A stretch of DNA of 64,000 nt, taken from contig CDMY01000258.1 of NCBI GenBank assembly GCA_001179505.1, forward strand, positions 83,042 through 147,041. Reading direction: 5' to 3'. This DNA is from Vitrella brassicaformis CCMP3155 (Eukaryota > Protista > Chromerida). Under the pieces are notes generated by a model. That model had not been told where the DNA came from, made no database searches, and saw nothing but the letters and a program-made list of their open reading frames with translations. Below are positions 1 through 64,000 of the stretch, in pieces. Made by a program: the position numbers and the translations under genes. How positions within the stretch are numbered: position 1 is the first letter of the stretch; each line of letters begins with the position of its first letter.

Positions 1-2
1 AT

Positions 3-395
3 GAAGAGCTCTTTCCCGCCCTGCGGCCATATCCAGGCCTCCCGCGCGTCATTTACCCGCCATTTCCGCCGCCCCCCAACAACCCCAAGAAGCCATCGCA
101 CAAGAAGGCCACACGCCCGCAGCTTGTCCGTCCAATGACCACCGAGAAACCCAAGGTAGACTACATGGCATCACTCGGCAAGAGCCTGACGAAGCTGGTG
201 AAAGCGATGTTCCCGCCGAGGCAGCCCAACTTCAAGCTGCCTCCTCCAGAGGTCTTGTTCCCGCCCCCTCGGCCATATCCAGGCGGCCCCGTGGTGATGG
301 TGGGTGAGACGGTGCTGCCTCTCGTCGTCCCTGTGAGAGCTGGCGTCCTTCCCACATACCACGTGAGCACCTTGTCTCCCGTCATGGTCCGGTGA
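3..395 (+). CDS. 3' part of a Pro-rich hypothetical protein, 5'-truncated by the window edge
   Basis: Frame 3 is open from base 3 to the TGA at 393-395. The motif E-x-LFP-x2-RPYPG-x-P-x-V occurs twice (about nt 3-50 and 250-300). Confidence 0.5.
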   Translation, partial: EELFPALRPYPGLPRVIYPPFPPPPNNPKKPSHKKATRPQLVRPMTTEKPKVDYMASLGKSLTKLVKAMFPPRQPNFKLPPPEVLFPPPRPYPGGPVVMVGETVLPLVVPVRAGVLPTYHVSTLSPVMVR

Positions 396-1098
396 GGACG
401 AGGGACGGTACGAGGGGGGGAGATAGTGGTGGGTAGGCGTGTTAGTATAGCTCTGACGGGGGGAAACAGTCTGTCTCATAGGTTCCACCTTACCTTAGTG
501 GGTTTAGGAGTGGCTGGCTGGCTGGCAGAGAGGATTTCAGTCCTAGCTGCCTACCGTGCATCTCTCTCTACAGACACATCACATCCAGCCACTGACGGTA
601 CATGTGTGCAGGACAGGACCTGCTGCCGCCATAGATATGGTATGTCTCCGTTTGTTTGTGTGCCATGGATGCGATGGATGCGATGGATGCGATGCATGGC
701 AGCGGGACCGGCCGCATGTATTACATGGACATCTGCCTGTACGTGTGTTGGATGGGATACATGAGCCGCATGACGTGACCTGTCTTCGCTACTTGAATTG
801 ATTTCAACCTCATGTCAATCTTGCAGCTGTTCCTCTCTGTATGGATCCCTCTCTCTGCCTGTCGCGCCTTGGACAGGTTCAACAGTGCGTGTGCGGGTGC
901 ATTCATTCGCATCGTCCATCTGCACACTAATGTCTGTCTGATTTCTCATCCCATCCATCCCCCTAACTCGTTCGTCGGTTAGCTCTAAAATCAGCCGGCG
1001 AGCCAAGCCAAGCCCTCTCAGACAAATCTCCCGCCACCCATGCAATACAACACGACACTCATCCACTCCACGTGTCTGTCCATCCATCGTCTTGTCAG

Positions 1099-1956
1099 TC
1101 AGTCATCCTCGATGGGAATTTCCCAGGTGGGGTTCTTGGACATGCTGTCGAACGTGTCGCCGAACTGCTTCTTGTACACCTCGTCCTCATCCTGCAGCTC
1201 CAGCACCACATCAGACCTCGGGTAAGACACGCAGGTCAAGGCATACCCCGCCCTCTCCATCTCCCGCGTCAGCCCGATCTGCGGGTCCATCTTGACCTCC
1301 CCCTCCCTCACGCGCACCGCACACGTGGTGCAGCACCCATTGCGGCACATCTTCTTGATATTCTTGATCGGCGGCAGGTTCCGCGACTCCTCAAAGGAAA
1401 AGAAAATGTACCGGTCCTCGGGCACATCCTGGGTGTGCCGCTCGCCGCTGACCGGGTCGATGATGGTCACCTTGTACGTCTTGGCGTTTGGGTCGCCCGG
1501 CCAGGGCCCGCCCTTGTATGGCTTGATCCTGTCGCCCATCTCCCACTTCATGGGCGTGTCGTCGGCGTCACCATGCCATGGCCGGTACTCGCGGTCCTGG
1601 TGGAACCGGTAGGGGGAGGCCTCCTGCCATGACGGCTGCTGCTGCTCCTCCTCTGACTCGTCATCGTGTTGCGCATCCTCTTCTTGACCCGCATCTGCAG
1701 CTTCAAGCACATCAGCTGCTGCGGTGGTCACGTCGGCCGTCTTGCTGACAGTTGAGGAAAAGAGCCGGCTGCTGCTGCTGCCGCGGCCATGAGTCGTCAG
1801 CCGTAGTAGATGAGGCGGCCTCAAAGCAGCCATAAGGGGGATGTCGTTGCGGAGCGTTGATGACAGCGAAGAGGGGACGGTGAAGCTGCGGACGAAGGGC
1901 AGCGCCAGAAGGCCGCAGAGCCAGCACCAGCACAAGAGCGAACACGCCAACATCAT
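1099..1956 (-). CDS. FdC2: Plastid-targeted plant-type [2Fe-2S] ferredoxin, FdC2 subfamily (285 aa, intronless)
   Basis: CRNGCCTTCAVRV...YALTC cluster motif, VPEDRYI and a C-terminal QDEDEVY-x2-QFG tail, as in plant/cyanobacterial FdC2. ATG at 1956 opens a signal peptide (MMLACSLLCWCWLCGLLALPFVRS|F), followed by a Ser/Arg-rich transit peptide. Confidence 0.9.
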   Translation of the reverse strand: MMLACSLLCWCWLCGLLALPFVRSFTVPSSLSSTLRNDIPLMAALRPPHLLRLTTHGRGSSSSRLFSSTVSKTADVTTAAADVLEAADAGQEEDAQHDDESEEEQQQPSWQEASPYRFHQDREYRPWHGDADDTPMKWEMGDRIKPYKGGPWPGDPNAKTYKVTIIDPVSGERHTQDVPEDRYIFFSFEESRNLPPIKNIKKMCRNGCCTTCAVRVREGEVKMDPQIGLTREMERAGYALTCVSYPRSDVVLELQDEDEVYKKQFGDTFDSMSKNPTWEIPIEDD

Positions 1957-2587
1957 GCTTGTCAGAGGGACAGCGCAGATCTTGTCGTATGGGACATAGG
2001 TCTCGTCAAGCGTTCCCGCCACATGCCGTGGCACAGCAGCGGTTTCAGGTGGCACCCTAGGCTGCCTGACGGCTGGCGCAAGTCTGGAGAAACACAATAA
2101 CCAACCGACCAACCAGGCATGAAATACGCTTCAGATCTCGCCATCAGTTGAGAACAGCTGCTGCTGCTGCTGCTGCCGCAGATCTCCCATCTCCATTCGC
2201 CGGCACCTCACGCCAGTCACGATGCAGCCCACTGGTGCACCGCCCTTACCCCGTCCCCCCGGCCCTCCCCTTTGCCAGCCACCGAAGATGCTTGACATCA
2301 CCATCAGCAAGGCAGCCCGCATGGCGAGGTCGCCTCTCTGCTCACAGATCGGCACTTCAACTCGGCACGAACAGGAGCGGCTGGGTGACGCGTGAGAGAA
2401 GCACCGCCGCGAAAGATTGGCCGCCCGCCAGTCGTCTGCGACCAGAGGCGGTCGGTTTGATCCTGCCCGTCTCTGTCTAAGCAACCAGTGCCTGCGAGAG
2501 GCCGAGTGCGTCATCGAGATGCGGAGCGCGGCCTGGTGCGGCTTACACCCTTTCTCGCCGTGCTGCGACCTCCAGAGCCTCTCGCAG

Positions 2588-3855
2588 ATGAGGGAGCCGG
2601 CGGCACTTGGCACGGGCGACGATGATCCTGTTCCGCTGGAGATGGACTCTCCATCACCTTACGCAGTGTCGGTGGTGTCCGTGGAATCGGGGGTGTGCGA
2701 GAGTCGGCTTGACCTTGAGCAGAAGGTCGGCCTCGAGTCGACCGTCTCGGCCGAGACAGTCGGCAGCCTCGACAAGGCTCAGTGGGGCTTTTACGTGCTT
2801 CAGGTCGGCAGTCTTACGTTCTGGTTGGTGGACCGGCCCTTCGTGTACTGCACCCACGGCTGGGTGATCCCGCTGTTCTCCGTCTACTGGCTGCTGGGAG
2901 CGATCTATGCCTCCCCAGCCCTGCCCGCGTGGCTCTCCGCCGTCATCTTGGCCTTCGTCCCTGCCGTCTGGCTTACAACTCTCGTGGTCAAGCAGCTGCC
3001 TCCCCGATCGCGGATCGTCATGCCTGCCCTCACCATTATGTTCATCTACTCGGGGCTCTGCGTGGCCGCCCCATATTTCTCGCCCTTTGGGGCGTTCAAC
3101 ACCTTCTTGTGGATGGTACGCGAGTTGATCGTGAATGTTGTACGTCGTGGGAAGCTGGAATGTTGTACGCCGTGTCCGTGTCTCAGGTGGGAGCTGCCTT
3201 ATTCTTCGCCCATATGTTTGCCCATGTTGCCGTGCCGAGAGCCTATCCAGTGCCTCCTCCTGCCGCCTCAGACTCTAGCGCACCTTCGTCCCGCCACACG
3301 AGCCGTTGGTTCCGCGTGCAGCCGTCGGCTAACGCGTCGCAGTACAGCCTGCCGGCCTACGAAGCTTCCGCGCTCTTTCAGTTTGTGCGACGCGCCGTCT
3401 ACCAGAATCCCTGGCTGACCCACTGCCCTCAGGTGAACGCCGTCGCAGTTGAACGGCTCGTCCGATTTGCCGGTTGGGCGATTATGGGGATCGACTTTGT
3501 GTCGGACCTCGCGTTGGGCCTCGAGTTTATGGCTCGCGGCCTTATAGGGGTAGGGATCGTCATCATCGCATGTGCTATGCCGGATGCCGTGACGCAGAAT
3601 ACGCAGTACTACATGCGGCCACTCGAGACTCTGACGGTGCGCCAGAGCCTATTGGTATTCGGCCTGGCGGTCATTGAAGTGCCGATTGTGGTGTTGGCTT
3701 TGGTATACGGGCCTGGAGGCGATACGGCCCTCTACGCGATATCGGCGGCCTTGGCGAGCGCGATGGTGCTGGTGCGAGGAGGGCTGCTCACTGCGAGGCT
3801 GCTGGAAGTTCACCGGGGAGACGGCGAAAAGAAGGGACCCACAGCCAGGGGCTAG
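2588..3855 (+). CDS. Multi-pass membrane protein of unknown family (2 exons, ~398 aa)
   Basis: Two overlapping ORFs join in frame through a GT-AG intron at 3116-3186 (FLWM|VGAALFF). About 8-9 hydrophobic segments. Confidence 0.7.
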
Positions 3856-5134
3856 CTGACAGACGATGCTGATGGTGTTTTGTTGAAGCTGTGATGACCA
3901 GTGTTGGGAAGGACTGAGGGAGAGAGGCCCCCTACAGAGCATCGTACGAAGGAAGGCAGGCAGGCAGATGGGTGTACATGTGGCTGATCTGGGTCCTCCA
4001 TGGATGTCTGCCGAGTGAGATGATGCATGCAGCTGTTCTCCCAGCCCAATGGGTCAGAGGATTTTGGTGCGTACCCCTTCGCGTCTATGTACGTCTATGC
4101 AAAGAGCGGGGACCGACTTTTTGTTGGCATTGGTGTTTCTGCTTGTGTAGGAGGGACTGTTTGACAGGAGCAGTATCCTTTCTGGATGTGCTTGAATATG
4201 TATTCTTTGACTGTGCTGAAGGGCCTGTCTGTGTACAAATGGAAAGGTGTGTATACCAGACACGCATCACTGAAGTGTCTGTCTGTCGCGTCCATCCATC
4301 CATCCCTTCTAGCTATGCAGCTAGAATCAGGCTGCAGTGAGTGGTGATATGAGTGATATGGTCCTTGTTCGTGTCTTTATGGAAAGACAGACAGACAGAC
4401 AGACAGTTTTCGCCAAATTGCCCTACACGACCGGGTCGGCCGCTGACAACCAGACGCGCACCTTGGGGGTCTGGGTTGGTTGTTTTGACACCTTTCCCTT
4501 TTCATTGTGTCTTTTTGCGTGTTGTGTTTTCCATGGGAACACATGGGAACACACTGGATGCCATTGGATGGATGGATGGATGCATGGACGGGTCAATGGG
4601 CGTGGCGTGCCTATCTGTCTTTGCATCCCAGCACTGCAAAGATCATAAATATGTTATCTATGTGGGTGCGGTGTGTGCATCTCTCTCGGAACATGAATCA
4701 ACCGCATTGTGTGTGACTGACAAATAGAGACATCCACTCACTCACTCCATGAAAAAGAGCCACGGCGCTCGTCTCGTCATCGCAACCAATGACCTCCACC
4801 GCCCATGCACACATACAGTACACTGACCGACTGACTGAAGCAGACACAGGCCAGCCTTCGATCACAGCTCGTCTCGTCCCATCTGCCATGCCACCAGCTT
4901 GAGTGACAATTACCCACCAACACACCACACCACAACCAGCCGTCCAGCCGGGGGCACACACCTCGCCCATCGATCACGCCTGCCCTCCTGTCGGATAAGC
5001 ATGGTAACACAGAATGCGCCTGACACACGCACACACACAGAGAGAGAGAGAGAGAGAGACGGTCCGTCTCATCCCGTTCCAATGCATGAAGGCATTCATT
5101 CCGTCCGTCCCACAGCACTCACTGACTGACTCCC

Positions 5135-8100
5135 TTACTTGTTCTGCGTCATGACATATATGCGGAGGTAGGGCGTCTCCATCTGCGGCCCGCCCATCAG
5201 CCCGAAGGGCATTGGGTGAGACGCCAGACCCTCACCCTCCCGCTCCCTGTCCAGCGTCACATAGTCACGGGCGCCGGTGCCACCCTCCTGCCCCTCTCGA
5301 CGACCCACAATCGCAGCCACGGCCACGCCACACAGCGACTCGTACCACCCCTCTGGACGCTGCTGCTGCTGGCCCCTGCCGTCGTCTTGCTGCTCGTCAG
5401 CTGTGGGGATGGGAATGTGGTCGCCGGCCTCTGTCACGACATGGGGCTCGTCATGGGCGGCGTCGCGTGGCCGCCTTGCCTGTCCAGTGGCGGTGTCCTG
5501 CACGGCAGCCGTCAGACCTAGCAGACGGCCTAAGAGCGCCGCCCCTCTGCCGCGATGGGGGGACCCTTCTGCCCCCTCACCATCCTGCTCTCGCGCTGGC
5601 CTCTCCCGCCGCAGCAGCAGGGTGCGCTGGCCGAAACGGACCGCCATCTCGCTCGCAGTAGTGTCGCCCCCATTGCCGCCATTGCCGCCATTGCCGCCAT
5701 TGCCGGAGACGGTGCCGGGGTCGACTTGTCTGCGGTAGTCCATGACGCGGCAGTTGGCCTTGAAGTAGAGCCGTTGGGTGTGCTTGCAGCGGATGATTGA
5801 GTAGACTAGGACGGGGGGGCCGCGCTTGGATGCAGTGACAAGGACGCCCAGCTGCGGGACCCACTCGAAGAAGGAGAGTCTGTTGAGGCCGCCCACCTGG
5901 AAGCGGGTGGGCTGCCCGGCCCACACGTTCATCACACGAGCCTGGGTTATGTATGGGTGGACACATAAACAAACAAACGAAGAAGACGTGTGTCTTGGTT
6001 GGGTGCGTCATTCTGTTCGCTGGTTGGCTGGTTGATTGCTCTAACACCCACCCACCTTGAGGCTGAGAGTGCATCGATACCCTCCCCCACCACCACCACC
6101 ACCACCAGCCCCACTCGCAGATGACGCGGCGGGCTCGTCCATCTCTGCCGTCCGTTGCTCGTCGGCTGCGGCCAGTCGCTGCTCCTCCTGGTCAGCCACC
6201 TCCATCATGATCTCGCGCATTGTCTGGCCCCTCTCACCCTCGCTCTCGGCCTCACCACCACGAGCCGCCCCCTCCCCACCTCCACCACCCCCACCTCTGA
6301 ATGGCTGCAGACATCGGCTGACCGCATCTTTGAGCCTCTCGGCCACCCTCTTGCCGCCGCCGTCGATGTGTGCGTCGGTCTGGTTGAAGTCAGGCTTCAT
6401 CAGATAGAGGGCCGCCTGAGATGACCCCACTAGCAGCCAATCGGAGAGCCGCCTGGCCTCGCCCGCAGTGACGGTGGGCGTGGTGTGTGTGGCGGCGTGC
6501 TGGGGGGCGGCATGGCGCATGTGGAAGGGCCCGTTGAGGCTGTAGTCGATGGTCTCGTCGTCGGAGGGCTCCTCTCCGCCGTCGTCTTGGACGACAACCA
6601 TGTCGTGGGGGCTGCTGTCGTCCTCGCCGCCATCGTCGTGCTCGGGATGGTCGCCGTGCACGAGCGCCTGGTGCCAGTCGTCAGGCACCTGCAGGTGGGC
6701 GGGGAACAGCGCCGCCAAACTGATGGGCGTGCAAGGGAGAGAGAGAGAGAGTGACAACACACACATCCACATCACAGCCAAGTGGGTGGATGGATGCGTT
6801 CCTCTCTCTGCGATCGCCCACTTACTCTATCGGCTCGTGCAGCGCGTCCTCAGGGCGGGGACGCAGCGCGTCCGCCCAATGGGCGTCTGCATCCGCATGA
6901 GGCGCCTCTGCGTCCCCGCCCTGCGGCTCGCCACCCTCGTAGCTGTCCATCATGCCGTTGTCGGCCCCCTCCTCCTCACCCTCCGCCTCACGCGCATCCA
7001 TGAAGGCGTCCTCAGAGCTTTCTCCATCGTCATGCATCTCCAATGCCGACCGGTCGCCGTTGCGGATCTCCGCCAGGATCTCGTGCACGGCCTCGCTGGC
7101 TCGCCTGAAGTCCTCTTCGCTCATGGGATGAGGTTCCCCCGACGATGATGCTGCTGCTGCTGCTGCCGGTGCAGGTGCCTCGTGGCTTCTCGTCTGCTCT
7201 TCCTCGGCTTCTGCTGCCTGTCCTGGTTGATCGGTGTTCCCTGCACCGATGTCGCCACTAGGTGCCGGCGAAGCGGCAGCATCGCTTTCTGGCCTCACCC
7301 GTGCCAGCACCAACACGTGATGCGGCCGGGACGGCTCGTCTGGTGGGTGTGGGACGGCGTCTGTCCTCTCGGGCGTGCCCGCAACGAGTCGCTCCTGGTG
7401 CTCCCGCCGCGCCGCTATGAACTGCCCGATTGAGTAGCGCCGCTCATGGATGCCGCCGTCTGCCGCAGGCTCATCTGATGATGCCGCCGCTGGTGGTGGT
7501 GGTGGTGAGTGTGTTGGGCTGAGAGGGTCGTGCTCTGAGGGGTTGAGAGAGAGTGCGGAAGCGGGCCGGGGAGGTGTGTGTCTGTCGCTGCTGCTGTGGC
7601 CGTGGTCGGGGGGCCGGTAGGGTGTGGTCTCGGGGGTGGAGGGGAGGGAGGGGGGCAGCCTGTCCGCTGCTGCCTGCCGAGCCTGCATTCATTCAGTCAT
7701 CCATCCATCCATCCATCCATGGAAAGATAAAGGAGCGTGTCTGTGTCTGTCTGCTTGATGTGGTATGTGTTGTGCAATGACCTCACCCTATGTCTCTCTG
7801 CGGCCGGGAAGGAGGACGAGTGTGCGATGGCTGCCGCGGAGGGCAGCATCTCGCGCAGCTCGGACTCGATGGCCGCCTGCAGCGTCGACCGAAACTGTGG
7901 ATTCTGCACACATTCAGACATGACATCAACAAAACGGAGAGCATACCAGGAGGATCTGCTGTATTGCGTGCACACGTGTGTGTGTGTGTGTGGGGATGGT
8001 CACCATGAAGAGGCCAAATGCGTATTCGTCGCCGATTTCGTTGCCCAGCTGCTGACGGGTCAGCAAAGACGATGATTGACTACCCCTCTGACACACGCGC

Positions 8101-9705
8101 ACACCCACACCCACACCCACACACACACACATGCAGCCAATACAAACTACATGCACACGCCTCTCCCCTCCCCTCTCTCTGTGCCACCCACCCACCCGTT
8201 CTTCAATGGCCCTTCTGATGAGGGGTCGCCTGTATGCCCTCTCCATCTCATTGGGAAACCTCTCCAGCCACTGCGCTATCAGCGGATGGATCTCATTCCG
8301 ATTCAGCAGCCGACCCACGCGCAGTGGAGGACACCCCAGAAAGATAGGACCACCACCTCCACCTCCACCTCCACCACCGTCCCTCGACAGCTCCGAAAAT
8401 GACCGTGCGATGACCGATGACGACTGCCGCTGAGACTCGCCATCTGCCGATACTGCTGCTGCCGCTGGGGGCGGTAGGGGTGCGATGGGAGGTGTTCTGC
8501 GCCACCTGGATGTGCGCATGAAGGGCGCCCTGAGGGGCGGGTGCGGGTGTGGGTGGCCGGCCAGGTCTGCCAGAGGCCCTGTGCGTGTGAGGGAGGACCA
8601 TGCTAGCCGCATTCGGGGGGGCAGCCGGAGGCTGCGAGAGAGGTCGACCTGAGTGAAGGTCGGTAGGAGAACGGACGAGTGTGTAGGTGTGTGTCATGGT
8701 TGGCTGTGTGTGGTGTGTGTGTACCTCAGGAATGTCGTCTTTGTGGACCCATCGAATGCCCCACCCCCACTCGGCGATGCGATAAATGCCCAAACACTCA
8801 CCACGAGCAGCGTGCCTACACACACACACACACACACACATCCATCCATCCCCTCCACGCCCCACGTGGCCCACTCTGGTACCACAGCCGAAAGGTCCCA
8901 TCTATAGAGGCCGATGCCAGATAGTCGCAGCTCTCCGGATACCCCGGGCAGTAGGCGATAGACGGGATGTTGTGGCCATGCCCCACCAGCCGGTGCGGCG
9001 TCTGGTCCTCAGAACCGCTCAGATTCCACTCAGTGACCACGTGGGCGTTGCTGCCCACGGCGAGGATGGGCCCCTGTGAGGGCCTCGGGCGGGCGGCCGC
9101 CGAGATGCTCCAGGTGGAGTCGTCCTCGTTGGTGTAGACGTTGTGGAAAATGATGGGGTCGCGGTTCTCGCGGATGAACTGCAGCGGGTAGATGCGCACC
9201 TGATGGACGGCACGGACACAAGAGACAGGGCCATTCTCTCTCCCTCTCTGTGAGTGAGTGAGTGGATGGGTGGACAGACACCTGCGCCCGCATGGTGACG
9301 ACGATGAGGCTCTCGGTGTCGCCGCAGATCTCGACAGTGATCTGGTTGATCTCCCCCGCCTCCTCGTCGACCTGCAGCCAACGCCACGGAGCCGGACCCT
9401 CCTGCAAACGATCTGACAGACAGACAGACAGATGCGCAGGTACACAGACCAATGCACACACAACCGGGTTTGTCAGTCAACATCACTCACCGGCCGGCGG
9501 CAGCTTCTTTCTCTTCTTGGGCGGCATGTTTGCAGGGTCGTCGATAAAGCGGCCGGTGGACCGGCTCACCCGGAACACAAACACCTGATGGATTGATTGA
9601 CGCACACAGACGGGGAGAGAGAAAAGGAGGAGCACGTGTGTGTGCAAGGACAAGCAGGCAGGCAGGCAGGCCTCGTCTGTCTGCGTCTGTCTGTCTGTCT
9701 GTCTG

Positions 9706-9737
<32 letters not shown>

Positions 9738-10083
9738 ATCTGTAATCTCGTCAGGTCGCTCACTTTGGAGAGTGCGCCAGCGAAGAGGAGTGAGTGGTCT
9801 GCACTCAGCGCCAGCACATTCATGGCCGCCACCGGCAGCACGTCGTTCATCAGCGGCGCACGCACCGAAAACACCTGCCAGGGATGGAGGGATATATGAG
9901 CCAACACACGGGGTGTTGGTCACAACCAGGCCAACAGACAGAGAGAGAGAGAGATAAGAAACACACGTGCGATGGATGGGCGGATGAATGGATGGATGTG
10001 AGTGAGTCATCGACAGCGGCCAACTCTGAGGGCATTTGCAGCCACCCTCGGGCACCCACCTGATGCACCTCGAAGGGCTCCAT
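5135..10083 (-). CDS. CRT10: CRT10-like WD40 beta-propeller protein, multi-exon, with low-complexity insertions
   Basis: Exons encode ILAVGSNAHVVTEWNL, LVGHGHNIPSIAY..YLASASIDGTFRLW and LNRLSFFEWVPQLGVLVTASKRG, resembling CRT10-family motifs. Putative first exon MEPFEVHQ at 10083-10060 with a GT donor. Stop at 5135. Internal exon boundaries only partly resolved. Confidence 0.68.
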
Positions 10084-10202
10084 CGGCCGCACAAGCAACA
10101 GATGAGATGAGATGAGATCACACGAGTTCGGTCGGACGGACGATGGTCACGCCATCTTCTGCCTGCCGTTTTCACAGGAGATCGGACTGGTGTGCCTCAG
10201 CC

Positions 10203-12970
<2,768 letters not shown>

Positions 12971-15900
12971 TGCATGAGACCACATACGAGGGTGGGGAGG
13001 GAGACGGGGAGGGGGAGGAGGATGGCGAGCGCGTCAGCCCCTCCCGCTCGAGCACTCTCTGCCCGGGCTGAGTGACGGGCGGGCTGGCGGTTTTGCATAC
13101 CTACTATGCAATGCAATGCAATCAGTAAGTATATCCATCCTCCCATCTATCTTTCCATCCATCCATTGATGCATCGACCACACACATCGGATCCATCCAA
13201 TCCAGGAAGGGATGAGGCATACCATACCTGGTGGGCTAATGAGTGTGTGCGTGAGTGAGGCCATGAAGGTGTGCGTCATTGGAATGGATCGGTGGGGAGG
13301 TGCCTGTCTGCCTGTCTGCCTGAGTTCCGGCGCAGCTGCTGATATTGCTGATGAATGGTGACTGCCATGATGACTGACTGGATGCTCAATCGGTAGGTGC
13401 CTGCCTGCCTGCCTGCCTCCCGGCGGCTGGCCCCTTTTCCCGTTTTGTTTTTTCGTTTTGGTTCATTTGCCTCGTTTGACGGACGGATGACATCCAGCTA
13501 CTTGGCTAACAGCGCGGGACAGGAGGGATCGCTGGATACATGGATGGAGGGATGGACTGATGGATGGATGGATGCGATGCATGGGTGGCTTGCAGAGAGA
13601 CGTAGCTGGGCACGTGCAGGCGAGAGCCATGCACTTTTTTCCCTGCTTAAGACAAGACGAAAGAGGAGAGAGAGAAGAGCGCGGTGAGTGCCGTCTGTCT
13701 CTGTCTGTCTGTCGGTCTGTCTTGTGTGGTGTGTGCGCTCGTGTGGGGGCCCTTCTCTCCTCTCGGACGAGCTCGCGCACCTCGATGATGCATCTCGCAG
13801 ATGGGGATGCATTGTCCAGGTGCGCTTGGTGCGCCTGTGGGAAGGAGGCACCACACTGTTGTGCTGAGACTGTCCGATTGAGTGCCTACCTACTGGTATG
13901 TCTGTGTGTATACGTGTTGCATCTCAATCTGTCTGTATTTGTGTGGCTGACTGACTGACTGTCTCGTGTCTCGGTTGGTGCCTGCTCGTTGTTCGTCTGT
14001 CGTTTATCTTGGTCCCATTATATATTCCTTGGTGTGTGGATGACTGCGCATGGCCGACACACACACATACACACATACTAACTGACATACCTCTCTGGGA
14101 GTACACACGGGCGGGGCGGGGCGCCGCTTTATGCATTGGATCCATGGATGGATGGATGGGTAGATGGATGGATGGATGACGGACGGCGGCTGTGTCTGTG
14201 TGTATATAGAGTCTGAGTGCGTGCAGTGCAGATGGGCACCAGCGAACCGACAAACGAACGATGGGCCAGCTGGCTTTTTCTGCGTGCGGCGGTGGGCCAA
14301 TCTGCCCGCCATCGGCACAACACGTGTGTGTATGTGGGTGTGGGTGTACAGGACTCTCGATAGATAGACAGACGACAGGATTTTTTCTAACTTATCCTCG
14401 TCTGTCTATGGTTGATTTGTTGCACCCACCCTTGCACCGCACCCTCCCTGCAGCTGCTGCTGTGTTCCTTTCCTTTCTTTCGTTTCCTTTCTCACCACAT
14501 CCATCCATCCATCCATTCATTGTTCCACTCCCCCGCTCAAGTCAGTCACTCGTTTGGCAATTTTGTTTTGTCGCATTCTTGTGTGTTTGCCTCACCCCCA
14601 CGCACCCCCATGGCCAATAGATAGATCACTGGGAGGGAGGGAGGGAGGGTTGGGGCATTCCATCCATCTGTGTGTGTGGTGTAACTTTCTAACAGCTGCC
14701 GTGACGTTAATGCTGCCTGACTGTCTGTCTGTCTGCCTGGGCAACGGCGTTGAGCCAGCCAACCGACAGTGTGGTGTGCTGTCTGCCGACATACATAGCC
14801 AGAAGCGAATTTGTGGACAGGGCAGAACGCTCCACACCCACACTCACACCCACACTCACTCTCATAGCACACACAAGCGCACACACGTGTTCCCGAAGGG
14901 AAGAGACACAGGCGAGAGGAGAGAGGGATGGGGAGAGAGATTGCCTGCGGTGGGTGATTTGTGGTGAGAGTGATGGGGTGGTTTTGATGCCTGCCTGCCG
15001 CCCATGTCATGTGTGACACACTGACTGAGCCCATTGCCGGCTTGGTTTTGCCCTTTTGATAAGCTAAGCTCGTGGATAAATACGAGAGCTGACTGGCCCC
15101 TTCGCCAGTGCATCTGGCGCTGGATTATCGTTGTGATTATGGCTGTGCGGGAATTCGCATACTGCTGCTGCTGCGAGTATTATAGCTGGGTATTGTCTGT
15201 GTGATGTCCACCCCTCCTCTCATTCCTTGTGTGTGCGTGCGGTGCCCGTCCCACCCCCACCCTGAACCCCCCACCACCCCCTCTCACCTCAGCTCACCTC
15301 AGCTCAGCTCAGCTCACCCAATGGCAGTTTTTCAACCACCAGCAGCATCAACCACATGCTGCTGGACTGCCTGCCTGTCTACCTTCCTGTCTGTCTGCCT
15401 TGTTGGCGTGTTGGGAGAGAGAGAGGGGGGGGGGGTTGAAGAAGGTGATGGGGCATTTTTCACCTCGCTATGGATGGTTGGAGGGAGGGGTCGATCCTGA
15501 GCGGCGGCATGTGTGTCTGCCTGATGCTCGAGTATTACACACACACGTGATGTCTGTCTGGTGTTGAGAGCGTATGACGTACGTGTCGATTGACCAGCAA
15601 GTGAGAGAGAGAGGGGCGGAAGAGAGGGAGAGAGGGAGGGCCTGCATACCCACACAGGTGCACACAGGAGGGGAGGGGGACGGACTCATGAGGTTTGTTG
15701 CCTGTTTGTGCGTGTGGTGCATCCATCCAATGCGTGTCGATGGAATTGGCTCGGTGCCGGGCATGTGTGCGTGCATCATGGCATGCATGACACACGTGCA
15801 AGCGGCCGAGAGCTCTCTACCTCGTTAATAGATAGCCACACCACCTGCCACACACACATGTCTCTCTCTCTCTGTCTCTCTCTGACGGTCTGTAATTCAT

Positions 15901-16171
15901 TCATTCCATGTGTGGAGGGGGAGCTACATGAGTATGTGTCTGTGTCCAATATTGAACACAGCCGTATCGGATCGCTTTACACTTTTGCATGTTTTTGTTT
16001 GAATCAAGGTCGGAAGGTTCAGCGACGATGAAACCTACAAGTTTACAACCTGGCCGCAAAACGCTTTGTTGGCCGCGAACCCTTGGAGCTGTTTTGCTGT
16101 TTTTCTCCATCCCCCGCCGCATATCGTCACTTCCCACGGGCTGTTTGCTCACCGGTCCCGTCGCGAGTGTC

Positions 16172-18845
16172 ATGGCTGATAAAGAGAAAGACACCCGGCT
16201 GTGAGCGCAACATCAGAGGAGGAAGGCTCTGCATCCATGGATACCCACGGTAGGCCGGCAGGAGAGGGATGCGTGGATGGATGGACGTATCTGTGGCTTA
16301 AATGGGGTGGGGGGAACGGATGCATGGCATGAGATGAATTACATATTGCATTGTGGGTGCAGATGTGGCCAAGGCGGCTGGCGGGTTGAAAGATCTACAT
16401 GGCCACTTCAAGAGGAGTTTGTCGCTCAAACACGGTGGTAAAGAGACCAGGAAGCTGCGCGCACCTGCCATTTGCCGCGGGCTGCGTGTTCCCCCGTGGT
16501 GCAGGTGGAGGTGAGGCTGTCGAGAGTGCTCCGATGACCGAGGCCAAGGACGGTAGGCATACATACCGCAATGACGCCGTTTACACTGTTTTAAAACACA
16601 GGTACCCGGCGCATTCTCATGGCCCAGAAGGAACTCGCGCCCAAGGATTCCGAGTAAGTGCGAAGGAAGAGACACCACAACCACAGTAACTATACACAGA
16701 CACACGCCAACGTGATGTGTGCGTGGCTTCTTCAGCAAGGCATTCCGTGCGTCTCTGCGGGTGTTCGAAAGCAGCACAGGGGACGAGGTACGCGAGCAGC
16801 TGCCTCGTGTGCCCTGCACTGCAACATCTGTGTGTTGTGTTGTGTTGTGTTGTTTCCACAGGGGCTATTTGTGACCGATCCATGCTCGTTTCTGGCGTTC
16901 TACTATGAAGGCAGTCCGGAGGACACAACACTACACCACACCACACTGCCGCCATCGATTGTCACTGCTTCTTTCAGCCAACGCGGTCCGCCACATGGCC
17001 TCGTCTGACATCAGCAAAATCGTCCGCCGCAGTGCAAAGTGAGTGCGGGTCGTGTCGTGTGTCACCATGCATGTCAGTCAGCTGCAGGCCACCCATCTCT
17101 CGCGTGTGTGTATTGTATGTGTGTGTGTGTGTCAGAGAGATGGTCGTTAACTTCCACACAGGGCCCCCTGTGATCATCAACTTCAAGAGCGAGGCAAGTG
17201 CACTGCACACCTTCCTGCCTCCCCACTGCGGATCTCATCCCGCCGACCGATCTGTGTGCGCATGGCGTCAGGATGTCGATGAGGTGTGCCGGTGGGTGCA
17301 GAAGCGCGTGTCGGACAAAAGCACGGTGCAGCACTGGTTCCCTGTCGTCGATGACCCGTCCTACCAGCTCTCTACTGGTGGGCAGACCGCATGTACCACA
17401 TGGAGAAGACCGAGACAGACGTTCTTGTGTTGGATTGCTCTCTCAGGTTCGCGTGAGATGTCTGTGTCTAGCTCTGCAGAGGCCAGCGGTACATACGCGC
17501 ACACGGTGGCATGAAAGCAGAGGAAACAGACGGATGCTTTGCTTTGTTGCGTTGTGCTATACAGGCACTTCTGGCCGCCTGTACGTTCGTTGCCGACCTA
17601 CTGCACGAGAGCCAAGTGTGATGCACGCACCTTGTTGTTCTTTCTCTCGTGCCGTTCAGGGCGTATCCGTGTGCGATCCGCCCCAAACAACACGTGACGT
17701 ACCATGTTAGCCAGCTGAAGACATCCTTGAGCACTCGGCACGAATGGATGTCTGCTCACATCACATCAGGCCACTGTTCGTGCCGATGACACGGGCCTCG
17801 CGTGCACGGGTGAGGGGACCGGCAGCATGTCCACATCCCCTGCGTCTCTTTCCTGCACAGGTACAACTACAGACGACCACTCAATGTTTCTGCCGTACGC
17901 GAAGGTCGCCCAGTCTCAAAGAAGAATCTGTGAGCCGCTCGCTACGCTCCGCACACAGTCACAGAGACACACGCCTCCCTCCACGTGCGTGCCGTGCTGC
18001 ATTCAGGTCGCTGGTGCGTATGGAAATCGACGGCACCTTCAAAACATTCAACTTCTTCGAATCGGTGACAAACCACCGTATCCAACACGACATGTGACAC
18101 CAAACCAACACGCATGCCTGGGGTGTGCCCTTGTGTGCACTCAGCAACACATCGAGAGCATTCTGAGTGATGTCATGGCCAAGGTGGGCTCGTCCATCCA
18201 TCCATCATAGCAACACGAAAATGTAGATGACTGATAGATCGATGCCGCCCTCTGTGTGTGTCTGCAGCACGCTGCTTCGCACATCTACTTCGATTTGGGT
18301 GGCGGTAACCGATTGACAGACAAACAGAGAGACAGCCGACCCCAACAAGAGCCTTTTGCCCTCATTCTCTGTGTCTCCAGAACAGCCGGAGGCGCTCAGA
18401 CTCTCTGCCGTGTCCAAGTTCCAACTCGCCGAGGCCAACGTCAAGAGCACCCCAAAGGCAAACGACACTGCCGGTACGTAGGAGGATCTAGCGTAGGATC
18501 AGAGCTCTCATATGTAGCTTCCGCTGTTTCCCCGTTCTGAAGGTTCTGTCGATCATTCTGCTGGTGCTGCTGCTGGTGCTTCTTCCTCCCCGCCCCTGCC
18601 TCCCGCCCCCGCCCCCGCCCCCGCCCGTCGCTGATTCTGATGCGGACCTGTTGAAGATGGGCTTCCACGCCGTGCAGGCCGACCCATCGATGGCCCTCGG
18701 CTATGAGCGGCAAGTCAAGCAGACGCAGATCCGCCTCGCGACACTCAAGGAGGAAGAGGGGGAGGGGGTGGGGGAGGGCGAGGATGAGGGGCTCCCGTCG
18801 CTGATGGACATACTCAAGAAGAATAAGAAGGCAGGGGAGGAATGA
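16172..18845 (+). CDS. Hypothetical protein built from many short exons, possibly with PH-like domain(s)
   Basis: More than 12 short segments bounded by AG/GT (or GC) sites between microsatellite introns, e.g. LFVTDPCSFLAFYYE, MASSDISKIVRRSAK, EMVVNFHTGPPVIINFKSE, DVDEVCRWVQKRV. Full phase was not verified. Confidence 0.4.
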
Positions 18846-19599
18846 ACTCGTCCGAGCGTGAGGATGAGAGAACAAGAGGGGGACTGAGCAGCCACGCATG
18901 ACACACACACACACACACACACAACCAACCAAGGGGGTGGATGTAGTGAGTGTCGTGACTCGTGAGGTTTTCCTTCTCTATGCTCTGTCGGCCTGCATAG
19001 CGCCATGTGCCCATGTTGTGCATGTATGGCGTGAGTCGTAGAAAGGTGTTCTCTCCCTCCCTGACTGACCGACTCGATATCTGCATTGATCTCTCATGAG
19101 TCGACTCTCGAACCACGGTGTCTCAACATCAACCAATCGGTGGGTGCATCTTCGCAGAGACTGATCATGATGGATGCACACAGAAAGATCGATCACCGTT
19201 GTGAGTGCGTGCGTGAGAAGGCTCACAGACCATTCAGACCACTCAGCCGCCTCCATGTCAAGGCGGCCAGCTGCCCGCGTGGAGTGCATTTTCTAATTTG
19301 GCTGCATCGCTGCGGCAAGGGGCCGTCCTCGCTTCATGCCGCAGGGACGGCCATGAAGTTAAGCCTCCACGCATGCCGTTAAGCTCTGCCGATGAGTTCA
19401 AGGCGCTCCCGATGGACTGAACATTGCAAATGACCAGCAACCTATCTGCAATCACCAGAGCACAGCGTATTGCGCCACACCAGGCCCTCCAAAGCCTTGG
19501 AAGGAGGCGGCCGTGGACGATCGTCGACGAGCTTGCAGATGTGCGAGCTTCAGTGATGAGTGAGATGATAAAGATGAAGATGACGACGATGCGAGCGAC

Positions 19600-22500
19600 G
19601 ATGCATCGTGAGCAGCAGCCCTTTCCACGGCCGCATTCGCCGGAGCCGCCAAGGAAACCACGGCGCCGGAGATGGCGCAACTTCAACGTGGACAGCGGCG
19701 ATGAAGGCGATTGCGGCGTCGTGGAAAGGAGCTGCCCATTTCGCTGCAGCAGAGCAGGCAGTCGGCCGGTGCACGTGGGATTCCCGTGTGCACCTGTCGG
19801 CTGCTGCTTCAGCGGCGCGTGTCGGCGCCATGTTCCCAAGGACCGCTCCGGACACCCCGAGCCCCCTTCTCACCCCCCTCACCCCTCTCACCCCCCACAG
19901 CCACCACCACGGCCACACCCTGCCATGGCGTTCCCCCCACCCCCACCCCTTCCGTATTTCTTGCCGCCCTGCTTCATGCCACAGGGCATGTATCTGCCGC
20001 CGCATCACCTGATGATGCTGCCGCCGCCGGTGCCAATAGCAGCAGCAGCCAGCTCAAGGGCCGCGGGTGCGCATCCGATGCCCACGTCAGCCGAGGAGGT
20101 GATGCGGGCGCACGAGAGCCACATGAGCATTGGGAGGGAGGTCGGGCCGCCCAAGGCGTCGAGTGGTGTGGGGCCACGGCCGCCGACGATCGTCTTACCG
20201 AGGAGCCGCGGGAAGAGGACACCCCCCGCATCCGCCACGGGTGGCACGCAGATCGCCGACGACAAGAACAATCAGCATGGCAAGCAATGGGAAGCGATCA
20301 AAAAGCAGTCCACTCCACTCATCTCTCGTGTGTCATGGTTTGCCATCAGGTTCGTTCGCTGCAGCAGCAGCAGCAGCAGCTGCGTCTAGCGGTGGTCCAG
20401 CCCCATCCCTCCCCCTCCCCCACCCCTCTCACCTTTATCCCATTCCCACCAGTGGCGCCACTTCAGCGCATGTGTGTGCCATGCTGAGCCAGCCCTCGCA
20501 CCTCACCGTCCTGTCATCCGCCGACAGACACACACCTGCCCCGCGAGGCAGCACCAACGGGGCAGCTCAGCTGATGGAGAGCCGCGTTGGGAACGCAGAG
20601 AGTCGTGGCGGACATGCGGGGGGGTCCTCAGCCTCCGCTAACGTTGCCATGCAGCAGCACGACTCCCCTGCGCGGCGCCGGGGAGTAGCCGGAGGGCATG
20701 ATCCCGTTGTTGTTGTCGAAGGCGGTGTCCACATGGGCCGTTTCGGGACTCCAGTGCCCTCATCGCAGCTGCATAACCATCATGACGTAAGGAGGGAGGG
20801 AGGGGGGAGGCATTAGTGGATGGGCTCATGCACACGCCCATCGGTGTTGCTTTCTTCCCTCCCTCAGGTAGACGCGCCGATGTCTCTCTTAGCGCCCTCA
20901 AGGATTCCCGTGTTGCCGCCCTCAAAAGATCCGGTTGAGGTGGGCGTCGTCCCCGGCAACGACGCCAACTGCACAACGTCACCCGCACACCCCGAGCCCC
21001 CTTCTCACCCCCCACAGCCGCCACAGCCACACCCAGCCATGGCGTTCTCCCCACCACAACATCATCCCTTCTTCTTCCCGCCCTTATTCATGCCGCCACA
21101 GGGCATGTATCTGCCGCCGCATCACCTGATGATGCAACCGCCGCCGGTGCCAATGGCAGCAGCAGCCAGCTCGATGGGCGCGGGTGGGCATCCGATGCCC
21201 ACGTCAGCCGAGGAGGTGATGCGGGCGCACGAGAGCCACATGAGCATTGGGAGGGAGGTCGGGCCGCCCAAGGCGTCAGGTGGTGTGGGGCCACGGCCGC
21301 CCACCATCGTCTCACCGAGGAGCCGCGGGAAGAGGACACCGCCCGCATCCGCCACGGGTGGCACGCAGATCGCCGACGACAAGAACAATCAGCGTGGTAA
21401 GCAATGGGAAGCGATCGAAAAGCAGTCCACTCCACTCATCTCTCGTGTGTCATAGTGTGCCCTCAGGTTCGTTCTCTGCAGCTGCGTCTAGCGGTGGTCC
21501 AGCCCCATCCCTCCCCCTCCCCCACCCCTCTCACCTTTATCCCATTCCCACCAGTGGCGCCACTTCAGCGCATGTGTGTGCCATGCTGAGCCAGCCCTCG
21601 CACCTCCCCGTCCTGTCATCCGCCGACAGACACACACCTGACCCGCGAGGCAGCACCAACGGGGCAGCTCAGCTGATGGAGAGCCGCGTTGGGAACGCAG
21701 AGAGTCGTGGCGGACATGCGGGGGGGTCCTCAGCCTCCGCTAACGTTGCCATGCAGCANNNNNNNNNNNNNNNNNNNNNNNNNNNNNNNNNNNNNNNNNN
21801 NNNNNNNNNNNNNNNNNNNNNNNNNNNNNNNNNNNNNNNNNNNNNNNNNNNNNNNNNNNNNNNNNNNNNNNNNNNNNNNNNNNNNNNNNNNNNNNNNNNN
21901 NNNNNNNNNNNNNNNNNNNNNNNNNNNNNNNNNNNNNNNNNNNNNNNNNNNNNNNNNNNNNNNNNNNNNNNNNNNNNNNNNNNNNNNNNNNNNNNNNNNN
22001 NNNNNNNNNNNNNNNNNNNNNNNNNNNNNNNNNNNNNNNNNNNNNNNNNNNNNNNNNNCCGCTAACGTTGCCATGCAGCAGCACGACTCCCCTGCGCGGC
22101 GCCGGGGAGTAGCCGGAGGGCATGACCCCGTTGTTGTTGTCGAAGGCGGTGTCCACATGGGCCGTTTGGGGACTCCAGTGCCCTCATCGCAGCTGCATAA
22201 CCATCATGACGTACGGAGGGAGGGAGGGGGGAGGCATTAGTGGATGGGCTCATGCACACGCGCATCGGTGTTGCTTCTTCCCTCCCTCAGGTAGACGCGC
22301 GGATGTCTCTCTCAGCGGCCTCAAGGATTCCCGTGTTGCCGCCCTCAAAAGATCCGGTTGAGGTGGGCGTCGTCCCCGGCAACGACGCCAACTGCACAAC
22401 GTCACCCGCACACCCCTCTCACCCCTCTCACTCCCCACGGCCACACCCAGCCATGGCGTTCCCCCCACCCCCACCCCATCCATACTTCGTCCCGCCCTTC

Positions 22501-24152
22501 GTCATGCCACAGGGCATGTATCTGCCGCCGCATCACCTGATGATGCAACCGCCGCCGGTGCCAATAGCAGCAGCAGCCAGCTCGATGGGCGCGGGTGGGC
22601 ATCCGATGCCCACGTCAGCCGAGGAGGTGATGCGGGCGCACGAGGGCCACATGAGCATTGGGAGGGAGGTCGGGCCGCCCAAGGCGTCAAGTGGTTTGGG
22701 CCCACGGTTGCCGACGATCGTCTCACCGAGGAGCCGCGGGAAGAGGACACCGCCCCCATCGGCCACGGGTGGCACGCAGATCGCCGACGACAAGAACAAT
22801 CAGCATGGTAAGCAATGGGAAGCGATCGAAAAGCAGTCAACTCCACTCATCTCTCGTGTGTCATGGTTTGCCCTCAGGTTCGTTCGCTGCAGCAGCAGCT
22901 GCTGCGTCTAGCGGTGGTCCAGCCCCACCACTCCCCCTCCCCCACCCCTCTCACCTTCATCCCATTCCCACCAGTGGCTCCCCAATGGTCAGCCCGGCCC
23001 TCCCCCACCTGCTGCACCCACAGCAGCCCGCCACGTCAACCTGCCAAGACACCACCACAGCCATGGCCATGGCCCTGCTGCATCACCGATGGGCACAGCA
23101 GAACAACGCCTTCCTGCGTGATAAGTTCGCTCACCCCGAAGAGATCCTCCGCTTCTCCGCCGACCAGAACGCCTTCGTTCTGACCCTCGACGGCCTCCCG
23201 GCGGCCGACGGCCAGCTGTCCTTCACCACGGCTCCGGAGGGTGACGGCGCCGTGACGGAGGGCAGCCTGACTGCCGCCCTCAACAAGGCCCTCATGTTAG
23301 CAGAGGAGCACCTGCGTCAGGGGGAGGATGACAAGGGGGTCAGCAGGCGGCCTGCCGAGGAGGGCGAAACAAGACGAAACGGCAGCGAAGCCGATGAGAC
23401 CCAGCAGCACAGCAGGAGGAGGAGCAGCCCGTTGCGCCGCCCGCCCCGATTGCTGATGCACCGGCACCACCGACCCTGGAGATGCCCCCAGACCCGGCCG
23501 GTGCTACCACGACTCAACGAAGGTGCGTGTGAACACCAACCCAGTCACGTGTTGTCTCATATGTGTGTGTGCGTCATGCAATGTAGGTCTCAAGACGCCG
23601 CTGAGGAGGTCCCTGTCAGCCTCGTCACTGAGTCCGCCCCCGCCGCTGCATCAGCCACCGACGCTGAGGCCGCCCCCGCGCCGCTCATTGCCGAACAGCA
23701 CGTGCCACAGAGCCAGCCCTCTCCGTCTGCCGTGCGGACCTACAACAAGAAGCGCATCGACATCAGCGAGCACCACCTGACCGGGGAGTACTTCTTTAAC
23801 TCCCGAACAATGTCGCTCAGGGCAACCCTCGCTGGCGAAGAGTGCATCGTCAAGGTGCGGACCCCCAACAGCCTGCTGCAGGTCATGGGCGCCGACATGA
23901 GCGACAAGCTCGGCAGAAGGTACGCCAACGTCGTCTCCTTCAGGGGGGTGGAGGACGAGGCACAGCTGCTGCATAGGCTGGAGGGACAGCTGGAGGCGCC
24001 AAAGCTGCTGTCGAGGGGCTTCGTCAGTGCGGCCGCTCCGTTCAAGGTCCGCCTGAAGCTGCCCGACTTGACGAGCTACACGTCGATGGCCGAGGGAGAG
24101 GAAACGTTTGAGTTTCGGCTGACCGGCCCCTTCTATGCCGTTGAGCTCCTCA
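19600..24152 (+). CDS. Cassette gene or pseudogene: repeated Pro-rich exons, then a divergent AP2-like domain, then a kinase-like N-lobe; truncated by the copia remnant
   Basis: Introns 20280-20349, 20787-20867, 21397-21466, 22211-22290 and 22808-22877 splice in phase. HHRWAQQNN..ALMLAEEH domain at ~23090-23315. ECIVKVR..EDEAQLLHRLEGQLEAPKLL at ~23840-24010. GTAAGC donor at 24153. Apparent 1-nt frameshift near 23400. Confidence 0.45.
19850..23345 (+). repeat. Tandem array of about three ~1.1 kb units, each with two introns and Pro/His-rich exons
   Basis: The marker GGTGGTCC recurs at 20391, 21493 and 22913 (period 1102, and ~1098 after removing the N gap). The peptide GMYLPPHHLMMQPPPV..PTSAEEVMRAHE..IADDKNNQ is repeated. 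An inverted copy lies at ~32335-33830. Confidence 0.95.
21759..22058. other. Assembly gap (300 N) inside the tandem array
   Basis: Run of N. The 22 nt before the gap (21737-21758) are identical to the 22 nt after it (22059-22080). Confidence 0.98.
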
Positions 24153-24249
24153 GTAAGCACAACACAAAAAGGGGGGTGTGGCTGGGTCGAAATGAGGTGC
24201 TAATGCTTTGTCTGACGGTGCAGAGTTTGGTGGTTGTGACGCCCCGAAC

Positions 24250-26900
24250 ATGACGCAGCTCACCCTCCTTCGAGCGGCCATCAATCTCGCCAACAAGCAG
24301 CAGCTGGACCCCGCAGCCGCTCTCGGAGCCTTCCAGCGCTCCTACGGCAAGCCCATACCAACCGCACTCTTCGACGCCGTCGCCGCCACAGCCCCTGAAG
24401 CGCTGCACCGATGCCTCCTGCGCGCCCTTGAGGTCATGCATGGCTTTTCGAAGCCAAAGAAGGCCCACGAGATGCCCGAGGCCGCCTCCGAGGATGACGG
24501 CTTCCCGCCCACCAAACCTTACTCGCCCCTACTCGGCCAGCTGCCGATGCAGACCAACGACGAGGAGACCATCCCTGCCACCCATCTGCCGGCAGTGTGG
24601 ACGAGGGATGGCGGAGAGGTGCTGCTCATCCACGGAGGATCACGGCGGCAACCTGATGGCGACGACTGGCGGCAAACACGGCATCGATGTCGTCCACATC
24701 GATCACGAGTTCGTGAGGGAGATGCGGCGCAATCAGGCGGTCGACGCGGCCAATCCCGGCCTGTTCATGGCCATCCCTCCCACCTTCGTGCCGTTGTCCT
24801 GCACGCTGAAGGAAGCCGCCCGCGAGGACATCGCTCCCGACAGCCCCTACACCGACGTCTACGGCACGGCAATGACGGTGGCCATGTGCGCCCTCGCCGG
24901 CCATCCCTCATGGTGCGAGAGCTTCAAGGGATGGTCCCATCCATGGCATGCGGCCGAGCCCACCACCCTCCACAGCCGCATCACAGCCGTGCGGGAGCAG
25001 CAGAAGGCTGAGGCGCGAGGCACCGATGCGGCGGCCATGTCGCGGGTCCGCACCCAGGGGCTCCAGGAGCTGGAGAGGGTGCATCAGCACCTCATACGCG
25101 ACATCGAGGCCACTGCGGCGCAGGAGAGCACCAGAGGAGGGAGGCTGGACCTCGACATCGCCCTTGCCTGCCTGCGTTTCATTCCGCCCCTTGGCGAGCG
25201 ACCAGGTGACATCAGCCTCCAGCCCCTTATCGAGGAAGTGAACCATCTGATCGCATCGGCTTACGGCCACTGATGGGCGGGGGATGGCTTATCGCAAGGA
25301 GGGCAGCACTCGAAGTGGAGAGGGGCCACTATTCGATGATTGAGTTTGGACGATCGACAGGTGTCTCAAATGGCGGCAGGTTCGGCAGGCAGGCCGGTCC
25401 AGGCGAGCAATGGATGGTGAAGCAGTCGGATGGCGGTGGAGGCCAGAGGAAGCAGCAAGGCGCTGCGGCATCATCATCTGGTGGGGGCAAGTCGTCAGGT
25501 GTGGGCAAGACCGACAAGGGGCCCGGGAACCACGAGAGCATCATGAAGCCCAGGACCACCGACGGCGTCAGTCAGGAAGACCTCGACAAGTGGGCCAAGG
25601 CGGGCCTGTGTCTGCGGTGCGGCAAGGACCACGAGTACTACCGCTGCTGCAAGTGGCGGGCGGAGCTCATCGCACAGGGCTGGAAGATCCCAGCCGGGCA
25701 ACCTGCCGACAAGGGCGGTGGGGGCAGAGGGGTGGGGGCAACAATCATGCGGCCAGGCTGGCCCTCTCTGAGGAGCCGGACCCGGCTGCAGCACTCGAGC
25801 ACTCACTCACACCACTCCATCCGTCTGGTCCGCCCCCCCGCATCACCCCAGACGACTCTGCATTCTTCACCCGGACTGAGCTGACGGTCGGCCCCGACTC
25901 AACTTTGACGAGGACCGTCTGCAGCTGCCCGATGTGTGTGAGGGAAAGAGCGTCGCACTGCTGCTGGACGGGGGCAGTCAGGCCGCCGTCATGGACGGCG
26001 GCGCATCGCTGCACATCCAGGGCTCGGAACGGCCCACGCCGGGGCTGAGCATCAAGACGGCCAAGGAAGGCCAGGACCTCCACATGGAGTGCAGGGGCGA
26101 CGCTCTCATTGTCATCAAGGACAAGAATGGCGTCGAGTTGCCGATGAAGCTGAGTCATGTGTACGTCGCCCCCGACTGCGCAGCCATCCTCATCAGCGAG
26201 CGCCAACTGCACACAAGGGGTGGGGGTGTTCACAAGGTCGCTGGAGAGGCCAACTCTACTGGTATGTGGTGAACATCGACGGCATACGACAGACGCGTGT
26301 CGTCCCCCTGACGTGTGTGGCGGGCGGCTACCGCCTGATGATGCGGCCGTGGACAGAGGCCGATGACAAGAGGGCTGAGGAGATGGCGGCGAGCGTCACT
26401 GTGGGCGACGCCATGGTGACGTCATGAGATGTGCTGCTGACTGGTGGGGGCCACACACACGAGGAAGTGTGTTCGAGCGACTCGAGCGGTGATGAGAGTG
26501 ACGGTGACGGTGGGCAGCACACGGACGAGTGCGAGACCGACGGGTGCGCGGCTGACGGAGACAGGCAACTGCCAGACATGCTCATGACTGGCAAGGAGCG
26601 CCAGAACCTACTCAACGCCATGGACCTACACACCAGTGCGGGCCACAAGGGCTTCTCAGAGCTGCCGGAGCTGTCGAGGGTCCTCCGCGGCTGCCCACCC
26701 ATCCATCACCAACATCCCGGTGAAGCCTGCCTGCCCACCTTGCAACCAGGGCAAGGCCAAGAGGGCGCCCATCCGTCATCCCACCGGCCACCGCAAGGAC
26801 GCCAGACGACCAGCACAGAAGTGGCACGTCGATTGGGCACATATGCGCGGGCAGATCGGTCCTCTGGGGAGGACCTGCAGCTGGCGGTGCGGGCACCTAC
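24250..26900 (+). mobile_element. Degenerate Ty1/copia LTR-retrotransposon remnant (gag, protease, start of integrase)
   Basis: Gag zinc knuckle CLRCGKDHEYYRC (~25610-25650). Copia-type protease VMDGGASLHI..IKTAKEG..LSHVYVAP..ILISERQL. Pre-integrase LHTSAGH..CPPCNQGKAKRAP followed by WHVDW. Order is PR then IN. Several stops and frameshifts; no RT or LTR pair follows. Confidence 0.82.
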
Positions 26901-27587
26901 AAGGCTGACGGGTCTTCACGCCGCTCAAGATGGAGGGGTCCCTCTTGGTGGCCAGCTCAAGAGCTCCCTGAGCATCACAGCCAACAATCCCCTGGGAGCC
27001 GACGTCGACATCGGCGTGTCCGAGCTGCTACGGTCCCTCTTCCAAGCCCAAGGTGAAGAGAGAGAGGCCGGATGCGTCAATGTCTCACCTGACCATTCAT
27101 ATGACCTAACCACTCATTTGGCGTCTCTCTCTGTGTGCGTGTGTGTCCTGTCAGGTAACGCGGGCGTCGTAATGGTCGCTTTGGCCGGCCTCTTGATGCT
27201 GCCCAACTCAGTCCAACTAAGGTGAGCCCAACAGACAAGGGGGACGGACCAATGAACGAGGCCGGCCATGTGGTATCTTCCTCCCTCCCTCCCTCCCTCT
27301 CTCTCTGAATGTGTGCATGCAGCCTCACTCCGTCTCTCCCTCGACATGTCAAGCCGAGGTCGCCACCGATAACCTGCTGGCGACTCCTTCGATGCTACAG
27401 CGGATGGATGGATGGACCATTTCCTTTTTTTTCCACCTGTTCGGTTTGTGTGCGGCGGGGCGTTTGTTTGGTCTGATCGGTCATTTGCTTTGTCGGTCGA
27501 GTGTGTGTGGCGCATGGTGCCGTCAGTGTGGCCTCGTGTGTTGCTGTGTCCATTTCGTCTGGCCGGCTGTCTTTCTGTCTGGCTGGC

Positions 27588-27785
27588 TGTCTGGTGTGCG
27601 TCGAATGTCTGCCGCCATTGCCACGCGTGTGCCATCCGGACACACCGACCACTGCGGCAAGAGTTGACTTCTTCTTAGAGAACGTCTGTCTGTCGTGTCG
27701 CCTCTCTGTCTGTCTGGCAGTCTCTCTGTCTGGCTGTCTGGCTGTCTGTCTGCCTTTCTGCCGCGGCTGCATTGAATTATGTGGT
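27588..27785 (+). repeat. Dispersed ~200 bp repeat, copy 1
   Basis: A ~105 bp core (GTCTGGTGTGCGTCGAATGTCTGCCGCCATTGCCACG...AGAGAACGTC) is nearly identical to 54990-55095. Confidence 0.9.
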
Positions 27786-28949
27786 GTGCTGTGATGTGAT
27801 GTGATGTGGCGCGGCTGCACTACACACTGACCGACTGACTCATACGTGGACGATGTGCTGCCTGCAATGTGCTGCATTGATGCCATGCCGTCCGCTTACT
27901 GACTGACTGGCTCATACTGAGAAAGGCGGAATCGACGCCCACCTGGCCTCACGCACACATCAGCTCACCACGGGCAGTACGGTACTTGATAGAGCCAGTT
28001 GGGGTCACGCGTGTGCGATAAGCGAACGATGCCCAGGCGCAGGCAGGCATACCGTCGTTTCTGTCCTCCCACGCATGACATGACGCTGCTGCTGCTGCTG
28101 CTGCTGCTGACGCATTTGAGGGTTCCCCTTGCACTTTGCGCTAGATTTGTCTGTGCTCTTCTGAGAGACGGCACATCCATCCATCCAGTGTGACGCAGCT
28201 GGCGTGAAGGGTGGGTGGATGCGTGGTACGTTGACTGACGACCATGGACCGCTGCTGCAGTCATGATGTGGTGGCTGCATGATGAACCTACTGTGTGTTG
28301 ATGTGTCGCTTGCTCGGCTGGTTTGTCCTTTTAGCGAGAGACTCGAGCTCTTCTTACTCGTTTTATTCGTTTTGGATGAGTGAATGGGAAATACGGACCG
28401 CTGGTTGATTTGATACCCAACCCACGCACACGACTTATCGTTTTGGAGTCCTGGCAAGCCGACCCATTCTTCCCTCCCTCTTGTTTCCCCCGCTGTGACC
28501 ACACACTCGTACACCCGGACCTTTAAACACCACACCACACAAACGCATCCACACCGCATCCACTCATCCAGCCATGCAGCCAGGCCAACGAGTGAACCCG
28601 TTTCTGTCTCCCTGTGTCCCTTACTGGTAGCGATAGATCCCTCCCTCCCTCTCCACTCACTTAGTCAAACCTGCCTGTCTGTCTATTTGCCTGCCAGCAC
28701 ACAGCCGACAAACATCTCTCCCCCCGTCCCTCTCGCAGTCCCTCTCGCAGGCAGTGAAAAAAGAACCGCGCAAGCGAAATACAGCAGCCCCCTTCCGATC
28801 CACCAATCCCTCACAGACAGCATCCATCGAGGCGACAAAGACGTGTGTACACAGACGGCGAAAGCAAAGTGACTGAGTGTGTGTGGGTCTCAACAAACTG
28901 CGGTTCTGTATGCGTGTGTGTACGTGTGCATGTTATCCATAATGTACGT

Positions 28950-31548
28950 CTACGGTGGTCCCTCCATGACAACATCGTCTGCGGCAGAACCAGCACCACC
29001 ACCACTGCCACTGCCACCATCAGCAGCAACAGTAGCGGCAGCGGCAGCAGCAGCAGCAGCAGCCTGTGACGGCAACTCCTCACCTGAAAGACACACAACA
29101 CAACACAACACATGTACCTCTGCCCGCACCTTTCCACCAGTGCCTCCCTCTCTCTTTCCGCCCGCCCGGGATACTTACCACCCCCAGAAGCAGCAGCAGT
29201 ATCCTTGTGCTGCGTGTGTGTGTCCTCCTTGACCCCGTTTGCCTCCGATGGCCCGCTGCACTGGTCGGTCGACACCTCACCAAACGGCACAGACGCACCG
29301 GGGGCGGAGATGGGGGCAGGTACGGCACCCCCAACACTCGCAGCACCAGGCTGATCACCATCACGCATATCATCACCGGCGGCTGCAGGGCCAGCAGCAG
29401 GGCTGTGGTCTGGCTGCTCGGCCTGCATCCCTACCGCCACTCCCGCCGCCATTGCCTCGGCGAATGGGGGCGGCTCGGCGAGCGGCTCGCTGCCGCCCTC
29501 CGTGCCCCTTAATCCCATCCCCGCCAACGCTCTTATCTCGTCTCTGTAGCTGGTGGCCGCCGTGATGGCCTCCTGCACGTGGATGTAGGTGTCTCCCATG
29601 ACCTCGAAGCGCCGCTCGTCACTGTCGCCCACTGCCTTGACGGCAATGACCACCTTGCGCGAGAGGGAGAGCTTGCAGATCTTCATGCCGAGGTCCCGCC
29701 CCTGCTCGCGCTTGAGCATGTCCTTCATGGCGCTCCGGGTGCAGCTCAGCAGGTGCTCGTAAGCCAGGGGCTCATGGGGAGTCAGGTGCCATGCGATGGG
29801 CGGCTGGGGGGCCCGGCCGGCTTGCGATGGACTGGCCGTCTCCAAAACAGCAGCGGCAGGGGAGCCCTCCACTCCTTCCATGCCCTCGTTCTCGCCCTCC
29901 ATGCCCTCGCCAGCAGCAGGGGACCGCTGCATGTCCATCGCTATGGCGCCTTCAGGCTGCTGCTCGTCGCCCTCCAGCACAGTGGGAAGAGAAGTGCCGC
30001 GACCCCTCTTGCGCCCCCGCCCAGCCGACACGCCACCCCTACCTCTACCCCGCCCCCTGCCACGCGACGAACGGCCCCGCCCTCTGGAAGGTGACTTCTC
30101 GAACACCACACCGGCACCCTCGCCCCCGTCCGAAGGTGACGGGTGCTTACGTGGCCTGCCGGGCTTGCGCTTGACGGCGGGGATGAGTGGGAGGGGCAGC
30201 AGGGGCTGCTCGGTGTGTGCTGCGGCAGCAGCCGTGGGTGAGAGGTCCTCGTCTTGATCTTGGTCAGGGTGTGGCGGGAGCATGGGCTGGTCTTCGCTCT
30301 GCTGGGTGATGGAGGACGACTCGCGGGACACCCGACGCATCTTGGGTTTCCGTGGCGGTGCCAGGGGCACAGGGCCGCCCTCGTCTCCCTCGAGCTCACC
30401 ACCCTCGCCCTCATCCTGATCCTCGGCCTCGTCCGGCATTGCCAGCGCCCGCTTGGATGGCTCCATCTGCGCCTCGTCATCGGCGGCAGCCCCCTCCTTC
30501 TTGAGGCGTCTCTTCGGCTGCCGGCTGCTGCCGAGCCGCAGGCGTCTGCCGTCGTCCACAGGGGCCCGTGGTGCGACGCCGTTTTTGGCCAGGAGGGCGT
30601 GGCGGACGTTCATGGCCTCCTGGATGATCTGCTGGGCGGTCTTGCCCGGCACCACGTGGACCGTCTGTGTGTCCCGCTCGCCCTTTTTGCCGCCACTGGC
30701 CTCGTCGACGCGCTTCGGCACCGCCACACGGATGCTGGCGCGCTCGCCGTCCCGCACCTCCCGCCGCATGAGGGTCATGTAGAGGCTGCCCGAGAAGGTC
30801 ACCCTCAGGCGCTTGATCTCGTTGTCCACCTGTTGGATGAGGCTGAGGGACGATGGCGGCGAGCTGCCCCCTGCGCCCGCCGGCTCGCTCCACCGCCGCT
30901 TGTCGCGCCGCAGCAGCATGCTGTCGGACTGCTCCTCCGTGACGGCGCGGCGCACTCTCTTGGCCGCCGACGATTGTGTTGGTGGCTTCTTGGTGTCATT
31001 GTTCTCCTTCTTTATGTGTGGCATGGCGATGGGCTTGTCATCGTCGCTGCTGGACTCGTCAGGCGACTCGTCTACAGGTATGCCGGGGACGATGCCCACC
31101 TCACACGCGAGGGCGTCGCGGGACTGACAGGCCTTCTTGAGTGCGTCGAGGAGCGCGTGTGCGTTGCGGTTGAAGGGCTTGAGGACGTCCTGACGCGACA
31201 TGCCGTTGTGGCTCACCTTGACAACGTAACCGGACTCCTTGCGCGACCAGCTGATGTACCGGTGACCCAATGCTGCACAAAGTCAGACCAATGTGTGTGT
31301 GTGTGTGTGTGCCCCTTGTGTGTCCATTGTGTGTCGTCTGCGGTGTGCTGTGCTGTGTACCTTTTGTGTATGCGTTGGCCCAGGTAGGTGCTTTGTCCGC
31401 TAGCTTGAGCAGCAGCTTAGTGGCGAAGTCCTGCTGCTCCTTCTTGGTCAACACGCCCTCGTGCGCATGACGAAGGAAACGATTCTGAACCACTGAATGA
31501 CATTACACACGACCACACACACGTGATGACGCATGCGCATCGAGTGAA

Positions 31549-31582
<34 letters not shown>

Positions 31583-33805
31583 TCTCTCTGTGCGCCTTAC
31601 GTGTAGGCGTCTTCTGCTTGCCGTGCGATTCCAGCTTCTGGAAGATCAGTCCCTTCTCCACCGGGTCCGCCCGCTTGAGCCGCGCGACCACCTCCATCGC
31701 CCGCCACAGCCCCTCCTTTCTCTCGTGCTGCGCCGCGAACCGACGCCGCATCGCCGGGTCTCTCTCGAAGAACCCCTGGTTGTCCTTGATCAACATGTTC
31801 CGCAGGTGGGCCTCGAACCGCGGCTGCAGCTTATTGCCCTCCAGCACGTAGGTGGCGTCAGATGAGATCTTGTGGGGGTGGAGGTTGAACAGAAGGGGGT
31901 AGGGATTGCGCGAGGGCGACGGGGGGCTGGACGGGGCGATGCGCTTCGGTGGCCGCGACGGCACAGCCGACTTGGCCGGTTTGCGAGGGGCTTTGGGCGG
32001 TGGCGGGGCGGCGGATGGCGTCGAGGGCGCCTCGTCGTCATGCGGATCGTCTATGGATGATTCGTCCTCGTGTCGTGCGGGTGGGGGTGTGGGCGGTGGC
32101 CTCTTGGCCTTGATGGGACGCTTAGCCGAGAACCCACCACTGGGCGTCCACTCCTCCTCTGCGTCGCCCCTCGCCCGCGATCTGCCCCGACCGCCGCCCC
32201 GCCCCCTTCCTCTCCCACGCCCCCTCTCTCTCGTGGGCTCGTGTGCGACGGGCAGCCGCAGGGGCAAATCCTCATCGCTGTTGACGTTGTTGTCCTGCCC
32301 ATTGTGCGGCATCTTGCTCGGCCAGCTGACCCCTCTGTCATCCTCCGCCTGGCGAACGTGTTCCTCGGCCAACATGAGGGCCTTGTTCAGGGCGGCAGTC
32401 AGGCCGCCCTCCGTCACGGCGCCGTCACCCTCCGGAGCCGCGGTGAAGGACAGCTGGCCGTCGGCCGCCGGGAGGCCGTCGAGGGTCAGAACGAAGGCGT
32501 TCTGGTCGGCGGAGAAGCGGAGGATCTCTTCAGGGTGAGCGAACTTGTCACGGAGGAAGGCGTTGTTCTGCTGGGCCCATCGGTGATGGAGCAGGGCCAT
32601 GGCCATGGCCGCTGTGGTGTTGGTGGTGGTGTCTTGGCAGGTTGACGTGGCGGGCTGCTGTGGGGGCAGTAGGTGGGGGAGGGCCGGGTTGGCCATTGGG
32701 TCGGCCGCGTCACCACTGGTGGGAATGGGATAAAGGTGAGAGGGGTGGGGGAGGGGGAGGGATGGGGCTGGACCACCGCTAGACGCAGCCGCAGCTGCAG
32801 AGAACGAACCTGAGGGCACACCATGACACACGAGAGATGAGTGGAGTTGACTGCTTTTCGATCGCTTCCCATTGCTTACCATGCTGGTCGTTCTTGTCGT
32901 CGGCGATCTGTGTGCCATCCGTGGCGGATGCGGGCGGTGTCCTCTTCCCGCGGCTCCTCGGTGAGACGATCGTGGGCGGCCGTGGCCCCACACCACCCGA
33001 CGCCCTGGGCGGCCCGACCTCCCTCCCGATGCTCATGTGGCCCTCGTGCGCCCGCATCACCTCCTCGGCTGACGTGGGCATCGGATGCGCACCCGCGGCC
33101 CTTGAGCTGGCTGGTGCTGCCATTGGCACCGGCGGCGGTTGCATCATCAGGTGATGCGGCGGCAGATACATGCCCTGTGGCGGCATGAAGCAGGGCGGGA
33201 AGAAATACGGATGGGGTGGGGGTGGGGGGAACGCCATGGCTGGGTGTGGCTGTTGGGAGTGAGGGGGGTGAGAAAGGGGCTCGGGGTGAGCGGGTGACGT
33301 TGTGCAGTTGGCGTCGTTGCCGGGGACGACGTCCACCTCAACCGGATCCTCTGGGGGCGGCAACACGGGAATCCTTGAGGGCAAGGGCGGCGCCGAGAGA
33401 GACATCGGCGCGTCTACCTGAGGGAGGGAAGAAAGCAACACCGATGCGCGTGTGCATGAGCCCATCCACTAATGCCTCCCTCCCTCCCTCCCTCCTTACG
33501 TCATGATGGTTATGCAGCTGCGATGAGGGCACTGGAGTCCCCAAACGGCCCATGTGGACACCGCCTTCGACAACAACAACGGGGTCATGCCCTCCGGCTA
33601 CTCCCCGGCGCCGCGCAGGGGAGTCGTGCTGCTGCATGGCGACGTCAGCGGAGGCTGAGGACCCCCCCGCATGTCCGCCACGACTCTCTGCGTTCCCAAC
33701 GCGGCTCTCCATCAGCTGAGCTGCCCCGTTGGTGCTGCCTCGCGGGTCAGGTGTGTGTCTGTCGGCGGATGACAGGACGGGGAGGTGCGAGGGCTGGCTC
33801 AGCAT
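28950..33805 (-). CDS. ApiAP2-like DNA-binding protein (~1470 aa, 6 exons): N-terminal cassette, 3-4 AP2-like domains and an AT-hook
   Basis: Exons 33805-33500, 33417-32880, 32809-31601, 31492-31361, 31272-29179 and 29083-28950 join in phase through GT-AG introns (4413 nt). AP2-like segments: YISWSRKESGYVVKV..LKKACQSRD (31270-31090), ..IQEAMNVRHALL (30820-30580), ..VQEAITAATSYRD (29690-29510). AT-hook KRKPGRPRK at 30173-30146. Confidence 0.75.
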
Positions 33806-34046
33806 GGCACACACATGCGCCGAGGCGATGTGGCGGCCACACGAAACACAAGGGGGTGATTCTTGGACGGATAGTTCTCGGACTGAGAGTTTGGCAGGGA
33901 GGTCGTCACGCCAAAGAGAGCTGTCCTTCTACGAATGCAGGCGTTTGTTCGCCTCCTCGTCACAAAGCTCGCACGCCTAGGGTGCGGTGTGAAACCGCCG
34001 CTGCTGCTGCTCTGGAGAGAGGAACTGTGAGGTCATCGGGTGCGCG

Positions 34047-35689
34047 ATGGAAGATGCCGACAAGGATTTCGTACTATCATATGGTGATGAGCCATCATCT
34101 ATCGAGGACACGCTGAGGAACATGCAACAGGACGGCCTGATGCACGGTGATGGTGATGAGGGCCTCATCGACTACCTCACGCTGCCCTCTTTGCCCGACG
34201 TCAATGACTCTTCGATGGAACACATCACGTAAGCCACAGAAGACTAACTTGTCACGCACAGACAGGATCTCATGACATGGGTCTGTGCGCTGCCATTCGT
34301 CCATCGATCAGGTCAGCGTGTGTGCTTAATGAGGCGCAAAGGCTGCGGGAGTGCCCTGAGGCGCAGGAGGACAGAGAGCGGTGGAGGCTGTTCAACCGGT
34401 AAGAACACAACTTACACATTGCCGAGTTACTCGGTGATTTTCGATGCCCTGTGTGTTTCCTGCAGGTCACTTCCCCTCCACGGCCGGCTGTCGAAACATG
34501 GCGACCACATGTCCTCACCCAAGGTGGCCACAGCCGCGTCTGTTACCTGCTCTGAGAGCCCTGCAGAACGCCAACCTCCGTCGCTGTCGCAACCAAACGG
34601 GTCTATGAATGGGGCGTCGAGTGGCGGCGGGCTGAGGGCAGCGCTGCGGAAGGCACTGCTAGGCGGAGGGGAGGGATCCGACGAGGTCACCCGATGCTTA
34701 CACGAGGTGCGTAGGTCTCACACGCAATACATCTACACATTCGCTGACCGTATTTTGTGTGCGGTGGTCAGGCGTCCACCGCTCTGTTGAGGTATCGCTG
34801 CGCACCTCCTCGCGTGTCTGCGTCAGTCCAGGAGTGCGCGAGGCGCCGCCACGGCAGCATCTGCGAGCGGATCGCACTGAAGTGGCGGGAGAGTGCCCCT
34901 GCTGCTGCGTCGACAGACAACGGTGCTGACCCGCCGCCGCCGCCTCCTCCTCCGTCACAATCCATTGAGGAAGCCACCCCAGCGCCCTCCCAGCCCTCTC
35001 TCCCCCCTGCTGCCGGCCTGCCAGCTGTCCCCTCCGTCAGCACACGGCAAGGCAGCAACAGCAAGTGGCTGGACTCCCTGCCGCCCAGGAAGGGCCGAGC
35101 TGTGCAGCTCATCGATACGGAAGAGGCAAACAAGAGCAGGAAGCGCAAAGCGGGCGACGGGGAGGATGGGAGGAGCCCCAGGGTGCGTCAGCACACACCT
35201 GTGGGCAGCACCGGCAAGATGCAGCTGCGCAGCAGGTGGGGATCGGATGGGTGGCACGGGTTGACGCGAAAAACACTTCCAGCTAACGGATTGCTGCTGT
35301 CCCCATCTTTCCTTTTCAGGACTGGTCGTCGTGGCGGTTCCTCCTCGTCTGCCGTCATGGACGCCAAGGCCTTCGTCAGCAACTTCGAGGCCAACGTTGA
35401 CAGGGCCATGGCCGCAGCGGCTGACGGAGATGCAGATGCCCGTGTATGCGAGCCCTCCCCTGCCCTCCCCCCTGCACAGCCCCCCACAGCCGCCATCGAG
35501 GCCTGTGCTGCTGACCAAGGAAAGACGACCGAGCGGCCCAAGGCGGCGAGGGGCAAGAGGAGACACAGGCGTCGGGGACACGACCGGAGGAGCTGGGAGG
35601 CACGCCCGTATGTGACGGGCGGGAAAGCGGCTGTGAGCAGTGAGGATCTGCCGGAGTACGAGAGGGGCCTGTTGCCAAAGCCAGACTAG
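34047..35689 (+). CDS. Hypothetical protein (4 exons) with a possible divergent AP2-like domain
   Basis: Introns 34229-34465, 34707-34771 and ~35239-35320 are in phase. The junction yields EVTRCLHEASTALLRYR..SASVQE..ICERIALKWRES. The gene is divergent from the ApiAP2-like gene. Confidence 0.55.
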
Positions 35690-36049
35690 TGTGTGGGCGA
35701 AATGTGAGGGCTCACTGGAGAGGGAGGGTGTCTGTGTATCTGTCTGTGTGAGAAGACGTGTGTGTGAGTCATGTGTGCTCATCGTGCTCACAGACGATGG
35801 GGTGCGTGATGACGTACGTCGAAGCCCTTGAGGCAGCCAAGGCAGTGAAGACAAAAAAGGGACACACACTGCATATACAGACCTTCAGCGAGCGACAGAG
35901 GTGATCAACCCCAGCGAAATACCCGGTGTCAGTAAGAATAGCGGATGAACGTCGGACTATTCTTGCTTACGCCAGGTATCTCACTCGGGTCGATGACCTC
36001 GAAGCCCTTGAGGTTGCCGTCTTCGTGTACACAAAGTGGTCAGCTTTCC

Positions 36050-36560
36050 CTAGTTAGTTGTGTAGGTGGATGGGGTCTGCTCAGACACAGAGAGACGCTT
36101 GTGTTCGTTCCCATGCGTTGAAGGTTTTGGATGCGTCTTGATGTTCGGACAGTGGTGTTGATAATTAATCGCACTCACTCACTCACTCACCATGCAGTAG
36201 TGGTGACAGACAGACAGACGCGTCAGCCAGTCAGGCAGTATCCATCCATCCATCCATTCGTGCATCCATTGGTCCACACTCACTCAGACGGCCACTTGTC
36301 ACTCACTCGCGCATCCAGACCTCTATCCCTCTCCCTGTCCCCCTTCCCTCCCTCTGTCTCTGTGTCTGTCTGTGTCTGTGTCGGTCGTTCACATCGAGTC
36401 CTTTTTCTTCTTCTTCTTCTTCTTCTTCTTCTCGATGTCTGCGATCATCTTAGCGATGTCCTTCACCAAGCTCTTGGCGATGTCCTTCGCTTGGTGGCCG
36501 CCATCGCCAAGATGATCAAAGACATCGAGAAGAAGAAGGATGGATCGACCGACACAGACA
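36050..36560. repeat. Dispersed ~500 bp repeat with an internal long inverted repeat, copy 1
   Basis: Matches 63333-63843. Hairpin arms at 36423-36458 and 36502-36537. Confidence 0.92.
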
Positions 36561-37233
36561 GAGGATCTGGTAGCCTGTTTCCGTCTCTCCCTCTCTCTCT
36601 CTCTCTCTCTCTGAGTGTGTGTGTGTCATGTGGCCACACAGTGTGTGTCGTGATTGACCTAGGTGTCATTTGGACACCCAGGTCTCTCTCGGTTCCTTCC
36701 ACAAGCCGAGGGTCAATGCCAATGAAGGTGAAAACCATCACCATTCATACACACACATGCAAGCATGACATGAAATCATCCATAGCTCTCCTCGGCCGTT
36801 GTGGCACGTGCCGGTGCCGCCGCACTCTTCGGCGTCTAGCTACGACCCCCCGACCCTCCAGGAAGCGTTCCAGCCAGACACAAGAGAGCGATATGGATAC
36901 AGCAGGCGCACACGGAAGCATGCATCAAACTGTACACCACATCCGTGTGGCCCCCAGCTCTCTGATGATCAGTGAGTGACTCATGCAATCGTCAAGTCAG
37001 CAAGGCACATGAGTGGAGTGGGCCAAATGCGCTCCTGCACCTCATCGAACGCCATTGGGATCGCTCATGGCCCATGGCATGGCCACAAACGACACGCATG
37101 GTCTCAATGAGGTACAGAGGAACCGCCGGCACCACTGACGTGACAACGGCATCCCACGCCACCACACAGACACCAATGACAAGCCAGGAATCTTCCACAA
37201 GTACGCACATCCTCAAGCAGGCCACCCACCCAG

Positions 37234-39565
37234 TCAGTACGCTCTCTGATCATCCATCCCGTTGCTATCGACACGCGAGAAGTAGTCAGTGATCAGTCGC
37301 TGGCCCGCCGTGATGGGCAGCCCCTTCCGATACAGCTCAACACTACACGGGCCTGTCTGCACAGCGGCGAACCCGTGAGGGCTCAGCCGCTCGGCTACGC
37401 CTCCCTCCCCATCATCGTGCAACGACTCGACAGGGAGTGCATCGTCGGTGGTGAGTGTGATGTAATCTAGCTTGGGCAGAGTGGTGATGGCCTTGACGCA
37501 TGTGCGAAACAGCCGAGACCAGACTGGCAAACGTAGTAGCAACTCGCCCTCGTCTGTCCGCCCATCTCCCTCCCCGCCCTCTGCAGCGAAGTTGGTAGCG
37601 AGAAACACGCTAATGTGCCGGATGCGATGCTCTATGCCCTTGCCCTTGTTGCTGCTGCCCTTGTCGGCCCCTGCCTCCCCCACCGACACATCTATCTCCA
37701 TCTTGCTGCTGCTACACGCCCCACCCGCCCCATCCTCACTGCCCTCATCTGCCTGCCCCTCCCACAGTGACCAATTCTCACTGCCGTCAAGGCACTTGTG
37801 AAACGCACACTTGACGTGCAGCAGTCGCCCCCCACTGGCACAGTTGCTCAGGTACGACGGCAGGAAAAACGGCTGTTCATGAAAAGAGGGCTGGCGGGCG
37901 AACCGCACTACCCGCAGCGATGGGAGGTCGTCTATCGTTTTGACGACGGCCTCCTCGCCCAGCTGATGCGCACTGCCCATCTCGACGAACTGCACCGACG
38001 GGAAGACGCGGCCGAGGTTGAAGAGCAGTGGCTGTGGGAGGGGGTTGTCGGTGTCTGTGGCCGGCTGCAGGGTGAGGGTGCGTGCTGAGCTGAAGACCAG
38101 CTTGGGCAGGAGGAAGTAGAAGGCCTGGATGATGTTATCCTCTGCCAGGCTGGTGGAGAATGTCACCGATGTGGCGAGGGAGGCCGCCAGGGTAAGGGTG
38201 GACGACTCGAATGCGGGCGTCTCGTCGTCGTAGATCCTGCGGATGGGGCTGCCAGGCTGTGTGGGCCAGAGGAGGGTGAAGGGGAAGTCGAATACGCTGC
38301 TGCTGTAGTCCTCCTTGCCGCCAGGGCTCACACAGTACTTGTGAACCGCATTGAGAGACTGTGACACCAGCAGGAAACACAGAGGATGCATTGAGAATGA
38401 TCAATCCCTCTTGTGTGCGTGGATGCATTGGTCACTCACCGATATGATTCTTGGCGTGATCTGTTTGAGCTTGATGGTGGCCTCGATGGCCTTGAGCGAC
38501 CCCATCGGCGTACCGTCGTCTTCATTGGTCCAGGGGTACAGGTCAGGTTCGTCCGCTGTGATGCTGAAGCTTGTCACCGTGTCGACGCTCGTGAGCTCGA
38601 CAAGCTTCATCGCGTCGTGCGCAGCCCACGCGAATAGGGGCGAGAGGGTGACGGTATCGACGGCGTCGCAATCCAGCCAGTCCCACCCATACTCTGTGTT
38701 GTAACCGCCAAACTCGTTGTCGTGCGCCGTCTTCTCCTGCGTAGTCAACTTGCGCAACTCGACGGTCTTAAGAGACCTGTGGCACCCACACCCAACAGAC
38801 AGGGGCGGATTGTGCGTAGGGACCTTTGGAAGGAACTGTCCTGGATTTGCACCCACCTGAGTGTCCAGCCGCGCAGAAACGAGGCCCACGCCCACCGCCC
38901 GCCCACCACTATCGTCTTCAACCGTGGGAACGCCAACGGCTTCTTATAGCCTGAACGCCACCGAGAGGGTACCTCGTGCTGCTTGACGCTGTGGCTGTCG
39001 GCTTCCAGACTCTCGAGGCTCTCACTAACGCCGTCGAGCAGCTTCACCATGCTCATGTTCATATGACACCGTACCACCGCCCGGCGGGTCTTGGCCAGAC
39101 GGGGCCGCCATGCCTCCAGCTGCTTATCGGTGGGGTCGATGTCGCGGTCGGCGAGGAATGCGATGGTGGTGTGCATGTCACTGTCGTGGGAGGGTCCCAG
39201 GAAGGATGAGTGGGCCCGTGAGAGGCCGCCGATGATGGACTCGGTGCCGATGAGGGGGCCGAGTCGGTCAAACAGCAACGCGTCAGGGAGGGTGAGCACC
39301 GACGGGGTCAACGACTGAACAGAGCACAGCACACACGCACAAATGTGCCATACACACACTCTCTCTGTATGTGTGTGTGTGTCCAAGTGCACGTGGGCGG
39401 CTGTCAGTTTGTGACCATCCTCACATCTAGGCGCAGGTTGCGAAGCATAGCAGTGAGCTTCTGCTGAGCGATACCGATGAGGATGTCCTGAGTGCTGGGC
39501 GGGGCATCGGCTGGGGCTATCTTGGACAGAAGGACCTTAAACCTCTCATAGTCCATATACACCAT
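37234..39565 (-). CDS. F-box-like/LRR-like protein, probably of a lineage-expanded family (about 4 exons)
   Basis: LTLPDALLFDRLGPLIG (F-box-like) is followed by LRR-like segments LAFPRLKTIVV, SLKTVELR, FPSVQFVEM and LPSLRVVRF. Long open exons are separated by TG-rich introns. Confidence 0.55.
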
Positions 39566-41879
39566 CTGCACACGTGATGGGCAGAAAGATCAGAGACGCA
39601 AAGCACACTCCATGTGTGTCATCTTGTGGTCTCTCACCTTGGCTACGTTAGGGCACATGTCTTGTCCCAATGTCCGCTCCTTGCTCTCCTTGAGCGTCAG
39701 CACCTCACCAGCCTGATTGCACAGGGAGGCCCACAGAATGGTACGGGAGACTTCGAGCCCTTTTCATCTCTCCCCTCTCCCCACCTGTCGCTGCAGTGCG
39801 TCGATCTTTTCTCCTACGTTTCCGTACTTGTCCCTCGCACCCACCAACACGCTCACAATGGACTCCAACTGGATGAACCATCACATGCACACCAAAACGA
39901 AGCAATCCAGTGACTGCGCTTCATCAGAGCAGCCGGCCAGTGTCCTTTCTCACCTCTGTGCATGCCACTCGCCGTCGCTTCGGATTCGTCTGCGGCTCCA
40001 TCGCCGCCGCGCGACGGGAAGCCAAAAGAGTGTCGAATATCAGAACATCTCGAGGCTACTGTAGATCCCAGCTGTGAGAGGCCGCAGAGCGCCAGTACGG
40101 GGGTCAGAGGCCGATCTCCCTCTGGCTCGCATCGTCAGGGGGGGGAGGAGAGAAGGCAAAGAGAGAAGGCAAGGACCGCCGCATGACTCCTTCTTCTCTA
40201 TGTCCTTGATGCAGGAAACCCCAAAGGCCCTCCCCTTGCGCCTCCTCCAGTCACTTCTCTCTCGAGCCCCCATCCAACCTGGCGCGTCATCCCGCCGCCA
40301 TGGGCTGCCCTCTCATCAGAAGAGCCGCGAAGTTCGCAGCTGACGCATATCAGGGCGAACAGGTGAGATTCATAGCCAACGAACAGCGTCTACGGCGGGC
40401 GGTCACAGTCACTGGATGGCTTCGATTTCCGTGTTATATCTCCCCAGGTGCAAGGGGATGGCCTCCCCAGCATGCCACATGCACACCCATCGATGGCATC
40501 CATCATGGTACGGAAACAGGACAATCGTGCACGCACACGACAATCTCCAAGCTGAGAGCATGTGGGCCATGCTTGTGCAGGCTGATGGTTCAATTCAGTG
40601 GACAAGAGCCAGAATGAGCGGCTAGCCAGGTAGAGAACAGAAGACGCTAGTCGCCGACTAGGTCTCCGAGCTCCATGCATATCCATGTTTTGCATCCGCA
40701 GGTGTAAGGGGATGGCCTTGTGATCATGAAACATGCATCCATCCATCCATCCATCCATCCTGGTGAAAGCTAAGCATTCTGGTATGCTTACAGGACAATC
40801 GTGGACGCTAAATGATGATCATGTTAGAAACGATGTGTGTGTCTGTTCTCCTGTGCAGGCTGTGCAGGCTGGAGGGAAAAATGGTGGTTGAGGCGCTGAT
40901 GGTTCAGCTTTGTGTCGTCGGATCTGGTGAGCGGACACACAAGAGTCAGAATGATTGAGTAAGCAAGCACACTACGCACAAGCCAAACATACCGAAGCTC
41001 AGCCCAGCTCTCTTTGTGTGTGTCAGGTATGGCGTGCGGCATGCGGCATGTGTCAGATGCAACCCCCGGATGTCATGAGCTGTGATGACTGAGAGTGACG
41101 GTCTATAACTGGAGTACACAAGGGTCACATGACGGTATTTTGCGGTGACTTCATCGTCGACCGGCTGTGGAGATATGAGGAGTGGGAGTGCTGGTCTCTC
41201 CAAGTGGCCTTCTTCCTGGTGGCTGCTTGTCGTTGTGAGCCGACGCAGCTTCACCGCAATGGATACAGACACATTTGCCAGTCTTGCACGTAGGGCAAAA
41301 TGGGTGCCCGAGAGGAGGCCACTAGCATCACTGCTCTCACTGCTCTTTTGTCGTGGGTTTTGGTGGCTAATCTATCTGCCTGGTGCCGGCCATCGAACCG
41401 CTGTGTGTCAGGTTGAGTAGACAGGATCGGTGCATCGGTGTCTGAACTATTGACTGCAGTGTGAGTGAGGCGACGCGTTTTTCGAGGCGATGCACCTCAT
41501 GAAGAGACCCATGCAAGGCCAGAAGGTGAACACCATCAATATGCAGACAGACACACACACGTGAACATGGCATCGAATCATCCATTGCGAAGGTCAACAA
41601 GACATTCAAGCCGTTTTGGTCCACAAAGCCGGCTAATCAAGTGATTTTGTCTAGATCAGCAGCCATCCAATGGTGAAATGAAGGCCCTGTGCACGGAATA
41701 GCACGGAACAGCCACGTATGATCTGAGGGATCAGATTCCACCGCCTGGAAAGCGAAAAGCTTCAAAAGATCCCACAAAGTGAGCGGTTTCGCGCAATGAT
41801 GTGAGTTCGTCTTCGGTACCAGCAGTCCTTTTGACCTTGGTCTGCCTTCTATGGCCTTCTGTTGTCCCCAGAAAGCGAA

Positions 41880-41960
41880 ATGCACGCGCGGCGAGATTTT
41901 TCGAGTGGCGAGATTTTTTCGCGCGGTGAGACGGCGACAAGCGCGCAAAAAATTGAGAGA
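41880..41960. promoter_or_regulatory. Putative promoter with repeated GGCGAGATTTTT and TTTTCGCGC / GCGCGCAAAA motifs
   Basis: Two direct copies of GGCGAGATTTTT and an E2F-consensus-like TTTTCGCGC in a microsatellite-free stretch. Plus-strand GTAAGT/GTGAGT donors begin downstream (~42195, 42256, 42460). Confidence 0.3.
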
Positions 41961-43149
41961 CAGTTTTTCACAATTTCCGTCCGTGGTCGGCTTTCCAGCC
42001 TCATTTCAGCCACAGATCCTTCATTTCTTCTTCCTTTGAGCTGGTTTTCGGCTTGTGTGGTCCGCCTCGCCCTCTCCCACCCCTCCCAACTTGTCCGAAT
42101 GTTATCCGCCACTTCCTTCCTCCACCGCCGTGCCCCGGGCGAGGCCTCGCCCGATAGTGCCCTGCCTTCTGTGGACCGGCCGGCGACTGCCTGGTAAGTT
42201 CCTGGCGTCAGCGGAGTGCGCGCGCCTTGATTTTCCCTCAAACGACCTCCTTCAGGTGAGTACATAAAAATGTGCCGTCTTCCGTCATGTCTCTTGGCTG
42301 TCGTGATGGGGTGGTGTATGGATGATCGGTAGGGTTGAATGCATGGTCTCTTTCGCTGCCATGTGTCTTCTTTCGTCAGGTCTGTCTGCTGCAGACGAAC
42401 GGTCCTCTTTCTTTTCCCCGTCTCCGACTTTTTTCCTCGACGCATTTGTCTGAAGATTGGTAAGTGCCTCACTGAGCCTGGTCTTCACTGCGCACATCAA
42501 TGTCCTTGTTCACTGCTTCAGGCATGCAATCCTTTGGTCCGAAGGAAAAAAGGAAGCAGACCAATTTAGTGGATCGACGAACAAATTCATTGTTGTGTAT
42601 TGCAGCTGATAAGGAAATCTACGATGACAACCTTTTAATAAGGAGAAGACACGCACATAGACGACAGGAAGGTAGGCCGTACTTACGTGCACTGTGTGAG
42701 AAATTCAGAATGCGCACCTTTTTCAGGCAAACACCGTGAGTTGCTTTCCCTTGGGTCACCGCAAAAGCGGCTGCCGTCAAGTGGTGCATGCGTCGACTGA
42801 CAGACGCCACCCCCAAACAGAGAGGTGCGTGCCCATTGCCCATCCTCAGAAAGAGCAGACATGGTCTGTTTTGTGTGGGTGTGTTGGTGTGTGTGTGTGT
42901 CTCTGTGCTGTTCAGGTGTCTCCACCATGCGAATCGATCCTCGGTAGACCAAGATGAGTTCAGGAAGGGAAAAGCAAATCCGGTGAGCGGAAACAAAGGA
43001 GGAGGGTTGAGCACATTCTGTGTGTAGCGCCGCCGTCAACGACATGGCGCGTCCGCGAAAGTTTCCCCCCATCGTCTCCTCTCTCTCTCTCTCTCTCTCT
43101 CTCAAGCAAGAAGGAGTAAGCGCCAACGCTCCCGCTCGCTCCTCATCCC

Positions 43150-44440
43150 TCTCGATCGATCGACGCCCGTGGCCTCATCGCCCGCCCGCCTCATGGCCTT
43201 CTACGCTTCAAAGAAATGGTAACGAAACCCGGCCCCGACTTGTGGACGCGCATCGACGCCACGGCAACATAGCAACAAATACGCCCCCACCGACGGCCTT
43301 CTCCCTCCCTTAATTCGCCCTTATCAAAATCATCAATCCACCTAGCTCCTTCCTCAGCTCCTCCACAGACAGGCAGACAGACGCATCGCATCGCATCGCA
43401 TCGCGTGGCATAAATACACAACAAATAGAGAATGTACAGAGAAGAGACCGACAGCATACCATACGTGGGTCTATGCGTGTACGTATGTACGTATGTATCT
43501 GTGTGTATGTGTGTGTGTGTGTGTGTATGTGTATGTTTGTGTATGTTTGTGTGCAGCCGGCTAGCTAGCTAGCTTTTGTTAGTTTGTTGTTTGTGAGGCT
43601 TTTGTTTGTCGTGTGTTGCTTGCGGCCGTAGACAGACAGGCGGGCTGTCTTCCTTCCTTCGTTTGTTCGTGGTATGGCGGCTTACCCAACTCGCAGGTAC
43701 GCACGTAAAGACAGACAGACAGGAGAGAGAGGGTTGTTACATCTCATATGTCTTCCACTCTTTGTGTGTCTTGTCTGTCTGTCTGCCTGTCTCTGCTGCT
43801 TGTCTCTCTGTCTGGCCTGCTCGTAGGTGCAAGCGCCCAAGCTCTCCTCCTCCTCCTCCTCCTCCTCCTCCTCATCTCACTCACGATCGACGCCCATGGC
43901 CTCATCGCCCGCCCGCCCCATGGCCTTCTACGCTTCAAAGAAATGGTAACGAAACCCGGCCCCGACTTGTGGATGCGGATCGACGCCTCGGCAGCAAACA
44001 CGCCTCGGAGTTTGTTTAAATTGAAACCATCAATCCAACAAACTCTTCCGCTTCTCCACACACACACACACAGACGCATCGCATACAAACAATTTAATAG
44101 AGAATGTGTAGAAAAACAAAACAGACAGCATACGTATGTGTATGTGTATGTGTATGTATGTGTAGCTAGCTAGCTCTTGTTTGTTGTTTGTGAAGGTTTG
44201 CTTTGCCGTTTGTTTGCTGCGGCCGTAGACAGACTGACTGACTGACGGGCTTCCTTCCTTGTTGGGTTCGTTGGCTGGGTCGTATTAGGACGACGGCTTA
44301 CCTTGGCGAAGGTACGCACGCCGAGACAGACAGGGGAAAGAGGGTGACGTCTTCAACTGTGTTCCTCACATGTCTTCCACTCTCTTTGTGCGTGTCTGTC
44401 TCTGCCTGCCTGCCTGTCTGTATGTCTGTCTGACCTGCCT
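43150..44440 (+). repeat. Tandem duplication (~0.6-0.7 kb units) containing a spliced segment
   Basis: GATCGACGCCC..GGCCTTCTACGCTTCAAAGAAATGGTAACGAAACCCGGCCCCGACTTGTGG occurs at ~43157 and ~43886. Both units share TAGCTAGCT, a GTACGCAC donor and a CTCGTAG acceptor. Confidence 0.88.
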
Positions 44441-46434
44441 GCTCGTAGATGCAGGCAGGCCGGCCGCTATGTCTGGACCAGCTGGAGAGGAGACATTCTG
44501 ATCAGTCACGGCCAACCCTGCTGCAAGTGGGCACCATTCACGAGACACGAGAGACAGACGGTGGGTGAGAGTGTGGGTTGGCGTGTCTGTGTGTGTGTGG
44601 TGCAGCTTGTTTGACGACGTCGAGAAGGAGAAGAAGGATCCGACCTTGCGACATCGACGACAGTGGGACGCCGCAGTAACTGCTGAATCTCATCATGGCC
44701 AACAAGGCTAAGACTCTCCTGAAATTCACACTGTGACGAGCACTCGAAATCTTTCTTGTTTGTCCTGTTTTTCAGCTGAGCGAAAAGCGTCTGACGGCAG
44801 CTTGTCGGCCTTTTCTCTCCGCTGACCGCTCAGGTAGGTAAGTAAGACAAACAGAAGAGCATAATGTATAGATTTGTTCGTGTCGCTTTCGTGTCTCTCT
44901 CATGTCCTCTCTGTTTCTCTGTTTCTCCGCTTCGTCGGTCATTGCGTGGTCCCTTGGTCCATTCAGGTCAGTCCGAGCAGCACAAGCATCAGCACCGCCG
45001 TCACACCTGGCCCGGCCAAAGCCAAACACGCCAAGGCTGCGACGCTTCCACCATCGTCGACGGCGTCGGGGACGCACTGGTGTGACCTCTTTAACCTGCG
45101 GCTGCCAGACCCGCCCACCGACCATCCACTCACTGGTCTTCAGAGGTGGAGGGGAGACCCCTCCTGCGGCCCCGATGGTGAGGCGTGCGCGGCGGTCTCT
45201 GGACTGGACGAGAGCAAGCTCGTGCCTGCTTTCGTCCCTCTGCCCGGCTCAAGGCGACAGAGCTCTGCAGGCGACCAGAGCCCGACGCTGAGACGGGACG
45301 AGACGGTAAGTGAAAGACTAAAATCCCCCCTACCTGTCTCCCTCTATTTGGATGGATGGATGGATGGATGCAGGGGCGCCATGAGCCCTGACGGGGTCAC
45401 GATGGGGTGGCACGGTCGGACGCTGACGCGTGGGGAGAGGCACCATCACTCATAGTCGTCGCAATTCCTGTGTGTGTGTGTATCTGTCCGATTGACGCCG
45501 ATGCGCTTCATCTGTCTGTCGGTTTGTGTCGGTGTGTGTGTGATGCAGCGCTGGAGAGGTAGCCGCAGCGTCTGGTGGTGTCAGGCTGTCCAGACGCCGA
45601 CGACGGCCCATTCGTCGACCTCAACGGTGTCTCCGCCATCCTCCCCTCTCTCCACAACTGCCGCCCCCGATGGCAGGCAGCGAATCGGACACCTGCCCAC
45701 ACGCAAGAAGCAACGCACAACAGCCAAATTCGGCCAGTAAAAACGTCTGGCGTGAGCACGTCTGTGATCGAGATACTGACATGCAGTTGAACATCACAAC
45801 CACTGCAGACGAGGCAGGCCAAGGACAGAAAGATAGTATAGGTGTTGGGTGTGTGTGCGTGTGCGTGTGTGTGTGTCTGTGTGCAGGCGTCAATGCAGGG
45901 CTGCCAACGACGGTAGATCCCCTGGTTCCAACGAGCATGCCCAGCATCATCTCTTCCGCCCTACCGGGTCGCGAGGTTCGGTGGCATGCCAGTCAGTCAT
46001 GCGCACCCCTGTGTTGTGCACACCGTTCCCCATTCACTAATGTATCATGCATGTATGGATGACTATCGTCAGATGTTGGCCACGACACTGAGCAGTATGC
46101 AGCATGCGTCAAATGGGGCTCCGGCGTCAGCACACCATGGACTGATGTCTCCACATCGGCAGGAGCCGAAGAGGTACATGTAGCGGGAAAAACGACATTC
46201 ATTGATGCACAGCCGTTGGTCCACGTCTGTGCGCGTCTTGTGTTCTGTGTGCCCCATGCATCACACGGCTTTGTATGCCGTGTTTGCTGGACAGGCTTCG
46301 ACGTGGCGTTGTGGGGCGTGCCAGGGGGGGAAATTAGCGTGCGCTGACTGATATATGAGACATGCACACAGAGGGGGAGGGATCATTCACTGTGTCTTCC
46401 TCTGTCTCTCTGTCCGTCCGTTTGTGTGTGCAGC

Positions 46435-46904
46435 ACGACGTGCGCCGCTTCATCACGAACGCACTCGTAGATAGGCTGAAGGGCATCAAGGTCAACAAAG
46501 TGGTGAGGGAGCTGAACCTGATGCTGCTCAACATAGACCGAGGGGACAAGACGGAGCAGACCATCTCGGACATCCTGCGGCTGCACGGGCGGTACATCGA
46601 GAACGAGACCACCAAACAAGACTACTGGGTGAGCAAAGGAAGCTCCGGTCTGGCATGAGCACGTCTGTGTCTCTCTGTGTGTGCGTCTTCCGTGCAGATG
46701 AACGTGACAAGGACCGACGACGAGGCAAAAGAGAGGAAAATCGCCGAATACTGGCAGGGTAAGTGAGCAGAGTAGTTAGTATGTATTGGTTTTGTGTGTG
46801 GGCGCCCACCTCTTGTGTGTATGTGTGTGTGTCAGAGGCGGACGTGAAGGAGAAGTAGCTGACACATGCCCCTTGGTGCAGATGATGAAGACGATGCATC
46901 GTGA
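46435..46904 (+). CDS. Last three exons of a hypothetical helical protein; upstream exons probably within ~42200-46200
   Basis: In-phase splicing gives HDVRRFITNALVDRLKG..TTKQDYW|MNVTRTDDEAKERKIAEYWQ|DDEDDAS*. Confidence 0.55.
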
Positions 46905-47350
46905 GCAGCAGCCCTTTCCACGGCCGCATTCGCCGGAGCCGCCAAGGAAACCACGGCGCCGGAGATGGCGCAACTTCAACGTGGACAGCGGCGATGAAGG
47001 CGATTGCGGTGTTGTGGAAAGGAGCTGCCCGTTCAATTGCAGCAGAGCAGGCAGTCGGCCGGTGCACGTGGGATTCCCTCGTGCACCTGTCGGTTCCTGC
47101 TTCAGCGGCGCGTGTCGGCGCCACGTTCACGAGGACCGCTCCGCACACCCCGAGCCCCCCTCTCACCCCCCTCCCTTGCCACAGCCACACCCGGCGTTCC
47201 CCCCACCCCCACCCCATTCGTACTTCTTCCCGCCCTCTGCTATGACAATGGGCATTCATCTGCCGCGGCATCACTTGATGATGCAGCCGCCACCTCTTGC
47301 AATGGTGGCAGCAGCAGAAGCAGCCAACGCTCATGACCAAGTGCACTTCC
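46890..47350 (+). repeat. Diverged partial copy of the 5' part of the Pro-rich cassette
   Basis: ACGATGCATCGTGAGCAGCAGCCCTTTCCACGG... is almost identical to 19598-19870, then diverges through HHLMMQPPP. Confidence 0.9.
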
Positions 47351-50300
47351 TGCCCAGGTGATTCATGAACTTCGAGTCAAGAATGACCCTTAGTGAGAAT
47401 CAAAGCAATGCGTGTTGATGTCTCAGGTTTTCGGCTTCAGCTAGATCGCTGGCTACGTTTTATATCGCGGCGTCCTTTCATCCGAATATGCGCTGAGTGT
47501 GGCCGACTGCTCATCAGCTGCATCGAGACACACACATACTCACAGTCTCCTGAAGCAGACTGAGGACTGCAGGGTGCAGGCGGCCAGCAGAAGAGAGGGG
47601 TACGCGACAACACAGCAGAGCCACACAGTAGCGAATGGGGGGCTGAGAACGAGCCAGGGCATCATGATATTGTCTGTGTTGTGTCTGTCTGTGTTGTGTC
47701 TGTCTGTGTCTTGTCTGTCTGTGTGTGTGTGCAGCCGCTGCGTTTGGTGCCGAGGTTGATGACGAAGACGGCAACTACGATGACGAAGATGATGACGAGC
47801 AGGAGGAGAAGGAGCCCCACCGCAGCCCATCCTAGGGCCGCCGCGACCGCGCAAGCTCCGCCCATGACGACCCCGACTGGCTTCCTGAGGAGGAGGCCGC
47901 GTGGCGACCGCTCTGTTGGGGCCCGTTCTCCTTCTCCTCGAACGCGAAGAGCCGTTAAAGATCTGCCTTCTCTCGACTTCATGGCACCCAGGAAGATCAA
48001 GGAAGCCCTCCTTCGCCATCGCCCTCGAAGGGGCAAAAGAGATCCAAGGCGAGAAGTAAGCAGACGCGTGCTGACTTCCGTGTTGTGTTTGCTTGGTCCT
48101 CGCATCATCCTTTTTTTGCATTCTTCAGGGGCCAGCAGGGACGCGGCTGACGTGACCCGTGCACGTACCCGTGCGCAGCCTGCCCGAGAGAGGCATGACG
48201 GTGTCACGCAACGTGCAGAAATCCCACACGCCATCGCAGCTGCCATCGACGAGAACGGCTTCGCGACGAGAGGCCAGGGGAGTCGTTCGACCTCCTCACA
48301 AAGGGACTCCGCACGGTGATAGGACGCCCCGAAGACTACCCCGACCTCGACGGAATTATCTGGGACGCGTACAGCGGTGGGCACCTTGACACACGCACAC
48401 ATTTCTCCGCATCCTTTCCACACACAGCTTTCCCCGAGAAGTCACCGGACCGCCACCAGCCTCGACACCGTCATCTAGGCGTCATCGCGGGAAGCGGGTA
48501 GATAGTGAGTGACCGGGCCTTCTACAAGGCGTGTGTGTGCCCTTAGGAAACAACCCAGTGTCTCCAAAAAACAGTCGCCGAAGCCCCCCTCCGAGGATCT
48601 GGACGCCTGCAAGAAGATCTAGCCCCCCTGTGCAGGGTTTGATGCTCTTGGGACCGGCCGACGTGGTGCGCTACACACGCACAGAGAGAGAGAGAGAGAG
48701 AGAGGCTTGCCTTCCTGGTGTGCGACACGCAGACAGCCCGAGAGCGAAGGAGCTCCGACAGAGATACATCGCCGGTACATATCGAGAGATACATTCACAC
48801 AAAGCTACTTGACTTTGGTTTGTCGGTTTGTGTGAATGCAGCTGACCTCGACCGGCCGAAAGGAGATCTGCTTTACAATGCGGAGCCGCCCAACGATTTC
48901 ACTGAGATCGTCAAAGGACTGAGCGAGTGGATGCAGCGTGCGCGCATTTGCACGCCGCGCCAACCTCCGAGACATCGACCCTGAGGGCATCGCGTCTTTT
49001 CAGAGTACTTTGCGGCTCTTTGTGGCCGCCCACATAAAGTGTAAGCGTGTATGTGGGCAAATTTATCGTATTTACGTTATGTGTTTGGCTGACTCAGGCA
49101 CCATCCTCCGCTAACAGCGCCAGCGCCTGAAGTTGAGGGTGCGTCCACAGCAGCCCCAGCCTGACAGCAGGGGTGACAGCAGCATCAAGTACACAGCCTG
49201 CAGGTAAGAAAAGATTGCTCAGGCATCATGTGCGACGTATGTGCGTGTGTGTCTCCCCTCTTGCACCAGCACCTGCACCACCAGCACCGCCACCGCCGCC
49301 ACAAGCGGCATACGAGCAGGAGGCCGAGGACGAGGAGAAGGGCCCCAGCAGCCAGCAAGCCCTTCGCCACCCTCAACGGCCGCCGGCCAGGGGGCATCAG
49401 ACGGGGCATCACCCTTGCTGCCCCTCATCGACCCCGCGCCCGACTCTCCGCTGCCACGAGAGCGCGTTACGTCGCCAAGCCTGCCAGAGGTCGTCGCTCT
49501 CCTTCCGTCCACCATGACGGCCGAGTCGACGGCTGGGGTGTCGGCATTCGCCCTGGCCAGCCGGTGGGACACCCAGATGAGCGAGCGCTGCGGCCCGGCC
49601 GGCTGGTCATGATGTGCATCGCCCCACGGCCCTTCCGCAAGTTCAGCAGCACCAGCCGCGCCATGCAGTAGCTGACGGAGCCGCTCAAGAGGGAGGTGGC
49701 CGCCATGCAGCTTTCGAGCCGCGCCGCACAGCCAGGGCAGCCCCCCCTCACGCCCCCTCTCGTCGCAGACGGCCCCATGGACGCCGAGCGCCAGTACGAG
49801 TGGCCGCCTGGCCCACGGAGGAGGGGTGTGGGGCCATCGAGAGGCGTGTTGCCGGTGCTGCTGATGGACAGCGAGGCTATGCTCGATCCCTTGTTTATGG
49901 ACGAGTGACATGACACACACAGAGACATATACAGATAGAGACACACGGAACATTCGACCGCGAGTGGCACGACTACCGGGAGGGGGAGTATCTGCCGGGC
50001 CGGCCGGAGACGCGCAACAGGTGGATTGTGGCGGGTGTGGAGGGCTTCATCTTCGTATCGCACTACACGAGTAAGCCGACATGCATGGCAGAAAGGGGGT
50101 GACTGACATGGCTAGAATGTGTGTGTGTTCTGTGTATGTGTGTCTCACTTCAGGTTTTTTGAGTAGCGATGCGATCGATCGGATGCAAGATGAGCAGGAG
50201 GCACTCTTCGCCACATTCGTCGACGTGCAGCCCTACCATCTGCCCAAGGATGCCGTCTTCCTCGGTCTGCCTCGCGTGCCGCCCAATGCCGCACCATCGG

Positions 50301-50607
50301 TGTACTTCGGCGATAGAGGCAAAGACGTCAGTAACCACATCGACGTCGAACTCACAAGCAGGCGGCGGAGAGAGGGGAACGGGCCAATGCATGCGGGTCA
50401 TACTGTGGTGTGTTGCGATGCTTTGTATGCAGATCCCAGTGCGAGGAGCTGAAGGGGAAGCCGCTGCCGCCATCGCTGGCCAACGTCCCCTATGTGGACC
50501 CAGAGACTGCCGAAGGTGACGCCAGACAGTGCACATGTGTGGATCGCGGCATTCATCGCACTCGTTCCCCTCCCTCTCTCGTGGATCTCTCTGTTGGATG
50601 TGTGCAG

Positions 50608-52195
50608 CCAAGCGTCAAGCCCGCCAAGCCGAGGCCGACCGCCAGCTGGAGGAAATGCTGCGGCAGCTCGAGGAGGATGGCGACGAGTCGGAGTTGGAGG
50701 ACGACTTCGCGCCTACCACCGACTACCGCCCCGCCGCCATCCTCCGCTACGAGGCCGAGGAAGCCGCTCGCCGGCAGCAAGTGGAGGAGGAGGATCCCGA
50801 TCGGTGCCTACACTTTATATTCGTCAGACCCATTTACTAGGAGCAACGCCCGGCCAGCCGACCATCGTCGACAGAGGCACACGAGGGAGATGTCCAAACA
50901 CGGCATTGGCTCATCAGGAGACGCATCACTATCCGGCCGCTCCAGAGGTAATCACTTGGTGGTCTTTCACTCCTTCTCTCACGATGAAGTTTTTGCTGTG
51001 CTGTCCCTTGCTGTCTTGTCAAATGTATCTGTGTGCTCAGCTGCTGCGGGCGTCGTCTCCGCGATATGCGCCAGTCATAGTCAAGCGCTTGTTCGGAAAA
51101 GCGCAACAGGTAACACACCAAAAGGAATGCAACCGTTGTGTTCTCGACTCTATCCTCGATTGTCAGCGTGTACGAGGAAGCCATTGTGCGAGTGAAGACC
51201 ATCTCCCCTGGCCACCGTCCAGAAGATGCGGCTCATCCGCAACACTCTGCTGCGGCTGGACCCTTCGCCCGCCCAGTACCGCCAGCTGGTCAAGACGGCG
51301 CTCGCCTCCCTCAGGCGCATCCACGAGGCGGGGCTGGTGCACGGCGACTCGAATGGCGGGAACGTGCTGGTGGTGTGGGAGGGGGGAGGGGCCGTGTTGG
51401 AGGGGCGGTTTGGGGTGAGCTGGCTTGACTTTGAGATGGTGCACACCATCGCCGAGGCCGAGGAGCCCATCCCCCTGCCCTCCTCGGTCCACCACATCGA
51501 CCCCCCACCGCCCCCTCCCCCGCACTACGATCCCGCAGCGGCCCTCCGCGTCACCAACACCCTAATCGACACCATCGCGGCCGCCACCAGCAGCAGCAGC
51601 AGCAGCGACACGCCACCTGCAATCCCCCACCCACCACCTCTCAGCAGCAGCACCACGGCCCCTTTAGCCGCTCGGCCGATGTATATTCGGTCTGCTCGGT
51701 GGCGGCTGTGGTGCTCCTGCCTTGGATGGATCCGGAGGCTTCAGCCAGCGCTTCTTCCGCCAGGATCCATACGAGTCGCTCTACGACGAGAACTTTGCCG
51801 TCCCGGCGAGGGAGGGGGCGGATGCCATGCGGACGGTGCTGCGGGGGGAGGCCTCGATGAGGGCCGACCTCGTGGCCGAGTGCAGCGCCATGGTGACAAA
51901 AGAGGTTGCCAAGGAGAGATATGACTGGCTGCAGGGCTGCGTAGAGAGGCGCCTGGCGTGGGAGGCGGAGAGGGGGGCGGAGAAGGACGACGAGGCCATG
52001 GCTGACATCAATATGGCGCTGACGTTGATAAGGGAGGGCATGGCGCCAAATGAGGGCGAGAGGAACTCCCTTGACAAACTTCTCAGGTACCCACATATGG
52101 GAGAGAGGGGACACAAGACGCAAGCGCATGGAAGGAGACATGCGACCAATTATGCCTGTCTGCCTATCGGTGTGCTGGTGCAGCATCCTGTGAAG
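50608..52195 (+). pseudogene. Degenerate atypical protein-kinase-like gene, copy 1
   Basis: VIVKRLF, LRRIHEAGLVHGDSNGGNVLV, WLDFE, ADVYSVC and LIREGMAPNEGERNSLDKLL are spread over several frames (frameshifts near 51650 and 51720). Confidence 0.72.
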
Positions 52196-52511
52196 GAGGA
52201 CGTGTCGGGCCACGTATGGGGCCATGGGGGGAGGAGAGAGTGGCGGGTATGCAACAGAACAAGTGACCGCGGAGGGCCTGGATGAGGTGTCTGCGCGTGT
52301 GAGCAAGTTCCTGCAAGGAGGTGGGTGACGGTCCGAGCCCAAGATGACAGCTTGGAGGGACAGTTGCGTCACCTCAGAGTCCGATGAGGTGGTGTGCGCC
52401 TGGCGCAGAGCCGCCGCGAAGTCCATGAGCCAGCGGTGCACATGTATGGATGGGTGCAGTCATCGCACTCATTCCCCCCCTTCTCTGTGTCTATCTGTTT
52501 GTCTGTGTGCA

Positions 52512-53745
52512 GCTGAGCGCCAAGCCCGCCAAGCCGAGGCCGACCAGCGCCTGGAGGAGATGCTGCGGGTCGAGGACGATGTCGACGAGGCTGACTTGGA
52601 GGACGACATGGTCCCCGACACCGACTGGCGCCCGCCCTGCATCCTCCGCTACGAGGCCGAGGAGGCCGCTCGCCGGCAGAAGGAGGAGGATCATCCCAAT
52701 CGGTGCCTACATTTTATATTCGTCAGACCCATTTACGAGGAGCAACGCCCGGTGAGGAGAAGAGAATGCTGCCGACATCGTCGACAGAGACGGCATGGGC
52801 TCTATCAGGAGGTAATCACTGGGTGGTCTTTCACTCCTCTCACAATGAAATTTTTGTTGTGCTGTCCTGTGCTGTTTTGTCAAATGTATCTGTGTGTTCA
52901 GCATTTGGCGTCCCCACGAGAAGAAGCGGTGCCTCGTCTGCGGCGTACGCGCACACGACCAGGTGGGTGGACTTCGAGATGGTGCACACCATCGCCGAGG
53001 CCGAAGAGCCCATCCCCCTGCCGTCCTCCATCGACCACATCGACCCGCCGCCGCCCCTCCCCCCCACTATGACCCCGCGGCCGCCCTGCGGGTCGTGGCC
53101 ACGATGGTCGACGCCGTCGCCAAGGACAGCAGCGCCGCGCCCACAACCACAGCCCAGCAGCACCACCACGGCCCCTTCAGCCGGTCGGCCGACGTGTATT
53201 CGGTCTGCTCGGTGGCGGCTGTGGTGCTGCTTGGGCCTTCGATGGATGCAGACGGCGGCCGGCGCAACCTGCAGCTCTACCACGACGGCCGGCACTTCTT
53301 CCGCGAGTCGTCCTGTGAGCCCCTCTACGACGCGCACTTCGCCGGACCGGCGAGAGAGGGGGCGGACTTCATGTGGGCGGCTCTGCGGAGGGAGCCGGCC
53401 GTCAGAGAGCAGCTGGTCACCGACTGCAGCCGCGTGGTGACCATGGAGGCCGCACCGGAGCGGTACGTTTGGCTGCTCGGCTGTGTGGAGAAGCGCTTGG
53501 AGTGAGAGGTGGAGCGAGGGGCGGAGGGGGACGAGGAGGCGATTGCGGACATCAGCATGGCGCTGACGTTGATTAGAGACGGCATGGCGCCGGATGAGGG
53601 AGATAAAAAATCACTAGAGGAAATTCTTAGGTACCCATAAGCAAAGAGAGGGGACACAGCACACAAGCGCATGGAGGGAGACATGGGAGCAATTGTGCCT
53701 GTCTGTCTGCCTGTCGGTGTGTTGGTGCAGAATCCTGTGAAGGAG
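52512..53745 (+). pseudogene. Degenerate kinase-like gene, tandem copy 2, lacking the HGD segment
   Basis: Paralogous to copy 1 (RQARQAEAD..RYEAEEAARRQ, WVDFEMVHTIAEAEE, ADVYSVCS). Frameshift at a poly-C near 53060 and an in-frame TGA at 53503. Confidence 0.75.
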
Positions 53746-53749
53746 CGGC

Positions 53750-54200
53750 TGCTGCTGCTCAGGCATCGACGCATGCAGGAACGCACTCTCGACGTCCACT
53801 TGCTCGATATCGTAGCCCTTGGCCAGGGCCGTACCGAAGAGCAGCTTGGCTGTGGCCGTACGGCTGGTTGGAGCGTGGAGTGTCTCGTGCTCACGTTCGC
53901 CCTGGCTGCCGTTGATCACGAGCTGTGTCTTGGGCCGTCCGTCCGGCTTGGTCGTCCCCACGGCGAGGATGGAGAAGATCTGAGCGCCCCTAGGGACGTC
54001 ACGCCTTTCGCCCCACTCGTAGGTCTTGTGCTGCTCGAGCTTGTCGACCTCAGCTGGTCCACCTCGCGCCACCGTTGGTCTTCTGGGCTCAATCTCCTGA
54101 TGATTGACGGGGTGGCCTTCGTCGTCAGCCACACGCACATCGCCCTCGTGCGCCCGGAAGGCGTGCAGTTGGTGGTCGAGCGGTGTGCCGGTGGTGCCGT
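53750..54200 (-). mobile_element. Ty1/copia reverse transcriptase N-terminal fragment
   Basis: EVDKLEQHKTYEW..VPRGAQIF..KPDGRPKTQLVING..HAPT..AKLLFGTALAKGYDIEQVDVESAFLHA matches the RVT_2 pattern. Confidence 0.85.
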
Positions 54201-54989
54201 TCATGTCGCCTCAGGTATCGCCGCCAAAATGACGTCAGCAGCGGGGTCTTGGGGAGACACCACGCCCCCCTCCACCACCACACAGGCGGCCAAGAAGGCC
54301 GCCTCCTCCTTCTGACCACCCAAGCTCCTCTTGGCCTGGTCCGGCTGATATTGTGCAGGCAGTGCGTCACGTCAGTCAGCTTGAGGAAGAGGGCGGGCAG
54401 AGGGCCACCGCCGGCGCGTGAAGATAGCCACGACCGGCCTGGCCATGATGGAAAAGACACCTACAGGTAACTGACACCTACCTACCTACCCGCACCAGAC
54501 ACCTCGCCACCCGCATCGCATACCACGCCCTCTCCCCCTGGCATGCTATACTATGAATGTGTTGGCTTCAGTCAGTCAAGAAAGATGAGCCCGACCGTCG
54601 ACAACGGCGAGCTGCCTTCTGAGAGCAAGACGCCCTGCCTCGATGTGCAGCCCCAGGGCCCTCGACGCTGCCGCCGAAGCCTTCCAGGACCAGGGGGAGG
54701 CCAACCGACCCGACGCCACAGGCAGGGGCCACACCCGCACCTGCCCACACCAGAGCGGCCCATGACAGTGCGCATGTCATGTCGACGGGCGGCCGGATGT
54801 CCCTCACGGAGAGCGCCGCAATGCCGATGGCGGAGAGGACGGGGACACAGCAGCGGTCCCACGACGCGTCGACCTATCGCCGGCTGACCACACAGGCACA
54901 TCGCTCAGTGTGCTGCCTCCACGTGACGATCCAGGTGCGAGCGGTGGGCACCCATCCCCTGACAGTCTCTCTGTCTGTCTGTCTGTCTG

Positions 54990-55205
54990 TCTGTCTGGTG
55001 TGCGTCGAATGTCTGCCGCCATTGCCACGCGTGTGCCATCCGGACACACCGACCACTGCGGCAAGAGTTGACTCTTTCTTAGAGAACGTCTGTCTGTCTG
55101 TCTGTGGATCCTCGTGTCGTCTCTGTGTCTGTCTGTCTGTCTGTCTGGCTGTCTGTCTGTCTGTCTGTCTGTCTGGCACGGCTGCATTGAATTCTGTGGT
55201 GTCTG
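54990..55205 (+). repeat. Dispersed ~200 bp repeat, copy 2
   Basis: Matches 27588-27785. Confidence 0.9.
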
Positions 55206-56116
55206 TCTGTCGTGTGTCGTTGGTTGACTGGCCGCTATCTCACTGCGTGACGCGTTACTTTTTTGGTCCATCCATCCATCGATTTGTGGGACGGTGGCTG
55301 AGGGTTCGTCGCCCGCCCCCCACGCTCCTACACACAGCCTCACACTGCTGGCGGCAGGGCGGTGGTGTGCTAAGTACCTACGGGATGATGGGGGCGAGCA
55401 GGCAGGCAGGCAGTGTGTGCAATCAACAGAAAAGCTCGGCCGCTGTGGGTGAGCGGGGCGGAGGGTGGTTTGGTTGGTCACAGACCGACCCTCTCACGGG
55501 CTTACTAACTGAGTTTCTCACGGACAATTTGTTGATGCAATCAGCAGTGGTCTCCGCCGACTGTTTGCTATGGCGTCCGTCCCGCAGTAGGTGTGGAGAG
55601 GAGGGCGGTAGATAATCGCTGTCTGCGTTTTATATCCCGTTGTCCGTGTCTTTTGAAAGAAAGGTTGACTTCGTCGCTGTCTGCATTTTTGTATTCGCTG
55701 TATGAGTCTGTGCGGCCCGTCCACGTACATCTTTCTTCTACATCAATGGATACATCAACTTTAACCATAAGGACCTTCCAGTATGTGCCATGCAATGAAT
55801 TCCGGCGCGTCATGTGTTGTTGTAACAGCCGTATGACGCTCCCTGCCTGCATGATCCATGCTTGTGGATGGATGGGTGCAATCCAAGCACGATCGCTCTG
55901 CGAGCTTGAAGCCGATGCTTTCAAAGACGCCAGGCTGAGTGATCGCTGCTGTCGGGTGCCTGCCAGTGACTCATCCTTACTGGTCGACGCTCAGCTAGTT
56001 CATTCAAGTAAGTGATGCAGCAGAATCATGGACTCACTCACTTGGGCAGCAAGTCGTCGTTGCTTCCTCTGTGTGTGCCCCCGGCCAGTGATGGGCGAAC
56101 CGGAAATCGAGCGAAG

Positions 56117-59100
56117 ATGAGAGGGGTCCGGCCCCTGCTGTCTTCATCGCGCCGCCTCGAACCAAGCTGCAGCACACTTCCGACTCAACCACGCACCTCA
56201 TCCACCTCGTCCAATTCCATCGCTTGCAACGATGTGTCTTCGCAGCCACCTATCACCCTTCTGCGAGATCTGAGGAACGTGAGGAAGGGCGAGGACCCCG
56301 CAGCTGATACACATGCTGCTGCTGCTGCGGCTATGCGGCGGTCTATCAACCGGCAGCTGCTGGCTTGTCGAGACCACGCCTGCATCCTCTCGACAATCGA
56401 GGCGCATTTGCAGCATGGTGGTCATGCCCTGTCGGCCGATGAGTTTGACTGTGTCAATGCCGCGACGGCCTTCCAGCGGATGGCAAAGATGAGCACTGCG
56501 GCAAGGGAGCCGACACGCCCACGCAGGAGAGGCTCGATGTTCCGGCTGCACCCGCATCACGAAGGGGAGGCCCCGCGTGACACATCTGAAGGCGCCGATT
56601 CGTCTGCTTTGGTGGCGCAGTGGACACATGACAGCCGCTATGCCCCCCTCAGACAGCATCTGCTCAGCTTTCTCTCTCTCTCGCACTCATCTTGTGTCAG
56701 CTGCTCTCCAAGGTTTGTGGCCATGGTTCTGTGGGGGACAGCCAAGGCTAAGCTGTGGGACGAGGAGCTCATCAAGGCCCTGTGCAGAGCCGCTCGACAG
56801 CTGCTGGATAGGCGAGGGGCGGCCAGATGGGAAACCACGGATATCGCAAATGTTATGTGGGCCACGGCGACGTTCTCTTCGATGAAGGCTGATGAACTTA
56901 ACGTCTATCCGCCGGGCAGTGGGGCCGCCGGAAGCACATCTTTCCCTCCCCACTGGTTCCTCCTCGAGTGTCACGGCATTCTCCCTCTTCTATGGCAAGC
57001 TGCGGAGGCCCTCCTGCCGTCTTTCTCCATCACCAACCTTTCCAACATCGGCTGGGCGTCAGTCAAGATCGCTACAGCCATCAACGAGCGGATACAGAAC
57101 CGCACAATGTCCTCTGTGATTGAAGGAGATACCACCATGTTCTTGGAGAGGCTGGGAGACGAGGCGTGCGCGTCAAGGCAGTCGACGTGGCCCTTTTCCT
57201 CTCTTGGCGAGATGCTGTGGCCGTTTGCCACTATCGGCGTCTATCCCACTCAGCTGTTGGCTGCCGTGATGAAAGAGGCTGAGGGACGATTGCAGAAGGT
57301 GATGGGTGGCCATGGCCACAGAGAGGAGGGGCTGACCGGCAAGGCGGTCATCAACCTCACCTGGAGCGTCGCAACACTCGTACAGGTGCGGTGCAACCAG
57401 CTGCAGGAGCAAGGGCAGGAAGAGGCTGAAGACTCCTCCCTTCTCGCCGATGTCCATCGCTTCATGCGGCTCGTGTCATCCCTCATTCGGCATGGTCGAC
57501 ACGTCCGCCTCAATGCAGCCGACATCAGCACGTGTCTGCGGACCTATGCGGCCGCATCAGCCCTCCCAGACTCTCCCTCACGGCGCCTCTTCATCGACGA
57601 ATGCCGTGAGCTCCACACCTACCTCGCCAGTGGCCCTCTGTCGTCCCCTCCGTTCCTCTCATCGGTATCACTCGCCTGTCTGTCCGCCGTGGTCCTCACC
57701 TATGCCGACAGTGACGTCCCCACAGACACAAGGCAGATGGTGCTTGATGCCTTGAGCACTGAGGTGGACCGACGGGTGCAGATGGGGCGGATTACCGGCC
57801 ATGGAGATCGGTTCTTTCTGGATGTGAGCAGCCTGCTCACCGGGCTGGCCAACGCCAAGAGGCTGAAGCGGGATTTGTTTGATGCCCTCGCCAGCTGTGT
57901 GCTGGGGGACGTGGTGCGGCATGCTGACAGACACGCAGCAGGAGCAGCGACAACGACAAGTGAGGGGCGAGTGGATGAGGAGAGGAGCAGCCCGGAGGCG
58001 GTGGCAGGGCCGCGAGGGATCCCTAGTGTGCTCAGCGAGACGGCACACACAATGGTAGGCTGCGGGATGGGATGAGAATGGCGACCAATACGTGACACTG
58101 TGTGCTTTAATTGCCATCAATCAGGTGTTGTACAAGCCCGCATTCTGGGTCGTGAATCCTGTCAGCCAGGGGAGGGGACACAAGGAACATGACGGTGGGG
58201 TAGAATGGACAGACAAGGCACCCCTCCCAGTCTCTGTGTAATGCTCTTTCTTGTCCTGTCCATTCAGTGTTCACCGACTGCCTATCGGCCGAGGAAATGG
58301 AGAGCAGCGCTAGCGTAGAGGTACCTCTGAACGGAGAAGCACACCGAACGTCGGCATCTGTCCACTTGTGTGTCTCTATGTGGCTGTGCGGGCCAGCCCC
58401 TGTCCGAGTGGTATCGGCGGCGGCACTCGACGCCTCTGTCGCATGACGAGGGCAGACAATTCGGCTTCGCCCACCGACTCGACATCGAAACATCTGGCCC
58501 TCTGGTGGTGGCCAAGACGATTGAGGCCTATCACTATTTGAGGCTGCTCTTCGCCGCCCAGCTCGTGCGCAAGGAGTACCTTTGCCTGTGTCATGGCAAC
58601 TTCCCCGACGGGCTCCACACAAGTGAGCTGTGAAATGGGTGGTGGATGGGAGGCTCGACTGACCCCACCAATCATCGCTCCCTGGCTGTGTCATGGTCAG
58701 TTGATGCCCGTCTGCTGACACGCAAAGACGCCAACACTGCTCAGGTCGTCTCGGAGACACACCCACATGGCAGGCCTGCGTTGACACACGTGCGGAAGCT
58801 GAGAGGCTACCGCAGTGGGCGGGGCGATGAGTACTCCCTCTGCCATGTGGAAATCATCACCGGACGCACACACCAGATACGGTCGGTGGGTCGGTGGGTC
58901 GGTGGGAAGGAAACTGCCATGTGTCATCCGCCCGATGTGTGTGTGTGCGTGTGTGCATGTTTGCTATCAGAGTTCACCTGGCGAGTGTTGGCCATCCAGT
59001 GGTGTCCGACTACTCCTATCAACCAGACGCACGCACACTCACGGCAGACAGAAACTGGTACGTGCGATAAACCGATCCCTCTGTTCGGAATGAATTATTG

Positions 59101-59278
59101 TCCTGATGCTCCGATTGTCAGGTGTCCGCGTGTGTTCCTGCACTGTTCAAAGCTGTGTTATGAGGACCCGCCGGGCCAAGAGGGCCGCCCGCCGGCCGTG
59201 CAGGAAGTCGACTGCCCCCTCCCGAGTGAGCTGCAGACCGCCCTCGACTCGCTGACGGTCGTCAGTGAGGGCGTGTGA
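56117..59278 (+). CDS. Organelle-targeted fusion of helical OPR/RAP-type repeats and an RluA-family pseudouridine synthase
   Basis: Exon 1 (56117-58054) has a Ser/Arg-rich leader, a DCVNAATAFQRMAK motif and about 8 helical repeats (e.g. IANVMWATATF, LSNIGWASVKI, VINLTWSVATL). A phase-0 intron (58055-58124) joins it to MVLYKPAFWVV, HRLDIETSGPLVVAK, ITGRTHQIRVHLASVGHPVVSDYSY and RVFLHCSKL. All junctions are in phase. Confidence 0.85.
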
Positions 59279-59886
59279 CGGGCCGAGGCAGCACGGTCGG
59301 CGGTGTGTGGCTGGGGAGTTTGTGTCTGTCGGTGAGTGCATGTCTGATGGTATGAGTGAGCGTGGTGTAGAGCCTGTGCGCGAAGCTTGTGCGCACACAT
59401 CTGACTGTCGTAAAAGTCATGACCCTGTCGATTGATCAATGCATTCATTCATTCATTCATTCAGCTTCACTGTTCTTTCCTCGTGTCGGCTGCTCTCGAT
59501 ATGAATGCATAGTGTCCAGCCGTCCGCATGCACACCACACCCAGCAGACCCAGCAGCACCACGCCGACCACCAGCACAAACAGGGCACTGCCGCCATCAC
59601 TTGCCTGAATCTGCACCTCCTGCGCCTGCACCGACGACACAAATGCTGACACCAACGCGCTGACGAGCACCAGACAGGCCATCTTCGCAGCCGCGTCACC
59701 TTGTCCACTGCAGACAGATCAGCATCATGCCTTCTCCATGCAGCACCCTTCAAGAGGCTGGGCCATCGTCACAACTACGCGCGGCGGGACGCCGTGGTTG
59801 AGAGCTCGCAGACATCTGCGAGCTTAGCAATGTGGCTGCGCATCTCCCTTTTGATCTGGTGATGGAAAGCATTGGCAGATCCATTG

Positions 59887-63099
<3,213 letters not shown>

Positions 63100-63332
63100 A
63101 GGCCGGACAGATAGACAGACAGACAGACAGACCAACGGACAGATCCTCTTATCCGTTTCGGTTTTTGTGTCTTCTTGACCGAGATTCATGCTGCCATATT
63201 TTGTATGTGTACAGTCAGTCAATGCCGTCCGTCCTACTATTGTTGCTCACGGTATGAATGCTATCCATTCACCTGTCCCCACAGCAACTCAGCACATTCC
63301 TTCTCTAAGTTCAGACGTTCGTAGATTTCGCT

Positions 63333-63843
63333 GCTAGTTGTTGTGTCGGTGGATGGGGTCTGCTCAGACACAGAGAGACGCTCGTGTTCGTTCCCGTGCG
63401 TTGAAGGCTTTGGATGCGTCTTGATGTTCGGACAGGGGTGTTGATAATTAATCGCACCCACTCAATCACTCACCGTGCAGTAGTGGTGACAGACAGACAG
63501 ACACAGCCAGTCGGTTATCCATCCATCCATTTATCCACACTCACTCAGACGGCCACTTGTCACTCACTCGCGCATCCAGACCTCTTTCCCTCTCCCTGTC
63601 CCCCTTCCCTGTCCCCCTTCCCTCCCTCTGTCTCTGTGTCTGTCTGTGTCTGTTGTTGGTCGGGTCCATGTGTGTGTGTATGTGTCTGTCTGTGTCTGTG
63701 TCGGTCGTTCATATCGAGTCCTTTTTCTTCTTCTTTTCGATGTCTGCGATCATCTTAGCGATGTCCTTCACCAAGCTCTTGGCGATGTCCTTCGCTTGGT
63801 GGCCGCCATCTCCAAGATGATAAAAGACATCGAGAAGAAGAAA
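63333..63843. repeat. Dispersed ~500 bp repeat with an internal long inverted repeat, copy 2
   Basis: Matches 36050-36537. Hairpin arms at ~63727-63763 and 63807-63843. Confidence 0.92.
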
Positions 63844-64000
63844 CAACAGAAAGCAACATTCATCTTACCCCCCATGATTGAGTTGGTGATTTCTCGGCTG
63901 TTTCTCCTCCTTTTCGGATGAGCGAGCGTGTATCGGACTACACCCAACCCCCTCCACCTACCCTCATCCCGCGAGACGGCGGCGGGCCCCCCTGTTGCGC

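What the first reader, a model, noticed from the sequence alone, without database searches (positions are those of the whole stretch)
56117..59278. Helical-repeat (OPR/RAP-like) RNA-binding array fused to an RluA pseudouridine synthase
Seen: one in-phase spliced gene with a transit-peptide-like leader, about 8 repeats of 35-40 aa with an 'I/L-x-N-x-x-W-A-x-A-x-L'-like core, and an intact RluA catalytic domain (HRLD Asp, TGRTHQIR). Known: OPR/RAP repeats recognise organellar RNA in algae and myzozoans, and RluA enzymes normally choose sites by local structure or an S4 domain. Inference: a protein-guided pseudouridylase, analogous in architecture to PPR-DYW editors, possibly acting on fragmented mitochondrial rRNA or plastid RNA.
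Basis: partly seen in the sequence, partly recalled or inferred. Interest (0 to 1): 0.75.

Follow-up and report, generated by a model that had tools for sequence, protein, structure and literature searches.

The report
RNA-gripping repeat array fused to pseudouridine synthase
In the alga Vitrella brassicaformis, one expressed gene joins a chain of helical repeats, of the kind that grips RNA in mitochondria and plastids, to an apparently working enzyme that converts uridine to pseudouridine; this design is common but unstudied in dinoflagellates and their relatives.

Summary
Window 56117-59278 (+) is one seven-exon gene of Vitrella brassicaformis CCMP3155.

- **Transcripts:** Spliced contigs from three public runs carry every junction, including 58054|58125, which joins the repeat exon to the RluA exons.
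- **Start codon:** That gives 903 aa, 72 aa more than the public model (831 aa, annotated only as PF00849).
- **RluA domain:** It keeps all 26 columns that are invariant across bacterial and eukaryotic relatives, including the catalytic Asp. It has no S4 domain.
- **Repeat array:** The N-terminal part gets no Pfam hit. It is nevertheless a divergent HPR/FAST_1-type helical array. hhalign gives 96% (E 3.5e-9) to arrays of dinoflagellate fusions; all ten remote hits tested carry FAST_1; the closest solved folds are mitoribosomal and RESC helical-repeat proteins. It has 8-9 hairpins spaced 42-88 aa apart, not 35-40, and no RAP domain.
- **Relatives:** Array-RluA fusions group together in the RluA tree (moderate support), spanning Vitrella and many dinoflagellate-type sequences. 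PPR-RluA fusions arose separately.
- **Prior notes:** This scan already flagged several similar array-RluA genes on other pieces of this genome.
- **Literature:** I found no paper describing the design.
- **Function:** Guided pseudouridylation of organellar RNA, probably mitochondrial, is inferred and untested.

The parts
55919..56007 (+). 5' UTR exon (its 5' end is not defined)
   Evidence: The X6 contig starts here and is joined to 56089
56008..56088 (+). 5' UTR intron, 81 nt, GT..AG
   Evidence: Joint 56007->56089 in X6; boundaries read
56007..56120 (+). 10-codon upstream ORF. Its first ATG is created by the splice (A at 56007 plus TG at 56089-56090). Its TGA (56118-56120) overlaps the main ATG.
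   Evidence: Translation of the spliced 5' end
56117..56332 (+). 72-aa N-terminal leader, missing from the public model. It is basic, rich in Ser/Thr/Pro, and has no signal-peptide core.
   Evidence: First in-frame ATG in the mRNA, with stops upstream; composition
56444..57952 (+). Helical-repeat array of nine helix-pair units. Cores lie at 56444-56482, 56708-56749, 56834-56875, 57029-57073, 57194-57238, 57338-57379, 57515-57559, 57671-57712 and 57812-57856.
   Evidence: AF2 model is all-alpha, pLDDT 73.8. The stretch 56723-57520 aligns to dinoflagellate HPR arrays in hhalign at 96%, E 3.5e-9. Remote hits all carry FAST_1. Fold hits. Coordinates.
57953..58027 (+). Predicted disordered linker between the array and the enzyme
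   Evidence: pLDDT below 50 at P0001 541-575
58034..59275 (+). RluA-type pseudouridine synthase domain, spread over the end of exon 1 and exons 2-7. The first strand spans intron 1 (SETAHTM | VLYKPAFW).
   Evidence: PF00849 7.7e-25; TIGR00005 5e-36; RluC 1xpi 1.5e-16; alignment A3
58055..58124 (+).
   Evidence: Joint in X1, X6 and X7
58195..58267 (+). Intron 2 (73 nt)
58321..58396 (+). Intron 3 (76 nt)
58623..58700 (+). Intron 4 (78 nt)
58882..58970 (+). Intron 5 (89 nt)
   Evidence: Adjacent contig pieces 58701-58880 and 58970-59056 are contiguous within the records (table 8)
59058..59121 (+). Intron 6 (64 nt)
58481..58483 (+). Codon of the catalytic Asp (HRLD; residue 716 of the 903-aa model, 644 of P0001)
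   Evidence: Invariant column in A3; codon read
59276..59278 (+). Stop codon TGA

Best explanation
This is an expressed nuclear gene for a 903-aa protein with three parts. First comes a basic, presequence-like leader. Second comes a divergent HPR/FAST_1-type alpha-solenoid of about nine helix pairs. Third comes a complete RluA-family pseudouridine synthase.

The array sits where bacterial RluC/RluD enzymes carry their S4 RNA-binding domain. The most likely working model is that the array binds a particular organellar RNA segment and so places the catalytic domain on nearby uridines, which it isomerises to pseudouridine. The most probable substrates are pieces of the fragmented mitochondrial rRNA, during ribosome assembly. 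On this view the protein is a covalent version of the human mitochondrial pairing of FASTKD2 (helical repeats) with RPUSD3/RPUSD4.

Shown: gene structure, expression of the fused mRNA, domain identities, conservation of catalytic residues, and kinship with other array-RluA fusions. Inferred: RNA binding by the array, catalytic activity, the compartment and the target.
For: - **Fused mRNA:** spliced contigs from three runs carry all junctions.
- **Domain continuity:** the exon 1 / intron 1 boundary lies inside the first strand of the RluA domain, so exon 1 is needed for a complete enzyme.
- **RluA identity:** PF00849 at 88 bits. All 26 invariant columns are kept, including the Asp of HRLD, the Tyr of KEY and GRTHQIR. 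The nearest solved relatives are the rRNA enzymes RluC and RluD.
- **No S4 domain:** the bacterial rows in A3 have one; this protein does not.
- **Array, sequence evidence:** only 11 hits in 1.84 billion representatives. All ten tested carry FAST_1 and six carry RAP. hhalign gives 96%, E 3.5e-9, to arrays found only through their RluA domain.
- **Array, fold evidence:** AF2 gives an all-alpha model at pLDDT 73.8. The top PDB folds are T. gondii mitoribosomal helical-repeat proteins, trypanosome RESC6/8 and chlorophycean mitoribosome proteins. Atlas structure hits are RESC6/FAST_1/RAP clusters at TM 0.54-0.61.
- **Family:** the RluA tree puts all 14 array fusions in one group, with this protein as the first branch.
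- **Leader:** basic, acid-poor, with no signal-peptide core.
- **Literature:** HPR proteins bind organellar RNA, and Vitrella is reported to have 70 of them (PMC6212722). FASTKD2 sits in a module with RPUSD3/4 and TRUB2 and was proposed as its specificity determinant (PMC5737537).
Against: - Pfam's FAST_1, RESC6 and RAP models give no hit on the array even at E<=10.
- A small 37-aa repeat HMM scored the array no better than shuffled sequence.
- Repeat spacing is irregular, and four of the nine units lack the Trp core.
- No orthologue of the array was found, so conservation of the putative RNA-binding surface cannot be judged.
- No targeting predictor was available. Relatives in the same RluA group carry SAP domains, and the sister group carries UBA domains. 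These are more typical of nuclear or cytosolic proteins.
- Support for the fusion group in the tree is moderate (85/86).
- No pseudouridine map exists for Vitrella organellar RNA.
Confidence: 0.6

Rival explanations
1. The protein is a ribosome-assembly factor or structural ribosomal protein. It mainly holds or chaperones rRNA fragments, and pseudouridylation is dispensable or secondary, as proposed for some pseudouridine synthase orthologues in mitoribosome assembly.
For: The closest folds to the array are proteins built into mitoribosomes of T. gondii, Polytomella and Chlamydomonas. A preprint title describes T. brucei mt-LAF3 as a pseudouridine synthase orthologue required for mitochondrial rRNA and mRNA expression (listing; not read). 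RPUSD4 is a component of mitochondrial RNA granules (PMC5377769, title).
Against: All catalytic-motif residues are retained. This argues for continued selection on enzymatic activity. The two roles do not exclude each other.
Confidence: 0.2
2. The protein is not organellar. It acts on nuclear or cytosolic RNA, and the array serves as a general RNA- or protein-binding scaffold.
For: Members of the same RluA group carry C-terminal SAP domains (P0104, P0096). The sister group, including Vitrella P0007, carries UBA domains or long low-complexity tails. The targeting of the leader was not tested.
Against: According to the literature read here, HPR/FAST_1/OPR arrays are organellar RNA binders (PMC6212722, PMC5737537). 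The leader is basic and acid-poor. The best fold matches are all mitochondrial RNA-binding proteins.
Confidence: 0.12
3. The protein is plastid-targeted and acts on plastid rRNA, tRNA or mRNA.
For: Another array-RluA paralogue in this genome was noted by the scan as having a plastid-type tag (unchecked).
Against: From general knowledge, proteins sent to complex plastids of chromerids start with a hydrophobic signal peptide. Here the highest 10-residue Kyte-Doolittle mean in the first 60 residues is 0.73. In-frame stops in the 5' exon rule out a longer N-terminus.
Confidence: 0.06
4. These are two separate genes, or an assembly or annotation artefact: an array-only protein ending at TGA 58075 and a separately started RluA gene.
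For: The exon-1 frame ends at 58075 if intron 1 is kept. Run X8 shows unspliced sequence, probably DNA.
Against: The junction 58054|58125 is present in three runs. There is no ATG between the stop at 58056-58058 and the start of exon 2 in its frame. The first RluA strand begins in exon 1. Relatives have the same order of parts.
Confidence: 0.02

Closest known systems
Unstudied FAST_1/RESC6 + PseudoU_synth_2 fusion proteins of dinoflagellates and Vitrella (for example P0002, P0104, P0133 of Symbiodinium necroappetens, P0150 of S. kawagutii, and the Vitrella paralogue P0003)
   Same: Same order of parts, with the helical array N-terminal and RluA C-terminal. Same RluA group in the tree. The arrays are homologous (hhalign 96% for this protein, 99% for P0003). 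They share motifs at the start of the domain (YKPPFW) and before FLH (WCPR).
   Different: The dinoflagellate arrays are regular 37-aa repeats that Pfam recognises, with 2-13 units. Here the units are degenerate, 42-65 aa apart and invisible to Pfam. Identity in the RluA domain is only 35-42%. Some relatives add SAP domains.
Human FASTKD2 with RPUSD3/RPUSD4/TRUB2 (the mitochondrial pseudouridine synthase module)
   Same: A FAST/HPR-type helical-repeat RNA binder works together with RluA-family synthases on mitochondrial 16S rRNA and mRNAs. FASTKD2 was proposed as the specificity determinant (PMC5737537).
   Different: In humans these are separate polypeptides, and FASTKD2 ends in a RAP domain. 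Here both functions sit in one chain and there is no RAP domain. RPUSD4 is a weak sequence match to this domain (E 4.4e-5).
Bacterial RluC / RluD (23S rRNA pseudouridine synthases)
   Same: These are the closest solved catalytic domains (1xpi 1.5e-16, 1prz 1.3e-15). All catalytic motifs are shared.
   Different: The bacterial enzymes use an N-terminal S4 domain. This protein has a roughly 500-aa helical array in its place, and a longer insert between the first strand and HRLD.
HPR and RAP proteins of apicomplexans, OPR proteins of green algae, and RESC6/8 of trypanosomes
   Same: Alpha-solenoid of helix pairs with the hydrophobic-x-N-x-x-W-A-x-A core. These are the best fold matches, and the remote sequence hits carry FAST_1 and RAP.
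   Different: Those proteins have no enzyme domain, or only RAP. This one carries RluA, lacks RAP and lacks the OPR PPPEW motif.
PPR-DYW RNA editing factors of plant organelles, and dinoflagellate PPR-RluA fusions (P0008, P0010, P0012 and others)
   Same: Same design logic: a helical-repeat RNA reader covalently linked to a base-modifying enzyme. PPR-RluA proteins even share the enzyme family.
   Different: A different repeat family: no PPR hit here. The PPR-RluA catalytic domains form their own clade (100/98) next to bacterial enzymes, so that fusion arose independently.

Membership tests
RluA family pseudouridine synthases (Pfam PF00849) | PF00849 score above the gathering threshold | tested here: met
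   88.3 bits against 26.8, covering profile positions 2-152 of 152
RluA family pseudouridine synthases (Pfam PF00849) | Catalytic Asp in the HRLD motif, plus the conserved Tyr (KxY) and GRTHQIR motifs | tested here: met
   All 26 columns invariant across 19 bacterial and eukaryotic domains are kept. The Asp codon is at 58481-58483.
RluA family pseudouridine synthases (Pfam PF00849) | Full-length match to NCBIfam TIGR00005 (S4 plus catalytic domain) above its cut-off | tested here: not met
   124.5 bits against 192.7. Only profile positions 118-297 match, because the S4 part is absent.
RluA family pseudouridine synthases (Pfam PF00849) | Uridine-to-pseudouridine isomerase activity | not testable with these tools
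   Needs an enzyme assay or Psi-seq
HPR / FAST_1-type helical-repeat proteins | Pfam FAST_1 (PF06743) or RESC6 hit | tested here: not met
   No family at E<=10 on exon 1
HPR / FAST_1-type helical-repeat proteins | Significant homology to recognised HPR/FAST_1 arrays | tested here: met
   hhalign 96.1%, E 3.5e-9, over 201 columns against arrays found only through RluA. phmmer hits at E 4e-6 to 9e-4; all ten tested carry FAST_1.
HPR / FAST_1-type helical-repeat proteins | Tandem 37-aa period | tested here: not met
   Core spacing is 42-88 aa. A 37-aa unit HMM scored it no better than shuffles.
HPR / FAST_1-type helical-repeat proteins | All-alpha solenoid fold like solved HPR/OPR/RESC proteins | tested here: met
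   AF2 pLDDT 73.8, about 22 helices. Foldseek top hits are 9i05_Xj at 1.6e-6, 8fni_6, 8a22 and 7pkt chains, although TM is only 0.3-0.47. Atlas TM 0.54-0.61.
HPR / FAST_1-type helical-repeat proteins | Sequence-specific binding of organellar RNA | not testable with these tools
   Needs CLIP or pull-down
FASTK / RAP proteins | C-terminal RAP domain (PF08373) | tested here: not met
   No RAP hit. The C-terminus is RluA. It is therefore not a RAP/FASTK family member in the strict sense.
OPR proteins | 38-40 aa repeats with the PPPEW motif | tested here: not met
   No PPPEW. A single PPHW occurs.
PPR proteins | PPR motifs | tested here: not met
   No PPR family in Pfam scans of P0001, whereas P0008 scores 4e-89

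The most novel reading that the evidence does not exclude
Array-RluA proteins are an ancestral myzozoan family of protein-only, sequence-addressed pseudouridine synthases. Each paralogue's helical array would read a different short organellar RNA, such as one piece of the fragmented mitochondrial rRNA, and place Psi at a defined site. That would make them the pseudouridine counterpart of PPR-DYW editors, and direct evidence that FASTKD2-type proteins aim RPUSD enzymes.
Probability: 0.35. Interest if true: 0.8.

Novelty: new variant of a known kind. Interest (0 to 1): 0.58.

Why it matters
Site choice by stand-alone pseudouridine synthases is usually attributed to local RNA structure or small accessory domains. 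A family in which a long, modular helical-repeat array replaces the S4 domain suggests a different, possibly programmable way to aim pseudouridylation.

The fusion also supports, by gene-fusion logic, the untested proposal that human FASTKD2 directs RPUSD3/4. It offers candidates for how myzozoans modify and assemble their dozens of tiny mitochondrial rRNA pieces.

For this locus, the RNA-supported start adds a 72-aa leader that the public model lacks. That matters for any prediction of where the protein goes.

Tried and rejected
- **Pfam on exon 1:** no hit at E<=10 in two calls, so family membership had to be tested by other means.
- **Small repeat HMM:** an HMM built from the seven 37-aa repeats of P0002 gave the array a full score of 2.6 against a shuffle maximum of 6.0. 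The test was uninformative because the model is too narrow.
- **Pairwise BLASTP:** against P0002 the array gave only weak, repeated hits (E 0.001-0.005). Against P0003 and P0007 it gave nothing significant.
- **Word search with exon 1:** it found only the protein itself.
- **Supplement of the HPR paper:** not held as text, so I could not check whether this protein is among the 70 listed Vitrella HPR proteins.
- **Chromera and apicomplexans:** I could not search for orthologues directly. The capped searches returned none, which is not evidence of absence.
- **Targeting:** no targeting predictor was available.
- **Two-gene reading:** rejected on RNA evidence.
- **Start at 56015:** rejected because it lies in the 5' UTR intron.
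- **Unused allowance:** I did not use the second structure job on the full-length protein, because relative domain placement would not be reliable.
Full report
**What is there.** The window comes from Vitrella brassicaformis CCMP3155. A word search with exon 1 returned one protein, P0001 (831 aa). It is named only as an unnamed product or "Pseudouridine synthase RsuA/RluA-like domain-containing", and only PF00849 is recorded for it.

From the sequence alone I built a seven-exon model: 56117-58054, 58125-58194, 58268-58320, 58397-58622, 58701-58881, 58971-59057 and 59122-59278. It has six GT..CAG introns of 64-89 nt and an open frame of 903 codons. P0001 is identical to this model from residue 73 onward, so the public annotation already uses the same junctions but starts at the ATG at 56333.

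**Transcript evidence.** Contigs of four public runs were laid on 55700-59600.
- Three runs (X1, X6, X7; three studies) contain spliced contigs with the joints 58054|58125, 58194|58268, 58320|58397, 58622|58701 and 59057|59122.
- The sixth joint, 58881|58971, shows up as adjacent pieces that are contiguous within the records.
- The 3.2-kb contigs of X6 and X7 cover 56089-58053 without interruption and then run through all junctions to beyond 59600.
- Run X8, from the same sample as X7, is unspliced and probably DNA.
- X6 also shows a 5' UTR exon (at least 55919-56007) and an 81-nt intron (56008-56088).

In the spliced mRNA there are in-frame stops upstream of 56117, so 56117 is the first usable in-frame ATG. 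The ATG at 56015 lies in the intron.

A 10-codon upstream ORF is created across the 5' splice, and its TGA overlaps the main ATG.

Independently of the RNA data, the alignment of RluA domains shows that the first strand of the catalytic domain straddles intron 1 (SETAHTM in exon 1, VLYKPAFW in exon 2). The repeat exon and the enzyme exons therefore cannot be separate genes. In the exon-2 frame there is no Met between the stop at 58056-58058 and exon 2.

**The enzyme part.**
- PF00849 matches P0001 residues 573-756 over the whole profile at 88.3 bits against a cut-off of 26.8.
- NCBIfam places it in the RluA subfamily (TIGR00005, 5e-36). The score is below that model's full-length cut-off because only the catalytic half matches. 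RluC and RluD equivalogs follow.
- The closest solved chains are E. coli RluC (1.5e-16) and RluD, then RPUSD1, RluA and, weakly, RPUSD4.
- In a 19-sequence alignment with bacterial S4-containing enzymes, PPR fusions and eukaryotic relatives, this protein keeps all 26 invariant columns. These include R-L-D of HRLD, S-G, the Tyr of KEY, T-G-R-x-H-Q-I-R, G-x-P...D..Y and R..L-H.
- The catalytic Asp is residue 716 of the 903-aa model, codon 58481-58483.
- There is no S4 domain.

**The repeat part.** Pfam gives nothing on exon 1 even at E<=10. Four other lines of evidence place it among HPR/FAST_1-type arrays.
1. An exhaustive phmmer search of 1.84 billion representatives found only 11 relatives (E 4e-6 to 9e-4), each matched in several stretches. 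All ten that I scanned carry FAST_1, and six also carry RAP.
2. Arrays of eight dinoflagellate-type fusion proteins were found solely through their RluA domains, so they are independent of this N-terminus. They form a profile to which residues 131-396 of P0001 align with 96.1% probability and E 3.5e-9 over 201 columns. The Vitrella paralogue P0003 aligns at 99.1%, E 4e-19.
3. AlphaFold2, using an alignment of these arrays, gives an all-alpha model of about 22 helices with pLDDT 73.8 and pTM 0.71. Its best PDB matches are helical-repeat proteins of the T. gondii mitoribosome (9i05_Xj at 1.6e-6, also Xd, Xl, Xq), trypanosome RESC6/RESC8 chains, and Polytomella and Chlamydomonas mitoribosome proteins. 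TM-scores are low (0.3-0.47), as expected for flexible solenoids, so the ranking counts for more than the superposition.
4. The ESM Atlas model of this protein matches clusters annotated RESC6/FAST_1/RAP at TM 0.54-0.61.

I count nine helix-pair units. Five keep the Trp-containing core: VLWGTAKA, VMWATATF, IGWASVKI, MLWPFATI and LTWSVATL. Four are degenerate.

There is no RAP domain and no OPR-type PPPEW motif. A narrow 37-aa HMM built from P0002 did not separate the array from shuffles.

**Relatives and history.** Region searches with the RluA part found several groups.
- A Vitrella paralogue with FAST_1 plus RluA (P0003, 1118 aa).
- A metagenomic protein with seven perfect 37-aa repeats plus RluA (P0002).
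- Many dinoflagellate-type proteins with FAST_1/RESC6 plus PF00849, including P0133 from Symbiodinium necroappetens and P0150 from S. kawagutii. They have 2-13 recognisable repeats N-terminal of the enzyme.
- Atlas clusters with this domain pair have 51-150 members.

A maximum-likelihood tree of 64 RluA domains gives a eukaryote-only clade (96/93). It splits into a group with UBA-bearing or long-tailed proteins, including Vitrella P0007, and a 23-row group (85/86) that holds all 14 array fusions. This protein is the first branch in that group and P0003 the second.

Nine rows in that group have no recognised repeats. One complete member, P0101, still aligns to the last array module. A single old fusion in the common ancestor of chromerids and dinoflagellates is therefore the simplest reading. 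Support is moderate and the root is only a midpoint.

Dinoflagellate PPR-RluA fusions form a separate clade (100/98) beside bacterial S4-RluC/D enzymes, so that fusion arose independently.

**Earlier notes of this scan.** Several other helical-array plus RluA genes are listed on other pieces of this genome. Their follow-ups also report common dinoflagellate fusions and no paper. I confirmed those two points independently. I did not examine the other loci.

**Literature.**
- Hillebrand et al. 2018 defined the 37-aa HPR motif, counted 70 HPR proteins in Vitrella, and linked HPRs to human FASTK proteins. Their main text does not mention pseudouridine (PMC6212722).
- The FASTK review reports FASTKD2 in a module with RPUSD3, RPUSD4 and TRUB2. 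It speculates that FASTKD2 gives that module its RNA specificity, and that FASTK proteins may recruit RNA-modifying enzymes (PMC5737537).
- Searches combining heptatricopeptide, octotricopeptide, pentatricopeptide or helical repeat with pseudouridine synthase found no description of such fusions.
- A 2026 HPR survey of 57 genomes and a 2026 review of dinoflagellate RNA-binding proteins also say nothing on this.
- The library is limited to open papers, so absence there is not proof.

**How it most likely works.** The array takes the place of S4 as the RNA-recognition module and tethers the RluA domain to particular RNAs, through a roughly 25-residue disordered linker.

The leader has 5 Arg/Lys, 1 Asp/Glu and 11 Ser/Thr in its first 30 residues and no hydrophobic core. 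From general knowledge this fits a mitochondrial presequence better than the signal-peptide-first leaders of chromerid plastid proteins. No predictor was run, and relatives with SAP or UBA domains warn against certainty.

The nearest catalytic relatives act on large-subunit rRNA, and the nearest array folds sit on fragmented mitochondrial rRNAs. Fragmented mitochondrial rRNA is therefore the leading candidate target. RNA binding, activity, compartment and target are all inferred.

**Verdict.** The locus is a divergent, Pfam-invisible member of an unstudied but widespread myzozoan family. It is best described as a new variant of the known design of helical-repeat reader plus RNA-modifying enzyme. 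Its uniqueness is reduced by the public annotation, the many relatives and the sister loci already flagged. The family as a whole remains worth experimental attention.

Noticed in passing
window 55919-56120: The transcript has a 5' UTR intron (56008-56088). A 10-codon upstream ORF has its first ATG formed by the splice and its TGA overlapping the main ATG (ATGA). This could couple termination to re-initiation.
   Followed up: partly
window 56117-56332: The public protein model starts at 56333 and lacks the 72-aa basic leader that the RNA-supported first ATG adds. Any targeting prediction made on the public model would miss it.
   Followed up: yes
P0008, P0010, P0012, P0013, P0015, P0018, P0019, P0035, P0039: Dinoflagellates (Polarella, Symbiodinium, Durusdinium) encode PPR-array plus RluA fusions. 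Their catalytic domains form a separate clade next to bacterial RluC/D. I found no paper on them.
   Followed up: partly
Atlas clusters: RESC6/FAST_1-type arrays also occur fused to an MTS methyltransferase (haptophyte-type, 127 members) and to a FAD-binding monooxygenase (chlorophyte-type, 76 members). Array-plus-enzyme fusions may therefore be a wider theme.
   Followed up: no
P0104, P0096; P0005, P0006: Some relatives of the same RluA clade carry C-terminal SAP domains. The sister group carries UBA domains. This raises the question of whether all members are organellar.
   Followed up: no
window 53614-54204 (-): An ORF with a reverse-transcriptase-like stretch (…VDVESAFLHA…) resembles Ty1/copia-type elements. 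This rests on memory only.
   Followed up: no
window about 54870-55300: A tetranucleotide (CAGA/GTCT-type) microsatellite reads as runs of TDRQ or VCLS in several frames.
   Followed up: no
window about 60650-62312 (+): The downstream gene is intron-rich and has two AAA+ Walker A boxes ([16 protein letters not shown]), like CDC48/NVL-type ATPases.
   Followed up: no
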